A stretch of 64,000 nucleotides of DNA from Pseudomonadota bacterium (GCA_043797085.1 JAZDQA010000009.1:1-64000); one strand, 5' to 3'; shown: positions 1 to 64,000, counted from the first letter of the stretch. Program-made: numbers and translations. The notes: generated by a model not told the origin, from the letters alone.

Positions 1-106
1 GCCCTGAAGAAAGTTTTGCCAATGAACTGTCCAAATTACGGTTGTTCATTAAAGCATTTGTATGCGAGTTCATTGCCGCAATGTTTGTGTTTATTCTAAA
101 TCCCAT
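1..106 (-). CDS. Flagellin, N-terminal part (runs off window start)
   Basis: Minus strand from ATG at 106 reads [35 protein letters not shown], a flagellin N-terminus. SD AAAAGGA lies upstream. Divergent from topA; not in ORF track. Confidence 0.93.
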
Positions 107-146
107 GATAAATCCTTTTATGGTTAGAGCATTCGCTCTGAAGTTT

Positions 147-160
147 CAGCGTCCTTGCTG
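147..160 (-). promoter_or_regulatory. Candidate CsrA-binding hairpin in flagellin 5' UTR
   Basis: Minus strand CAGC-AAGGAC-GCTG places an ANGGA motif in a hairpin loop; a second GGA is in the SD. Confidence 0.6.
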
Positions 161-169
161 GTACAGACT

Positions 170-196
170 ATATCGGAAGATAAAAAAGAAACTTTA
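170..196 (-). promoter_or_regulatory. Sigma-28 (FliA) promoter of flagellin
   Basis: Minus strand TAAAGTTT-N11-TCCGATAT matches the extended sigma-28 consensus TAAAGTTT-N11-GCCGATAA. Confidence 0.85.
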
Positions 197-258
197 GCAG
201 TTTTGCAATTTTTTTTGTTACACTTTCGGTATTCATCCATATTATAGGATTCAGCACT

Positions 259-2478
259 TTGAAATTAATTATTGTAGAGTCTCCGGCAAAAGCCAAGACT
301 ATAAAAAACTTCCTCTCCAATGACTATGAGGTTATCGCATCCAAAGGGCATATACGAGATCTTCCAAAAGCCCGCTTCGGGATAAAGATCGATAACGAGA
401 CCATTATTCCTGATTATAAAATCAGTGAAGACAGTACCGCAATCGTCAAACAGATCCAAGAGTTGGCGAAAAAAGCCGACACCGTGTACCTCGCGACCGA
501 CGAAGACCGCGAAGGAGAAGCAATCGGCTGGCACATCGCCCACGCTATTGGTAAAGATCCCGAATCACTGCCGCGCATTGTGTTTCATGAGATTACCAAA
601 AATGCCATCATCCATGCACTGGAAACTCCTAGGACGCTGGACATGGACAGAGTCAATGCTCAACAAGCGCGCCGTTTACTCGACCGTATTGTAGGATACA
701 AGCTCTCTCCGCTGCTTGCCTCTAAAATCCAAAAAGGGTTATCTGCAGGACGGGTTCAATCCTCAACCCTTAAAATTGTTGTTGACCGCGAGCGTGAAAT
801 CCGTGCTTTTATCCCTGAAGAATATTGGACAATTGATACTCTGTTCAAAACCGATATTGACGCGACATTGGTACAATTTGAAAACGAAAAAATCGATAAA
901 CTCACCATTAAAACAGGGGATGAAGCATCACGTGTTGTTGGTATCTTAAAAGATGAAGCGTTTAAAGTCGGCGAGATCGAAACAAAAGAGCGTAAATCTT
1001 CTACCCCTCCTCCGTTTATGACCTCAACGATTCAACAAACAGCATCTTCACAGCTCGGTTTCTCTCCGAAAAAGACGATGATGGTGGCGCAAGCACTGTA
1101 CGAAGGGGTAAAAACACCGGAGGGAACATCAGGAGTTATCACCTATATGCGTACCGACTCACTCAACCTTGCGGCCGAAGCGGTTGAATCTGCACGCGAG
1201 CTAATTCTTAGCCGTTACGGTAAAGCGTATTTGCCTGAAAATCCAAAAGTCTATACGAAAAAATCCAAAGGGGCTCAAGAAGCACACGAAGCAATCCGCC
1301 CAACGATGCTTGCCTTCACTCCCGAAATTGCCGCGACCTATCTCAAGCCTGATGAGATCAAACTGTATAAACTCATCTACAACCGCTTTATCGCATGTCA
1401 AATGAATGATGCCCGTTTTGAGCAACAAAGTATCACCTTTGAGAGTCCAAAAGCCCAGTTTCGTGCCACAGGGCGCAAGCTTTTATTTGATGGATTTTAC
1501 CGTGTAACCGGAAGCGATGATAAAGACAAGCTTCTCCCTACCCTTACCACCGGTGACGCTATTGATATTCAAAGTATTTCTACCGAGCAACATTTCACCG
1601 AGCCGCCTTCACGCTATTCGGAAGCCAGCCTCATCAAAAAGCTGGAATCCGAGGGAATCGGGCGACCATCAACGTATGCCCCTACCGTTTCAACGCTCCA
1701 AGCGCGTAACTACATCGAAATCGAAAAGCGTGCCATTACCCCCACTGAAATCGCCTTTACGGTGACCGAGCTGTTGGAAAAACATTTCGAAGAGATTGTA
1801 GATTCTTCTTTTACCGCAAGTATGGAAGAGACGTTGGATGAAATCGGCGAAGAGGGGAAATCATGGCACAAAATCATTCTTGATTTTTATCATCCCTTTA
1901 TGGCAAAAATAGAAGCAGGAAAAGCAGACATTGTAAGTCTTAAAATCGCTACTCCACTAGGACGAAACTGTCCGCAGTGCGGAAGCGAGCTTCTCCTTCG
2001 TTCAGGACGTTTTGGTGAGTTTATCGCGTGCAGCGGTTTCCCAAAATGTAAATATACCGAACAAACCGAAGAGAGCCAAAAAGCCAATCCAACCACTCCC
2101 GATGAGCTCAGCGAAGAGAAGTGCGAAAAATGCGGAAGCGCTATGGTCATTAAAAGCGGTCGAAACGGTCAATTTTTGGCATGCAGCGCCTATCCTGAGT
2201 GTAAAAATACCAAAACACTTAACCAAGAGACCAAATTTTCCGAAGTTCCTTGCCCTGATTGTGGCGGAAAGCTGATGTGGAGACAATCCCGTCGCGGAGC
2301 ATTTTGGGGGTGTGAAGCGTATCCAAAATGTAAATTTATTTCCAAATTTGAACCAAGCCTTCACAAATGTGAAGTTGAGGGTTGCGGCGGTGCGCTGGCT
2401 CCAAGAACCTACCGCAATAAAGAAGTTTTTGAGTGTACCAAATGTAAAAACAGAACACCCAATGAGTCTGCTGAATGA
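259..2478 (+). CDS. topA: DNA topoisomerase I
   Basis: IIVESPAKAKTI TOPRIM start, DEDREGE, ITYMRTD active site, C-terminal C4 zinc ribbons. Confidence 0.98.
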   Translation: MKLIIVESPAKAKTIKNFLSNDYEVIASKGHIRDLPKARFGIKIDNETIIPDYKISEDSTAIVKQIQELAKKADTVYLATDEDREGEAIGWHIAHAIGKDPESLPRIVFHEITKNAIIHALETPRTLDMDRVNAQQARRLLDRIVGYKLSPLLASKIQKGLSAGRVQSSTLKIVVDREREIRAFIPEEYWTIDTLFKTDIDATLVQFENEKIDKLTIKTGDEASRVVGILKDEAFKVGEIETKERKSSTPPPFMTSTIQQTASSQLGFSPKKTMMVAQALYEGVKTPEGTSGVITYMRTDSLNLAAEAVESARELILSRYGKAYLPENPKVYTKKSKGAQEAHEAIRPTMLAFTPEIAATYLKPDEIKLYKLIYNRFIACQMNDARFEQQSITFESPKAQFRATGRKLLFDGFYRVTGSDDKDKLLPTLTTGDAIDIQSISTEQHFTEPPSRYSEASLIKKLESEGIGRPSTYAPTVSTLQARNYIEIEKRAITPTEIAFTVTELLEKHFEEIVDSSFTASMEETLDEIGEEGKSWHKIILDFYHPFMAKIEAGKADIVSLKIATPLGRNCPQCGSELLLRSGRFGEFIACSGFPKCKYTEQTEESQKANPTTPDELSEEKCEKCGSAMVIKSGRNGQFLACSAYPECKNTKTLNQETKFSEVPCPDCGGKLMWRQSRRGAFWGCEAYPKCKFISKFEPSLHKCEVEGCGGALAPRTYRNKEVFECTKCKNRTPNESAE

Positions 2479-2996
2479 AAATCGGTCTTTTGTCCGATAC
2501 CCATTCAAAAGTCGGACGATCTCAAAAAGCCATTAATCGCCTCAAAGCCCATGGAGCAGAATTTCTTATTCATGGCGGAGACATCGTCAAACCTGAAATA
2601 TTAGAACAGCTCAAATCCAGCGGTCTGCGCTACATGGCAGTGTATGGCAACAATGATGCCCATTTGCACGAATACCACGATAAATACAATCTTGTCCAAG
2701 AGCCTCACTATTTTACTCTGGCAGGTGCAAAATGCAAACTTATGCACTTGCCGTTTTACATGAATGCCGATGTAGAAGTGGTCATTTTTGGTCATACTCA
2801 TGTTTTTGAGTGCGATTTTAAAAACAAAACACTTTTTTTAAATCCGGGGGAAGCGTGCGCTCGTGATGAACCGTCTTCATCGTGCGCGATGCTCGATATC
2901 ACCGATACTGCTTTTACCGTTACTCACTATTCGCGAGCTATCGGCAGTGAAGTATTTGAAGAAGCACACTATACTTTTGAAAGAACCAAAAAATAA
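2475..2996 (+). CDS. Metallophosphoesterase, YfcE family
   Basis: SDTH, HGGD, GNND, GHTH and NPG motifs. Confidence 0.9.
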   Translation: MKIGLLSDTHSKVGRSQKAINRLKAHGAEFLIHGGDIVKPEILEQLKSSGLRYMAVYGNNDAHLHEYHDKYNLVQEPHYFTLAGAKCKLMHLPFYMNADVEVVIFGHTHVFECDFKNKTLFLNPGEACARDEPSSSCAMLDITDTAFTVTHYSRAIGSEVFEEAHYTFERTKK

Positions 2997-2998
2997 TA

Positions 2999-3844
2999 AT
3001 GAAAAAAATATTCCTTTGTTCGATTTGTAACATCAACAGCGGTACGTGCAATGAAGATTGCAAATTTTGCAGCCAGAGCGTCAAGTACAAAGCGGACATT
3101 GAACGCTACAAGCAAAAACCGCTAGAGCAAATACTAGATGAAGCACGTCGTCTTGAATCCCTTGGTGCACTGGGCTTTTGTCTTGTCACCGCACAAAAAG
3201 GGCTGGACGATAAAACTCTTGACTTTGTCTGTACCATTGCCACAACATTGCGCCGTGAAGTCCCGCGCCTTCGTCTCATCGCCTGCAATGGAACCGCGAG
3301 CATCGAGCAACTGCAAGAACTGCAAAAATCAGGGATTCACGCCTACAATCACAACCTCGAAACCAGTCGCGAGTTTTACCCGTCAATCTGCACCTCTCAT
3401 CCATGGGACGAGCGCTATGAGACATGTGAAAATGTCAATTCGGTGGGATTAAAACTTATCAGCGGAGGAATTTTTGGAATGGGTGAGACGCAAGACGACC
3501 GTCTAAGTATGCTCCATTCTCTCAAAGCACTTAATCCTGTCTCTGTTCCCTTGAATTTTTACCATCACAATCCTGCATTACCGCTCAACCCAAGCCCTCT
3601 GACCATCGATGAATCACTGGATCTTATTCGACTCTCTCGCACAATTTTGGATAAAGCGGATAGGATTATGATTGCGGGAGGTCGTGAAATCACATTCCGT
3701 GAACGTCAAAATGAAATTTTCCAAGCAGGTGCGAACAGCATCGTTTTGGGCAACTATCTCACTACTGCAGGTCGTGAAGCCCATACTGATTTAGAGATGC
3801 TGCAAGAAATGGGTTTTGAAATTGCATTAACGGCAGAGGCTTAA
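2999..3844 (+). CDS. bioB: Biotin synthase
   Basis: Radical SAM motif CNEDCKFCSQS, YNHNLETS, IAGGRE, GNYLTT. Confidence 0.95.
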   Translation: MKKIFLCSICNINSGTCNEDCKFCSQSVKYKADIERYKQKPLEQILDEARRLESLGALGFCLVTAQKGLDDKTLDFVCTIATTLRREVPRLRLIACNGTASIEQLQELQKSGIHAYNHNLETSREFYPSICTSHPWDERYETCENVNSVGLKLISGGIFGMGETQDDRLSMLHSLKALNPVSVPLNFYHHNPALPLNPSPLTIDESLDLIRLSRTILDKADRIMIAGGREITFRERQNEIFQAGANSIVLGNYLTTAGREAHTDLEMLQEMGFEIALTAEA

Positions 3845-3870
3845 AAGATTTCTTGCGTGTTTTATATAAA

Positions 3871-3947
3871 GTGCAGTCTTCTGCACGTGGGCTTCCTGCC
3901 GAAGGAAACTCAGCGTTAGCGTAGGTGAAGGGATTTTATTCCTTCAC
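3871..3947 (+). repeat. Structured intergenic element, copy A (REP-like)
   Basis: GTGCAG/CTGCAC hairpin; TTCCT-GCCGA-AGGAA stem; CAGCGTTAGCGTAG; GTGAAGGGAT-TTT-ATTCCTTCAC hairpin. Confidence 0.75.
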
Positions 3948-4892
3948 TGTATTAATAATATGGTTCGCAATCGCAAATCCATGATTTAATCCCAATGCAA
4001 TCGAACCGCCTGATTCTTGGGTGATGTCTCCTGCAACAAAAAGTCCTTCGATATTTGTTTCGTAGTTTTCATTATGGACCGGTTTCCCATCTTCCTCTTG
4101 GATACCGCTGCTTTGCAAAAATCCGCTTGGTGTTGTCCCGCCAATCGCATAAACAAGACGATTAAAAAGCTCTGAGGAACCATCTTTAAATATGACTTTA
4201 ACCAATCCTTCTTCACTCTCTAAACCCTCAATCTCAGTGTTTAACAGTGCTCGTACGCATCCGCGCTCAACCGCTTTGGCAATATCGTTTTGATTGGTAG
4301 GATTGGCTCTGCGAAAGGTGCCGCGACGATAACAAATACTCACTTCATTTTTATCGCACAACTCTACTGCGTACTCAATCGCTGAGTCACCTCCACCGAT
4401 GACCATGATTTTTTCTCCCATACTACACGCATCAAGGGTAAAATGAACCTGATTTTTTATACTAGGCGGAATCTTATAATCCGGCTTATTGGGTTTTCCC
4501 ATCCGTCCGATAGTTACCACAACATACTGCGCGTGAATACTCCCTCCCGCAATAAATATCTCAAAACCGTTCTCTTGCTTAACAATTTTTTGAACTTCAC
4601 AGTGGGTACGAAGCTCCATGGCTTCGTTGTCTAAGAGCTGGTCAAAAAAATCAAGAGTACTTTCTTTGGTACCATCCACAAAATAGATGGAACCGTCAAG
4701 CTCTACTTTTTGCCCTTTCCAATCCACATCTACCCGCTTATTGTCTTTATAAAATTTCCGAATGGTTGCATTGTGGTTTTCGTCTTTTTCAAGCAAGACT
4801 ATTCCGCGCATTCCCAAAGCATAACTCTCAATGGCGCTTGCAATTCCTGCTGGACCCGCACCAATAATAGCTAATTCGTATGCATTCTCCAT
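3936..4892 (-). CDS. FAD/NAD(P)-dependent oxidoreductase (thioredoxin reductase-like fold)
   Basis: GAGPAG, GGGDSA and LFVAGD motifs; no CxxC. Confidence 0.85.
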   Translation of the reverse strand: MENAYELAIIGAGPAGIASAIESYALGMRGIVLLEKDENHNATIRKFYKDNKRVDVDWKGQKVELDGSIYFVDGTKESTLDFFDQLLDNEAMELRTHCEVQKIVKQENGFEIFIAGGSIHAQYVVVTIGRMGKPNKPDYKIPPSIKNQVHFTLDACSMGEKIMVIGGGDSAIEYAVELCDKNEVSICYRRGTFRRANPTNQNDIAKAVERGCVRALLNTEIEGLESEEGLVKVIFKDGSSELFNRLVYAIGGTTPSGFLQSSGIQEEDGKPVHNENYETNIEGLFVAGDITQESGGSIALGLNHGFAIANHIINTVKE

Positions 4893-5030
4893 CCGCGCTC
4901 CTCTATTTTTCTTTATACTTTATCATAAAGAGCTCTAAAATTTGATTTAATTTAGATATTTATTCACTATTTAATCACATTTACACGATACTATTACTAA
5001 TATAAACCATTGTCGTAAGGAGACATCACT

Positions 5031-6185
5031 ATGAATAAAATTACTCTTTCAGTATTACTTGCAGCTACTTTGGTTAGCGCAAGCGATTTTAACTACGAAG
5101 TAACTCCGGTTGCTGGGTATGTTTGGAATAAAGAATATGGTGACAAAACAGGAGCAATGGGCGGTATTGAGAATCATACCGTTTATGGTGTTGAAGCGCA
5201 GTTTAATGCTCTCGAAGTTGCTGGCATTAAACCTGAAATTAGTGTACTGTATGGTGAAGATAAAATTACTGGAAAACCAGAATCTCAAATCTTCACAGGA
5301 ATGATAAATGGTGTTTATGACATTAATACCAACACAGCAGTTACCCCTTTCGTGAAGGCTGGTATCGGATATGAGGCCGAAAAAGGTACATTAGCTAAAG
5401 GATATAACGGAATTTTAGTGGATGCAGGAGTGGGTCTTAAAGCAGATTTGACGAAACGAATCGCTCTCAAACTTGAAAGCATCTATTTCTTAAAAAGAAA
5501 CAATGGGAATAATGTTCCAGAAGAAGGTGCTATTCACAATGTTGCTGCATTAGCAGGTTTGACGTTTAACTTTGATGAAAAAGCAGCGCCGGTTGTTGCA
5601 GCAGTTGCGGCTCCGGTAATCGCTGCGGTAGTAGCAGAAGAACCAAAACCTGCTCCAGTTGTTGCAGCTCCTGTTGTTGCAGCTCCTGTTGTGACTCCAG
5701 AGCCAGTTCCTGTTGTTGCAGCTCCAGTTGTTGTTCCTGTTGTAGCTGCAGTTTGTCCTATTGACAGTGACAAAGATGGTGTATTTGATCCTCAAGACAA
5801 ATGTCCTAATACTCCTTCAGGATTTAAAGTAGATGCTACTGGTTGTCCTCTGACAGCAACACTTCATGTTAATTTTCAAACAAATTCTAATAACGTTAAA
5901 TTAAATGGTGCAAGAGAAGTTACTGAATTTGCACAGTTTTTAAAAGATAACACAGCATACAATGCAAGCATAGTTGGTCACACAGATTCAACAGCTTCAA
6001 ATGCACATAACCAAAAACTTTCAGAAAAACGTGCAGCTACTGTTAAAGCAATGCTTATTAAAGAAGGCGTTGATGCAAAACGTTTGACTGCATCAGGCAA
6101 AGGTGAAACTAGCCCTATCGCAACTAATAAAACAAAAGAAGGCCGTGCTGAAAACCGCCGTATCGAAGTAGAACTTTCTCACTAA
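5031..6185 (+). CDS. OmpA family outer membrane protein (CadF/OprF-like)
   Basis: Signal peptide, beta-barrel, Ala/Pro/Val linker, DSDKDGVFD...C repeat, OmpA_C motifs GHTDS/NQKLSEKRA/NRRIE. Confidence 0.92.
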   Translation: MNKITLSVLLAATLVSASDFNYEVTPVAGYVWNKEYGDKTGAMGGIENHTVYGVEAQFNALEVAGIKPEISVLYGEDKITGKPESQIFTGMINGVYDINTNTAVTPFVKAGIGYEAEKGTLAKGYNGILVDAGVGLKADLTKRIALKLESIYFLKRNNGNNVPEEGAIHNVAALAGLTFNFDEKAAPVVAAVAAPVIAAVVAEEPKPAPVVAAPVVAAPVVTPEPVPVVAAPVVVPVVAAVCPIDSDKDGVFDPQDKCPNTPSGFKVDATGCPLTATLHVNFQTNSNNVKLNGAREVTEFAQFLKDNTAYNASIVGHTDSTASNAHNQKLSEKRAATVKAMLIKEGVDAKRLTASGKGETSPIATNKTKEGRAENRRIEVELSH

Positions 6186-6199
6186 GTTTTACCTTCCAT

Positions 6200-6222
6200 T
6201 TTCCCGCTTCGGCGGAAATTTA
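6200..6222 (+). terminator. Probable intrinsic terminator
   Basis: TTTCCCGC-TTCG-GCGGAAA hairpin followed by a pyrimidine-rich tract after the first ompA-like gene. Confidence 0.55.
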
Positions 6223-6311
6223 CTTCTCTTCTCAATATTTATTCATTTATCCCACAAAAAACTTATTTTTCTCCTGTAAAATTTATTTTATTCCAATCAG
6301 GGGGTTATAGT

Positions 6312-7349
6312 ATGAAGAAGATTCTACTTTCGGTATTTTTAGCTGCGGCAGTGAGTGCAAGTGAATACAATTATGAAGTTAGTGCAATGGGGGGTGAGGG
6401 ATTTTCTAATAACTCTCAAGAGCTTAAAGATCATACTGTTTATGGAGCAGAAATTCAATTGAATGACTTAGATATTGGGGTAAAGCCAGAACTATCCATT
6501 TTCTATAGTAATGCTGATTACAATGGGCGAGGGGATACTAATATTTTTAGAAGTGCGCTTAGTGGTATTTATGAATTTGAAAAAAGTAATAGTATTACTC
6601 CTTTTGTAAAAGCCGGAGTCGGCTATGAGACGATGAGTAACCATCAGTACGATAACCATGACAGTCCGTTTGCTGATGCAGGAGCAGGAGTAAAAATTGC
6701 TTTGCTAGAGCAACTTTCCCTCAAACTTGAAGTAATTAATATGCTCAAGTTCAATAGTTCCAATTGGGACAACAATCTGCTTCTTCTGGCAGGACTTAAT
6801 TTCGCTTTTGGTGAAAAAATGCAGCCTATCGCATCTGTGGCAGCTCCTGCTGTAGAAGCACCTGTCATATTAGATGAACCAAAAGAAAATCTTACGCCAG
6901 TGATTGCAGCTGCGACTTACCCTATTGATAGCGATAAAGATGGTGTATTTGATCCTCAAGACAAATGCCCAAATACACCTTCCGGTTTCAAAGTGGCCGG
7001 TGATGGCTGTCCCTTAACTGCAAAACTTCACATAACTTTCGCTACGGATTCAAATTCAGTAGATAAAGGTGGAACAGACAAAATTTCTGAATTTGCTGCA
7101 TTTATGGAAGAAAGTCCTGCTTACCAAGCAAGTATCATAGGTCATACAGATGCTACCGGCTCAGTTGCTTACAACCAAAAGCTTTCGGAAAAACGTGCTG
7201 AGACCATTAAAGATGTCCTTGTTAAAGACGGTGTTGAAGCAGATCGCTTAACGACATCAGGCAAAGGCGAAATGAGTCCTGTATCTTCCAATAAAACGCC
7301 TCAAGGTCGTACAGAAAACCGCCGTATAGAAGTAGAACTTAGCGACTAA
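6312..7349 (+). CDS. OmpA family outer membrane protein, paralogue 2
   Basis: Same architecture as 5031..6185 with a shorter linker. Confidence 0.92.
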   Translation: MKKILLSVFLAAAVSASEYNYEVSAMGGEGFSNNSQELKDHTVYGAEIQLNDLDIGVKPELSIFYSNADYNGRGDTNIFRSALSGIYEFEKSNSITPFVKAGVGYETMSNHQYDNHDSPFADAGAGVKIALLEQLSLKLEVINMLKFNSSNWDNNLLLLAGLNFAFGEKMQPIASVAAPAVEAPVILDEPKENLTPVIAAATYPIDSDKDGVFDPQDKCPNTPSGFKVAGDGCPLTAKLHITFATDSNSVDKGGTDKISEFAAFMEESPAYQASIIGHTDATGSVAYNQKLSEKRAETIKDVLVKDGVEADRLTTSGKGEMSPVSSNKTPQGRTENRRIEVELSD

Positions 7350-7367
7350 GCTTTACTTTCTTCTTTA

Positions 7368-7395
7368 TAATATTCCCGTTAAGGCGGGAATATTA
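7368..7395. terminator. Bidirectional terminator between convergent genes
   Basis: TAATATTCCCGT-TAAG-GCGGGAATATTA. Confidence 0.7.
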
Positions 7396-7401
7396 AACTT
7401 T

Positions 7402-7935
7402 TTACTTTTTAACTTTACTGTTAAATTTCCCCACAAATTTTTCAATCTTCGGCGTGATAACTGCGTAACAATATCCTTGTGTCGGATGCTCACTGTAATA
7501 ATTTTGATGATACGCTTCCGCCTCAAAGAATTCAGGAGCAGGAGAAAGTTCCGTAACGATTTTATCGTCGAAGTTTTTTTGTGCTTGGGCCATTGAGAGA
7601 ATGGCTTTTGCTTTTTGATCCTCATTGTAATAATAAATTACCGAACGGTATTGTGTTCCCTGATCGGCACCTTGAGCGTTCAATGTTGTAGGATTATGAA
7701 TCGTCCAAAATATTTCTAAAATTTCTTCATAGGTAATAATTTCAGAATCAAATGTAATTTCAACCACTTCCACATGTCCGCTTACTCCCGTACACACTTG
7801 CTCGTAGCTTGGGTTAGGTCGCAATCCTCCTGCATAACCGCTAATAGAGCGTTCAACACCCTTAACGCGATTATAAACCGCTTCTACACACCAAAAACAT
7901 CCACCGCCCAATAAGGCTTTTTCTAAGGTTGCCAT
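7402..7935 (-). CDS. msrA: Peptide methionine sulfoxide reductase A
   Basis: GGGCFWC, GTQYRS, AEAYHQNYY. Confidence 0.97.
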   Translation of the reverse strand: MATLEKALLGGGCFWCVEAVYNRVKGVERSISGYAGGLRPNPSYEQVCTGVSGHVEVVEITFDSEIITYEEILEIFWTIHNPTTLNAQGADQGTQYRSVIYYYNEDQKAKAILSMAQAQKNFDDKIVTELSPAPEFFEAEAYHQNYYSEHPTQGYCYAVITPKIEKFVGKFNSKVKK

Positions 7936-8027
7936 ACTCTTTCCTTTGATTGCTAATTAATGTTACGTAACTCTACAGTAATGATTCCGTCATATACTTT
8001 TAAAAATACGATAAGGAGGAAATACCT

Positions 8028-8108
8028 ATGGAAAAAATAAGCTCATTGGAAAAAGCACTGCTTAAAAAACTGCGTCATTCGAAACGTGCGAACTGGATGG
8101 TTGGCTAA
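8028..8108 (+). CDS. Putative 26-aa basic small protein
   Basis: AAGGAGGA SD 7 nt before ATG; reads MEKISSLEKALLKKLRHSKRANWMVG; below ORF-track cutoff. Confidence 0.5.
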   Translation: MEKISSLEKALLKKLRHSKRANWMVG

Positions 8109-8214
8109 CTCTTCTTTGCTCATAATGAGCAATCCTCACTCTTTATTTCTTCGTTCATTTCTCCTTGATTAACATCCCTATGGCATACTATGTGAAAAAG
8201 AATAGAGGTTTATA

Positions 8215-8880
8215 ATGCTCTATGCTCTGATGGTCGAGGATGATCCCGACATTACTACACTATTGGTCAATTATCTCAAGAAATACGATATTATCGTAAC
8301 AGCCGCATCGACACCCTCTGCCGGACTTACCATACTAGATACCAATGATTTTAATCTTATTATATTGGATTTAACTCTTCCTCAGATGGATGGGCTAGAA
8401 TTATGTAAACAGATTCGTTCAAAAACTGATATTCCCATCATTATTTCAAGCGCACGAAGTGACATCAACGATAAAGTAATCGGACTCCAATATGGCGCAG
8501 ATGATTATCTTCCAAAACCCTATGAACCAAAAGAACTTATCGCACGAATAAAAAGTGTTCTACGACGATATCACCCGACAACCATCAAAAAAAACGTTAT
8601 CTTTGAATTGCGCCAATCGGAGCAAATTATTCTGCACAATGACGTTCCTCTCTCTTTGACACGTGCCGAATATGATATCCTTGCACTATTTTTACTCAAT
8701 ACCAATCAAACCCTCAGTCGCGATTTTCTTTCCAATAATTCTGACGTAATATCCGATGAGAGTTCTGGTCGAAGCATTGATGTCATTATTAGACGTCTTC
8801 GTCAAAAAATCGAAACAGATCCAAAAAATCCTCGTCATATTCACTCTATACGCGGCAGTGGATACCAATTTACGGGGTGA
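8215..8880 (+). CDS. OmpR-family response regulator
   Basis: Receiver (EDD, LDLTLP, KPY) plus winged helix (IRRLRQKIE, RGSGY). Confidence 0.95.
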   Translation: MLYALMVEDDPDITTLLVNYLKKYDIIVTAASTPSAGLTILDTNDFNLIILDLTLPQMDGLELCKQIRSKTDIPIIISSARSDINDKVIGLQYGADDYLPKPYEPKELIARIKSVLRRYHPTTIKKNVIFELRQSEQIILHNDVPLSLTRAEYDILALFLLNTNQTLSRDFLSNNSDVISDESSGRSIDVIIRRLRQKIETDPKNPRHIHSIRGSGYQFTG

Positions 8881-8883
8881 TCT

Positions 8884-10125
8884 ATGGGACACAGTATTTT
8901 TATAAAAATAACTTTATTTTTCCTTATCACCTTTATTGCAATGGGAATCGGATTTAATGCCATTTACTCTCAGCTGAATCGTGATCATGATCAACGTTTA
9001 CAAACTGAAGCGCAAACGCTACTTCTGCTGCTTCGTCAAAGTATCTTTCTCCCTGCTGACATTCGAAAAACATTTTTAGTCGAACGCGGCTATGAAATTA
9101 CAACACCGAATCCTGTACTCATCAGTACATTAGAAAATGCTTTTACTCTTATTCCTAAAAACTATCCCAAAGAGATACAAGATTCTCTGAAAGAAGGTCG
9201 CATACGAATACTAAAAGATGACCATAATCTTTATGTTTATCTTACTAAAGCAAAGCCGCCGCTCCTTGTAATCAAGGTCGGTGCTGCAGAAAAATCATTT
9301 TGGTCGGAAACGCTGCTTATCATTCTTTTCCTTTCCCTTTTACTTTTTTATCTGCTGATTATCAAAACTCTTTTTCCTCTAAAGAAGCTTATGCATACCA
9401 TCAAAAAATACGAAAAAGAGGGAGAATACACACCAATCAAAGCCCTAAAAAAAGATGAAATTGCTTTAGTGGCAAATGCCTTGGATTCAGCGATGCATAA
9501 AAATCACTCTCTTTTGGAAGCACGACGTCTTTTTTTACGTAATATCATGCATGAACTCAAAACCCCTATTACCGTAGGGAAACTCTCCTTGCCCTTTTTG
9601 AAAAAAGGGGAAGAGAAATCCATTCTCGAACGGGCATTTTTTCGGATGGAACATCTGATTCAAGAGCTGGTACGCGTCGAACAAATCACATCCGGAATGA
9701 TCTCACCTACACCCAAAGAGTGTGACCCCATAGCCTTGATCCATAAAGCTGCCGGTCTACTCTTTATTGAGCTCGATACATTAACCATTACAAGCGATGG
9801 AGGGTTAATTGAAGTTGACTGTGATGTCTTTGTTACAGTATTTAAAAATTTCATCGATAATGCGATTAAATACAGTCCTGACAAGCACGTAAAAATCATC
9901 CACGATAAAGGGACGATCACCTTTGTAAATCGCGGTGATCCCTGGCCTACCGGTCGTACTTTAGAATCTTTAACGGAGCCTTTTTCACAAAATCATTCAT
10001 CGAACCAAGGATTCGGACTTGGACTTTATATTATCAAGTCGATTCTGGATGCTCACGATTTGCGTCTGTCGCATCAATTTGTTTCCGGAGAACATTTTTT
10101 CTCCATTCATTTTCAACACGATTAA
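8884..10125 (+). CDS. Sensor histidine kinase (ArsS/RacS-like)
   Basis: Two TMs, HAMP-like region, H-box MHELKTP, NAIKYS, GFGLGL. Confidence 0.93.
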   Translation: MGHSIFIKITLFFLITFIAMGIGFNAIYSQLNRDHDQRLQTEAQTLLLLLRQSIFLPADIRKTFLVERGYEITTPNPVLISTLENAFTLIPKNYPKEIQDSLKEGRIRILKDDHNLYVYLTKAKPPLLVIKVGAAEKSFWSETLLIILFLSLLLFYLLIIKTLFPLKKLMHTIKKYEKEGEYTPIKALKKDEIALVANALDSAMHKNHSLLEARRLFLRNIMHELKTPITVGKLSLPFLKKGEEKSILERAFFRMEHLIQELVRVEQITSGMISPTPKECDPIALIHKAAGLLFIELDTLTITSDGGLIEVDCDVFVTVFKNFIDNAIKYSPDKHVKIIHDKGTITFVNRGDPWPTGRTLESLTEPFSQNHSSNQGFGLGLYIIKSILDAHDLRLSHQFVSGEHFFSIHFQHD

Positions 10126-11065
10126 GGCGAATTTCAAAACACGCCCCCTTCGCCGTATTATGAACGCTCAATTTTCCTAAAAAATGTTTCTCTACAATCA
10201 TTTTTGCCATATACAGACCTATCCCCGTCCCTTGAGATTCAAACTTTGTTGTAAAATAGGGGTCAAATATTTTATCCATAACGTGTAACGGTACTCCGCC
10301 CCCGCTGTCTTCAATCGAAATCGTACAAAAGCGACTGTTATTTTCACACGATATATGAATCACTCTCTCGGTATTTTTACTCTGTTCAATCGCTTCACGT
10401 GCATTATTCACGAGATTAATCAATACTTGCTTGAGTTCATTTGGATAGACTAAAACGGTTATATCGGGATCAATATCTCGAATGAGAGTGATTTTTTTAC
10501 TCGCCAATAAAGGTCCAAGCAGTGTTTCCACCTCGCCGACAATATGATTAATATTGACCTTGCTTTGGACTCGATCATGTTTAAAAAAGTTTCTAAAATC
10601 ATCAATAGTTTGTGACATATACTGTATTTGCTGTTCAACAATTTCGATGGTTTTTTCCATATCTTCCATGCGACCAAAACTGCAACTAAGACTAAGTTTT
10701 GTCATTGAGAGCCCCAAAATATTAAGAGGCTGTCTCCACTGATGGGCGATGGATTCGACCATTGAGCCAATTTCTGCCATTTTAGCTTGCTGCATCAAGA
10801 TTTTCTCTTGAGTACGATTTTTTTCTACTGCTTTTTCTATCTCATCTTGGAGACGCTGATTAAAGGCTTCCAGCTCATTCGTACGACGAAGAACCAACTC
10901 ATCAAGTCGGCGATTTTTATACGCGATACTGAGTAAAATAGTGGCTAAAATCACGGCAGACATTATCAATAATGATGTGCTTGAAGCATACTCCACGTCG
11001 GAAGGAAACTCTTTTGACCATAGAGAACTATCAAAAATAATAAATAATAGTAATAATTTCTTCAT
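10034..11065 (-). CDS. Histidine kinase with minimal extracytoplasmic region
   Basis: IAHQWRQPL H-box, DSGGG, YFTTK, GTGIGL; two short hydrophobic segments at the N-terminus. Confidence 0.9.
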   Translation of the reverse strand: MKKLLLLFIIFDSSLWSKEFPSDVEYASSTSLLIMSAVILATILLSIAYKNRRLDELVLRRTNELEAFNQRLQDEIEKAVEKNRTQEKILMQQAKMAEIGSMVESIAHQWRQPLNILGLSMTKLSLSCSFGRMEDMEKTIEIVEQQIQYMSQTIDDFRNFFKHDRVQSKVNINHIVGEVETLLGPLLASKKITLIRDIDPDITVLVYPNELKQVLINLVNNAREAIEQSKNTERVIHISCENNSRFCTISIEDSGGGVPLHVMDKIFDPYFTTKFESQGTGIGLYMAKMIVEKHFLGKLSVHNTAKGACFEIRLNRVENEWRKNVLRKQIDATDANREHPEST

Positions 11066-11160
11066 AAAAAAAGTGTAGCAGAAGAATTATATTTTCATCC
11101 TTATGCCTCTTTGGGTTGTGATACGATAAAATCGCGATAATATTACCTTAAGGTCACATC

Positions 11161-14100
11161 ATGTCGGTCAAACAACAGCTTCTTGAAATACTCCAAAAAC
11201 GCCCTCTCATCATTGATGGCGCGATGGGAACCCAGCTTCAAGAGCGTGACGCTATGATTCCCTCCAGTGCATGGGAGGGTAACGAGGGATGTAACGAACT
11301 TCTCAATGTCACCGCTCCTGAAGTGATGAGCGATATTTTTCACGCCTATCTCACGTCAGGGGCAGATCTTCTCACCACCAATACTTTTGGCGCATTCAAC
11401 TGGGTTTTGGATGAATATCAAATCGGTCACAGAGCGTATGAACTTGCCCGTGCAGGGGCGCAAGTTTGCAGGGACGAGTGCGACAAGTTTTCCACTCCTA
11501 ATCATCGCCGTTTTGTTTTGGCTTCCATCGGACCTGGGACAAAACTCCCCTCACTTGGACACATTCATTATGATGAGATGTTCGCAGGATATATGGAGTG
11601 CTGCTTGGGACTTATCGATGGAGGGGCAGATATTTTTCTTCTCGAAACCTGCCAAGATCCGTTGCAGATCAAAGCGGCTCTTCATGCGTGTGAAGCGGCG
11701 AACAAAGAACGAAAAACCGATTTACCGATTATGGTTTCAGTCACCATCGAACTTGCAGGATCCATGCTTATCGGAACCGATGCCCAGACGATTGCAACCA
11801 TTTTAGAGCCTTTTGACATTCTCAGCCTCGGATTCAACTGCGGAACGGGACCTGAACAATACGGCAAACACGTTCGAACTCTCTCGCAAGTGTGGGGAAA
11901 ACCGATTTCTGTTCACGCCAATGCCGGACTGCCACAAAACCGTGGCGGTTACTCCTATTATCCGATGGGACCCGATGAGTTTGCACAACGTCAATACGAT
12001 TTTTTAGCTTTTGACGGAGTGAGTTTTTTAGGAGGCTGTTGCGGAACGACTCCTCAGCATATCCGCGCACTGGTAGACAAAGTTTCTACTATTGTTCCCA
12101 AAAAACCAAGCGGAAGCCAAGTCCCCTCTATCGCTTCACTGTTTAACACGGTCGAACTTATCCAACAACCCGCCCCGTTGCTCATAGGCGAGCGCTCCAA
12201 CTCTACGGGGTCCAAAGCGTTTCGCGAGCTTATCATCGAGGGTGATTATGAGGGGACACTCAGTGTCGGACAAGCCCAAGTACGTGATGGAGCGCACTGT
12301 CTGGATGTCAATGTTGAGTTTGCAGGTCGTGATGGTGCTGTAGACATGGCGCACGTCATGAGACTCTACAATCAAAAAATACCTCTTCCTCTGATGCCCG
12401 ATGCCACACGAGTCAATACAATGGAAGAGGCGCTCAAATGTATCGGCGGTAAACCCATCATCAACTCTGTCAATCTCGAAGACGGAGAAGAGAGACTCGA
12501 TGCCATTTGTTCGTTGGCAAAGAAATTTGGAACCGCATTAGTGTGTCTCGTTATCGATGAGAAGGGAATGGCAAAAACCACCGAAGACAAAATACGCATT
12601 GCCGATCGAATTTATGATTTGTGCGTTAATCGCCACCATATTGATCCACGTAATCTTATGTTTGATATGCTCACGTTTACCGTGGGAAGCGGAGACTTGG
12701 AATATCGTGATGCGGCAATACAAACTCTCGAAGCAATCCGTCAACTTCATGCCAAATATCCCGATGTAGGCTCAACCCTTGGGCTGTCTAATATCTCCTT
12801 TGGTCTGAGTGCAAGTTCCCGTGTCTTTTTAAACAGTGTCTTTTTACACCACTGTATCGCTGCTGGAATGACCTCGGTTATCATTAACGTCAAACACATC
12901 GTCCCTCTGTCAAAAATGAGCGATCAAGAAAGGGAACTGTGTGAAGAGCTTTTATTTACCCCTAACGACCAATCACTGTTCAACTTTATCAACCACTTTA
13001 GTGACGTCACGATTGACAACACCAAAAATGACGAAGAATATGAAGCGCTCCAGACGCACGAAAAAATAGCCAAACTCCTCATCGACGGCGACAAAGAGAG
13101 GATGATCCCGCTGGTAGAAAATGCCCGCCACACGATCAAAGCCGATACAATCGTCAATGAGATCCTCATTGATGCGATGAAAGTGGTCGGGGAGCTGTTT
13201 GGAAGCGGGAAAATGCAATTGCCGTTTGTACTGCAAAGCGCCGAGACGATGAAAACCACCGTTGATTATCTCAACCCTTATCTCACCAAACAAGAAAAAG
13301 ATACCGATACAACTCTCGTGATCGGAACGGTAAAAGGAGATGTCCACGATGTGGGAAAAAATCTCGTGGATATTATCCTCTCCAACAACGGCTTCAAAGT
13401 CATCAATGTAGGGATCAAAACCGAACTCGATGAGTATTTAGACGTGATGAAAACCAACGAAATCCATGCTATCGGTATGTCTGGACTCTTAGTTAAATCG
13501 ACCCAAGTGATGAAAGATAATCTCGAAACGTTGAGCAGTATGGGGATAACCATCCCCGTCTTGTTGGGTGGTGCGGCACTCACTCGAAGTTTTGTGGATG
13601 ATTTTTGCCGACCTTTCTATGGGGGTCCGATCTTTTATTGCCGTGATGCCTTTGATGGTGTCATTGCCATGAGCCGTATTGAGAAATACAATGAAAATCC
13701 CGATGTTGGCTTGGATGTCAGACTGGGTGGGGACATGGTTGAACGCGAAATCAAAAAGGTTAAAGAGGTCATTATCCCCCCATTCTCTGAGCTTAAAATG
13801 CCTTCTCGTGAGGTAAAAGTCCCTACTCCTCCGTTTTGGGGTCGTCGAGTTTTACGCAAAGAACAGCTCGATTTTGACATGGTATGCGAGTGGATCAACA
13901 AGCGAAGTTTGTTCAAAATGCACTGGGGCTATAAACGTGCAGGGATGGATGTAAATGCCTATAAAAGACTCTTAGAGACAAAAGTCTACCCAGCCTACGA
14001 GCGGATAAAACGAGAAATCGTAAAGCGCGGGTTGTTTGATCCAACCATAATTTATGGCTACTATCCGGTGCGAAGCAGTGATCAAGAAATCCTCATTTTC

Positions 14101-14661
14101 GATGAGAGCTACGGATGGAATGTGGATGAAAACGCCAACCGTATGCCTCTTGAAAATGTTATAGGCAATGCCAAATATCTCTTTGAGTTTCCACGTCAAC
14201 GCAAAAGCCCTCATCGTGCACTCAGTGACTTTTTCACTCACACTCGTGATGATGTTTTACCACTAACATGTGTTAGTGTAGGAGATAAATTCAGCGCTTA
14301 CGAGCAAGAGCTGTACGCCAACAATGAGTACCTAGAATACAATATGGTGCATGGTTTTGGGGTAGAACTTGCTGAAGCACTCGCTGAAGTCGCACACAAG
14401 CAAATCCGATTGGATCTGGGGATTGTAAGTGATGATGAAGGGAATAGTTTGCGTGATGTCAGGATGAACCGATATTCTGGAGCACGTTACAGTTTTGGTT
14501 ATCCGGCATGTCCCGATTTGGAGCAAAGCCGCATCATCTTTGATTTGTTACGCCCCGAAGAGTTTGGAATCGTTCTTTCCGAAACCTTTCAAATCCATCC
14601 CGAACAAAGTACGACGGCACTCGTTGTCCATCACAAAGAGGCGACGTATTACAGTGTTTAA
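11161..14661 (+). CDS. metH: Cobalamin-dependent methionine synthase
   Basis: DGAMGT, GGCCGT, pterin-binding domain, GDVHDVGKNLV B12 motif, RYSFGYPACPD. Confidence 0.98.
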   Translation: MSVKQQLLEILQKRPLIIDGAMGTQLQERDAMIPSSAWEGNEGCNELLNVTAPEVMSDIFHAYLTSGADLLTTNTFGAFNWVLDEYQIGHRAYELARAGAQVCRDECDKFSTPNHRRFVLASIGPGTKLPSLGHIHYDEMFAGYMECCLGLIDGGADIFLLETCQDPLQIKAALHACEAANKERKTDLPIMVSVTIELAGSMLIGTDAQTIATILEPFDILSLGFNCGTGPEQYGKHVRTLSQVWGKPISVHANAGLPQNRGGYSYYPMGPDEFAQRQYDFLAFDGVSFLGGCCGTTPQHIRALVDKVSTIVPKKPSGSQVPSIASLFNTVELIQQPAPLLIGERSNSTGSKAFRELIIEGDYEGTLSVGQAQVRDGAHCLDVNVEFAGRDGAVDMAHVMRLYNQKIPLPLMPDATRVNTMEEALKCIGGKPIINSVNLEDGEERLDAICSLAKKFGTALVCLVIDEKGMAKTTEDKIRIADRIYDLCVNRHHIDPRNLMFDMLTFTVGSGDLEYRDAAIQTLEAIRQLHAKYPDVGSTLGLSNISFGLSASSRVFLNSVFLHHCIAAGMTSVIINVKHIVPLSKMSDQERELCEELLFTPNDQSLFNFINHFSDVTIDNTKNDEEYEALQTHEKIAKLLIDGDKERMIPLVENARHTIKADTIVNEILIDAMKVVGELFGSGKMQLPFVLQSAETMKTTVDYLNPYLTKQEKDTDTTLVIGTVKGDVHDVGKNLVDIILSNNGFKVINVGIKTELDEYLDVMKTNEIHAIGMSGLLVKSTQVMKDNLETLSSMGITIPVLLGGAALTRSFVDDFCRPFYGGPIFYCRDAFDGVIAMSRIEKYNENPDVGLDVRLGGDMVEREIKKVKEVIIPPFSELKMPSREVKVPTPPFWGRRVLRKEQLDFDMVCEWINKRSLFKMHWGYKRAGMDVNAYKRLLETKVYPAYERIKREIVKRGLFDPTIIYGYYPVRSSDQEILIFDESYGWNVDENANRMPLENVIGNAKYLFEFPRQRKSPHRALSDFFTHTRDDVLPLTCVSVGDKFSAYEQELYANNEYLEYNMVHGFGVELAEALAEVAHKQIRLDLGIVSDDEGNSLRDVRMNRYSGARYSFGYPACPDLEQSRIIFDLLRPEEFGIVLSETFQIHPEQSTTALVVHHKEATYYSV

Positions 14662-14669
14662 TGTATTCG

Positions 14670-15845
14670 TCATTCTCCATTCGCCCACACCTTTTTCATC
14701 CATTCCCCCATCTTCGCTTCATACCCGCTGTTTTTAAACTCGACAAATTTTAGCGGTTTTGAGAGATATTTCTGTTCTACCCATCCGCCAAAGTCATGCG
14801 GGTAAAGATAGTTTGCTCCGCGTGGGCGTATTGCATCGGGGATTTCCAAAATCACTCCATTTTTGACCGCTTCGAGCGCTGAATTAATCGCATTGTAGGC
14901 AGTATTGGATTTAGGGGAAGCACAGAGATAAATCACGGCTTGCGCCAAAATAATCCGAGATTCAGGATACCCGATTTGCTTCACGCTCATCATTGCTGAG
15001 GTGCATAACGTTAGGGCTTGCGGGTTTGCATTGCCTACGTCTTCACTAGAGAGTATGACCAGCCGTCGAGCGATAAACTCAGGCGGTTCACCTCCCTCGA
15101 TAAGGCGGGCGAGATAATAGATCGCCGCATCCGCATCACTCCCTCGAATACTCTTAATCAATGCGGAAGCTAAATCATAATGAACCCCTGCTTCCGAACT
15201 TCCCTGTGCTTGCGCGGTAGGGCGAAGAGATTTGAGCAAAGAGAGGGTCATAGGTTTATTAAGAGCTGACGCCACCTCAAGCAGCTTAAGCATTGCACGG
15301 GCATCACCTCCCGAACTGGCGATTAAATACTCACGAGCATCGTCTTCCACCGCGATAGACGTTCGAGCTAACAAATCTTCTAACGCATCAACACCAATCG
15401 TTTGTAACTCAAACAAGAGCGAACGAGAGCGCATCGCTGCAGTAAGGCTAAAATAGGGATTTTCTGTCGATGCACCGATGACTAACGCACTGTTTTTTTC
15501 CATAACCGGCAATAACACCTCTTGCTGGTTCTTCGCAAGGCGATGCACCTCATCGATAAAAACAAGAGGCTTAGTGAGAGAATTTTCGTATTGATTAAAA
15601 ATTTTACGTAAATCTTCGATTTTGAGAGAAGTTGCATTAAATTCATAAAAAGGAAGTTCCATAACTGAGGCGATGATCCGAGCCAATGTGGTTTTACCAC
15701 AACCGGGAGGACCATAAAAAAAAGAGTGGGTGAGGTTTCCGCTTTCGCAAAGGGAACGTAACGGTGCTTCGCTTGAGCATAAATGAGATTGTCCTACTAC
15801 CTCATCAAAGGTTTTAGGACGAAGTAAATAGGTGAAGTCAGCCAT
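14670..15845 (-). CDS. rarA: Replication-associated recombination protein A (MgsA/RarA)
   Basis: GPPGCGKTT, IDEVHR, GASTENP, SALIKSIRGSD, SEDVGNA. Start is 15845 or 15851. Confidence 0.95.
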   Translation of the reverse strand: MADFTYLLRPKTFDEVVGQSHLCSSEAPLRSLCESGNLTHSFFYGPPGCGKTTLARIIASVMELPFYEFNATSLKIEDLRKIFNQYENSLTKPLVFIDEVHRLAKNQQEVLLPVMEKNSALVIGASTENPYFSLTAAMRSRSLLFELQTIGVDALEDLLARTSIAVEDDAREYLIASSGGDARAMLKLLEVASALNKPMTLSLLKSLRPTAQAQGSSEAGVHYDLASALIKSIRGSDADAAIYYLARLIEGGEPPEFIARRLVILSSEDVGNANPQALTLCTSAMMSVKQIGYPESRIILAQAVIYLCASPKSNTAYNAINSALEAVKNGVILEIPDAIRPRGANYLYPHDFGGWVEQKYLSKPLKFVEFKNSGYEAKMGEWMKKVWANGE

Positions 15846-15864
15846 GAGCACTCTTTATTTGAAC

Positions 15865-15931
15865 GCCAAAGGAATAAATCCCTTTAGCTACGCTAGCCGC
15901 TAAGGCACTAAAGCTTCGCTCGTGCGAGCGA
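15865..15931 (-). repeat. Structured intergenic element, copy C
   Basis: Minus strand: TCGCTCG/CGAGCGA hairpin; TGCCTTAG; TAGCGTAG; GCTAAAGGGAT-TT-ATTCCTTTGGC hairpin. Confidence 0.7.
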
Positions 15932-15941
15932 GCGAGATATT

Positions 15942-16928
15942 TTATTTCTTAAACTTATTATCTGTTTTCGGTCTGTATTTATTAGTACCAAAGACTTCAC
16001 TTTCAGGCTTCACTTTTTTATCTTTGATAAACTCTCGCTTGGTCGGTTTTTTCTCGTCTTTTGCTGCTGGCTTTGCGCTAAATTTATCGTCTTTTGAAAA
16101 CTTTTTATCAAATTTACCGAGAGCACCGGTAAACTTTTTCTCAGATTTTTGTTTCATTTTAGCTGCTTTTTCCGCTGTTTCTAAAAAGTCACGCAAAGAA
16201 GCATATTCGTTACGCTCCAAAAAGCGAACTTTGCCCGTTGGAAGATTGTTGAGTTCTATTCCTCCAAAACTAAGACGTTTTAGATCCACTATTTCAGCAC
16301 CAAAGTGAGCGAAAAAGCGACGAAGTTCACGGTTTTGTCCCTCTCCGATGGCGACTTTGAGGATCGAATAATCCCCTTGATCTTTTTGCACTTGATAGGC
16401 GTAAAACGGAGCAAAGCTCATTGGACCTTCTTCAGCATACTCATGCGCACCGGCACTTGCATCGTCAAGCTCCAATCCTTCACCCATGGCGATTTTCATC
16501 CCCTCGGTAACAGGCCCTTTGATTTTAATCTTGTAAACACGTTCCATTTTAGAGGTCATCAGTGCCGTAGCAACACGCGATGCATCAGTGAGAAGCAATA
16601 GCCCTTCTGACGCATAGTCCAAACGTCCTACTGGGATAAAATGTTTGTAATTTTTAGAAAGTGAATCATAAATTGTTTTACGGTTTTGAGGATCTTTTTT
16701 CGTTACTAACTCACCTCTTGGCTTGTTATAAACAATCACCGTAAATTGATCTGTTGCAGTAATTTTATTACCACTCACGCTGACATTGGCACTGCGCTCA
16801 TCTACAGATACGGCCGGATTTTTTTCGATTTCACCATCGATACGGACATACCCATCCAAAATCGCCTGATCTGCTTCACGGCGAGAATAGGTCGAGTAGT
16901 GGGCTATAAATTTATTAAGTCTCATCAT
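15942..16928 (-). CDS. rluB: rRNA pseudouridine synthase (RsuA/RluB family)
   Basis: S4 domain RLNKFIA..SRREAD, GRLDYASEGLLLLT, EGQNRELRR; Lys-rich tail. Confidence 0.85.
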   Translation of the reverse strand: MMRLNKFIAHYSTYSRREADQAILDGYVRIDGEIEKNPAVSVDERSANVSVSGNKITATDQFTVIVYNKPRGELVTKKDPQNRKTIYDSLSKNYKHFIPVGRLDYASEGLLLLTDASRVATALMTSKMERVYKIKIKGPVTEGMKIAMGEGLELDDASAGAHEYAEEGPMSFAPFYAYQVQKDQGDYSILKVAIGEGQNRELRRFFAHFGAEIVDLKRLSFGGIELNNLPTGKVRFLERNEYASLRDFLETAEKAAKMKQKSEKKFTGALGKFDKKFSKDDKFSAKPAAKDEKKPTKREFIKDKKVKPESEVFGTNKYRPKTDNKFKK

Positions 16929-17893
16929 GAGATACCTGCTTCCACGAGTGTATGAAGATGCAATGCACCTTGAATTTTGCCTTCACCATCGGTGACGACT
17001 AACAATTGAATTTTTTTGTTTTCGATCAACACCAACGCATCGCTTGCAAGCATGAAGCCATCATTTATGACCATTGGATTTTTCGTCGCGTACTCAAAAG
17101 CACTTGTTTCCAGTGAAAAATCTTTTCCCAGCAAGGCACGACGGATATCTCCGTCACTGAGCAATCCTGAGAGTTTTCCCTCACTATTTGTGAGCATAAC
17201 CGTACCTAAACGCCCTTCGCTGAGAACCAAAATCGCCTCTTTAAGCGGAGTGTTTTCGCTAACAATAGGGAGATTTTCGGTACGCATCAAATCGGATACT
17301 TTTACAAACAATTTTTTGCCCAATGCACCACCCGGGTGAAACGAGGCAAAATCTTCTTTTTTAAATCCGCGGGCTTCCATCAGACATACCGCCAATGCAT
17401 CACCCATGGCCAAAGTCAGTGTCGTAGAGCTCGTAGGGGCAATGTTCAAAGGGCATGCTTCAACCGCAACATTGATGTTAATCACCTCATCACTGTAACG
17501 ACCCAATGTCGATGCACTGTTGCGTGTCATACCGATCAAGGGGATATCAAAACGCTTAATATGAGGCAAAATGGCACTAAGTTCAGGACTCTCACCACTA
17601 TAACTAATAGCAATAACAACATCATCACCGTCAATCATCCCTAAATCACCGTGCAACGCTTCGGTCGGATGGAGAAAAAAGCTCGGCGTCCCAGTAGAGG
17701 CAAACGTTGCTGCCATTTTAGCCCCGATAAGTCCTGATTTTCCGACACCCGTAATGATGAGTTTTCCACGGCATGCGAGAATGATCTCCACACATTTTGG
17801 AATCTCATTCCCGATGGTTTTCATCGCATCACGCAATGTTTGCGCTTCGATTTCAAGTGTCTTGCAGGCTATTGCGATATAATCGTTGTTCAT
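16925..17893 (-). CDS. kdsD: Arabinose-5-phosphate isomerase (KpsF/GutQ/KdsD family)
   Basis: GVGKSG, HPTEALHGDLG, APTSSTT, FHPGGALG plus a CBS pair. Confidence 0.9.
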   Translation of the reverse strand: MNNDYIAIACKTLEIEAQTLRDAMKTIGNEIPKCVEIILACRGKLIITGVGKSGLIGAKMAATFASTGTPSFFLHPTEALHGDLGMIDGDDVVIAISYSGESPELSAILPHIKRFDIPLIGMTRNSASTLGRYSDEVININVAVEACPLNIAPTSSTTLTLAMGDALAVCLMEARGFKKEDFASFHPGGALGKKLFVKVSDLMRTENLPIVSENTPLKEAILVLSEGRLGTVMLTNSEGKLSGLLSDGDIRRALLGKDFSLETSAFEYATKNPMVINDGFMLASDALVLIENKKIQLLVVTDGEGKIQGALHLHTLVEAGIS

Positions 17894-17924
17894 ATACTAA
17901 TTATAGCGGAAATGGACTTTATCC

Positions 17925-19316
17925 ATGCAAAACCTTTATGTAGACGTATCCTCTCTAGATTATCGTGCCGTAGACAAATTCGCCCTGAGCGAAGAAATCA
18001 TGATGGAGCACGCCGCCATCGCGGTAGAGCGTACCATTCGTGAACGTTTCGTCCTTGGTTCATCCATTCTCATCGTCTGCGGAAGCGGTAACAATGGGGC
18101 AGATGGATTGGCTCTTGCACGGCTTCTTGAAGAGTCTTACGATGTCATTCTTCATCTCCCTTTTGGCGTCTCCTCCCCTCTTGCAAAACTTCAACTAAAG
18201 CGTCTTGATGCATTAGGGATTAAAAGCGAACGGCTTCCTAAAAGTGCCGATGTCATCGTCGATGCCCTTTTCGGAAGCGGTTTAAGTCGACCGTTAGACT
18301 CTGCCACCGTCAAAATATTAGAGACGCTCAATACACTCCAAGGATTTAAAATCGCCTGTGATATTCCCAGCGGATTACATCTGGACGGGTCATGTGAGTC
18401 TCACTCGTTTAAAGCGGGTCTCACCGTCACGATGGGGGCACTAAAGCGTGGAATGTTTAGCGACCATGCCAAAGAAATCGTAGGTGAAATCATCGTTGCA
18501 GATTTGGGAATTCATCACAATCATTATGAAATACCCTCTCAGTGGCACCTCCTTGAAGTCAGTGATTTACGTCTGCCTATTCGCACAACCGTATCCGCCC
18601 ACAAGGGATCGTATGGACATTTAGCCCTAATATGCGGCGAAAAATCAGGCGCTGCGGTCATTGCAGGCTCGGCTGCTTTGCGATTTGGTGCGGGTTTGGT
18701 CACACTTGTGAGCAATGAAAATGTCCCACTCCCTTATGAGTTGATGCAAAGCCACTCCCTCCCTGAAAATACGACCGCAATTGCATTAGGGATGGGAATG
18801 GGGTCTGAATTTGGAGATGATGAACTTACACGTATACTCGACAATGCCCATCCTCTTGTCTTGGATGCCGACATCTTTTACCATCCGATGTTTGTGCAAC
18901 TACTCACACGTCCCAATATCGTCCTAACTCCTCATCCAAAAGAGTTCACCCAAATTCTTCGTGTTTGCGAAATCGCCGATATTGACACGGCAACCCTCCA
19001 AAAAGATCGTTTTAACTATGCCCAAAAATTTTGTGACACCTTTCCTAACACAGTGTTAGTACTCAAAGGATCCAACGTACTCATCGCTCGCAATAAAGAC
19101 TTTTTCATCAATCCTCACGGAACGGTCAACCTTGCCAAGGGAGGAAGCGGAGATGTCCTCTCCGGACTCATCGCAGCACTGCTGGCACAAGGATATGATC
19201 CGCTCAAATCAGCCCTCCAAGGCTCGCTTGCCCATGCAATCGCATCGCAAAAATTTGCCAAGAACAACTATGCTATGACCCCTCTTGATCTCATCGAAAG
19301 TATCACTACCCTATGA
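17925..19316 (+). CDS. nnr: Bifunctional NAD(P)H-hydrate epimerase/dehydratase
   Basis: CGSGNNGADG, HKGSYG, TPHPKEF, GGSGDVLSG. Confidence 0.93.
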   Translation: MQNLYVDVSSLDYRAVDKFALSEEIMMEHAAIAVERTIRERFVLGSSILIVCGSGNNGADGLALARLLEESYDVILHLPFGVSSPLAKLQLKRLDALGIKSERLPKSADVIVDALFGSGLSRPLDSATVKILETLNTLQGFKIACDIPSGLHLDGSCESHSFKAGLTVTMGALKRGMFSDHAKEIVGEIIVADLGIHHNHYEIPSQWHLLEVSDLRLPIRTTVSAHKGSYGHLALICGEKSGAAVIAGSAALRFGAGLVTLVSNENVPLPYELMQSHSLPENTTAIALGMGMGSEFGDDELTRILDNAHPLVLDADIFYHPMFVQLLTRPNIVLTPHPKEFTQILRVCEIADIDTATLQKDRFNYAQKFCDTFPNTVLVLKGSNVLIARNKDFFINPHGTVNLAKGGSGDVLSGLIAALLAQGYDPLKSALQGSLAHAIASQKFAKNNYAMTPLDLIESITTL

Positions 19317-19864
19317 AAAAAATCGTTGCCCTATTTAGCGGCGAGGGAACCAACCTCGCAAACTTAATTGAAAAAATTCATCATAAACATGGTCTTATCA
19401 CCTGTGCCATTACTAACAATCCAAACGCAGGTGGTATTGCCAAAGCCAAAATCGCAAATATCCCCGTCGAAGTATGCGACCATAGAGAGTATGAAACTCG
19501 TGAAGATTACGACAAAGCCTTGGTCGAAATGGTACAAGAATACGATCCAGACCTCGTTGTACTGTGTGGATTTATGCGGATTCTCACCCCTGTTTTTACC
19601 ACTAAAATCAAAGCCATCAACCTTCACCCCTCCCTTCTCCCTGCCTTCAAAGGTGCTCGTGCGATTGAGCGAAGTTTCGAAAGTGATGAAACTATTTGTG
19701 GCGTAAGTGTCCACTGGGTGAGTGATGAGCTCGACGGGGGAGCAATAATCTTACAAAAAAGTTTTACTAAAAACCCCGCTGATACTTTAGAAGAATTTTC
19801 GGCTAAAATTCGCGAAATTGAGCATGAAATTTTACCCTTGAGTGTTATACAAATATTAAAATAA
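19313..19864 (+). CDS. purN: Phosphoribosylglycinamide formyltransferase
   Basis: [29 protein letters not shown]. Confidence 0.95.
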
Positions 19865-19877
19865 GGAATCTCATAAA

Positions 19878-20654
19878 ATGCACACATTACAAATCGGAAA
19901 ATATACTCTCGGAAGCCGTCTCATCGTAGGAAGCGGAAAATATGACTCGTTTGAGACAACCAAAGCAGCGACGTTAGCAAGCGGTTCAGAACTTATCACT
20001 GTAGCAGTACGCCGTCTCAATATCACCAACCCCAATGAGCCAAATTTACGTGATACTTTCGCCAACACAAACGTCAGATTTTTACCTAATTCTGCCGGAT
20101 GTACCACCGCCGAAGAAGCCATCACCCTTTTTCGCCTCACGCGAGAAGCAACCGGGATTGATCTGATAAAACTCGAAGTGATCGGTGACACCCAAAAAAC
20201 TCTCTACCCCGATGTATTAGAAACCATCAAAGCGTGTGAAGTGTTAGCGCGTGATGGCTTTACGATTATGGCGTACACCAGCGATGATCCGATCATGGCA
20301 CGCCGTCTCGAAGACGCAGGCGCTCATGCCATCATGCCTCTCGCTGCACCTATTGGCAGCGGATTGGGAGTTCAAAACCGTTATAACATCGTGTTTGTAC
20401 GCGAAGCGGTTAAAGTGCCCATTATCGTCGATGCGGGGATTGGGTGTGCCAGTGATGCAGCGTTAGCCATGGAATTGGGTGCGGATGGTATTTTAACCAA
20501 TACCGCTATTGCCCAAGCAAAAAATCCGATGATGATGGCAGAAGCTATGAAAAATGCGGTGATTGCAGGACGATTGAGTTATTTAGCGGGTCGTATTCCA
20601 AAACGCCCATATGCAACCGCAAGCTCACCAATTGATGGGATGATACAATTTTAA
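19878..20654 (+). CDS. thiG: Thiazole synthase
   Basis: [36 protein letters not shown]. Confidence 0.97.
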
Positions 20655-20669
20655 TATTTCAATAATAAT

Positions 20670-20744
20670 GCCCTCACGCCACACCAAGAGCGAGGTCGCG
20701 TGCCGTAGGGTAAACGCGTACACTCAGCGTTCTGGTGTGAGGGC
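20670..20744 (+). repeat. Structured intergenic element, copy D (divergent variant)
   Basis: Outer stem GCCCTCACGCCA/TGGTGTGAGGGC encloses CGCG-TGCCGTAG..-CGCG and ACTCAGCGTT. Confidence 0.55.
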
Positions 20745-20832
20745 GATTTTCTTTTATAGAAACATTTTGCTTTGCAAAAGCGGTTCCCTTGTTTTGTTTC
20801 TTTTCTTATGAAAAAGAAAAGAAAATAGATAT

Positions 20833-22176
20833 TTAAAACTCGATCACCCCAATTAAATTAAGCATGACAAAGAACAGTGCAACGGGTGAAATATAACGGA
20901 CACTAAAACGCCAGATAGGATAGAACCATCCCATTTGGTCTTTAAGCACGGAAGCCACCCGTTCTTTTTCGATGACATGTCCGACGAATATTGCCATCAC
21001 AAGTCCGGCAAACGGTAAAAATACATTGGAAGTCATATAATCTGCCCAATCAAAAAAGCTCTTCCCGCCCCAAGTCAAATACTCCGACCATTGGGCACTT
21101 AATGAGCCGATTGCAACAAGACCAAATACGTAAAAGAACCCTCCCATCGATACCGCTGCTTTTGTACGGCTCATATCCCAACGATCGATTAAATATTGTA
21201 CCATCGGCTCAACAAGAGAGACAGCAGAGGTAAGCCCTGCAAAGGCTAATGCCACAAAAAAGAGAACAGCTAAAACATTCCCGACTAATCCCATTGCGTG
21301 AAAAACGGCAGGAAGAGAGATAAAGACAAGCCCCGGTCCTTTAGCAGGTTCGGCACCGTATTGGAACAAAAAGGTAAAAAGAACAAGCCCTGCTGAAAGG
21401 GCAATGAGCGTATCAGTGACAATAACAAAAATCGATGCTCGCACTAGATTACTCTCTTTTGGTAACGATGCCGAATAAATCATAATCGCACCCATCCCCA
21501 AAGAAAGGGTAAAAAAGGCATGCCCAACTGCTACTGCAAACGCCTCAGAGGTAAGTTTGCTCCAATCCGGACTAAACATATAAGACAATGCTCTGGGAAA
21601 ACTCTCCATACTCATCGCATACACCAGCATTCCGCCGATAATAAGCATCAAAGCAGGCATCAAAACAAGATTGAACTTTTCGATTCCCCCCTTGATTCCG
21701 CGAATAAGAACAGCGGTGGTAATCATAAATGCCAAGGTGTGAAAAAAGATTTGTGTTCCTATCCCCTGTGTCATCAGGGTATTGTAAATCCCTTCGGCTT
21801 CAGGAATTGAAGACGGAAGCGTTCCAAATGAAAGTGTAATATAATAAAAAATCCACCCGATTACAACCGAATAATAAAACATAACCAATGTTCCGGATAG
21901 TCCCATAAATCCAGCATATTTCCACTTCTCTTTATGGCGTGGTGCTAAATGTTCAAACGCTCCGACACCGTCTCTCTGCCCTAAATACCCGATAAGCATC
22001 TCCGCAATCATCACTGAAAATCCGACTAAAACAACGGTGAGCAAATAAACCAATACAAATGCTCCCCCGCCATATTCACCGGTGATATAAGGAAATTTCC
22101 AAATATTCCCCAATCCCACTGCTGAACCAGCCGCCGCCATTAAAAAACCCCATCGACTAAATTTTGCAATTTTCAT
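20833..22176 (-). CDS. Sodium-dependent transporter (NSS/SNF family)
   Basis: AAGSAVGLGNIWKFPY, FFTLSLG, GPGLVFISLP. Confidence 0.95.
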   Translation of the reverse strand: MKIAKFSRWGFLMAAAGSAVGLGNIWKFPYITGEYGGGAFVLVYLLTVVLVGFSVMIAEMLIGYLGQRDGVGAFEHLAPRHKEKWKYAGFMGLSGTLVMFYYSVVIGWIFYYITLSFGTLPSSIPEAEGIYNTLMTQGIGTQIFFHTLAFMITTAVLIRGIKGGIEKFNLVLMPALMLIIGGMLVYAMSMESFPRALSYMFSPDWSKLTSEAFAVAVGHAFFTLSLGMGAIMIYSASLPKESNLVRASIFVIVTDTLIALSAGLVLFTFLFQYGAEPAKGPGLVFISLPAVFHAMGLVGNVLAVLFFVALAFAGLTSAVSLVEPMVQYLIDRWDMSRTKAAVSMGGFFYVFGLVAIGSLSAQWSEYLTWGGKSFFDWADYMTSNVFLPFAGLVMAIFVGHVIEKERVASVLKDQMGWFYPIWRFSVRYISPVALFFVMLNLIGVIEF

Positions 22177-22254
22177 TTAACCCCTTTTTCTTTAACCCTG
22201 TTTCGCTCTTTTTAGCAAAATTAGTTCCAAATTATAGCAAAGCAAAAAAAGGTA

Positions 22255-22283
22255 TTGACATTTACTCATTTTTAAACTATAAT
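22255..22283 (+). promoter_or_regulatory. Sigma-70 promoter of tRNA operon
   Basis: Perfect TTGACA-N17-TATAAT upstream of tRNA-Pro. Confidence 0.9.
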
Positions 22284-22326
22284 TTCGCCTCACTAAAATC
22301 GGTTTTGCCACTTTTAGCTGATAGGT

Positions 22327-22404
22327 CGGGGCGTAGCTCAGTATGGTTAGAGTACTTGCTTTGGGAGCAAGGGGCCGGAGGTTCGAGTCCTCTCGCCCCG
22401 ACCA
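22327..22404 (+). tRNA. tRNA-Pro (TGG)
   Basis: Cloverleaf; anticodon arm CTTGC-TTTGGGA-GCAAG; GTTCGAG; CCA end. Confidence 0.96.
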
Positions 22405-22439
22405 CGTTATTTTAAATTTCAATCAAAAAACTTTTGTAT

Positions 22440-22517
22440 GGTGGAATTAGCTCAGTTGGTTAGAGCACTGGTTTGTGGTGCCGGGGGTCACGGGTTCGAG
22501 CCCCGTATTCCACCCCA
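22440..22517 (+). tRNA. tRNA-His (GTG)
   Basis: Arm CTGGT-TTGTGGT-GCCGG; encoded G-1 and C discriminator; CCA. Confidence 0.96.
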
Positions 22518-22573
22518 TATATTTGTTTGTTTATTACACTTTTGGCATTTTAGATGTTTTAGAAGGACTTTGT

Positions 22574-22650
22574 GCGTTCGTAGCTCAATTGGATAGAGTA
22601 ACGGTCTTCGGAACCGTAGGTTATAGGTTCGAACCCTATCGGGCGCACCA
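22574..22650 (+). tRNA. tRNA-Arg (TCG)
   Basis: Arm ACGGT-CTTCGGA-ACCGT; CCA. Confidence 0.95.
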
Positions 22651-22660
22651 TATAGTACTC

Positions 22661-22737
22661 GCGTCCTTAGCTCAGTTGGATAGAGCAATGCCCTTCTAAG
22701 GCATCGGTCAGAGGTTCGAATCCTCTAGGGCGTACCA
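22661..22737 (+). tRNA. tRNA-Arg (TCT)
   Basis: Arm ATGCC-CTTCTAA-GGCAT; CCA. Confidence 0.96.
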
Positions 22738-22752
22738 CCTTAGATTTTATGT

Positions 22753-22836
22753 GCGGATGTGGTGAAATGGTAGACACGCCAGACTTAGGATCTGGTGCCG
22801 CAAGGTGTAGGAGTTCAAGTCTCCTCATCCGCACCA
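22753..22836 (+). tRNA. tRNA-Leu (TAG)
   Basis: Arm CCAGA-CTTAGGA-TCTGG; long variable arm; CCA. Confidence 0.96.
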
Positions 22837-22984
22837 CCCCTTCTAGATGCTTATTTTAAGCACTTCTTTAACAATCAATTAATTTACTTTTTTAAAATTT
22901 ACTCGGATTACATTCTTCCCTAATAATTCATAATAACGTCAATGTAAAATACTTCAATAATAAAACATAAGCTACAAAGAGAGA

Positions 22985-23734
22985 TTAATAAGACTCTAAC
23001 CTACTTAGCAACTCTTCGACAAAGCGATGGTAATCTTTTAGTCCACGGGAACGCTCGGGCTGATCGATTATCGGATTTCCTCCTTCAAACTGATTCGAAA
23101 GTTTGACATCAATCCCTATGGGAGAAAAAAACTTTTCCTCTCCAAACTGTATTTTTACTTTGGCAATCGCGTCACGATGTTCAGGGATATGAGTATTGAC
23201 CATGACCGGAAGAATCCCTACGTTTGGAGTGCGTTGTCCATTGTACGAAGCGTTTTGATAGATGGCTCGTACCATTTGCCCCACTGCGACCACACCCAAA
23301 TGATGAGGGACGAAAGGGATAACGACTGCATCAGCAACTTCAAGTGCATTTTTGAGCAGTGCATCAAATGTGGGTGGGGTGTCAATCACTACGTAATCGA
23401 AAAACTCATGAATCATTTCATTGGAGAACCTGTTTCGTAACACTCCCCGCAAATCGCCATTTTCGTACACATCGAAAAATTCGGTGGCAGGAGAGAGTGT
23501 CAGTTGCTCAAACACAGTCGGAACGAAAGTCTCACTGAGCGTTTTACCAAAAAAAATCGAATGTGCTCCATTGTCAAGCGATCCCATACACCCTACGCCC
23601 ATCGACGCATGAGCTTGGGTATCGAAGTCAATAAGCAATACAGAGCCTCGTTTAGCAAGCTCACACGCGAGATTAACCGCCGTCGTCGTTTTTGCTGAGC
23701 CACCTTTACGATTGGATACAACTATGGTCTTCAT
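22985..23734 (-). CDS. ParA-family ATPase (chemotaxis-associated, ParC/PpfA-like)
   Basis: Deviant Walker A KGGSAKTT, DFDTQA, IDTPP; last gene of the che operon; no parB next to it. Confidence 0.88.
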   Translation of the reverse strand: MKTIVVSNRKGGSAKTTTAVNLACELAKRGSVLLIDFDTQAHASMGVGCMGSLDNGAHSIFFGKTLSETFVPTVFEQLTLSPATEFFDVYENGDLRGVLRNRFSNEMIHEFFDYVVIDTPPTFDALLKNALEVADAVVIPFVPHHLGVVAVGQMVRAIYQNASYNGQRTPNVGILPVMVNTHIPEHRDAIAKVKIQFGEEKFFSPIGIDVKLSNQFEGGNPIIDQPERSRGLKDYHRFVEELLSRLESY

Positions 23735-24513
23735 GCCACCTCTTCATTCGGAAGAGTAATCGAATCGATAACCACTACGAGTGATTTTTTGTACTCTACC
23801 ACACCGCGCGTATGTAAACATGCCCCTACTTTGACGTTATGGGCATAGGGCTTTATCTGTTCCTCATCCAATGCAATAATATCTCGGATTGCGTCTACTT
23901 TGATCGCAAAAAAACCATTGCCGCTTCGATAAATAAGAAGTTTTTGTATTTGAGAAGAAATTTCGGTACTTTTTCGTACCATTTCACCCAAAAGACGCAT
24001 TGTATCCACGAAAGCACCATTGATGATCTCTTTGTTGTAGCATTCCAGTGCAGCTTCGGTATCGCCCGTGCATTGCTGTAATAACTTTGCACCTGTTTCA
24101 TGTAACTGCGAATGAATGGGTATAAGTGCGCGAATGATAGCGAGCACTTCAGGATCATTCGCTTGATACGAATAAATCCATTTACCCAATCGGCATAAAT
24201 GGGGATCAAGTGCAAGCTTAAAAGGGACACCCTCGCGCAACGATGTTTCCAATGCTACTACCCAATTTTGATGGTCCTTTATTACTTGATTAAACAATTC
24301 CAGCATCTGATCTTCATGCGTTTGCAAATTGGTCATTTTTCGAAAATTAATCACCTTTGCCGTAAGGTTTTGATAGGTCATCAATCCATCAATAAATGGA
24401 TGGGCATTGGGAATAGGGGTCAGATGCGGAACCTGATCGATACGATCGATATTGCCGACTTCTAACGCATAATCGCTCACGCCAATCGTAAAAATAATGT
24501 AATCAGATGTCAT
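23731..24513 (-). CDS. CheW-like adaptor with inserted CZB domain
   Basis: CheW N-half (YIIFTIG..TPIPNAHPFIDGLM), CZB (DHQNW..CRLGKW..HSQLH), CheW C-half (FAIKVDAIRDI..GVVEY). Confidence 0.88.
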   Translation of the reverse strand: MTSDYIIFTIGVSDYALEVGNIDRIDQVPHLTPIPNAHPFIDGLMTYQNLTAKVINFRKMTNLQTHEDQMLELFNQVIKDHQNWVVALETSLREGVPFKLALDPHLCRLGKWIYSYQANDPEVLAIIRALIPIHSQLHETGAKLLQQCTGDTEAALECYNKEIINGAFVDTMRLLGEMVRKSTEISSQIQKLLIYRSGNGFFAIKVDAIRDIIALDEEQIKPYAHNVKVGACLHTRGVVEYKKSLVVVIDSITLPNEEVA

Positions 24514-24522
24514 TTCAATCCT

Positions 24523-24792
24523 TTATGCGCAATGGGCTTCGGTCACGTCAAAGCCTTCACATATCTTTTGATACAACTTCTCATACATTCCGAATCGGTA
24601 TTGGGCTACATACAGTTTTTTGTATGCCAAAACAAGCTGCAAGATCCCTAAATGGAGATCATCACACTCACTAAAATCAAAAAGAATCGGATCAGGAGAG
24701 GAGAGCTGTAAATAATCACGCAATGCTCCAATCTCATCTTCGTACGTTACACCACTGAAAATTACAGTATGATTTTCCATCAAAATCGACAT
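24523..24792 (-). CDS. Small STAS-like protein
   Basis: 89 aa; DFSECDDLHLGILQLVLA resembles the STAS D-x-S...LQLL motif typical of che operons. Confidence 0.6.
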   Translation of the reverse strand: MSILMENHTVIFSGVTYEDEIGALRDYLQLSSPDPILFDFSECDDLHLGILQLVLAYKKLYVAQYRFGMYEKLYQKICEGFDVTEAHCA

Positions 24793-25568
24793 TACACTAT
24801 CCCCTTTACCGGCATTGAGACCGATTTTATAACATTAACCAGTCGCTCACCCATCTCAACAACCCCTGACGTTTCTAGAAAATCTCCCAGACTATTGCTT
24901 GAATCAACCGACTTGATCATCGAAGGTTCAATACGGGCCATGTCATCAATCGCATCCACCTTGATGGCAAAAAAGCTCTCTCCTCCTTGGTAGATCAACA
25001 GTTTTTGCATGTGTCCTGAAATGGATTGCGACATTTCTCCCATTTTATGAATTTCTCCCAGTGTCATTGAAAAAATAGAGACAATCTCACGGCGGGCCTG
25101 ATCCAAAGCCTCTTCAGGATTGGTTTCACGCAATGCCAATATTTCACGTCCACGATCATGAAGTTTTGAATGCGTAGGTCGAAGAACTTTTAAAATAGCC
25201 AAAACATCCGCATCATGAGTACTGTAGCTATCCAGCCATTTTCCAAGACGACAAGCATGCGAATCCGTGGTAAGGGCAAAACCGCTATTATTCTCCATGG
25301 CTGCCATGAATGTATCAACCCATATTTTATGATCATTCCCAACACGTTGAAACAGGGCATGAACTTCTTCTTCGTGTGCCGTCATTGCTATCATTTTACG
25401 AAAATTCACCACTTTCGTCACACGCTTTTCATACGACATCATTCCATCAATACAAGGGTGTGCATTAGGGATTGGGGTGACACTTGGCATCTGAATAATT
25501 CGCTCTACATTCTCCACATTGAGTGCATAAAAATTCGTTCCAACCGTAAAAACAATATAATCTTCCAT
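24792..25568 (-). CDS. CheW-like adaptor with inserted CZB domain (paralogue)
   Basis: Same split architecture; CZB DHKIW..CRLGKW..HSKLH. Confidence 0.88.
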   Translation of the reverse strand: MEDYIVFTVGTNFYALNVENVERIIQMPSVTPIPNAHPCIDGMMSYEKRVTKVVNFRKMIAMTAHEEEVHALFQRVGNDHKIWVDTFMAAMENNSGFALTTDSHACRLGKWLDSYSTHDADVLAILKVLRPTHSKLHDRGREILALRETNPEEALDQARREIVSIFSMTLGEIHKMGEMSQSISGHMQKLLIYQGGESFFAIKVDAIDDMARIEPSMIKSVDSSNSLGDFLETSGVVEMGERLVNVIKSVSMPVKGIV

Positions 25569-25578
25569 TTTTTATCCT

Positions 25579-28350
25579 TTAGCTTGCATGTTGGTAATTG
25601 GTTTGAAGTGCGTGTGAGAGCTGCAACATCCCCAGCGGATCAATCGCCATGATAATTTGCCCATTTCCAAGTAATGCCGTCCCGCTGAAAATCGGATGGT
25701 GTTCCATAATCCCCTCAAGCGGTTTTTGTACGACATCAATCTGCCCAATCAGCGCATTGACGACAACGGCTAACAAATTGCCCTTGATATTGAGCACCAC
25801 AACCGGAAGTGTTTTACCGATCAATATCTTTTCATCGAGCATTTGACGCGTAAACAGCAGAGGTATAACCTCTCCGCGTAAATAAATAAATGGCTCATTT
25901 TGTAAATATTCAATCTGTGCGGATTCGATTTTGACCGTTTCAGAGACACTGTCCATCGGGAATCCATAGTGAACACCGTTCATCATCACATGAAGCAGCG
26001 ACGTTACGGCAAGAGATACGGGGATAGAGAGATAAATCGTCGTCCCTTGATTAGGGACGGTTTTGATACGAATAGTGCCGCCAAATCCTTCGATTGATTT
26101 GCGCACTACATCCATCCCTACGCCGCGTCCGCTGTACTCACTGATCGTCTCAGCCGTAGAAAGTCCCGGCAGCATCACCAGTGCCGCTTTTTCATCATCG
26201 CTCATTGCATCGATTTGATCCAACGTTAAAAGGTCTTTTTCCAATACTTTTTGAACAACACGATCCACATTGATACCCGCTCCGTCATCACGGATTTCGA
26301 CGATAATTTTGTCACTTTGAGGATAGGCATTGAGGGTAATTTGACCCTCCGGACTTTTACCCTTTTGGATACGAATGTCTGGAAGTTCGATTCCGTGGTC
26401 GAGAGAATTTCGCATAATATGAATCATCGGATCGGCAAGCATCTCGATCATGTTTTTATCGAGTTTCGTCTCTCCTCCATCCATCGTTAACGTCACTTTT
26501 TTGTTAAGATTTTTCGAAATATCCCGTACCAGTTTGGGGTAACGGTCAAATACATAGGAGATAGGGAGCATCCGCATCGACATAATCAAATCTTGGAGCT
26601 GTTCGGTGAGACGGTTAATAAAGGTATATTTTTCCATTATCGCCCGTTTTGTCCCCTCGTGAGTCATCGCATGTACACCGTCCGCCAAATAGGGAAGAGA
26701 GTTTTTAGCCACGAGCAGCTCGCCCACTACATTCATCAAATTATCGATGGACTCCTGATCGACCTTCACGGTTTTGCCGATAACCCCTTTTTTGGCTCCT
26801 GCGTTTTGAACTTCCGGTTCAAGCTTTGGCGCTTCGACGACAACAGCCGATTTGACCTCTGCTGATGGTTTTACCGTAACGATATTGACAGGGGTTAGCA
26901 GTACAATTTCTACTTCAGGAATAGTGAGCTCCATCATACTCAAAATCTCTTCGTCTATCTCATTTAAGCTCTCTGTTTGAGTATCAGCACAAACTTCATC
27001 CGGAGAGTTTAAGCCTAATTCTTGACGTAACCATCTCATCACCTCATCAGCTGAAGCATTTTGCGCAGGAAGGCTCTCTAAATGTTCGCTAAGAGCACTT
27101 AATATCCCCTTGACTCGAATAAGGGCACTCTCATCTTCCACACTTTCGAGCGTTTGAAGCTGTTGCAGAAGAATGGCTTGCAGACGTTGAAGCGCAACCT
27201 CATTCAGCGGTTCTTTTGCTACGATATTTATCGGTTGAGCAGGTTCATCTGCACTCTCTACCGATAATTCTGCCGTGTACGCATACACATGCCCCTGCGG
27301 CAACTTGGCAAAAAAGGATTTCAACTCTTTTAAATCACGATCTGCCACACATCCAATAACATCAAGGGCACGATTGAGCTGTCCGCTTTGAATCGTATCT
27401 TTACCGATCAGGGGTAACGTATTGATGATACGCGCAGAGATTTCGGAAGGATTGCTCGCATCAATTTGCACCGCGCACTCACGACTTAGCTCTTTTAGAA
27501 CATCCAACGTATGTCCGCGCTCTCCCTCATCCACTCCAAGCAATGTCACAATATCCAATAGCATAAATTCGAGCTCATCACTAAAGTTAAACAAAGCATC
27601 GCTAATCTCTTCATACGTAGCATAGACAAACGCAACCATCGAGAGTTTCAGCAATAATCCATCCGGATCATCGAATCCGCTAAGCGCCGAAGTAGCTGCA
27701 TTGGTACTCATGCAAGAGTAAACACCAAGCACTTTGTCGGATATTAGCGAGAGTGTATAAACGGGATCGTTTCCATATACCATGCACGACTCATCAATAT
27801 CAAAAACGACCGCATACAACTGTTCGTTCGAACATACCTCTTCATCAATAGCACCAAGAGCAAAGGGGATTTTCTGTTCAAAGGAGCGCAAGAACGGCAT
27901 GGGGAGATTCACAATACGGTTCACATCCCTTACGCTTCTAAAAGGACATGTCCATGTATACACTTCAATGGTTTTACCCATCAAACCGCTGAGTTCTTGG
28001 GCTATTTCATCAATTCGTTCTTCATCAGCGCTGACAATCGCCCCGCTCTCTTCTGCCGCTTCGATCAGATTTATCACCTCATCAAATGCGTTATACAGAG
28101 ACTCAACCATTCTCTCTTGAAAATCAATTTTACCGGATCGAAGCATATCCAATAAGTCTTCCGCGTGGTGGGTGATGCGCTTAACCGCTTCAAATCCGAC
28201 AATCCCTGAGCCACCTTTGAGCGTATGCGCGGCACGAAAAACGGCATTAAGCAATTCAGGATCGTCCCCGCCGATTTTGTCAATGTTTTGATCGATAAAA
28301 GCTAAATTTTCTCTGGCTTCAAGTAAAAATTGTTCGAGTAGCGCATCCAT
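25579..28350 (-). CDS. cheA: Chemotaxis histidine kinase CheA
   Basis: HPt FRAAHTLKG, dimerisation domain, RNSLDHGIE, DDGAG, SGRGVGMDVV, C-terminal CheW domain. Confidence 0.97.
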   Translation of the reverse strand: MDALLEQFLLEARENLAFIDQNIDKIGGDDPELLNAVFRAAHTLKGGSGIVGFEAVKRITHHAEDLLDMLRSGKIDFQERMVESLYNAFDEVINLIEAAEESGAIVSADEERIDEIAQELSGLMGKTIEVYTWTCPFRSVRDVNRIVNLPMPFLRSFEQKIPFALGAIDEEVCSNEQLYAVVFDIDESCMVYGNDPVYTLSLISDKVLGVYSCMSTNAATSALSGFDDPDGLLLKLSMVAFVYATYEEISDALFNFSDELEFMLLDIVTLLGVDEGERGHTLDVLKELSRECAVQIDASNPSEISARIINTLPLIGKDTIQSGQLNRALDVIGCVADRDLKELKSFFAKLPQGHVYAYTAELSVESADEPAQPINIVAKEPLNEVALQRLQAILLQQLQTLESVEDESALIRVKGILSALSEHLESLPAQNASADEVMRWLRQELGLNSPDEVCADTQTESLNEIDEEILSMMELTIPEVEIVLLTPVNIVTVKPSAEVKSAVVVEAPKLEPEVQNAGAKKGVIGKTVKVDQESIDNLMNVVGELLVAKNSLPYLADGVHAMTHEGTKRAIMEKYTFINRLTEQLQDLIMSMRMLPISYVFDRYPKLVRDISKNLNKKVTLTMDGGETKLDKNMIEMLADPMIHIMRNSLDHGIELPDIRIQKGKSPEGQITLNAYPQSDKIIVEIRDDGAGINVDRVVQKVLEKDLLTLDQIDAMSDDEKAALVMLPGLSTAETISEYSGRGVGMDVVRKSIEGFGGTIRIKTVPNQGTTIYLSIPVSLAVTSLLHVMMNGVHYGFPMDSVSETVKIESAQIEYLQNEPFIYLRGEVIPLLFTRQMLDEKILIGKTLPVVVLNIKGNLLAVVVNALIGQIDVVQKPLEGIMEHHPIFSGTALLGNGQIIMAIDPLGMLQLSHALQTNYQHAS

Positions 28351-28361
28351 TTGTGTTTTCC

Positions 28362-28733
28362 TTAGAGTGTAGCATTGAGCAATAACTGAAGATAGCCTTT
28401 GAGGGCATCGGGCTTGATCGGTTTGGTCTCAAAAAGGCTTGCCCCCACCTTGAATGCTTCGATTTTATCCGTGCCAGCTTCTTGTGTTGTAATCATAATG
28501 ACAGGCGTGAGCTTATGCGCGGGCTGCTTGCGAAGTTCACTCACAAAAGAGTATCCGTCCATCACCGGCATGTTGACATCCACGAGATAGAGGTTCACCT
28601 CATTATCCAATGTCTTCTCGAGCGCTTCCATCCCATTTTCGGCTTCAAGGACATCCACCCCTAAATCCCGTAAAATCGAGCCGTGATAACTTCGTACTGT
28701 TTTTGAATCATCGACTACCATAACTGTTGCCAT
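28362..28733 (-). CDS. cheY: CheY-like response regulator
   Basis: Single receiver domain: VDDS, DVNMP, ITT, KP. Confidence 0.9.
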   Translation of the reverse strand: MATVMVVDDSKTVRSYHGSILRDLGVDVLEAENGMEALEKTLDNEVNLYLVDVNMPVMDGYSFVSELRKQPAHKLTPVIMITTQEAGTDKIEAFKVGASLFETKPIKPDALKGYLQLLLNATL

Positions 28734-28742
28734 CTTCTTCTC

Positions 28743-29132
28743 CTAAAAAAACTCTATACCGTCATCATCATGATGCTGTATTTTTCCGCCAAAAGCTGCA
28801 TGCTTCTCTTGTGCCCGATCGAGCGCTGATGTTAACTTGCTGTGCATTTTTTCTAAATTTTCTGCTGCTAGTGAATCGTCTTTACTAAATATGCGTGTAA
28901 AATACTGCAAATGTTTTTGCACATTTTCAATCGCCTCGATGGTTGCCCCCAGCTGTTGCGCAATAATATCTTGATACTGCATTACTTCCAGCGTTTCGTC
29001 ATCCAAAATCAAGCCCTGTTTTTCGATAAAACGAACTACTTGAAGTTGAGCTTTTTGAGTCATTTCAATCGTCTCACCCTCTACGGATTTGATATGTTCA
29101 AGGAGACCGTCCAATGTATGTAAAAACTGCAT
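28743..29132 (-). CDS. Hypothetical helical protein, possible CheZ-like phosphatase
   Basis: MQYQDIIAQQL contains a DxxxQ motif; acidic/aromatic tail DDDGIEFF; lies between two cheY genes. Confidence 0.55.
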   Translation of the reverse strand: MQFLHTLDGLLEHIKSVEGETIEMTQKAQLQVVRFIEKQGLILDDETLEVMQYQDIIAQQLGATIEAIENVQKHLQYFTRIFSKDDSLAAENLEKMHSKLTSALDRAQEKHAAFGGKIQHHDDDGIEFF

Positions 29133-29135
29133 CAG

Positions 29136-29507
29136 TTAGGGAAGCCGTAATACTCTAGCAATCGCTTGCTTGAGCTGTGCCGGATTAAAAGGTTTGACAA
29201 TCCATCCTGTCAATCCCAATGCTTTGCCTTGTTGTTTTAACTCATCACGTGTTTCAGTCGTGAGCATCAATACGGGAGTACGTGCCGTTGCAGAATGAGC
29301 ACGAATCCCTTGCAAAAACTCAAATCCGTTCATCACCGGCATATTCATATCGGTAATAATCAAATCGGGAGTCATTCCCCCTTGAATTTCGCGAAGTGCC
29401 TCGGGTGCATTCAAATATTGCTTGACCGTAATGGGCATACTGTCCGTCACCATCCGAGTGGAAGCAAGAGCGGTTTCACTGTCGTCTATAAATAGTACTA
29501 ATGGCAT
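29136..29507 (-). CDS. cheY: CheY-like response regulator
   Basis: IDDS, TDMNMP, LTTE, GWIVKPF. Confidence 0.9.
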   Translation of the reverse strand: MPLVLFIDDSETALASTRMVTDSMPITVKQYLNAPEALREIQGGMTPDLIITDMNMPVMNGFEFLQGIRAHSATARTPVLMLTTETRDELKQQGKALGLTGWIVKPFNPAQLKQAIARVLRLP

Positions 29508-29519
29508 AATATTTTCCTT

Positions 29520-30350
29520 TTACTTTTGATAAATTAATGTGGAATCGATTTTTCTGGCTTTAAAGACAGAAGTAATACGACTCATATACTCTGCATGACC
29601 TAATAATACATAACCACCGATGTTGACCATATCATAAAAACTCATTGCCACCTCTTTACGACTTGCATCATCAAAATAAATCAGCATATTTCGTGAAAAG
29701 ATAACATCGAACTTACCCAGCTGACGCATTTGCATCTTATCAAAAACATTGGCTACTTTAAAATCAACCGTTCCGATCAAATCATCGATCAAATCAAACC
29801 CAAACGCCTGTTTTTTAAAGTACTTCGCTAATACGCCTGAGGGAATAGCATGAACCGAGCGCTCAGAGTATTTCCCCAACTTGGCTTTGGCAATCACCGT
29901 ACTGTCAATATCAATTCCCACAACTTCAATATCTCTCTCCTCAATCAAGCACGCCTCTTGAAGCAAATGCAAAATGATAGAATAAGGCTCTTCTCCCGTA
30001 GAACAGGGAGCGCAAAGAATCCGAATCGGAGTTGTTTTGGATTTCGTTGCATGAAGCTCTGGCAAAATGCGATCAACTAAAACTTCAAACTGCTCTTTTT
30101 CACGATAAAAATAGGTTTCATTTATCGTGACAGCATTCATCAGCTCTTGAAACTCAGTCCCGTCCTTGTCCTCAAATCGCAAGGTATAAAAATACTTTCG
30201 AAACGAATCCGCATTGATCACCTTTGCCCGAGTATCGATGTATTTTGCCAATTTGTCAAAATGCTTATCGACTTCTAAAAAAATACCCGTCTTACGGTAG
30301 ATGTAATCGGTCATTTTATGGAAGCTTTCGTCGTTTAGCAAATAGACCAT
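29520..30350 (-). CDS. cheR: Chemotaxis methyltransferase
   Basis: TINETYFYRE, CSTGEEPYS, FSRNMLIYFD, LGHAE. Confidence 0.96.
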   Translation of the reverse strand: MVYLLNDESFHKMTDYIYRKTGIFLEVDKHFDKLAKYIDTRAKVINADSFRKYFYTLRFEDKDGTEFQELMNAVTINETYFYREKEQFEVLVDRILPELHATKSKTTPIRILCAPCSTGEEPYSIILHLLQEACLIEERDIEVVGIDIDSTVIAKAKLGKYSERSVHAIPSGVLAKYFKKQAFGFDLIDDLIGTVDFKVANVFDKMQMRQLGKFDVIFSRNMLIYFDDASRKEVAMSFYDMVNIGGYVLLGHAEYMSRITSVFKARKIDSTLIYQK

Positions 30351-30353
30351 GTG

Positions 30354-30980
30354 CTACCCCCGAATCCTGCGAATAGCATTATCCACCGCAAAAGCAACAT
30401 ACGAATCGTTAAAACGCCCTTTTACATTGCCTAAGAGTTCAATATCACGAACTTCTCCGATTTCCGCCATGTAGTCAACGGCTGTCATTGCCACATTAAC
30501 ATCCGTTTCATTCTCCAAAAGTTCCACAAGCATTTCACGTGATTCGGCAAAATTAACATCCCCCAAAACATTGATGGCAAAAATGCGCAAATCACGATCA
30601 CTTCCGATGAGAAATTTCACAATGTAATATTTGATTGCATCCCCATAACTTTGCAGTGTTGTAATCCCTAAATTACGGATATAGGCATTACGAACTTTTA
30701 ATAACTCCATGATCGCTTCGATAGGGGCACATTTAGCATCCATTGCCGTGAGCAAAGAGGCGATATAACTTGCCATATCTTTGTCAATATGAGGATCATC
30801 TACCAACAAATGAACGAGTTTTACTCCACCCCCATCGAAAGAAGCTATTTTTTCTGCCGCATACGCTTGAGAATCAAAGTTCCCTTCTTTTAAATGATAA
30901 TACGCCATAGCTTCCGGAAGTGTCTGTAATGGCGGAAACTCTTCAATGGCAGGTGCTGTATGTTTTTTTATTAATGCCAC
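30354..30980 (-). CDS. HEAT-repeat protein
   Basis: Helical repeats (DRDLRIFAINVLG, DVNVAMTAVDYMAEIG) between cheB and cheR. Confidence 0.8.
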   Translation of the reverse strand: MALIKKHTAPAIEEFPPLQTLPEAMAYYHLKEGNFDSQAYAAEKIASFDGGGVKLVHLLVDDPHIDKDMASYIASLLTAMDAKCAPIEAIMELLKVRNAYIRNLGITTLQSYGDAIKYYIVKFLIGSDRDLRIFAINVLGDVNFAESREMLVELLENETDVNVAMTAVDYMAEIGEVRDIELLGNVKGRFNDSYVAFAVDNAIRRIRG

Positions 30981-30990
30981 ATCATCCCCT

Positions 30991-32049
30991 TTAACGCAAT
31001 GTCTGCAATACGCGTATTATTTTTGGAAACGGCAACTGTTGGGATACGCCGCCACGGTCAAACGCCTCTTTTGGCATACCGTATACGGTCGCTGTCTCTT
31101 CTGATTCTCCGATAGTAAATCCACCGGCTTTTTTGATTTTTACCATTCCGCTGGCTCCATCATCTCCGATCCCCGTTAACAAAACGGCAGTGATTTGGTC
31201 ACCGGAGAATACGTTAAGGGCACTCTCAAACATCTCATCCACACTGGGTTGAAAAAAACGGCTATTTTTATTTTTCTCTTCCCGTATTACAAATTTTCCC
31301 GTTACCTTTTTCACGAAATGCAAGTGCACCCCTCCGCGAGCGAGATAAATCACTCCGCTTGAGAGCTCCATGTGGTCTTTGCCCTCGATAACCGGCAACG
31401 TGCTGACTTTAGCTAACCGCGTCGCAAAAGCTGCGGTAAATTGCTCCGGCATGTGCTGGACAACGCACACAGCATAGGGGAATCCACTGGGAAGGGCTTT
31501 GCATATTTGCTCAATGAGTCCCGGACCACCCGTAGAAGCACCGATCAATAACACTTTTGATACCTCCGCATAAACAGGACGTTGCGACGAACTGCTTTCA
31601 CGATGAGAGGGCTCTCTCTCTCGCTGTACCGGACGTCTGGCAATCATCTTTAATCGACGAGGCGGAATACGGCTAAGAGAAGTCACTTTTGCCAAAATAT
31701 CCTCACGGTTTTCCGATTTTCCCACATTCATGGTTCCCGGTTTAGCGATGTAATCGACCGCACCCGCATCCAATGCCTCCATCGTAATGCCCGCACTTTC
31801 AGTGGTAAGAGAGCTGATCATTAAAATCGGAGTAGGACGCGCTTCCATGATGCGTTTGACGGCGGTGAGTCCATCCATAACCGGCATATTGATATCCATG
31901 GTGATCACATCGTATTGCTTTTCTATCGCTTTTTGTACCGCTTCGGCACCATTGCGTGCCGTTTCGATTTCAAAATCCAATGTCCCTATAATCTCACTAA
32001 GCTGTTTACGAACCAAGGCGGAATCATCTGCTATCAATACTTTTTTCAC
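30991..32049 (-). CDS. cheB: Chemotaxis methylesterase
   Basis: Receiver plus GASTGGP, VQHMP, PSVD, LTGIGDDG. Confidence 0.96.
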   Translation of the reverse strand: MKKVLIADDSALVRKQLSEIIGTLDFEIETARNGAEAVQKAIEKQYDVITMDINMPVMDGLTAVKRIMEARPTPILMISSLTTESAGITMEALDAGAVDYIAKPGTMNVGKSENREDILAKVTSLSRIPPRRLKMIARRPVQREREPSHRESSSSQRPVYAEVSKVLLIGASTGGPGLIEQICKALPSGFPYAVCVVQHMPEQFTAAFATRLAKVSTLPVIEGKDHMELSSGVIYLARGGVHLHFVKKVTGKFVIREEKNKNSRFFQPSVDEMFESALNVFSGDQITAVLLTGIGDDGASGMVKIKKAGGFTIGESEETATVYGMPKEAFDRGGVSQQLPFPKIIRVLQTLR

Positions 32050-33416
32050 GACTTCTCCCCTCGAATAAGCTGAGATACATTGGAATTAAATAACATTACC
32101 AACCGTTTCCCTTCATTTAAGTGAAGAACATGTGAAAATATCCCCTCTTCCCCCTCATCCTTGTACATCAAATCATGAGGTATTGCCATGACATCACTCA
32201 CATAGTTCACCAAAAAGCCAATCCGAGACCCTTGTGCATGACAAATAATAATCTTTTGATCCTCTCGATGCGAAGGTTCAATCCCCAACCGCTTGTGCAA
32301 TGAGCCAATCGTAACAATTTGTCCGCGTATGTTGATGATTCCATCGATCATCTCATGAGAATCTGCAACGGGTGTCACAGGTGTCCTATCAATAATCTCA
32401 GCCACTTCTTCAATCTCAAACGCATACTCTTCACTTCCAAGCGCAAAGATTACGACTTCTACCAATGCTTCTTGCGTCGTATCGGTAAACGTCGTCTCAT
32501 TGCTTACGATAATCTCCTCATTACGAGACACAATCGATTCAATGAGCTCCTCGCCAATAAGAGAAATGAGATGGTCTTCAAATTGAATAACCCCTGATAT
32601 TTGGCTGTTATCATCATCGCTGCTATCAATATCCGACGGTGAAAATTCATGGATATCGACAATCTCATCAATCACAAGCCCCAGTGTCTTGTTATGATGC
32701 TGAACAATCATAATTCTATTTTTATCCCCAAGAATGGGTTTATAATGGAAATAAAGCCGCAAATCAGCCACAACGATGAGCTCTTCTCGCAGTGACATCA
32801 TCCCTTGTATCTCAGGATTGGCTCCCGCAATGGTTGTGATAGCGACATCCGTATTTAAAATTTCTCGAAGATTATCAATCAGCAAGGCGTATTGCACCCC
32901 GCCCATTTTAAACACAAGATAGCGTTCGCGCTCATTGGACAACACAGCAGAATTAAGGACAATCGTTTTGTCATTGACATTACGAGGATTAACCGAAACT
33001 TTTTGAACATGCTTCACCGCATAGTCTAAATCAATCACTTGAATCAATTCATTCTGATGATGAAGGATTGCGGCGATTATCTCTTTATTCGTTTCCAGAT
33101 ACTCAATTTTTTTAGGATCAACGGCGATCGGTACACTGACCTCATCAACAAGCAAACACAATGCACTCCAAGGAGTATTCAGCGTAATAACACGATTTTG
33201 AGGCTGGGTTCCATCACACGAGGGAAACCCCAAAAGGAGATTGATATCAATAACCGTGGCAATGTTACCCCCCAATGCACATAACCCCCGAACCGCATCT
33301 GGGCTAATCGCCAAAGGGGTAATATCAGGAACACGAAGAATTTGACCTATAAAAGAGGTGGGAAGTCCAAACGCAATCTCACCATGCCTGAATATCAAAA
33401 CTTCTTCGAAAAACAT
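32046..33416 (-). CDS. cheW: Triple-domain CheW
   Basis: Three tandem CheW repeats (GLCALGG, GMMSLRE, GIINIRG). Confidence 0.88.
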   Translation of the reverse strand: MFFEEVLIFRHGEIAFGLPTSFIGQILRVPDITPLAISPDAVRGLCALGGNIATVIDINLLLGFPSCDGTQPQNRVITLNTPWSALCLLVDEVSVPIAVDPKKIEYLETNKEIIAAILHHQNELIQVIDLDYAVKHVQKVSVNPRNVNDKTIVLNSAVLSNERERYLVFKMGGVQYALLIDNLREILNTDVAITTIAGANPEIQGMMSLREELIVVADLRLYFHYKPILGDKNRIMIVQHHNKTLGLVIDEIVDIHEFSPSDIDSSDDDNSQISGVIQFEDHLISLIGEELIESIVSRNEEIIVSNETTFTDTTQEALVEVVIFALGSEEYAFEIEEVAEIIDRTPVTPVADSHEMIDGIINIRGQIVTIGSLHKRLGIEPSHREDQKIIICHAQGSRIGFLVNYVSDVMAIPHDLMYKDEGEEGIFSHVLHLNEGKRLVMLFNSNVSQLIRGEKS

Positions 33417-33421
33417 GAAAC

Positions 33422-35308
33422 TTATCCTTGTTGAAGTTCATCTGCCATAACAGCCAACTCTTCAACCCCATCAGAGATGTGACTCACTGTTTCGATAATC
33501 AATTCGCTGGCTTTTCGTGACTCTTGTGCATTTCGGGCAGAGAGTTCAACCGCTTTTTGGATTTCGCTGATTCCGATGAGCCCTTGATTAAGCCCTTCAA
33601 TATTTTGATCATTAATGGATTTTAGACCCGTAAAACGATCCAACAAATCAATCAGCATCGTTGTGATCTTGTCAATCTCATGAATCAATGCCGTAATTTG
33701 CTCTTTTTCACCCTCTTGATTGACAAGAAGTTTCAACCATTCAGTACGGACGCTATCGATTTCAGCGTTCATCGATTCGATGGTATCGTTGATTTTCTCC
33801 GTGTTGGATTCAGAATCTTTGGCAAGATTACGGATATCGGCACTAACGACTGCGAATCCTTTACCAAACTCTCCCGCACGCGCCGCTTCGATAGAACCGC
33901 TGATAGCGAGCATGTTGAGCTGAATGATGCTGTTGCTGATACTGCCTACCGTCTTATCAACATTACGCGTCTCTTTGACAATCACATTAAGTTCACTGCT
34001 TGCGCTTCCGCCCTCATTCATAGAGGCGGTGAAATCATTACTGATACCGATCATTTGCCCTTTGACCTCTGCAAACGATACTTTAAGCAAATCAAAATTT
34101 CGACGTGCGATTTCGATAAGCTTGGAGATATCTCTGGATGCACTTACGCCGCTTTCAAACATCTCTTTATTTGTAATTGCGCTTTGGTTGGTGGATTGAG
34201 ATGCGGCTTCGATTTGGTTGAGCCCTGCGGTTACCTCTTTGAGAGAGCTTTGAATATCTTCCATCGATGAACTGATCGCATCCGCAGATGCTGCAATCTC
34301 CTCTGCTGATTTCATCGTATCCGTTGAGTATTTGAGTTCTTCGGAAAGATTGTTGAGTTCTTTGATGTCTTCTTCGGTCTGGATAAGTGAATTACTTTGC
34401 ATTTCAATGCTGTTAAGGGTTTTTTCAACCGAACGTGCGATTTCGCTTGACGCATCGGCGATGTCTTTAGAACCGTCATTGATAAGAGCAATCGAGTGGC
34501 TTAGGCTTTGGGTATACCCGCTCATACTGCGTGCCGCTTCAACAGAATAGACGGCAATTTTAGTCAGTTCTTCCATTTTGAGACTAAGGGCAGATCCGCG
34601 TCCGCCCGTTTGCTCGATAATATTGGTTGTCGCATTGATACTTTTGATGATCCCATCAATGCTTTCTTGAATTTTATTCACAAGACGGGAGATAAAATCA
34701 GCATTTTTTTCGGATTCTCCTGCAAGCGCACGCGTCTCATCCGCGACCACCGCAAACCCTTTTCCATGTTCTTTGGCACGGCTGGCTTCGATGGCGGCAT
34801 TGAGCGCTAACAAATTTGTCTGATCGGCAATTTTCGCGATAAATCCAACCGCTTCACCGATATTTTCGGAAGATACTTTTAACTCTTCGGATTTTTTAGA
34901 CGACGTTTTAGCGACGTTCACAGCTTTCGCCATTCGTTCGACCGAAGTGTTAATCGTACCGACAGCACTCATAATGTTTTCACCCGCAGCCAATGTTGAA
35001 CTGATTACGGTGTCAATACTGCTTGTCATGCGTCCGATATTGGAACTGATGGAGCGGACATTTTTGAGTGCTTGCTCACTTGCACCGCTGTTTTCTTCTG
35101 CAGCCGTTGCGATTTGCTCCATCGAACTTTTGAGTTGTTCGATAGCACTGACGCTCTCTTGCGCGTTGTCCAAAATCGTTGTTGCTACTCCCGCGATACT
35201 CTCAGAAATTTGTTGTTGTTTTGCCAATGTACGCTGGCGTCGTTTATCCGGTCCTACACTCCCGCCCGAAGCTACTGGTGAACTCTCTGCTCGTCTTACT
35301 AGTGCCAT
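33422..35308 (-). CDS. Cytoplasmic MCP with two signalling domains (DosM-like)
   Basis: Two hairpin tips: QTNLLALNAAIEASRAKEHGKGFAVVA and QLNMLAISGSIEAARAGEFGKGFAVVS. No TM segment. Confidence 0.92.
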   Translation of the reverse strand: MALVRRAESSPVASGGSVGPDKRRQRTLAKQQQISESIAGVATTILDNAQESVSAIEQLKSSMEQIATAAEENSGASEQALKNVRSISSNIGRMTSSIDTVISSTLAAGENIMSAVGTINTSVERMAKAVNVAKTSSKKSEELKVSSENIGEAVGFIAKIADQTNLLALNAAIEASRAKEHGKGFAVVADETRALAGESEKNADFISRLVNKIQESIDGIIKSINATTNIIEQTGGRGSALSLKMEELTKIAVYSVEAARSMSGYTQSLSHSIALINDGSKDIADASSEIARSVEKTLNSIEMQSNSLIQTEEDIKELNNLSEELKYSTDTMKSAEEIAASADAISSSMEDIQSSLKEVTAGLNQIEAASQSTNQSAITNKEMFESGVSASRDISKLIEIARRNFDLLKVSFAEVKGQMIGISNDFTASMNEGGSASSELNVIVKETRNVDKTVGSISNSIIQLNMLAISGSIEAARAGEFGKGFAVVSADIRNLAKDSESNTEKINDTIESMNAEIDSVRTEWLKLLVNQEGEKEQITALIHEIDKITTMLIDLLDRFTGLKSINDQNIEGLNQGLIGISEIQKAVELSARNAQESRKASELIIETVSHISDGVEELAVMADELQQG

Positions 35309-35338
35309 AATCTTTTTCCTTATTTACTTAATTCTAAC

Positions 35339-35416
35339 GTCATCGGAATGCAATCCCGATTGACTATGCTAACGCTGTATTCACTTCGGCAGTGAGTCCA
35401 GCGCACACTTGTGTGC
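35339..35416 (-). repeat. Structured intergenic element, copy B
   Basis: Minus strand: GCACAC/GTGTGC hairpin; TCACT-GCCGA-AGTGA stem; CAGCGTTAGCATAG; GTCAATCGGGAT-TGC-ATTCCGATGAC hairpin. Confidence 0.75.
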
Positions 35417-35419
35417 TTA

Positions 35420-35848
35420 TTAATCAAGCGTCGCATATAGCGCTTCTGATTTTTTGATGTCGTCACGTGAAGGTTTGATACGGATAGAAACATATTTAAC
35501 GTTTCCATTTTTATCGATTGAGCGTAAAACAGTGGAATACACCCAATAAAAGCCGCCGCCTTTACGGGCATTTTTAACCAATCCGGTCCAAAAACCTTTG
35601 GCTTGAACATCATCCCATAATGATTTAAATGCGGCGCGAGGCATATCAGAATGGCGAACAACGTTATGAGCTTGCCCAATCAAATCAATTGCTTTCCATC
35701 CCGCAACTTTTCCAAAGGAATCATTTGCATAGAGAATAATCCCTTTTTCATCGGTTTCTGACAGTAAATACAAATCGTCGTATAGCACTTCTCCATCCTC
35801 TAAAAATGTTAGCCCTTCAACTTCAAGTGTATCATCCGTTTTTACCAT
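35420..35848 (-). CDS. Stand-alone Aer/CetB-type PAS protein
   Basis: SETDEKGIILYAN, HNVVRHSDMP, LW..W.GLVKN..GGFYWV: Aer-type PAS motifs. Confidence 0.88.
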   Translation of the reverse strand: MVKTDDTLEVEGLTFLEDGEVLYDDLYLLSETDEKGIILYANDSFGKVAGWKAIDLIGQAHNVVRHSDMPRAAFKSLWDDVQAKGFWTGLVKNARKGGGFYWVYSTVLRSIDKNGNVKYVSIRIKPSRDDIKKSEALYATLD

Positions 35849-35990
35849 TATTTAACTCCTCCATCGCGAACCTAAATGTCGCATAGCTTAACGTTAGATT
35901 TCTAAATATTTACTGAATAGTGTATCTCTTATACTTATGGAATAATACAAGTAAAAAAGTGTATGATTTTTATCAAAAAAGTCCTTTATC

Positions 35991-36842
35991 ATGAAAATTT
36001 TCTTTTTAGTTTGTTTTACCGTCTATTCTCTCATCGCTTACGAGGCAGAAAACGGAAAAGCGCTTGTTCTCCCCTTAAATTCACCTCATGGGACGGTTGG
36101 CTTCAATGAGCGCAATATTACCGTTCTGCCTCATCCCCTGAACCCACAATTAGGTTTTGTTATTCTCCCTATTGATTACCATATACCTCCCTCATTGCAA
36201 GAGGGGACATGGAATACCCCTAATGGGAACCTTTCTCTTGATATAGAAATTTCAAAAGCTCCTTACCCGAGTGAAATACTGGTCGTCGAAAGCGCAAAAG
36301 TAACTCCTCCCACGGAAGCCTTAAAAAGAATTGCTCAGGAGAAAGCCGAAGCCGAAAAGATTTATGCCGCTTATAACCCGATACGTTATTGGAACAAGCC
36401 GTTTATCCGCCCAATAGAGTCGATAACCACGAGTGAATATGGCTCTGCCCGTACCTATAACGGTGTTTTAAAAAGTTATCACGGAGGAGTTGATTTCAGA
36501 GCCAAAACTCCCCTCCCCATACTCGCATCCAACGATGGAGTCGTCGTCCTTGCCAAAGATCGCTATTACGCAGGAGGAACAGTTATCATTGATCATGGAG
36601 AAGGGATCTATACGTGTTATTTTCATTTTAGTCAGCTGGATGTAAAAGTGGGAGATACCGTGACGCAAGGGCAAAGCATAGGGTTGAGTGGAGCAACTGG
36701 ACGTATCACCGGACCTCATCTTCATTTTGGGGTGATGGTGCACGGGATTCAAAGCGATCCCCTCCATTTTATGGCACAAATCGAAACACTTTTCGCTAAG
36801 TTACCCATGATGGCACAAAATGTTACAAAAATATCACACTAA
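35991..36842 (+). CDS. M23 family metallopeptidase
   Basis: HGGVDF, IDHG, TGPHLHF. Confidence 0.92.
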   Translation: MKIFFLVCFTVYSLIAYEAENGKALVLPLNSPHGTVGFNERNITVLPHPLNPQLGFVILPIDYHIPPSLQEGTWNTPNGNLSLDIEISKAPYPSEILVVESAKVTPPTEALKRIAQEKAEAEKIYAAYNPIRYWNKPFIRPIESITTSEYGSARTYNGVLKSYHGGVDFRAKTPLPILASNDGVVVLAKDRYYAGGTVIIDHGEGIYTCYFHFSQLDVKVGDTVTQGQSIGLSGATGRITGPHLHFGVMVHGIQSDPLHFMAQIETLFAKLPMMAQNVTKISH

Positions 36843-36936
36843 ATATTCAATAGATAAATTTAATCAATTAATAATCCTTTCTTATGCTACAATTGACGAG
36901 CATACATAACACAAAATTTTATAGTAGGTCTCTATA

Positions 36937-38508
36937 ATGAATAAAAGACACATTTTTCTCTTGTTTTTTGGGATCTTAATCCTCCCTTCTTTCCTCTTTG
37001 GCAAACCCTTAGAAGATATTACGCTTCAGCTTCGATGGCTTCATCAGTTCCAATTCGCCGGATATTACATGGCAAAAGAAAAAGGATATTATCGTAAGGC
37101 AGGGCTGAATGTCACGATTTTAGAAGCCAACGACAAACATCCCCATCCTGTTGAAGAAGTCATTGAAGGACGCGCGCAATACGGTGTTGGCAATTCAGGT
37201 CTCATCAATGAGCGTCTGAACGGCAAACCTGTTGTCGTATTAGCTGCACTCTTTCAAACCTCCCCAAATGTCTGGATTTTACGAAAAGACTCTCATATTA
37301 GCAGTATTATCGATATGGTTGATAAACGACTGATGATGACTAAAAATATCGAAAATGCCGAACTCCTTGCCCTCTTTTATAATGAAGGAATTAATATTGA
37401 TAAGCTCAATATTATAGAAAGCACCTTTAATATCGATGAGTTGATTTCACGAAAAGTAGACGCATTCAATGGTTATTCGACCAATGAACCGTATTACCTC
37501 AAACAACAAGGGATTGACTATGTCACCATCGATCCGCGCAAATACGGTGTTGATTTTTACAGCGACTGTCTGTTTACCAGCGATAATGAAGTTTCACAGT
37601 ATCCCCAACGGGTCAATGCCTTTCGTGAAGCAAGTTTACACGGATGGGTGTATGCATTAGCACACCCAGAAGAGACCATTGATGTCATTTTAGCTCACTA
37701 TTCAAAACTCAAAACACGAGATCATCTCCGTTTTGAAGCGGCTGAAATTCGTAAACTCATGGTCCCCGAACTCATCGAAGTAGGTCACATGAACCCTTCA
37801 CGATGGGACTATATCGCCCAAACCTACTACAGACTAGGATTCATCTCAACAGCACGTATCCCAAACGGATTTATTTACAATCCCAATCCGACCAAAGATT
37901 ACACATGGCTTTATTATTCCCTTGCGCTTTCGTTGGCGTTGCTCCTTATTATTGGATTGATTGCTTGGACCATCTACCGACTCAATTGTAAAATCAAAGA
38001 ACAATCTATTCGTGATCCGCTAACAGGTCTTTACAACCGCCGATACCTCGATGAGACACTGCAAAAAGAAATAGTACGGGCACAACGAGAAAGGATACCT
38101 CTCTCTGTTGTTATAATCGATTTGGATCATTTCAAAGCCGTTAACGATACCTATGGTCACGCCGCAGGAGATGCAGTACTTCAAAGTATTGCAACCTACC
38201 TCATTGGATCGATTCGCCAAAATGATTTTGTATGCCGTTACGGAGGCGAAGAGTTTATACTGGTTATGCCGGGCATGCCTATCGATCAGGCATCCTTGCG
38301 CATGGAACAGTGTCGAAAAGAGATTCAAAATATGACAATACTCTACAATACTCATCAAATTTCCATTACGATGTCAGGAGGTATTGCTATGTTCAATGCC
38401 CACGGGACACTGGAAGATGAACTCCTAAAAGCTGCCGATGATGCACTCTATATGAGTAAAGTAAACGGTCGCAACCAAATCACTCTAGCTCAAATAAAAG
38501 AAGTTTAA
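36937..38508 (+). CDS. Diguanylate cyclase with periplasmic NMT1/THI5-like sensor
   Basis: LQLRWLHQFQFAGYYMAKEKGYY (THI5-like), TM, RDPLTGLYNRR, RYGGEEF with RQND I-site. Confidence 0.92.
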   Translation: MNKRHIFLLFFGILILPSFLFGKPLEDITLQLRWLHQFQFAGYYMAKEKGYYRKAGLNVTILEANDKHPHPVEEVIEGRAQYGVGNSGLINERLNGKPVVVLAALFQTSPNVWILRKDSHISSIIDMVDKRLMMTKNIENAELLALFYNEGINIDKLNIIESTFNIDELISRKVDAFNGYSTNEPYYLKQQGIDYVTIDPRKYGVDFYSDCLFTSDNEVSQYPQRVNAFREASLHGWVYALAHPEETIDVILAHYSKLKTRDHLRFEAAEIRKLMVPELIEVGHMNPSRWDYIAQTYYRLGFISTARIPNGFIYNPNPTKDYTWLYYSLALSLALLLIIGLIAWTIYRLNCKIKEQSIRDPLTGLYNRRYLDETLQKEIVRAQRERIPLSVVIIDLDHFKAVNDTYGHAAGDAVLQSIATYLIGSIRQNDFVCRYGGEEFILVMPGMPIDQASLRMEQCRKEIQNMTILYNTHQISITMSGGIAMFNAHGTLEDELLKAADDALYMSKVNGRNQITLAQIKEV

Positions 38509-39203
38509 TGAAACGAATACTCTTACTTTCCTCTTTTCTAGTCACACATCTGGTCGCTTTTTCAACGAGTAATATCCAATATTTGTACGGCAATTTTAAA
38601 GGGGAAACCTTTCTCGATACACAAACAGGTATAAAACAAACACTAACAGCCGAACATTATCGAGCGTGGGCGTATGGCGATTTGTATATGTTTGCCGAAT
38701 ATGCTTACGCCAAAAAAGGATTACAGTTTAGCAATCTTAAAAATGACCTTTACGGTGAGTTCTCACCTCGCATCAGCCTCAATAAATTGACCAATACTCC
38801 AACATCCGATAGCATTATAAAAGAATGGTATGGAGCCTATCAACATAATCGCGGCGATGGATACCGAGCTGATTTATACGGAATAGGAACCGATCTGAAT
38901 ATTCCAAAATTTACAGTATTTGGACTCAATGTGTATCGAAAACTTCAAAATATCGGTGACAATACGTACCAACTTTCGGCAAACTACTCCCTACCTTTAA
39001 ATGCTCGATGGCATTTCGAAGGATTTACCGACTGGACAACCGTAGATTTTTTAACCCAAAACCAGTTGTTATTTGATTTGGCACCCGCCCTTGGTATTAC
39101 TGCAGGAAAATTAGAGTTGGGAACGGAGTGGCACTATTACCACGAAAACACCTATCATAAAAATAACGATACTTTTCAAGCAATGATAAAGTACACTTTT
39201 TAG
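38508..39203 (+). CDS. Tsx/OmpK-like outer membrane channel
   Basis: Signal peptide, NIQYLYG, EH..W.YGDLYMF, YGEFSPRISL, EGFTDW, terminal YTF; start overlaps the DGC stop (TAATG). Confidence 0.75.
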   Translation: MKRILLLSSFLVTHLVAFSTSNIQYLYGNFKGETFLDTQTGIKQTLTAEHYRAWAYGDLYMFAEYAYAKKGLQFSNLKNDLYGEFSPRISLNKLTNTPTSDSIIKEWYGAYQHNRGDGYRADLYGIGTDLNIPKFTVFGLNVYRKLQNIGDNTYQLSANYSLPLNARWHFEGFTDWTTVDFLTQNQLLFDLAPALGITAGKLELGTEWHYYHENTYHKNNDTFQAMIKYTF

Positions 39204-39211
39204 GATATTTA

Positions 39212-39355
39212 CTAATATTACGCACATTGAGTGATTTTCTTGAAAATTCAAAGAGGCATACGCTAAATGACGTAAAGTAAAAGCACCACCAACTCTTAAC
39301 CAATAAAATTTAGAGTTGAATTATCAAGAAAATCACTCAATGTGCGTAAAGTCAG
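39212..39355. mobile_element. MITE-like element, copy 1
   Basis: 34-bp inverted repeats at 39218-39251 and 39316-39349 (one mismatch); non-coding core; homologous to 63056-63190. Confidence 0.7.
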
Positions 39356-39492
39356 ATATTTATTCTTTTTTCATTCCTGCCCAATCCTAAAGCCGCAACA
39401 ATAAAGAAATTTTCAACACAAATATCTCATTTTTGTTTGTTACATTAAATCATAGATATGGAATAAACAAAGCGGAAGAGGAGGTTTCTAGG

Positions 39493-40197
39493 ATGAAGAA
39501 AAGAAATATTCTCTTCTTATTTTTGGGAACATTACTCCTCCCCTTATTTCTTTTTGGCAAACCCGTGGAAGAGATTACTCTTCAGCTTCGCTGGCTTTAC
39601 TATTCTCTCGCCATTGCCTTGGTGTTATTGGCGGCTATCGGTTTTACTGCCATATACATTTATCGGCTTAATTGTAAAATCAAAGAGCAAGCCATTCATG
39701 ATTCACTAACAGGTCTTTACAATCGCCGCTACATTGCTGAAATACTGCCTCGAGAAATAGTACGGGCGCAACGTGATATGACCCCATTATCCCTTGTAAT
39801 GATCGATTTAGACCATTTTAAAGTCATTAATGATACCTATGGACACGCAGCAGGGGATGCCGTACTAAAAAATGTTGCAGCATGTCTCCTTGAATCCATT
39901 CGCCAAAATGATTTTCTATGTCGTTTTGGCGGTGAAGAGTTTCTTATCGTTATGTCAGGGATAACCATGGATAAAGCATTCGTGCGGATGGAAGCGTGTC
40001 GCAAAAAAATTCAAAACAAGCTAACCATCTACGATGAGCATACGATTTCAGTCACGATTTCAGCCGGAATTTCTATGTTTCATCTCCATGGAACACACGA
40101 AGATGAACTCCTAAAAGCTGCCGATGACGCACTCTACGTAAGCAAAGCAAACGGCAGAAATCGAGTTTCACTCGCTCCAGTAAAAGAGTATGAATGA
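39493..40197 (+). CDS. Diguanylate cyclase, sensor-deleted paralogue of 36937..38508
   Basis: ATG at 39493 after GAGG; ..ITLQLRW joins directly to LYYSL; intact RFGGEEF. Confidence 0.85.
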   Translation: MKKRNILFLFLGTLLLPLFLFGKPVEEITLQLRWLYYSLAIALVLLAAIGFTAIYIYRLNCKIKEQAIHDSLTGLYNRRYIAEILPREIVRAQRDMTPLSLVMIDLDHFKVINDTYGHAAGDAVLKNVAACLLESIRQNDFLCRFGGEEFLIVMSGITMDKAFVRMEACRKKIQNKLTIYDEHTISVTISAGISMFHLHGTHEDELLKAADDALYVSKANGRNRVSLAPVKEYE

Positions 40198-40223
40198 AAC
40201 TTTTCAAAACAAGAGGTGCCGAA

Positions 40224-40319
40224 TTAATCTTTTTTCATCACCGCCCAAACAAAACCGCCTAACCCAACAGCTACTACGATCACCAAAAACCCGACTTGAA
40301 ACCAATCCATCATGCTCAT
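40224..40319 (-). CDS. Putative 31-aa single-pass membrane protein
   Basis: [35 protein letters not shown] overlap with the rlmN stop; GAGGT SD; not in ORF track. Confidence 0.65.
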
Positions 40320-41392
40320 GATACAACCTCATTTAATTCTTTCTCTTTGAGTTGCCCGCACGCGGCACTGATGTCTAATCCCTTGGAATCACGAATCGTA
40401 CAAAGCACCCCGTGGGCATCTAAATAGTCTCTAAACTTCACCATGTCCGCACGCGTAGGACGTTCATAATCGCTTCCCTCATAGGGGTTAAAAAAGATAA
40501 GATTGACCTTTGCTTTAATCCCATGCAACAGCTTGACCAGTTTTTTTGCCGACACCAAATCATCATTTTTATTTTTGATAACCAAATACTCGAACATCAC
40601 CCGCTTGCGAGTATCGATAGGGAAACGTTTTACCGCATCAATGATGGAAGCTATGTTGTACGCTTTATTCATAGGGATCAGCTCAGTACGAAGTTCATCA
40701 TCAACCGCATGCAAAGATATGGCGATATGAACGCCCAAATCCATCTCTCCGAGCTTATCAATTTTGCTACTCAATCCACTCGTCGAAACCGTTTGCCGTT
40801 TGCCGGAAATCGAAAGACCGTCTTCATCTTTGAAAATCGTGATGGCTTTGGCTAAATTATCCAAATTATCGAGAGGTTCACCCATCCCCATATAAACGAT
40901 ATTAAGCCGTTTACTAGCAGCAAGCCCATTGTCTGCTTTCACCGCAAGCACTTGCGCTACGATTTCACCCGCACTCAAATCTCTCGTAAACCCGCCCTTG
41001 GCAGTCAGACAAAACGAGCATCCCACCTTACACCCCACCTGCGTCGAAACACACACCGTATAACGGGCTTCGTTTTCGATATTTCCCTCGTCGTCGATGA
41101 ACTCATCTTTCATCTTCAGCCACACCGTCTCGACGGTTTTACCGTCACTCAGTTCGAAGAGGTATTTGATCGTTCCGTCAGTAGAGCACTCTTTTCGGGC
41201 GATTTTGAGAGGCATGATTTCATACTCAGATGCCAACTCTTCGCGCATCGCTTTAGGGAGATTCGCCATCGTTTCAAAACTTGTCGCATACTGGTGATAA
41301 ATCCATCCCCAAATCTGTTTGGCACGAAACGAGGGTTTCACCATAGAGGTCAGCTCTGCTTTCGTAAAATCAAGAAGTGACAATTTAGCCAT
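40316..41392 (-). CDS. rlmN: 23S rRNA m2A2503 / tRNA methyltransferase
   Basis: [30 protein letters not shown]. Confidence 0.97.
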
Positions 41393-41921
41393 GTATTAAT
41401 CCTTTTGATTTTAGATGGTCACTTAAAAGCACTTTTGCAAACCCGTGATTGGCGATAAAATCGCGGTGAGCATTGGTATCACAGAAGTTTGTTATACAAA
41501 ACAATCCCCCCGCAGGAATCCCAAAAACTTGTGCCACACGCATAACGCTGAAAAACTCCATGTTTTCAATTCCTATCCCCAATGCTCTCATCTGCTCCAT
41601 TGCACGCTCACTTGTCGTAATGTAGTTCGAGGAGTTTACGATAACATCTTTGATGCTTTCAGTTTGTGCTGAAATCACATTGTCAATAGGCGTATAAGCA
41701 TTTTTATCTAAAAATCCTAACTCGATGTTAGCGCACGTTTTAGACTCTATTACATCGTGAATTTTGTGTTCGCCGTAACTTCCGGCACTCCCGACAAACA
41801 ATAAAAATTCTGGCTTTTGTGTTAAGCAAATACGGGTTAAACTCATAGCACTGTCGATCAATCCTACTCCGATGGGGGTCGCAAAATCAAACGTCTCGTT
41901 ATTGCCGGCACATAGTATCAT
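41385..41921 (-). CDS. Nucleoside phosphorylase-like protein
   Basis: IGVGL, GSAGSY, ENMEF, TNFC (PNP/UDP fold). Confidence 0.75.
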
Positions 41922-42676
41922 AAGCGTACCGGAATCCCATTTGCACTCAAATACCGCTTCAAATCCATAATATCAATCTCTCGATAGTGAAAAATACTTG
42001 CTGCCAACGCCGCATCCGCACCGTGATCAAACGCTTCTTTGATGTGCTCCATCGTTCCCGCTCCGCCACTGGCGATCACAGGAATATTCACCGCACGACT
42101 GATTTGTTCTGTTATTGAAAGATCAAATCCTGCTTTCGTACCATCCGCATCCATAGAGGTTAGCAGTATCTCTCCTGCTCCGCGATTGACCACTTCTTTC
42201 GCCCACTCTAATGCATTAATACCCGTGTCAACTCGTCCGCCATTGAGATAGACATTCCACTGCTGGCCTGTGCGTTTCACATCGATAGCGACAACGATGC
42301 ACTGAGAGCCAAACCGCTTCGCCCCCTCATCAATAAATTCCGGGCGCTTAATTGCAGCAGAATTAATACTTACCTTGTCACATCCGACATTTAAAAGACG
42401 ATAAATATCATTGAGTTCCCGTATCCCGCCACCGACGGTAAGAGGGATAAAAACTTCACGCGCAACCTGCTCGACGATATGAACGATGGTATCACGCTCT
42501 TCATGCGATGCCGTAATGTCCAAAAAAGTCAGTTCATCTGCCCCCTCGTCGTTATAGCGTCTTGCTACTTCGACAGGATCACCCGCATCTTTGAGCCCAA
42601 CGAAGTTAACACCCTTCACAACACGACCGTCTTTGACATCCAAACAAGGAATGATCCGCTTTGCAAAATATTCCAT
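41918..42676 (-). CDS. hisF: Imidazole glycerol phosphate synthase cyclase subunit
   Basis: [29 protein letters not shown]; start at MEYF after the GGGGAG SD. Confidence 0.97.
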
Positions 42677-42811
42677 CGTAAATCTCCCCTGCATAATTGC
42701 CGCAATTATAATCCAGCGTCACTTAACCCCCCATTACCAAATGTAACGATAAGAAAAATTTATCTTTTATCTAAAGCCGTAATTAACACTTTATTTGCTA
42801 TAATCGAAACA

Positions 42812-43588
42812 ATGCAAAATCGTTCCGCTATCGCCAAAAAGAGATTTGGTCAGAATTTTTTACGTGATGAAGCTGTTTTAGCGCAAATCATCCAATCGAT
42901 ACCCAATACATCCCATCGTATTGTGGAAATTGGGCCTGGATTAGGTGATTTAACTAACTATTTAGTTGATGTCAAAAGTGTTACTGCTTTTGAGGTTGAT
43001 ACCGACTTGTGCAAGCATTTACAGCACCATTTTGCCGATGCCATCGCTACCGATCGTTTAACCCTCCATTGTGGAGATGTGTTAGAACATTGGAAGAGTG
43101 AGCTTTTGGATGAACCGTACGATTTAGTGGCAAATTTGCCTTACTATATCGCAACCAATATCATCCTCAAAGCCCTCGCCGATCCGGCGTGCAAGAACTT
43201 GCTTGTCATGATACAGCGTGAAGTGGCGGAGAAATTTTCCGCCACACCCAATGAGAGAGCTTTTGGAGCCCTCAGCGTAATAACACAGAGCGTGGCGGAC
43301 GTAGAAATCGTTCTTCATGTTCCGCCTACTGCGTTTGAACCTGCTCCAAAAGTCGATTCTGCCGTACTGCTCATTTCAAAACGTGCGAATCGAAACGATG
43401 AAGGGTTTGAAGACTTTTTACGTGTTGCCTTTACACAGCCACGCAAAACCCTACACAAAAATCTCACTGCATGCTATGATGGTAATTCTTTGATTGAAGC
43501 GTTTAAAACGCTTGAATTAGAGCGTACTATCCGACCTCATCAGCTCTGCACATCTGACTTTCACCGGCTATACGCCCTTTTAAAATAA
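42812..43588 (+). CDS. rsmA: 16S rRNA m6,2A dimethyltransferase
   Basis: KKRFGQNFL, EIGPGLG, ANLPYYI, PAPKVDS. True start is 42812; the track's upstream extension overlaps hisF. Confidence 0.95.
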   Translation: MQNRSAIAKKRFGQNFLRDEAVLAQIIQSIPNTSHRIVEIGPGLGDLTNYLVDVKSVTAFEVDTDLCKHLQHHFADAIATDRLTLHCGDVLEHWKSELLDEPYDLVANLPYYIATNIILKALADPACKNLLVMIQREVAEKFSATPNERAFGALSVITQSVADVEIVLHVPPTAFEPAPKVDSAVLLISKRANRNDEGFEDFLRVAFTQPRKTLHKNLTACYDGNSLIEAFKTLELERTIRPHQLCTSDFHRLYALLK

Positions 43589-43667
43589 CTCTTTAAAGAG
43601 TTCAAAAACCGCGTAAGCACTATCGTATAAATAGAACTAAAATAATATTATAATAAAGGATATTCCT

Positions 43668-45806
43668 ATGGCTGATGAAACCACAGAAACAGGTGCTCAA
43701 CCTCAAACTGAGAACCGCGAACGACGGCCGAACAATAACCGTCGACCATTTCGCCCACGTAATGACACCCCTAGAATTGAGGGTGAAAATGCTGGCGAAC
43801 GACCAGAGGGTGAAAATCGCCCGCCGCGTCAAGACAACCGTCCTCCACGTACCGATAATCGCCCACCTCGTACGGACAACCGTCCTCCACGTACCGATAA
43901 TCGCCCACCTCGCACGGACAACCGTCCTCCTCGGGAAGACAACAGAACACCTCGCACTGAAGAGACTGGAAATGCTACTAATTTAGCACCTGAAAGTGAA
44001 AATCGTCCATCACGTGATCGTGGTGGACGTGGAGGTCGTCGTGGCTCTCCTGCAACCCCTATCGATACTAACCTACGTGATTTTGTCATGCAAAATCAAG
44101 AAGCACACAAAAATCGTCTTAATCCTCATTTCAAACTCAATCTTGAGAACAATGAAAAAGTACGTATTACTCCATTGGGCGGCTTGGGTGAAATCGGTGG
44201 AAATATAACCGTTATCGAAACCGAACACGAAGCGATCATCATCGACATCGGGATGAGTTTCCCGAGCGAAGATATGCACGGTGTTGATATTTTGGTTCCA
44301 GATTTCACTTACTTACGCGAAATTCGTAAAAAAATCGTAGCCGTCATCATCACACATGCTCACGAAGACCACATCGGAGCTGTTCCGTATTTTTTCAAAG
44401 AGATGCAATTCCCGATTTATGGAACGCCTCTTCCTCTTGCAATGATCGGCAATAAATTTGATGAACACCACATGCGTGAATACCGTCGCTATTTCAACCC
44501 GATTGTTAAACGTCAAGTGTACAAAATCGGAAATGAGTTTGAGATCGAATGGATGCACATGACCCACTCCATCATCGATTCATCTTCGTTGGCAATCACA
44601 ACCAAAGCAGGGACGATTATCCATACGGGTGACTTTAAAATCGACTTCACCCCGATTGATGGATACACAGCGGACATCCATCGTTTGGCCCATTATGGTG
44701 AAAAAGGGGTTTTGTGTCTCCTAAGTGACTCGACTAACTCTTATAACAAAGAGTGGACACCAAGTGAGCTTACTGTCGCAAGCGGATTTGATCGTATCTT
44801 CTCAAAAGCAGAAGGTCGTATCATTATGTCAACCTTTAGCTCGAATATTCACCGTGTGTATCAAGCAATCCAGTACGGGTTAAAATACAATCGTAAAGTA
44901 TGTGTTATCGGAAGATCGATGGAACGAAATCTCGAAGTGTGTATGCAGTATGACTACATCAAGCTTCCTAAAAACATCTTCATCGATGCAGAAGAAGCCA
45001 ACCGTATGAGCGATAAAGACGTTCTCATCGTCACCACCGGAAGCCAAGGAGAACCTAGTTCTGCTCTTTACCGAATGTCTATCGGGGAACATCGCCATAT
45101 CAAAATCAAACCAACTGATTTGATTGTCCTCTCTGCTCGTGCGATTCCGGGAAATGAGGGTTCTATTTCAGGAATGCTCAACTACCTACAGCGCGCAGGT
45201 GCAAGAGTCGCGAATGACCGCGATATTCACGTATCAGGTCATGGAAGCATGGAAGAGCAAAAGCTCATGCTCCGTCTTACTAATCCTAAATATTTCCTCC
45301 CCGTGCACGGTGAGTACAATCACATTATGAAACACCGCGATACCGCGATTGCATGCGGAGTTCCTGAGCGTAATATTTTGCTTATGAGTGATGGTGACAG
45401 TATCGAAGTCAGCAGTAAAATGATGCGTAAAGCTAAAACGGTTAAAACCGGTAAAACCTACATCGACAACCAAAACAACCACCAAATCGAAGACGATATC
45501 GTTATCGATCGTCAAAAAATGGCAAGCGAGGGGATGGTGGTTCTCGTTGCGCAAGTAAGTGCAGCCGATTCACGTCTTCTTTCCAAGCCTCTCGTTACCA
45601 GCTTCGGTCTTGTTGCCGATCGTAACGATAAAGCCTTTGCAAGTGAGATGGAAGATGTTCTTGAGCATTTCCTCATCAACCTCAAGCACGGCCTGATCGA
45701 AAATCCAAAAGCGCTGGAAAATGACTTACGCCAAGTAGTGCGTAAACACATCTACCGCAAAATGAAAAAATATCCTCTTATCGTTCCTCACGTATTCGTA
45801 ATGTAA
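43668..45806 (+). CDS. rnj: Ribonuclease J
   Basis: GGLGEIGGN, THAHEDHIG, HTGDFK, HVSGH, PVHGE; disordered N-terminal extension. Confidence 0.96.
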   Translation: MADETTETGAQPQTENRERRPNNNRRPFRPRNDTPRIEGENAGERPEGENRPPRQDNRPPRTDNRPPRTDNRPPRTDNRPPRTDNRPPREDNRTPRTEETGNATNLAPESENRPSRDRGGRGGRRGSPATPIDTNLRDFVMQNQEAHKNRLNPHFKLNLENNEKVRITPLGGLGEIGGNITVIETEHEAIIIDIGMSFPSEDMHGVDILVPDFTYLREIRKKIVAVIITHAHEDHIGAVPYFFKEMQFPIYGTPLPLAMIGNKFDEHHMREYRRYFNPIVKRQVYKIGNEFEIEWMHMTHSIIDSSSLAITTKAGTIIHTGDFKIDFTPIDGYTADIHRLAHYGEKGVLCLLSDSTNSYNKEWTPSELTVASGFDRIFSKAEGRIIMSTFSSNIHRVYQAIQYGLKYNRKVCVIGRSMERNLEVCMQYDYIKLPKNIFIDAEEANRMSDKDVLIVTTGSQGEPSSALYRMSIGEHRHIKIKPTDLIVLSARAIPGNEGSISGMLNYLQRAGARVANDRDIHVSGHGSMEEQKLMLRLTNPKYFLPVHGEYNHIMKHRDTAIACGVPERNILLMSDGDSIEVSSKMMRKAKTVKTGKTYIDNQNNHQIEDDIVIDRQKMASEGMVVLVAQVSAADSRLLSKPLVTSFGLVADRNDKAFASEMEDVLEHFLINLKHGLIENPKALENDLRQVVRKHIYRKMKKYPLIVPHVFVM
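43815..43961 (+). repeat. Coding tandem repeat, 7 x 21 bp (NRPPRTD)
   Basis: Alternating AATCGCCC../AACCGTCC.. units forming a 42-bp higher-order repeat. Confidence 0.9.
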
Positions 45807-45830
45807 AAGACGCTTTTAGCGTCTTTTACA
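45802..45830 (+). terminator. Terminator-like hairpin after rnj
   Basis: TGTAAAAGACGCT-TTT-AGCGTCTTTTACA. Confidence 0.7.
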
Positions 45831-45898
45831 CTTCTCTTCGTTATACTCTCTTAGAATTACTTCCATATAAATACTACCCTATTGCATAGGAATAATAA

Positions 45899-46738
45899 AT
45901 GTCAATTACAAAAATCAATGCCAAAGAAAATATTTTTGGAGACAATATCGCTTTTGTAGAAAAATGGGATTTTTCTCAGGCTAATACTTCAGAAGAAAAC
46001 CGTATTTTAGCAATCACTCAAGTCGCTTCAATCTGCTACCAGTCTCCAAAAGCTTTAGGCAGTGAAACGCTTTACAATCGTCTCATGGCGGAATCTATGG
46101 GGCTTCCCTCCAGTTCATTTGAATTTGTTCCCGTATTGCTTGATTACAATAATCCACAACATAAAGAACTACTCGAAAAAGAGCACAGTAACGTCAAAAA
46201 ATTTGGTGAACTTGTTGAAGATGACGCATATTTACTAACAAACTATCGTGCTATTGTGTATGATTATGAAAATAATAACAGCGGTTATAGCTATGATATA
46301 CGCCAAATCTACAACACTTCTAAAGAAGCTGAAATTATCCAAAAACACTTTCACGTATTTTTATACAAAGTTGACTTACCGACACGATCACAAATGGTGC
46401 GACACCGTGTGAACTGGCAAGAACTCTCACGTAGATACGTCTCAGGAAAACGAGTCCCATTTGATTTTTACATTAGCGAAAAAATGGTTCCGATCACTAC
46501 CAACGACTTTGATACACAAAAAATTATTGACTTATGCGTAGAGCATTATATGAATGCTATCGAGAATGGTGTTAAGCCCCAAGAAGCACGCAGAATCATC
46601 CCTCAGGCTGCCTATACTCAAATATGGGGAGGATTCATGCCTACACAGCTTGCCAATTACTTTAAATTGCGTCTTGACGAACATGCCCAATGGGAAATCA
46701 GAAAAACTGCTGAAGCGATGAGGGATTTAATTAGTTAA
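45899..46738 (+). CDS. thyX: FAD-dependent thymidylate synthase
   Basis: RHRVNWQELSRRY ThyX motif, QEARRIIP, LRLDEHAQWEIR. Confidence 0.9.
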   Translation: MSITKINAKENIFGDNIAFVEKWDFSQANTSEENRILAITQVASICYQSPKALGSETLYNRLMAESMGLPSSSFEFVPVLLDYNNPQHKELLEKEHSNVKKFGELVEDDAYLLTNYRAIVYDYENNNSGYSYDIRQIYNTSKEAEIIQKHFHVFLYKVDLPTRSQMVRHRVNWQELSRRYVSGKRVPFDFYISEKMVPITTNDFDTQKIIDLCVEHYMNAIENGVKPQEARRIIPQAAYTQIWGGFMPTQLANYFKLRLDEHAQWEIRKTAEAMRDLIS

Positions 46739-47776
46739 TAAACTTTTCGTATTGAGTTCGCTCAATACATAACTCTGAAAATCGCCCGTAAAGAGTTTCA
46801 TTGTCTTTATAACATCACTCAAAAATACATCTATATCATTTTCCTGCGAATTAAAGAATCTTCGTCCGTTTAGCTTGATTGCTTCTCCCTTTTCGTTAAT
46901 ATCTCGGAATGGGATATAAAAATAAGCTAATTTATTCTCATTCACACATGGAGTTGCGAATCCAATATAGCAATTTCGTTCAAATTCGAGTATGCCAGTA
47001 TTATGTACAAGGTCATTTCTAAGTTTGATAAGCGCATTGAAAATTTTATCCTCAACATAACCTTTAAGTGGTGTCTTTTTCAAATCAGAAAAATACGTTC
47101 TATTTAGGTTATAAAGATAAATTTTACTATCAGATGTTTTCGGGTCTATCAAATTCAAAAATTCACTCATGCGCCCTGCAACATCCAAAGCAGAACAAAA
47201 AGATATAATCGACATCGTTATTAATCCAGCAACTTTCGAATCGTGAGATATTACTTCGTTAGCATTTTCCCATCCACCCATTATTTGAATCTTGTATGGA
47301 ATATTATTTCTCATATTAGTCAAAAATTCAATATAGTGCTTAGCGCCTTGATCGACTAAAGAGAAAAAATCATCGTATAATTTATTAAAATCAACGAAAT
47401 TTGTCCATTTAATGTAATCTAATTCGCTTATTAATGAAGAATTTGTATACATCTCAAAAACTTTACCACGAACTTCAGTACCACCATTTCCATAACCATT
47501 TTCAGATATTGCACTTGGTAATAGATACTTATCTTTTAAAGACAAACTAAAAACTTTAGCCGTTTCTTTATCTAATTCATAGAATATTTTACGTATAAGA
47601 TTCCGCAACAGCTCAATACTATGTTCATCCTCAATCAAACTGACATTGAATTTTTTGAGCAATATTCCTTCATTAATTGAGTCAATTACAACCTTATTCC
47701 CTATTTGATCAACCATTTGATAACAATCATCTATTTGATAGATATCCAACCCTCGCGAACATAAATGTATTCTCAA
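46727..47776 (-). CDS. Hypothetical protein with probable C-terminal HEPN domain
   Basis: Visibly AT-rich; RNDLVH RxxxxH motif preceded by a SALD helix; TTG start. Confidence 0.6.
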   Translation of the reverse strand: MRIHLCSRGLDIYQIDDCYQMVDQIGNKVVIDSINEGILLKKFNVSLIEDEHSIELLRNLIRKIFYELDKETAKVFSLSLKDKYLLPSAISENGYGNGGTEVRGKVFEMYTNSSLISELDYIKWTNFVDFNKLYDDFFSLVDQGAKHYIEFLTNMRNNIPYKIQIMGGWENANEVISHDSKVAGLITMSIISFCSALDVAGRMSEFLNLIDPKTSDSKIYLYNLNRTYFSDLKKTPLKGYVEDKIFNALIKLRNDLVHNTGILEFERNCYIGFATPCVNENKLAYFYIPFRDINEKGEAIKLNGRRFFNSQENDIDVFLSDVIKTMKLFTGDFQSYVLSELNTKSLLTN

Positions 47777-47874
47777 CTTTCAATCCCCACATTCAAAAAT
47801 TTCATTTTGTTAACTCTACTTGAAATATTATTTTTATGTTACTATAGTATTCGAAAATAAGAGTGAGGTTTAAT

Positions 47875-48120
47875 ATGAAAAAAGAAATAATTGCATTATT
47901 GCTAGCTTTTTTAGCTATTTTTGGAGCAGGCTGTGCGCAAAAGCAACTTGGTATTAATGGGATGATTTGTCCGGAAGGTCACAGTGAAGAGCGTGTAAAA
48001 GCGGATTTTAGTGCGTGCAGATACTATAATCTTGATGATGCCGCAAAAGCAAATGCTGCGCCGATGTCAATAGAATGCAAAGAGTGTTTGGAGAAAAAGG
48101 GTTATAAGATAGAGAAGTAA
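47875..48120 (+). CDS. Small lipoprotein
   Basis: Lipobox GAGC after a hydrophobic stretch; CKEC motif. Confidence 0.75.
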   Translation: MKKEIIALLLAFLAIFGAGCAQKQLGINGMICPEGHSEERVKADFSACRYYNLDDAAKANAAPMSIECKECLEKKGYKIEK

Positions 48121-48129
48121 GAAGAAGGT

Positions 48130-48154
48130 TTAACTCGCCCAAAGGGAGAGTTAA
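48130..48154. terminator. Hairpin between convergent lipoprotein gene and rplT
   Basis: TTAACTCGCCC-AAA-GGGAGAGTTAA. Confidence 0.6.
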
Positions 48155-48157
48155 TCT

Positions 48158-48511
48158 TTACAGTGCTGCTTTGGAAAGAGCGGTGAGAGCAGTAAATGCT
48201 GCTGCGTCGTTCATTGCCATATCAGCTAGAATTTTGCGATCAAGTTCGATGTTACCACGTTTAAGACCGTTCATGAAAACTGAGTAGCTCATACCGTTCA
48301 AGCGACATGCCGCATTGATACGAATAATCCACAATTTACGAAATTCACGTTTTTTCTGTTTACGATCGCGGAACGCGTAGTACATACTACGTTCAAGTTG
48401 TTCTTTCGCTTTACGGAAGTGCTTATGTCTTCCGCTATAGAAACCACGTGCAAGTTTCAAGACTTTCTTATGACGTCGGCGTCTTACAACACCTGTTTTT
48501 ACTCTTGGCAT
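48158..48511 (-). CDS. rplT: 50S ribosomal protein L20
   Basis: [28 protein letters not shown]. Confidence 0.98.
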
Positions 48512-48612
48512 ATTTTTCCTTTCTTTACCCGATTCATTTTAAAATTTAATGAATAGGTGCCGCTTAGCGGACTTGCCCAGTATTTACTGGAGAATTAAAC
48601 AATCGAGGCTAA

Positions 48613-48807
48613 TTAGCGTACGATCATCTTTTTGATGTTTTTCGCATCGACAGCAGCAACAATTTTAGGTGTTTTCTGCCCACGACGAGTCCCTGCATCT
48701 TGTTTGGTCAAAATGTGACTGCGAAATGCTGTCCCACGTTTGAGAGTGCCGTTTTTCTTCACTTTGAAGCGTTTTACCGCCCCTTTGACTGATTTCATTT
48801 TTGGCAT
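48613..48807 (-). CDS. rpmI: 50S ribosomal protein L35
   Basis: MPKMKS..KRFK..SHILTK. Confidence 0.97.
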
Positions 48808-49001
48808 CGACTTGATCCTTTTGCAAAAATTCTCTGAATGAGACGCGGATTATACCATAAAAAAGCTTTATATACTGATGTTACGCGCTAAAATGAGCAA
48901 AGCCCCTTTTAGCGGCAAGGATATAAGCGTCCTTTACAATCCCCTAAAGCTTCCCGCATACGCGGGAGAAATGGGTAAGAAGAAAGGAGAGGGGGGTAAA
49001 A

Positions 49002-49532
49002 CTATTTTTTATCGTCTTTTTTCGGATGGACCATCATATTACAATAACGACCTTCCATAGCAGGAGTTTTGTACATTAGTCCAATGTCTTCAACCATAGG
49101 CCAAACGCGATTTAAAACGGCAACAGCGGCTTCTGGATGCGCCATCTCACGACCGCGCAAGAATACGCGGAAATGGACATGTTTTCCCTCTTCGAGAAAT
49201 TCACGTGCATGTTTCACTTTGTAGCTCACATCGTTTTCAGCAATCTTAACCGAAAGTTTAATCTCTTTAACTTCCACTTTTGTTTGCTTTTTACGTGCTT
49301 CTTTTTTCTTTTTCTCTTCTTGATAATGAAACTTACCGTAGTCCATGATCTTCGCAACCGGAGGTTTCGCATCCGGAGAGATCAATACGAGGTCAAGCCC
49401 CAGTTCGTTAGCTTTTGCCATCGCCTCTTGAATCGTTACAACTCCCAGTGCTTCACCACCATCTACTACACAACGTACCTCAGGAACTCGGATATCCTCG
49501 TTCATTTGGACTCGGTCTTGTTTTTTAATCAA
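49002..49532 (-). CDS. infC: Translation initiation factor IF-3
   Basis: [29 protein letters not shown]; non-AUG start (TTG ATT). Confidence 0.97.
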
Positions 49533-51337
49533 AAATGCACCTCATTAATTTTTTCTTTTATTAAGTTCAAGAATTGCTCTTCACTTAAATTGTACTGTTC
49601 TCGCGAGCGACGATCGCGCACCGCAACACTCTTAGAGCCAACCTCTTCATCGCCCAAAACGATAATCATAGGAACACGCCCTTTTTCCGCCGTTCGAATA
49701 CGTTTATTAAGAGAGTCATTTTTATCGAAAATCTCATAATCCGCACCCATATCAATCAGCTTATTCCCCAATTCACGCGCATACGCAACGTGAGTTTCTG
49801 CAATCGGAACGATCGCAACCTGCGTTGGAGCGATAAACATTGGGAATTCCCCAGCGTAATGCTCCGTCAATATACCAATAAAACGCTCAAAAGAACCTAA
49901 AATTGCCCGATGAATCATTACAGGTTGAATTTTTGCGTTCTCTTCGCCGTTATATTCCAGCTCAAAACGCTCCGGAAGGTTAAAATCAAGCTGAATGGTT
50001 CCGCACTGCCATTCACGTCCGATAGCATCGGTGATTTTAATATCAATCTTAGGACCGTAAAACGCTCCGCCACCCTCATCAATCTCGTATGCGAGCTTAT
50101 TTTTATCCATTGCATTTTTAAGTGCATTGGTAGAAATTTCCCATACAGCATCATCTCCAACCGCTTTTTCAGGTTTTGTAGAGATCATCATTTTATAGTT
50201 AAAATCAAAGGTTTTCATGATCTTATCAACAAAATCGACAACTTCGATGATTTGTTCTTCGATTTGATCCGCCGTACAAAAAATATGGGCATCATCTTGG
50301 GTAAATTCGCGAACACGGAAAAGCCCGTGAAGCGCTCCCGTCATCTCATGTCGGTGAACAATCCCGTACTCAAAGTATTTGAGAGGGAGATCACGGTATG
50401 AACGTAAATCGTGCTCATATACTTTGATATGTCCGACACAGTTCATAGGTTTTACCCCAAACTCGATTTCATCGATGTTGGTGAAATACATATTTTCGCC
50501 GTAGTTTTGGTAGTGACCGCTCACTTTCCATAGATCAGAACGAAGCATTTCAGGTCCGCGTACCGGCTCATACCCGCGCTTACGGTGTGCTTTGAAAAGA
50601 AGCTGCTCCAAACGCGAACGCATACGAGCGCCCGCCGGAAGCCAAATAGGGAAACCTGCCCCTACTTCTTCACGGAAGGTGAAAAGTTTCATCTCCGCAC
50701 CGATTTTACGGTGATCACGTTTTTCAGCTTCTGCCACTTGCTCTAAATACGCTTTTAGGGATTCTTTATCGGCAAATGCAATACCGTAAATGCGTGTCAA
50801 CATCTCGTTTTTGCTGTCACCGCCCAAATATGCACCCGAAATTTTTGTAAGTTTGAAATAACGCAACATCCCAACATTCGGTAAATGAGGTCCACGGCAA
50901 AGATCTTCAAATTCACCTTGCTTATAAATAGAGATCACATCATCAGGGATACGATCCATAACAGTTTGCTTTAGATGGTCGTTTGCAAATTTTATACGCG
51001 CTTCATCTTTGCTAATCTCGTAGCGCTCAATCACCGCTTTGGATTTTGCTATGTCGAGCATTTTTTTCTCGATCGTTTTCAAATCTTCTTCGCTGATGGT
51101 TTCATTGACTTTGAAATCGTAATAAAACCCCTCTTTAACAACAGGTCCTACGAAAAATTTAGCGTCCGTATAAAGCGCTTTAATCGCTTGCGCCATCAAA
51201 TGTGCGCAGGAGTGGCGAAGCACTTCAAGCGCATCCGCAGAGTTATCCAACTCTATTTCAGTACCGGTAATCCCAAGTGAGTGTGCTGTTTGTAAATCAA
51301 CTATTTGATCATTATGCTTAATTGCAATAACATCCAT
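49529..51337 (-). CDS. thrS: Threonine--tRNA ligase
   Basis: [41 protein letters not shown]; likely start MDVI at 51337. Confidence 0.97.
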
Positions 51338-51448
51338 TGTAAAAGTTTCCAGTTCATAAGAAAAATAAGGCGAATTATACGATTTTGTTGATTGGTTTGA
51401 GTTTAAAGAGCGCATAGAATGATTTTATAGAATAAAAAATATCTATGT

Positions 51449-52579
51449 TTATCTGGAAATTAACAATCCGATTCCTAAACGATCTTGTTGATGATTGTAA
51501 TCCATTAAACTGGCACCATACCCGCTAAAACCCTTTATATACCAAAAATTATTTTTAGAGTTGTTGATAGGATAAGACCATTCTCCTTCGATTGAGCCTC
51601 GGTTGTTGCTATTAAAATATAGGTTATCCCGCAAGATTAGTTCAAATTGATGTTGACCATAAAGATATTTAAACTTCAAATGACCATATCCGAGATACGA
51701 AGTAATCTCTTTATTATCACTACTGGCGTGTATATACCATCCTCTTAGTTGAATCAGTAAATCATCATATTGAAAATCCAAATCCGTATATACTTGGTTC
51801 CACTCTCGCGACAAGGATTCTCCAAGCCCATTGGATTCATGTAATAATCCGATACTGATGTCTTTTAAACCGCTCTTGAAATCCAGCTCATGCGTACTTG
51901 GAATGGTTATCCAAAATTCAGGTCTATAATTTGTTTCCCTAAAAGGGGCAGACTTGCTATACAACTGCCACCATATCTCTTGGGTGTATCCAAAAGAAAG
52001 AGTTTCATTTAAACCAAGTAAGTCATAGGTAAACGTTTTTTTAAAACTTAACTGAAATTCTGTTTCAACATTGCTATCAAAAACATGGTATCCAGGGTAG
52101 TCTGTGCTGTTTCGTTTCTCGTAATTTTCTGTCGTATAGGAAAATGGAAGTAAATAATTTTTTTCATGGGGAAGTATTCCGAAATTGCTAAACATAGTTG
52201 ATACCAACGATTTACGTTCCTCGGAATTTTTTGGCATATCCAAATGTTCAAGTCCAAATTTCTGCATTTCTTTATCGGTAGCAGGATCAATATGATAGAC
52301 CTGTTTATCGGCACTCATAGAAGCATTAGCTTCTATATTGCCTATTGCGCTGCGTGCGGCTTGCTTGTACCAATAAAAAGCCTTCGTCATATTTTGCTCA
52401 GTACCAGATCCGGATTCATGCATTATCGCCAGTTGATATTGGGCATATCTGTCCCCGCTAAGAGCTAATTTTTCAATATCGTGAAAAGATCTTGCCGGCT
52501 GCTTCACATTATCGGCTATCAGTACACTATTTAATACTATAAGCCATAGCAGTTGTTTTATAAGTATCCTTGCTATCAC
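51449..52579 (-). CDS. pldA: Outer membrane phospholipase A with N-terminal Sel1-like repeat
   Basis: FQLSFK, SAPFRETNYRPE, HESNG, SREWN, GYGASLMDYN; AQYQLAIMH..KAFYWYKQAA Sel1 repeat. Confidence 0.88.
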   Translation of the reverse strand: MIARILIKQLLWLIVLNSVLIADNVKQPARSFHDIEKLALSGDRYAQYQLAIMHESGSGTEQNMTKAFYWYKQAARSAIGNIEANASMSADKQVYHIDPATDKEMQKFGLEHLDMPKNSEERKSLVSTMFSNFGILPHEKNYLLPFSYTTENYEKRNSTDYPGYHVFDSNVETEFQLSFKKTFTYDLLGLNETLSFGYTQEIWWQLYSKSAPFRETNYRPEFWITIPSTHELDFKSGLKDISIGLLHESNGLGESLSREWNQVYTDLDFQYDDLLIQLRGWYIHASSDNKEITSYLGYGHLKFKYLYGQHQFELILRDNLYFNSNNRGSIEGEWSYPINNSKNNFWYIKGFSGYGASLMDYNHQQDRLGIGLLISR

Positions 52580-52622
52580 TTTGATTTATCAACCCGATTT
52601 GGTACCGACAACAAATGATAAA

Positions 52623-52988
52623 TCATTTATTAAGATCGAGTTTCAAATCAGGGTACTTTTCCTGAAAAACACGCTCACTTTCATTCATAATCATTCTACC
52701 ATCAGCGGTATCTTTATTGCCTTGTTCTATCTTTTGCCGACCGAGAGTCATATCTTGCTCTCCGCTTTTGACTAATTTTTCGCCCTCTTTAATCAGTTCT
52801 TCTCCGGAGAGTTTGAGTTTTGATCCGCGATCCCACTCTTTTGCTATCGCTTTTTGATCTATCGCCGTCGCTTTTTCATCGGCAGCATGAATCCGCATGA
52901 AATCAGCAGTTGTAGGTGATTTTGCAGTACAACCGCCCAGTGCGATCATAACAATAGCAGTTAATGTTACTAGTTTAAAATGTTTCAT
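52623..52988 (-). CDS. Hypothetical lipoprotein
   Basis: Lipobox LGGC; helical body. Confidence 0.75.
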   Translation of the reverse strand: MKHFKLVTLTAIVMIALGGCTAKSPTTADFMRIHAADEKATAIDQKAIAKEWDRGSKLKLSGEELIKEGEKLVKSGEQDMTLGRQKIEQGNKDTADGRMIMNESERVFQEKYPDLKLDLNK

Positions 52989-53014
52989 ATAATTTCCTTT
53001 TTTTTTGGTTTAAT

Positions 53015-53305
53015 CTAACTTTTGATTTTTGAAGCGGCGTCATTGAACGCCGTTTTTACGGAATCCCACGCTGATTCCACATTAGTTTTCATCGATTCGT
53101 ACATCTCATCGGTCGCTTTTAGCAAATCGGAAAGCTTTGTTTTTCCTTCATCGATTTTCTTTTCTAGCGCATCAATCTGTTTGTTCATTTCGATTTGTGC
53201 ATCGGCACTTGCCATAGAAGCTTTTGCCTTGAATTTGAGAATCTCTGATTTCCAAATCGCAATTTCTGCTTCTTTTTTTTGTTGATACAATTGTTTATCA
53301 TTCAT
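53015..53305 (-). CDS. Coiled-coil protein (Sll1863-like stress family)
   Basis: YQQKKEAEIAIWKSEI..KAKA..ADAQIE..VESAWDSVK; SD AAGGA before ATG at 53305. Confidence 0.7.
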   Translation of the reverse strand: MNDKQLYQQKKEAEIAIWKSEILKFKAKASMASADAQIEMNKQIDALEKKIDEGKTKLSDLLKATDEMYESMKTNVESAWDSVKTAFNDAASKIKS

Positions 53306-53327
53306 AATGTTTTCCTTTGTTTGCTCC

Positions 53328-53477
53328 TCAGAGCACACGTCGTCCCTGAATCACTCGGATGAGAACGACGATGATAGCAATCACCAACAAAAGGTGAATA
53401 AACCCACCCAATGTGTAACTAGTGACCAAGCCTAAAGCCCATAAAACCAATAAAATTACTGCTATTGTCCACAACAT
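53328..53477 (-). CDS. Lmo0937-family small membrane protein (49 aa)
   Basis: MLWTIAVILLVLWALGLVTSYTLGGFIHLLLVIAIIVVLIRVIQGRRVL; not in ORF track. Confidence 0.88.
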   Translation of the reverse strand: MLWTIAVILLVLWALGLVTSYTLGGFIHLLLVIAIIVVLIRVIQGRRVL

Positions 53478-53496
53478 ATTTGAGCCTTTTTATGTA

Positions 53497-54291
53497 TTAT
53501 TCAATGGTCATTTTATTGACGACATTATTAACACCCTCAACATCTTCGGCAAGCTTTGTAACCAAATCACGTTCAGCATCATTTTTAGCTTGACCGCTCA
53601 GTGTCACAACAGCATTGTTAGTAGTAACACCGGTTCGGATGGCCCCTGTAGATTTGTGCATCATCAATGTCATTTTTACCTGAGCAGTGATCGAAGCATC
53701 ATCGATTTTTTCACCGATGGACTCATCTTGTTTTACCAGTGTCATTTCGTTCTTTACCTCTTTTACCCCTTCAACATCTTTGGCGTATTGAGTAGTCAGT
53801 TCTTTTTGGGCTTGACTGTTGGCTTTACCTTTGAGCGTAACCACTCCATTTTTTACCGATACTTCCGTTTTACGGGCATTGACATTGCGGTGAAATACGA
53901 GAGCTGTCTGCACTTTCATCTTAAGCCACGTATCGGACTTATCCTTTTTTATGACGATCTTATTGTCAACACTTTTGACCCCCGGTAACGCTTCAACCGT
54001 ATTCTGTGCCATCGGTATGTGTGATTCATCTAAAACATCACCGGATAAGGTAACGGCTCCATCTTTAGAGTTAATCACAATATGCTCATCTTTGAGATAC
54101 GTTTTGTAAACATAGCTTTTTTTAAATGATGATTCGATTTTATCGTCGGTATCCGATGCAAATAAGGGAACAGCCGTAGCGAATAAAACAGCCGCTGCCA
54201 TCGCAATATTCATCGTCGTTGAATAAGTCTTTTTTTGAGAGTTTGCTTGATTTTTTAAGCTTTGATTGGGAGAGGTTTTAATGAAATTCAT
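53497..54291 (-). CDS. BON-domain protein (OsmY-like, three BON domains)
   Basis: Three repeats of G.VTL.G..A..V.GVK.V.N. Confidence 0.9.
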   Translation of the reverse strand: MNFIKTSPNQSLKNQANSQKKTYSTTMNIAMAAAVLFATAVPLFASDTDDKIESSFKKSYVYKTYLKDEHIVINSKDGAVTLSGDVLDESHIPMAQNTVEALPGVKSVDNKIVIKKDKSDTWLKMKVQTALVFHRNVNARKTEVSVKNGVVTLKGKANSQAQKELTTQYAKDVEGVKEVKNEMTLVKQDESIGEKIDDASITAQVKMTLMMHKSTGAIRTGVTTNNAVVTLSGQAKNDAERDLVTKLAEDVEGVNNVVNKMTIE

Positions 54292-54563
54292 AATGGTTCC
54301 TTCACGTTGACTAATGTCTATCTAGAGAGCTACTCATTCTATTTCAAAATATCGTTTATACTGTTTTAGTTAATGCCTCCATGACACCATTTGCATAGGT
54401 CTTACTACAGTCATTGAGTACTTTCCCCTTAGGTGTACCCTAATATGCCCACTTGTTTATATACAGTATATCACTAAAATAGTATTTATAAGTTCTTAAT
54501 TTATATAATATAATTTTCTTATATTATATACAGCTCTCAAACGAAACACTCTTTCTCAAACAG

Positions 54564-54624
54564 TATTAATACCCTCAAACATCTTCTGCAAGCTTTGTAA
54601 CAAAATCACATTCAGCATCTTTTT
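54564..54624 (-). pseudogene. Degenerate fragment copy of BON gene 3' end
   Basis: Direct repeat of 53526-53586 with a few substitutions and indels. Confidence 0.7.
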
Positions 54625-54660
54625 ATTACAAGTCAGAATGCTGTGTTTTGCTATTAACAT

Positions 54661-54695
54661 AATAACTCCTTGGTATTTTTTTATACGGAGTTATT
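54661..54695 (-). terminator. Hairpin downstream of sulP
   Basis: AATAACTCC...GGAGTTATT stem. Confidence 0.45.
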
Positions 54696-54747
54696 CTATA
54701 TTTTAATAATGATTTAATAATGATTTTTGCAAGTGAATACGTAACCC

Positions 54748-56241
54748 TTAATGCCCACCCATCACTTTTACAATTTCAGAGGGCTTATCGTGAATACCGA
54801 AACGGTCAATAATCGTCTGTGTTGCTTCGTTTTGTCCGATTACCTCGACCTCTTTGCCCATATTCCGCAGTTTGATCACTGCCTTATCGAGGGCGTAGAC
54901 AGCCGTAATATCCCAAAAGTGAGCGTGAGTTACATCGATAACCACATTTTTCACCTCTTCTTTGTAATCAAATTCATCGGCAAAACGATTGGCAGAGTTA
55001 AAAAATATTTGACCGACAAATTTATAGACACGGGTACTGCTCGTCTCTTCATACGATTTTTCACAATACATAAAGTGGCTGATTTTGTTCGCAAAAAAGA
55101 GTGCCGCGAGCAAGACACCGCTTAAAACACCGAGTGCAAGATTGTGGGTCGCAACGACCACGGCAGTTGTAGTGATCATAACAATATTGGTCGAAAGAGG
55201 CAACGTTTTAAGTCCTTTGACCGACGGCCAACTAAACGTCCCGATCGAGACCATAATCATAACCGCAACGAGTGCCGCCATCGGGATTTGTTTGATCAAA
55301 TCGGACATAAACACGACCATGATGAGAAGCAGTACCCCTGCCATCAAAGTCGAAAGACGACCGCGACCGCCCGATTTGACGTTGATAACCGATTGACCGA
55401 TCATCGCACATCCCGCCATACCTCCGACACATCCACTGGCGATGTTGGCGATCCCCTGCCCTTTGGCTTCGCGGTTTTTGTCGCTGTCGGTATCGGTCAT
55501 GTCATCGATGATTGTTGCCGTCATAAACGATTCAAGTAAACCTACCGCCGCCAATGCCGCAGAGTAGGGGAAAATAATGGCTAATGTCTCAAAATTTAAA
55601 GGAACATCCGGCCACAAAAAGATCGGCAAGGTATCGGGGAGTGCACCCATGTCGCCAACCGTGCGAACATCAATCCCCGTTGCTACCACAACAATGGTGA
55701 GGACGACAATCGTAACGAGCGGTGAGGGAATGAGTTTTCCGATTGTAGGGATATAGGGAAACAGATAGATGATCCCAAGCCCCGCTGCCGTAAGGGCATA
55801 GACGTGCCATGTGACATTGGTCAGCTCAGGAAGCTGTGCCATAAAGATCAGAATCGCCAATGCGTTCACAAATCCGATCACAACGGTACGGGAGACGAAA
55901 CTCATCAATACACCGAGTTTAATATAGCCAGCAAATATTTGCAATACCCCCGTCAAGAGGGTAGCCGCCATCAGGTACTGTAACCCGTGCTCTTTTACGA
56001 GGGTCACCATGAGCAATGCCATAGCCCCAGTAGCGGCAGAAATCATCCCGGCACGACCGCCTACGAATGCGATGACTGTCGCGATACAAAACGAGGCATA
56101 CAGCCCGATTTTGGGATCAACTCCCGCGATAATTGAAAAAGCAATCGCTTCAGGGATAAGGGCGAGGGCAACCACGATTCCGGCGAGGATATCGCCGCGA
56201 ATGTTACCAAACCACTCTTGTTTGGGGGATAATAATAGCAT
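54748..56241 (-). CDS. SulP family anion transporter
   Basis: [28 protein letters not shown]-terminal STAS. Confidence 0.95.
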
Positions 56242-56376
56242 TTAGACTCCATAAAATTAGAAATATGCAAAAAAGCTCGAAGATAAATATCATAAGAAAA
56301 AAGAGGTTTTGCAGTGTTTAAAGTATGCTATTATATACAAAAGTTACTTTGATATCTAACGAGAAAGGGAGCGTAT

Positions 56377-58905
56377 ATGCAGATTCCAAATTCACCATGG
56401 TCAAAGCCCATAGACTCTCTCATGGGAGAACTAGAGAGCTCTCGGGAGGGGCTTGACGCCAACGAAGCAGAAAATCGCTACAAACAATTCGGTTCCAATT
56501 CCCTGATGGTGGAGGAGCGTTCCAAACTCACCATGTTGATTTCTCAATTCGCCAGTCCTATCGTCCTCATTCTCATTGCTGCAGGAATTATCAGTTTCGC
56601 CATGGAACATACCAAAGACGGAATTATCATCCTCGCTATTCTTATCATCAATGCACTGCTGGGATTTTATCAGGAGCTTAAAGCCGAAACCTCTATTCGT
56701 GCACTCCAGCGGCTAACCGAAAATCATGTGCGGGTATTGCGCAGCGGGATTGAGACACGGCTCCCCTCTCATCAACTCGTCCCCGGAGACATCATCTTGC
56801 TCGGCGAAGGGGATCTCGTCCCTGCCGATGCGCGTCTGATAGAATCTCATGCTCTCCAAGTGGATGAAGCGGTACTCACAGGAGAATCGCTCCCTTGTGA
56901 TAAATCAGCCGACTCGGATGTCAGCCCCGAAGCCCCTATGTATGAACGGCTTAACTCACTCTATTCCGGAACCTCTATCTTACGGGGAAAAACAACCGCT
57001 CTCGTGTGCGCCACCGCCGAATGGACTGAAATGGCAAAAATTGCGGAAGCGGCACAAAAAATATCCCCCGAATCTCCCTTGACCCGCTCAATGCGCCATT
57101 TTTCAAAACAGCTGCTGATCGTTATCGTCATCATTCTCTTTATTCTCGGTGCCTTTGCGATCGCCCAAGGACGCAGTGTCGATGAGATGGTCTCCTTTCT
57201 CCTCGCGCAACTCGTCTCCGCCGTCCCTGAGGGGCTTCCGATCGTTATTACCCTTATTCTGGCAATAGGTGCCTATCGTCTCAGTCAGCACAAAATTCTG
57301 GTACGCCATCTCCCCTCCGTCGAATCGCTTGGAAGTGCCACCGTTATCGCCACCGATAAAACGGGAACCATTACCGAGGGGATTCTATCCGTCAAAAAGA
57401 CGATGATACTCGATGAAGAGGAGCTTCTGCGCTGTGCGGCACTCTGTAATGACTCGTACGATGGGAAAGGGGATGGTATCGATGTCGCTCTCGCCCAATG
57501 GCTAGGAGAGAATTACCTGTCCCTGCGAGAGCAATTTGAAAGACTCTACTATCATCCTTTTGATCCCATCACGAGAATGATGGGGACGATCAACCGTATC
57601 GACACAGCAGAAAAACTCTATCTCAAAGGAGCCTACGAAGCCCTCCTTCCCCTCGCCCAAAACACCCCTGAGCAACTCGAAAATCTGCAAAAATCCCACG
57701 ATAGTATGGCATCCAAAGGGTTACGTGTTTTAGCCTTCGGTGTAAGTGATCAGCACTGGGAAGATCCCGTCCATGCACCGACACGTATCGTAGGGCTCAT
57801 CGCGTTCGCCGACCGTCCCAAAGCGGATGCAGCAGAGGCGATTAACTTAGCCAAACGTGCCGGAATTCGCCTCATTATGATTACCGGAGACAACCCTATC
57901 ACCGCCGAAGTGATCGCCTCTGAAGTGGGATTGAACCACACAGGACAAAAGATTCTCACAGGAGCGGAAATCGACACTCTAAGCGATGAGGATCTCACAA
58001 AGCGCTTAGAACACACGGGGGTGATAGCCCGCGCTATGCCGGAGCACAAATACCGAATCGTCCAACTTCTCCAAAAACAAGGGGAAATCGTTGCCGTCAC
58101 GGGAGATGGGGTAAACGATGTCCCCGCCCTCAAAGCAGCCGATTTAGGGATTGCTATGGGGAATGGAAGCGAAGCGGCAAAAGCATCGTCTAAAATGGTG
58201 CTCGTCGATAACAATCTGGGAGTCATTGTCGATGCGATCCGCCAAGGGCGTGTCATCAGCGACAATCTGCGCAAAGTCCTCTTTTATCTCCTCTCCACCT
58301 CACTAGGAGAGATCATCCTCATCAGCATGGCTATTTTGATGGCATTACCCCTCCCCCTTCATCCGACCCAAATACTATGGGTCAATATCGTCACCGACGG
58401 TATGTGTGACAAAACTTTTGCCATGTGTGCAGAAGAGGAAGATGTGATGAAGCGTCCCCTTAGAGCTGCGGGAAAACAGTTTTTTGATAGAGCGATGCTG
58501 TTTCGGCTGGGATGGTTTGCGCTCGTCACCGCCAGCGTCACCATGGGATTATTCATCACGCTTCACACCCATAACTACCCGTATGAGGTTATCCTTAGTG
58601 CTACGTTTACCACCGTCGTTGCCGCCCAATGGATCACCGCCGTCTTAGCCCAAAAAGAGTCAGAACCCTTTTTGAAAAACATTCGCCGCAGCCTCACCAT
58701 CAACCCTTGGATCTGGGGCGGAATATCGCTGGGTATAGTACTCCAAGGAGTCGCCCTCTATCTTTTGCCGGAGTGGTTTCATGTCGTCCCTCCCAGCGGA
58801 GAAATACTCGGCTATGTCGGTATAGCACTGATCGCTATTTTTGTTTTGGATGAGGGGTACAAATGGATGGAATACGCCAGAAGTAGGGATCGGCTTCAGC
58901 GATGA
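56377..58905 (+). CDS. Cation-transporting P-type ATPase (Ca2+-type)
   Basis: TGES, VPEGLP, DKTGT, TGDN, GDGVNDVPAL. Confidence 0.95.
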   Translation: MQIPNSPWSKPIDSLMGELESSREGLDANEAENRYKQFGSNSLMVEERSKLTMLISQFASPIVLILIAAGIISFAMEHTKDGIIILAILIINALLGFYQELKAETSIRALQRLTENHVRVLRSGIETRLPSHQLVPGDIILLGEGDLVPADARLIESHALQVDEAVLTGESLPCDKSADSDVSPEAPMYERLNSLYSGTSILRGKTTALVCATAEWTEMAKIAEAAQKISPESPLTRSMRHFSKQLLIVIVIILFILGAFAIAQGRSVDEMVSFLLAQLVSAVPEGLPIVITLILAIGAYRLSQHKILVRHLPSVESLGSATVIATDKTGTITEGILSVKKTMILDEEELLRCAALCNDSYDGKGDGIDVALAQWLGENYLSLREQFERLYYHPFDPITRMMGTINRIDTAEKLYLKGAYEALLPLAQNTPEQLENLQKSHDSMASKGLRVLAFGVSDQHWEDPVHAPTRIVGLIAFADRPKADAAEAINLAKRAGIRLIMITGDNPITAEVIASEVGLNHTGQKILTGAEIDTLSDEDLTKRLEHTGVIARAMPEHKYRIVQLLQKQGEIVAVTGDGVNDVPALKAADLGIAMGNGSEAAKASSKMVLVDNNLGVIVDAIRQGRVISDNLRKVLFYLLSTSLGEIILISMAILMALPLPLHPTQILWVNIVTDGMCDKTFAMCAEEEDVMKRPLRAAGKQFFDRAMLFRLGWFALVTASVTMGLFITLHTHNYPYEVILSATFTTVVAAQWITAVLAQKESEPFLKNIRRSLTINPWIWGGISLGIVLQGVALYLLPEWFHVVPPSGEILGYVGIALIAIFVLDEGYKWMEYARSRDRLQR

Positions 58906-58968
58906 TATCGCCGTGAATGTTGCCAAACCACTCTTATTTAGGAGATAAAAACACAATAGAAGCTCCAT
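58897..58968 (-). pseudogene. Degenerate fragment copy of sulP 5' end
   Basis: Reads (V)FLSPK*EWFGNIHGDIIA versus Sul[21 protein letters not shown]; direct repeat of ~56180-56252. Confidence 0.75.
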
Positions 58969-59082
58969 TTTTTGAATACCGATACACTGAGTAGCAAATC
59001 ATTTAAAACTTTGTAACAGAATATCTTTGACTAAACACAATTAAGGTAGAATCTTTGATAATTACAACATAAAGGACCAAAT

Positions 59083-59334
59083 ATGTTTTTTGAAAGTATA
59101 AAAATCATGCTTCTTGGTATGGGAACCGTTTTTTTGTTCCTGATTATCATGGTGTATGTCACCAAAGTTATGTCCAAAATAATTCAGCGATATTTTCCTG
59201 ATGCACCTAAAATACCGGAACCTGTACGTACAGCAGTACCGGTAAAGTCTTCTGATAACAAAGCCAAAGTTGCGGCATTAGTAGCCACGATGTATCATAA
59301 CCAATTGATGAATGCGGAGAAAAATAATGGATAA
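59083..59334 (+). CDS. oadG: OadG family (Na+-decarboxylase gamma subunit)
   Basis: [13 protein letters not shown], Pro-rich linker, KVAALVA..H. Confidence 0.85.
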
Positions 59335-60694
59335 TATGAAACGATTGTTTTTCTCTTTGTGTATGATGTTCGCCGTATCTTTATCGGCTATGGATTCCCA
59401 AAGCACTGCTGCAGCTGATATGAACAGTACAGCAGGACTCACCGTAAGTGCGGATCAAAAATCGACATTTCGTGAAGAGACGTATCAACCGATGTCGTTT
59501 GGTGTTATGATGACCAATTTTTACAACACGACAGGAATCAGTGCGCTAATTACCCCAAAAGAGGGAACGTTAACCTCTTCGGGCAAGCCCATGAGTGATT
59601 TTCATCAAACATGGGGACGGGTCATTATGATTCTCGTCACTTTTTTACTCTTTTATTTGGCAATTGCCAAAGGGTTCGAACCGCTTTTGCTTTTGCCCAT
59701 AGCGTTTGGGGGATTGCTCGCGAATGTCCCTATCGCCAATATCGCAGGTCCTGACGGATTTTTAGGGATACTGTATCACATGGGAATCTCCAATGGACTT
59801 TTCCCGCTTCTCATTTTTATGGGCGTTGGGGCTATGACCGATTTTGGTCCTTTGCTTGCCAATCCAAAGCTTGCTCTTTTAGGGGGGGCGGCTCAATTTG
59901 GTATTTTCGGAACATTGGTCGGTGCGTATGCCCTCAGCCAGTTTACGGATGTCTTTAATTTTACATTGCAACAATCAGCCGCCATCAGTATTATTGGTGG
60001 GGCAGACGGTCCAACCTCTATTTTCATCGCTTCTACCTTGGCACCCGAGCTTTTAGGAGCCATTGCGGTTGCATCGTATTCGTATATGGCGCTGGTTCCA
60101 ATCATTCAGCCTCCTATTATGCGCTTATTGACAACAGTGGAAGAGCGAAAAATTCGTATGCCAGCAACACGTCGTGTCAACCGTATGGAAAAACTCATTT
60201 TCCCACTCGCAGTATTGGTATTGATTATTCTCATTCTTCCCGATGCAGCTCCTTTGGTAGGTGCATTTGCGTTAGGTAACTTTTTTAAAGAAGCCGGAGT
60301 CGTTGATCGTTTGAGCGATACAATGCAGCATGCTTTGATTAATATTGTCACGATATTTCTAGGACTTGGCGTAGGATCAAAGCTGGCTTCAGATCAGTTT
60401 TTAGTTGTGGATACGTTAGCGATTTTAGTTCTTGGTCTTTTAGCTTTCTCGGTTGGTACGGCTGCGGGAGTTTTGATGGCGAAATTTATGAACCTCTTCA
60501 CGAAAGACAAGATCAATCCACTTATCGGTTCAGCAGGTGTTTCAGCGGTTCCGATGGCGGCGCGTGTGTCGCAAAAAGAGGGGATGAAATCCGATCCTTC
60601 CAATATGCTTTTAATGCATGCTATGGGTCCAAACGTTGCAGGTGTCATCGGTTCTGCTGTTGCCGCAGGTGTTATGATCGCACTTTTTAAATAA
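59327..60694 (+). CDS. oadB: Na+-translocating decarboxylase beta subunit
   Basis: [49 protein letters not shown]. Confidence 0.95.
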
Positions 60695-60726
60695 TATTTT
60701 GCGACGCTAAAAAGGAGTTGCCGCGA

Positions 60727-62091
60727 ATGAACACTATTGAAGAGCATCGTATTTGGCTTCGAGTCAAAGAGATTCTAAAAGATCGTCTCCACATTACGGA
60801 AGATAAAGCGGATGATGATGTGATTGATGAACGGATTCGCGGCGACATCTATATGAAAGGATCGAATCTCTGGATTTTGATGTTTGCCATTCTCATTGCA
60901 TCCATCGGTTTGAACGTAAACTCTACCGCCGTCATCATAGGTGCAATGTTAATCTCTCCTCTTATGGGACCGATTATGGGGATCGGATACGGTGCCGGTA
61001 TTAACGACTTTGCCCTCATTCGCCGCGCTTTTAAAAATTTAGCCATTGCAACTTTAATCGCTCTTTTGACTTCTACTCTCTATTTCTGGATCTCACCTCT
61101 CGATACGGCTCAATCCGAATTATTAGCACGCACAACGCCTACCGTCTGGGATGTACTAATAGGACTTTTCGGCGGATTAGCCGGGATCGTTGCCGTGACA
61201 CGAAAAGAAAAAACCAATGTTATCCCCGGTGTTGCGATCGCAACAGCCCTCATGCCTCCATTATGTACCGCCGGATTTGGTCTTGCAACAGGGCATTGGA
61301 GCTATTTTTTCGGAGCATTTTATCTTTATACGATTAATTTTGTATTTATTGCTTTATCCGCATTTTTCATCGTTCGCGTTATTCATATTGCAGAAAAAAA
61401 ATACGTTGATCCTGCTGTTGCAAAACGGGCACAGCGCTATATCGTCGCGATAGCGATTGCTACAATGCTTCCAAGCTCGTATCTGGCGTATCAACTGGTA
61501 GGCGAAGAAGTATTCAAAGCCAAAGCTTCCACCTTTGTAAATGAGAATCTTAATTTTGTCAAAACCAACGTTGCTCAGGTAAAAATCGATCCAAAAACGT
61601 ATGAAATAAAAGTCTTTTTAATCGGAGAGCATATTCCTGAAAATAAACTCAATGATATCAGTATCCGTATGGCAAAGGCGGGATTAGCAAAGGCACAGCT
61701 AAAAGTGTATCAAAACGGTGAGCGTGATGATGTCGATATCTCCACGCTTAAAGCGGATATTGTGACCGATTTATATAAAAATGCTCAAACAAAACTCGAA
61801 GTGAAAGAAAAAGAGATTTCACAATTAAAAGAGCATCTCCAAGCAACCTCTGCCCATAAAGATCTTTACCGTGCCATTCCCGATGAGTTACAGACACTGT
61901 TTCCTAAAATAACAAAGTGTGTTCTCTCAGAAACGTACAGTTCAAATACCACGGATCAGAATATGAGCATCAATCATCTTATACTTAACGTTGAGGTCAA
62001 GAAAGCTTTAACGAAAAATGAGCGGGATGTGATCGAAAAATGGCTCAAGAAGCGCACTGACAACAAAAATGTGACTATCTTTTTTCTATAA
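60727..62091 (+). CDS. DUF389/TIGR00341 family membrane protein
   Basis: NSTAVIIGAMLISPLMGPI, PGVAIATALMPPL; start probably ATG at 60727 after AAAGGAG. Confidence 0.88.
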   Translation: MNTIEEHRIWLRVKEILKDRLHITEDKADDDVIDERIRGDIYMKGSNLWILMFAILIASIGLNVNSTAVIIGAMLISPLMGPIMGIGYGAGINDFALIRRAFKNLAIATLIALLTSTLYFWISPLDTAQSELLARTTPTVWDVLIGLFGGLAGIVAVTRKEKTNVIPGVAIATALMPPLCTAGFGLATGHWSYFFGAFYLYTINFVFIALSAFFIVRVIHIAEKKYVDPAVAKRAQRYIVAIAIATMLPSSYLAYQLVGEEVFKAKASTFVNENLNFVKTNVAQVKIDPKTYEIKVFLIGEHIPENKLNDISIRMAKAGLAKAQLKVYQNGERDDVDISTLKADIVTDLYKNAQTKLEVKEKEISQLKEHLQATSAHKDLYRAIPDELQTLFPKITKCVLSETYSSNTTDQNMSINHLILNVEVKKALTKNERDVIEKWLKKRTDNKNVTIFFL

Positions 62092-62200
62092 AAAAGTGCA
62101 TTTACCGATTGTTTACTAAACAGTTATAGTATATATTTATTGGATATCAAGAGCAGGGTATCCGGTATTTTTTTCATTTGTAAAACTCCTTAAATAACAT

Positions 62201-62229
62201 TCTTCTCTTCTTCAGCAGTGAAGAGAAGA
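62201..62229. terminator. Hairpin downstream of rnhA
   Basis: TCTTCTCTTC...GAAGAGAAGA. Confidence 0.55.
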
Positions 62230-62264
62230 CTTATTTCTTACTTCTTACCTTCAATCAAATCCCA

Positions 62265-63014
62265 TCATCCCGCTTGAAGGGCAATGACATGATCAACATT
62301 CTCATAGGTATATTCCAGAAAAATATTATTTCCTTTTGATGCCGCAATGACGGCCATTCTATCCGCAAGTTCATTCCCCTCAACTCCGGCATGTCCTCGA
62401 ACATGTGAGATAATAACTTTCTCTTTGATGCCGTCATAAAGGGCATGCGCGGTTTTGATCAGATCGAGATTTTTAATCTCTCCTCCTTGTTTGGTCCAGC
62501 CCTTCGCTTTCCATCCGTATGCCCAATTCACCACACACTCGATACTGTATTTGGAATCCGATAAAATCGCCACCTTGTCATGCTGGGCTTCAACTGCAAG
62601 CTCAAGCGCTTTTAGCAAAGCTTTTAATTCTGCGGTATTATTGGTTCCGATGACATCCGCCCCACCGTACATGAGAACCGGTTTCTTTTCATCTTCATAG
62701 ATAGCCAATCCGCTTCCTGCTTTTCCGGGATTTCCAGAACATGCTCCGTCACAATAGATACGCAAACGAATGCCGTCCGTTGAGACTGATGGAGCATCAC
62801 TCTTGGACGCATTACTCGTTTTTTTCTTTGGTGCTGTCTTTGCGGCTCTTGTTGTTAAAGCGTTTGATCCAAAAGCTTCTTCGGCTTCATCTTTAGTCTT
62901 ATAGCTTTTATAGACAGCTCCTGCGAATTTATCGACCTGTCGTAAACACTCCGCCCATGTTGTGTAGATTCCGGGATTTCTTCCTTGCTTAACTACGTAA
63001 AATTTATCTGCCAT
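62265..63014 (-). CDS. rnhA: Ribonuclease HI with N-terminal hybrid-binding domain
   Basis: KFYVVKQGRNPGIYTTW hybrid-binding domain; YCDGACSGNPG, TNNTAEL, SDS, GHAGVEGNELAD. Confidence 0.93.
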   Translation of the reverse strand: MADKFYVVKQGRNPGIYTTWAECLRQVDKFAGAVYKSYKTKDEAEEAFGSNALTTRAAKTAPKKKTSNASKSDAPSVSTDGIRLRIYCDGACSGNPGKAGSGLAIYEDEKKPVLMYGGADVIGTNNTAELKALLKALELAVEAQHDKVAILSDSKYSIECVVNWAYGWKAKGWTKQGGEIKNLDLIKTAHALYDGIKEKVIISHVRGHAGVEGNELADRMAVIAASKGNNIFLEYTYENVDHVIALQAG

Positions 63015-63055
63015 TTTAGTATTCCTTATCTATCATAATGTATCAAAAGTCTTAA

Positions 63056-63190
63056 CTGACCTTTCACACATTGAGGGGTTTTTTTGAAAATTCAAAAATA
63101 CATACGCTAAATGATGTAAACTAAAAGCACCACCGTTTCATAACGAATGAAGTTTAGAGTTGAATTTTCAAAAAAATCCCTCAATGTGTT
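63056..63190. mobile_element. MITE-like element, copy 2
   Basis: ACACATTGAGGGGTTTTTTTGAAAATTCAA ... TTGAATTTTCAAAAAAATCCCTCAATGTGT; core shared with copy 1. Confidence 0.7.
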
Positions 63191-63218
63191 TATCAAATCT
63201 TAACGAATTCTGTATGCA

Positions 63219-64000
63219 TCACCCCCGCACAAACAACGCTTTAATCTCCTCATTCTCCATCGAAGCCAGACCTTTTTCACCCACGCTTACACTCATTTCA
63301 CCCATGGCAGTTTTTGCTTTGATCATTTTATCGATCTTCTCCTCAAAGCTGTTTTTGGTAATGAAGCGATAAACAAAAACATTATTCTTTTGTCCGATAC
63401 GAAACGCCCTGTCGGTAGCTTGATTTTCCACGGCGGGATTGAACCACAGATCATAGTGAATGACGTTGGCGGCTGACGTTAGGTTGAGCCCTACCCCTCC
63501 TGCTTTGAGGGAGAGAATCAGAACTTGTTTTTCGGGGTCGTTTTGAAACGATGAAACGATCTCTTCGCGTTGTTTACTGCTAAGCGATCCATCGAAAGTC
63601 AAGGGTTCCACAAAGAATTTCTCTTCAATAATCTGTGCTAAGATGTTCAGCATTTCTACGTATTGCGTAAAGATAAGAACTTTTTCTCCCTTGGCAATCA
63701 TAGGCTCCAGCAAGGTCAGAAGCAACTCGCTTTTTCCGCTCAGCGCTGCATCATAAGGAGAGGTTTTATCATAATTTCGGGGATGATTACAGATTTGTTT
63801 AAGCTCTGTAATGAGTTTAAAAATGAGTCCGGAACGGCTTTGCGGTTCATCTTGTGTTTCGAGATTTTTCATGGCACCATCGACGACACTTTGATACAGT
63901 GCCGCTTGTTCAGGAACCAGTGTCGCATACTCATCGATTACGATCTTATCGGGAAGATCATCGATGATACTTTTGTCCGTTTTTAGGCGACGAAGCATAA
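63219..64000 (-). CDS. SNF2-family helicase, C-terminal part (runs off window end)
   Basis: LRRLK, LKQICNHP, SLKAGGVGLNLT, WFNPAVENQATDRAFRIGQ. Confidence 0.93.
   Translation of the reverse strand, partial: MLRRLKTDKSIIDDLPDKIVIDEYATLVPEQAALYQSVVDGAMKNLETQDEPQSRSGLIFKLITELKQICNHPRNYDKTSPYDAALSGKSELLLTLLEPMIAKGEKVLIFTQYVEMLNILAQIIEEKFFVEPLTFDGSLSSKQREEIVSSFQNDPEKQVLILSLKAGGVGLNLTSAANVIHYDLWFNPAVENQATDRAFRIGQKNNVFVYRFITKNSFEEKIDKMIKAKTAMGEMSVSVGEKGLASMENEEIKALFVRG

Follow-up and report, generated by a model that had tools for sequence, protein, structure and literature searches.

A Sulfuricurvum-like bacterium harbors in its F9 (DosM/CheW3) operon two genes, W1 and W2, each of which encodes one CheW interrupted by a CZB four-helix bundle. 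We read the two proteins, with a probability of about one in two, as accessory Zn/redox modulators of the F9 kinase in the baseplate, for which we infer Zn binding, entry into the array and control of the kinase. They belong to a catalogued class within a published operon type, and the idea of sensing in the baseplate is already in print (see below). Added here are a charge swap in CheW, the repeated loss of the insert, an invariant PAS gene and gene clusters with the split protein as sole CheW.

The operon

The window, i.e. the whole stretch of DNA that was analysed, is 64,000 nucleotides long. The features considered are:

22985..23734, minus strand: ParA-family ATPase, the operon's last gene here
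23731..24513, minus strand: W1, cheW-CZB (260 aa), paralogue of W2 (ORF, Pfam)
23950..24318, minus strand: CZB insert of W1, about residues 66-188 (Pfam)
24523..24792, minus strand: STAS-fold protein, 89 aa (model and structure search)
24792..25568, minus strand: W2, cheW-CZB (258 aa), with CheW N-half, CZB insert and CheW C-half (ORF, Pfam, model)
25008..25376, minus strand: CZB four-helix insert of W2, about residues 65-187 (Pfam, model)
25579..28350, minus strand: cheA, 923 aa, with Hpt, dimerisation, HATPase and P5 (Pfam)
28362..29507, minus strand: cheY, a 129-aa protein without family (weak CheZ-like lead) and a further cheY
29520..32049, minus strand: cheR, HEAT-repeat protein and cheB (Pfam)
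32046..33416, minus strand: triple CheW (CheW3), F9 signature; three PF01584 stretches, without CZB insert in the genome studied
33422..35308, minus strand: DosM with two signalling domains, F9 signature; without sensor domain and without membrane helix
35420..35848, minus strand: PAS protein of the Aer type, stand-alone, 142 aa, separated from dosM by 111 bases on the upstream side; candidate for a conserved redox input

The gene order is PAS, dosM, cheW3, cheB, HEAT, cheR, cheY, 129-aa gene, cheY, cheA, W2, STAS, W1, parA, with intergenic gaps of at most 12 bases downstream of dosM. The first-pass annotation had W1 and W2 coupled by overlaps to the STAS gene between them and to parA; the overlaps of one base between W2 and the STAS gene (TAATG) and of four bases between W1 and parA (ATGA) are there, but the STAS gene is separated from W1 by a 9-base gap, without overlap. 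Those homologues of W1 and W2 that bear names, at 87% identity, are Sulfuricurvum proteins. In NCBIfam nothing scored above cut-off for W1, W2, the STAS protein or the 129-aa protein, and a promoter and terminator scan gave no excess over shuffles (25 versus 29.9 and 15 versus 11.9). Parts of the operon are matched by contigs from a single groundwater RNA library, in nearly all cases with at least 99% identity. The matches include a portion of W2 and a segment that spans the PAS gene and dosM, W1 being almost uncovered. The contigs do not show transcription; DNA may be in the library.

One CheW split by a CZB bundle

W1 and W2 (44% identity over 252 aa) had at first been read as CheW N-half, CZB and CheW C-half, and Pfam, the insert-free orthologues and a model of W2 bear this out. 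The CheW profile PF01584 matches W1 with 60 bits and W2 with 63.7 bits (cut-off 23.5), its best stretch covering only model positions 2-67 (W1) and 2-65 (W2), and the CZB profile PF13682 matches W1 with 40.4 bits at residues 81-144 and W2 with 43.3 bits at residues 80-144 (gathering cut-off 29.4), so that the check by both profiles turned out positive for both proteins. The full His/Cys/His/His set that had been noticed in the inserts (DHxxW, CRLGKW, HSxLH) can be read in both: DHQNW/CRLGKW/HSQLH in W1, with the Zn-ligand residues H81, C107, H134 and H138, and DHKIW/CRLGKW/HSKLH in W2, with H80, C106, H133 and H137.

Among 662 candidates there are 83 homologues at E 1e-10 or better, both window proteins counted in. 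The insert is present in 51 of the 83; the other 32 are natural CheWs of 143-168 aa in which a short loop connects the halves. One such insert-free orthologue can be aligned over its length with the solved CheWs from Thermotoga maritima and E. coli, the insertion point being the loop after a short helix at about residues 76-86 of E. coli CheW.

The AlphaFold model of W2, made from a 58-row alignment (pLDDT 93.8, pTM 0.86), superimposes on CheW 2QDL with Z 16.9 and rmsd 2.3 (140 of 146 residues aligned), and its residues 65-182 superimpose on the CZB of DgcZ (3T9O) with Z 13.2 and rmsd 2.7 (116 aligned). The bundle helices 65-93 and 151-187 of the model are continuous with the CheW core and run into CheW subdomain 2. 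Since other helical bundles score alike in structure comparison, the CZB assignment is carried by the sequence. The model of W2, the protein chosen for this check, and the insert-free orthologues show two CheW halves predicted to fold as a single CheW, as the proposed insertion into a foldable CheW had implied. Chance or misassembly is ruled out by the Pfam matches above cut-off, the occurrence of the gene in 107 of 301 genomes of the family and the natural insert-free orthologues.

The CheW surface

Residues I5, V18, V21 and I24 of an insert-free protein of the family (P0079) align with L14, V27, I30 and V33 of T. maritima CheW, which we take to be the residues of its receptor-binding groove. 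These hydrophobic residues also align with E. coli CheW, and I24 is invariant in 58 rows.

In E. coli CheW a Glu38-Arg62 bridge is described as aligning the receptor and kinase sites; R62A CheW has both partners bound and signals poorly, and T. maritima CheW is also without the Glu (PMC3828127, accessible part). The bridge positions are occupied by Arg23/Glu47 in W2 and Arg24/Gln48 in W1. Neither protein has the F7-type hallmark Glu38-Arg62 plus Gly63; Gly63 is replaced, and it is lost in most rows. The pair is R/E in 43 of 53 insert-bearing rows of the family, R/Q in 7 and R/D, R/K and E/R in one each, whereas in other phyla it is E/R in 63 of 77 scored rows, with the second-position Arg in all 77 (from the best 80 of at least 548 loci). 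The W1/W2 family thus appears to keep the bridge of CheW as a charge swap, Arg/Glu, and the compensation suggests a working coupler. The swap may be one event, because kin are not independent. It is not tied to CZB regulation, because the first Arg is kept in 32 of 32 insert-free orthologues.

Constraint, erosion and deletion of the insert

All four ligands are kept in every one of the 50-51 close homologues that were scored. The ratio dN/dS ranges from 0.06 to 0.10 for the insert and from 0.04 to 0.11 for the CheW halves (7 pairwise comparisons each, with three or four close relatives as partners), which shows that insert and CheW halves are under purifying selection in the lineage of W1 and W2. 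An Asp-Arg pair is present (D80/R108 in W1, D79/R107 in W2), and the Trp is kept too. Across 58 rows the Arg is found in 17, all with Asp or Glu at the partner position.

From the 107 genomes with the gene, 60 loci were hand-picked for contig size, spread and insert state, many of them insert-free on purpose. Of these, 57 are F9 loci, the others being L061, L075 and L077 (see below); cheA, the STAS gene and parA occur in 57 of the 57. In this selection 27 F9 loci have intact inserts only, ten with two copies, and two have one intact and one deleted insert. An intact insert is missing in 28, through an eroded ligand set in 10, deletion in 17 and both in one. A tree of 83 rows (quick search on 128 CheW columns, with many open forks) requires at least 7 changes between present and deleted and at least 12 between intact and lost. 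Eroded inserts retain their length. Some insert-free genes still have the residues with which the insert starts and ends, which points to deletion. The insert is kept in W1 and W2 but optional across the family.

The idea that the CZB was recently captured from a receptor of the same genome found no support in a tree of 54 CheW-inserted CZBs (108 columns, five comparators only), in which the five receptor CZBs of the genome form a separate branch (support 100). In the CZB tree and in the CheW-half tree the W1/W2 family is nearer to domain 2 of CheW3 than to the split proteins of the CAFGKW type, with an SH-aLRT of only 85-90.

Distribution

Of the 301 genomes of the family 107 contain the gene, 106 DosM and 105 both; co-occurrence with DosM, an F9 signature, is found in 105 of 107 gene-bearing genomes. 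Outside the family, a sample from across the phylum gave matches in 2 of 366 genomes.

In the clusters L061 and L181 a split CheW-CZB with canonical Glu/Arg is the only CheW found alongside cheA, dosM, cheB and cheR. It occupies the place of CheW3, and parA is absent from the cluster. These clusters are the best genomic sign that a split CheW-CZB can serve as coupler. At L075 and L077 the split protein has a 371-aa receptor as its neighbour and is not part of a che operon.

In a profile search of 1.84 billion representatives, from which the best 150 matches were taken, 27 of 148 new ids carry a CZB in domain 2 of CheW3, at the same loop, many with eroded ligands; the 150 matches also include stand-alone split proteins and one triple CheW with a second remnant in domain 3. 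A double-domain receptor is encoded directly upstream in 5 of 10 metagenome loci of this CheW3-insert type, and in the remaining five, most of them at contig ends, the receptor is partial or absent. A protein from Thermosulfuriphilus sp. (P0145) is a CheW3 with split middle domain; for Thermosulfuriphilus ammonigenes a "W4" is listed in S6 Table of PMC9321776.

A motif scan of GTDB yielded at least 548 confirmed stretches among at least 598, from many phyla. Among the best 80 of these at least 548 loci, from other phyla, 18 lie near an MCP and 5 near cheA, and 0 of 80 near DosM, CheW3, parA or STAS, as judged with neighbour profiles built from the W1/W2 family, which may miss distant STAS genes. 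The ligands are complete in 76 of the 77 rows scored from these 80 loci.

Comparison with known systems

Perkins et al. (2021, PMC8262984) catalogued a CheW-CZB class, which in the accessible text amounts to 1.4% of 10,140 CZB sequences and is most abundant in Clostridia, and Muok et al. (2023, PMC10653840) list CheW-CZB as known and propose sensing via the CheW-fused CZB. Sensing in the baseplate through W1 and W2 is plausible, and in PMC10653840 the idea is already in print. The class is like W1 and W2 in having CheW and CZB in one chain and a 3His/1Cys site; the accessible text of PMC8262984 does not state that the CZB is inserted within the CheW fold. In its CheW-CZB subgroup the Cys is followed by Ala or by a variable residue, and since this residue resembles that of the split CAFGKW-type proteins from many phyla, the catalogued class probably has the same nested architecture. 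The nested topology, or relatives of W1 and W2, may already be contained in Fig. 6A or Data Set S1C of that paper. W1 and W2 differ from the class as a subfamily in which Arg follows the Cys (in the lineage), the bridge is swapped to Arg/Glu and the position in the F9 operon is fixed. In a literature search by title and abstract start, outside of which most subscription papers lie, there was no study of a CheW-CZB protein, and the literature found held no binding or signalling results for any CheW-CZB.

With the F9 class, to which cluster I of Vibrio cholerae belongs (Mo et al., 2022, PMC9321776), the operon shares DosM, the triple CheW, B, HEAT, R, Y and A. Arrays of this class are cytoplasmic and double-layered. 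S6 Table of that paper gives the order DosM-W3-B-.-R-Y-.-Y-A-W1 for Sulfuricurvum sp. 17-40-25 and Sulfurimonas gotlandica. There the post-cheA gene is a single CheW, CZB is named only for two DosM homologues, and the PAS gene, the STAS gene, parA and the second W of the operon studied here are omitted.

CheW had been regarded in the first-pass annotation as normally a passive coupler, a view that is dated, since CheWS from Treponema denticola is a characterised CheW-fused sensor, through which a chemotactic response is reported to run and which has been modelled close to P4/P5 of CheA (PMC10653840). CheWS has a C-terminal CheR-like SAM sensor, W1 and W2 a Zn bundle nested in a loop. If Zn or oxidation alters CheA via the adaptors, this would be the second receptor-independent mechanism of baseplate sensing after CheWS.

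In TlpD from H. pylori the reported spacing of His, Cys, His and His is 25/28/4, in W1 and W2 it is 26/27/4, and the counterparts of the D314/R341 pair and of the Trp in TlpD are kept. According to the accessible part of a preprint (10.64898/2026.01.16.699579) this Asp-Arg pair and the Trp brace the Zn site of TlpD, TlpD with Zn bound is regarded as kinase-on and apo-TlpD as kinase-off, and oxidation of the Cys frees the Zn. In a conference report (PMC12422006) CZB is proposed to sense redox state by way of Zn. In TlpD and in DgcZ from E. coli the CZB lies at a terminus, its target being a coiled coil or a cyclase, whereas in W1 and W2 both ends of the domain are tied into CheW.

Other inputs to the F9 array

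The input of F9 arrays is treated as an open question in the accessible parts of PMC9321776 and PMC7534058. The operon's MCP, DosM, has two signalling domains and neither a sensor domain nor a membrane helix, as had been noted; the conclusion drawn from this, that signals enter through the adaptors, did not hold up. DosM is described as a scaffold that mixes with, and needs, other cytoplasmic receptors (PMC7534058; PMC9321776). CheW3 alone can reportedly build F9 baseplates with DosM (PMC9321776). The PAS protein has the PAS domain of E. coli Aer as its best solved match (E 2e-26). In 52 of 52 loci with full-length dosM its gene immediately precedes dosM (one copy frameshifted), and it is strongly conserved across the loci examined. 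Stand-alone PAS partners of receptors have been described as CetB. In addition, five receptors of the genome, two soluble and three in the membrane, end in a C-terminal CZB motif. With this scaffold, other cytoplasmic receptors, the PAS protein and soluble CZB receptors, and with the insert repeatedly lost, signals need not come in through the adaptors even though DosM is sensorless. For F9 input the PAS gene, which had been overlooked, may be more important than the CZB inserts.

Proposed function and alternatives

We propose that W1 and W2 act as accessory couplers in a cytoplasmic F9 array and that each contains its own Zn/redox switch. They would enter the CheA/CheW3 baseplate on DosM tips, with Zn held by the 3His/1Cys site of their CZB. 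Oxidation of the Cys or a fall in free Zn would loosen the bundle, as in TlpD and DgcZ, and the change would pass via the two linking helices to the CheW-CheA contact, so that the F9 CheA is tuned. Their input would be optional, the invariant Aer-type PAS protein and the soluble receptors being further inputs, and this would be why relatives drop the insert. The cytoplasmic redox state or the availability of Zn is more likely to be the signal than HOCl, which had been named first and is an improbable one for a free-living lineage; redox sensing through Zn would better fit a free-living microaerophile. Against the proposal speak the optional insert, the Gln in W1, the replacement of Gly63 in most rows, the reported sufficiency of CheW3 and the other sensors at hand.

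That W1 and W2 are ParP-like, linking the array to ParA for positioning or segregation, with the CZB gating assembly or ParA binding and not kinase output, we consider rather unlikely. ParP of the Vibrio ParP/ParC system, like W1 and W2, has a CheW-like fold beside a ParA-like gene (PMC5706961; PMC7534058, accessible part), the W genes, the STAS gene and parA occur together in all 57 F9 loci with W1 overlapping parA, and the kinase-side motif is divergent. ParP, however, has an N-terminal ParC-binding domain and a proline-rich linker, both absent from W2, whose CheW fold begins at residue 2, and it is closer to P5 of CheA (PMC5706961), whereas the best structural matches of W2 are CheW, ahead of P5. 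Moreover, 0 of 80 split CheW-CZB loci from other phyla (best 80 of at least 548) are near parA, and the clusters L061 and L181 are without it. Unlikely, too, is an insert that is a structural Zn binder or a tolerated passenger on its way out, W1 and W2 being plain extra adaptors and the signals coming from PAS and soluble receptors. Clean deletion and ligand erosion, at retained length, have occurred repeatedly while the operon stayed intact, and a PAS gene upstream of dosM in 52 of 52 loci and two soluble CZB receptors are available; but in the lineage of W1 and W2 the insert is constrained as much as the CheW halves, both copies hold all ligands despite 44% identity, and in other phyla the set is complete in 76 of 77 rows (best 80 of at least 548 loci).

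The stronger proposal of the first-pass annotation, in which the adaptors are the array's main signal entry, sense Zn or HOCl and act directly on CheA, is now highly unlikely. DosM has no sensor, CRLGKW and the Asp-Arg pair match what is reported for TlpD, and there are two copies here, yet about half of the picked F9 loci are without intact insert while the PAS gene is never missing, and neutrophil HOCl would hardly be met by a free-living lineage. Least probable of all is a Zn-regulated decoy, a charge-swapped CheW that binds tips or CheA, couples poorly and dampens or dissolves the array by Zn occupancy. The canonical Arg62-Gly63 motif is lost, W1 has Gln, R62A CheW is reported to bind both partners and yet to signal badly (PMC3828127), and coupling is already supplied by CheW3; the swap restores the charge pair in most rows, however, and 32 of 32 insert-free orthologues keep the Arg.

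The reading of W1 and W2 as accessory modulators can tentatively be widened, with more doubt than it carries itself: F9 arrays might take a Zn/redox signal via the baseplate, a CZB in the CheW loop controlling CheA without conformational change of a receptor, which together with an Aer-type PAS partner of DosM would make a two-channel redox sensor of microaerophilic sulfur oxidisers. The carrier of the CZB in such two-channel arrays would be a separate gene here, CheW3 domain 2 in other phyla and the only CheW in some DosM clusters. The locus is a compact, soluble test case, with close orthologues that have an intact, eroded or deleted insert as natural controls.

The STAS gene between W1 and W2

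The middle gene had been called STAS-like. Its protein is without Pfam match, and the orthologue of locus L072 matches STAS_2 with E 9e-4, below cut-off, but the model has the STAS fold (SpoIIAA 1H4X: Z 10.1, rmsd 1.9, 80 aligned). For comparison, the S. meliloti protein CheS is reported to bind CheA. Among 41 aligned orthologues of the STAS protein H47 is kept in 41, C43 in 40 and C88 in 39.

Split CheW-CZB proteins and CZB inserts elsewhere

In two DosM clusters without CheW3 the sole CheW found is a split CheW-CZB protein, that is, an adaptor interrupted by the zinc-binding domain:

L061:9208-16052, DosM cluster without CheW3
L181:6626-14445, DosM cluster without CheW3

These clusters resemble the 'DosMW1' clusters of Caldicellulosiruptor (S6 Table, PMC9321776).

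The triple CheW protein CheW3 can also be split. CZB inserts are found in both domains 2 and 3 of the protein P0114 and in domain 3 of P0161; insertion into this loop is recurrent. The protein published as 'W4' in Thermosulfuriphilus (S6 Table, PMC9321776) may likewise be a CheW3, one of whose domains is split; the Thermosulfuriphilus sp. protein P0145 is built in this way. Another protein, P0207 (1028 aa), has five tandem CZB domains, each with the full ligand set.

In other genera of the family (loci L062-L066) the W gene is duplicated in tandem in the order W-W-STAS, apparently in a second event independent of that which gave rise to the pair in the window.

Other proteins of the F9 operon

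window 24523-24792, minus strand, STAS-fold protein gene
window 35420-35848, minus strand (strand from translation), stand-alone Aer-type PAS gene
window 28743-29132, minus strand, gene of the 129-aa protein, flanked by the two cheY genes

In the STAS-fold protein, C43, D45, H47 and C88 are almost invariant, even in operons that lack any CZB, and these residues possibly form a metal or redox site. The serine that is phosphorylated in anti-sigma antagonists is absent from this protein.

A stand-alone Aer-type PAS gene precedes dosM in 52 of 52 loci. The PAS protein may be a dedicated partner of DosM, even though a Pfam search gave no HAMP match in DosM.

The 129-aa protein contains the stretch QYQDIIAQQ, which resembles the CheZ active-site motif; the leads to CheZ that the Atlas gave for it were only weak (0.78-0.79).

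Downstream of parA

window 22327-22836, plus strand, five genes for tRNAs (Pro, His, Arg, Arg, Leu), immediately downstream of parA
L031:17184-18515 and equivalents (corresponding place in the window ~22900), receiver-domain protein of ~445 aa

The ~445-aa protein was not found by tblastn in the genome of the window (96% complete). It is present in 44 of the 57 F9 loci, its gene mostly directly after parA. Besides the receiver domain it has an unassigned C-terminal part. It may be an output of the F9 system.
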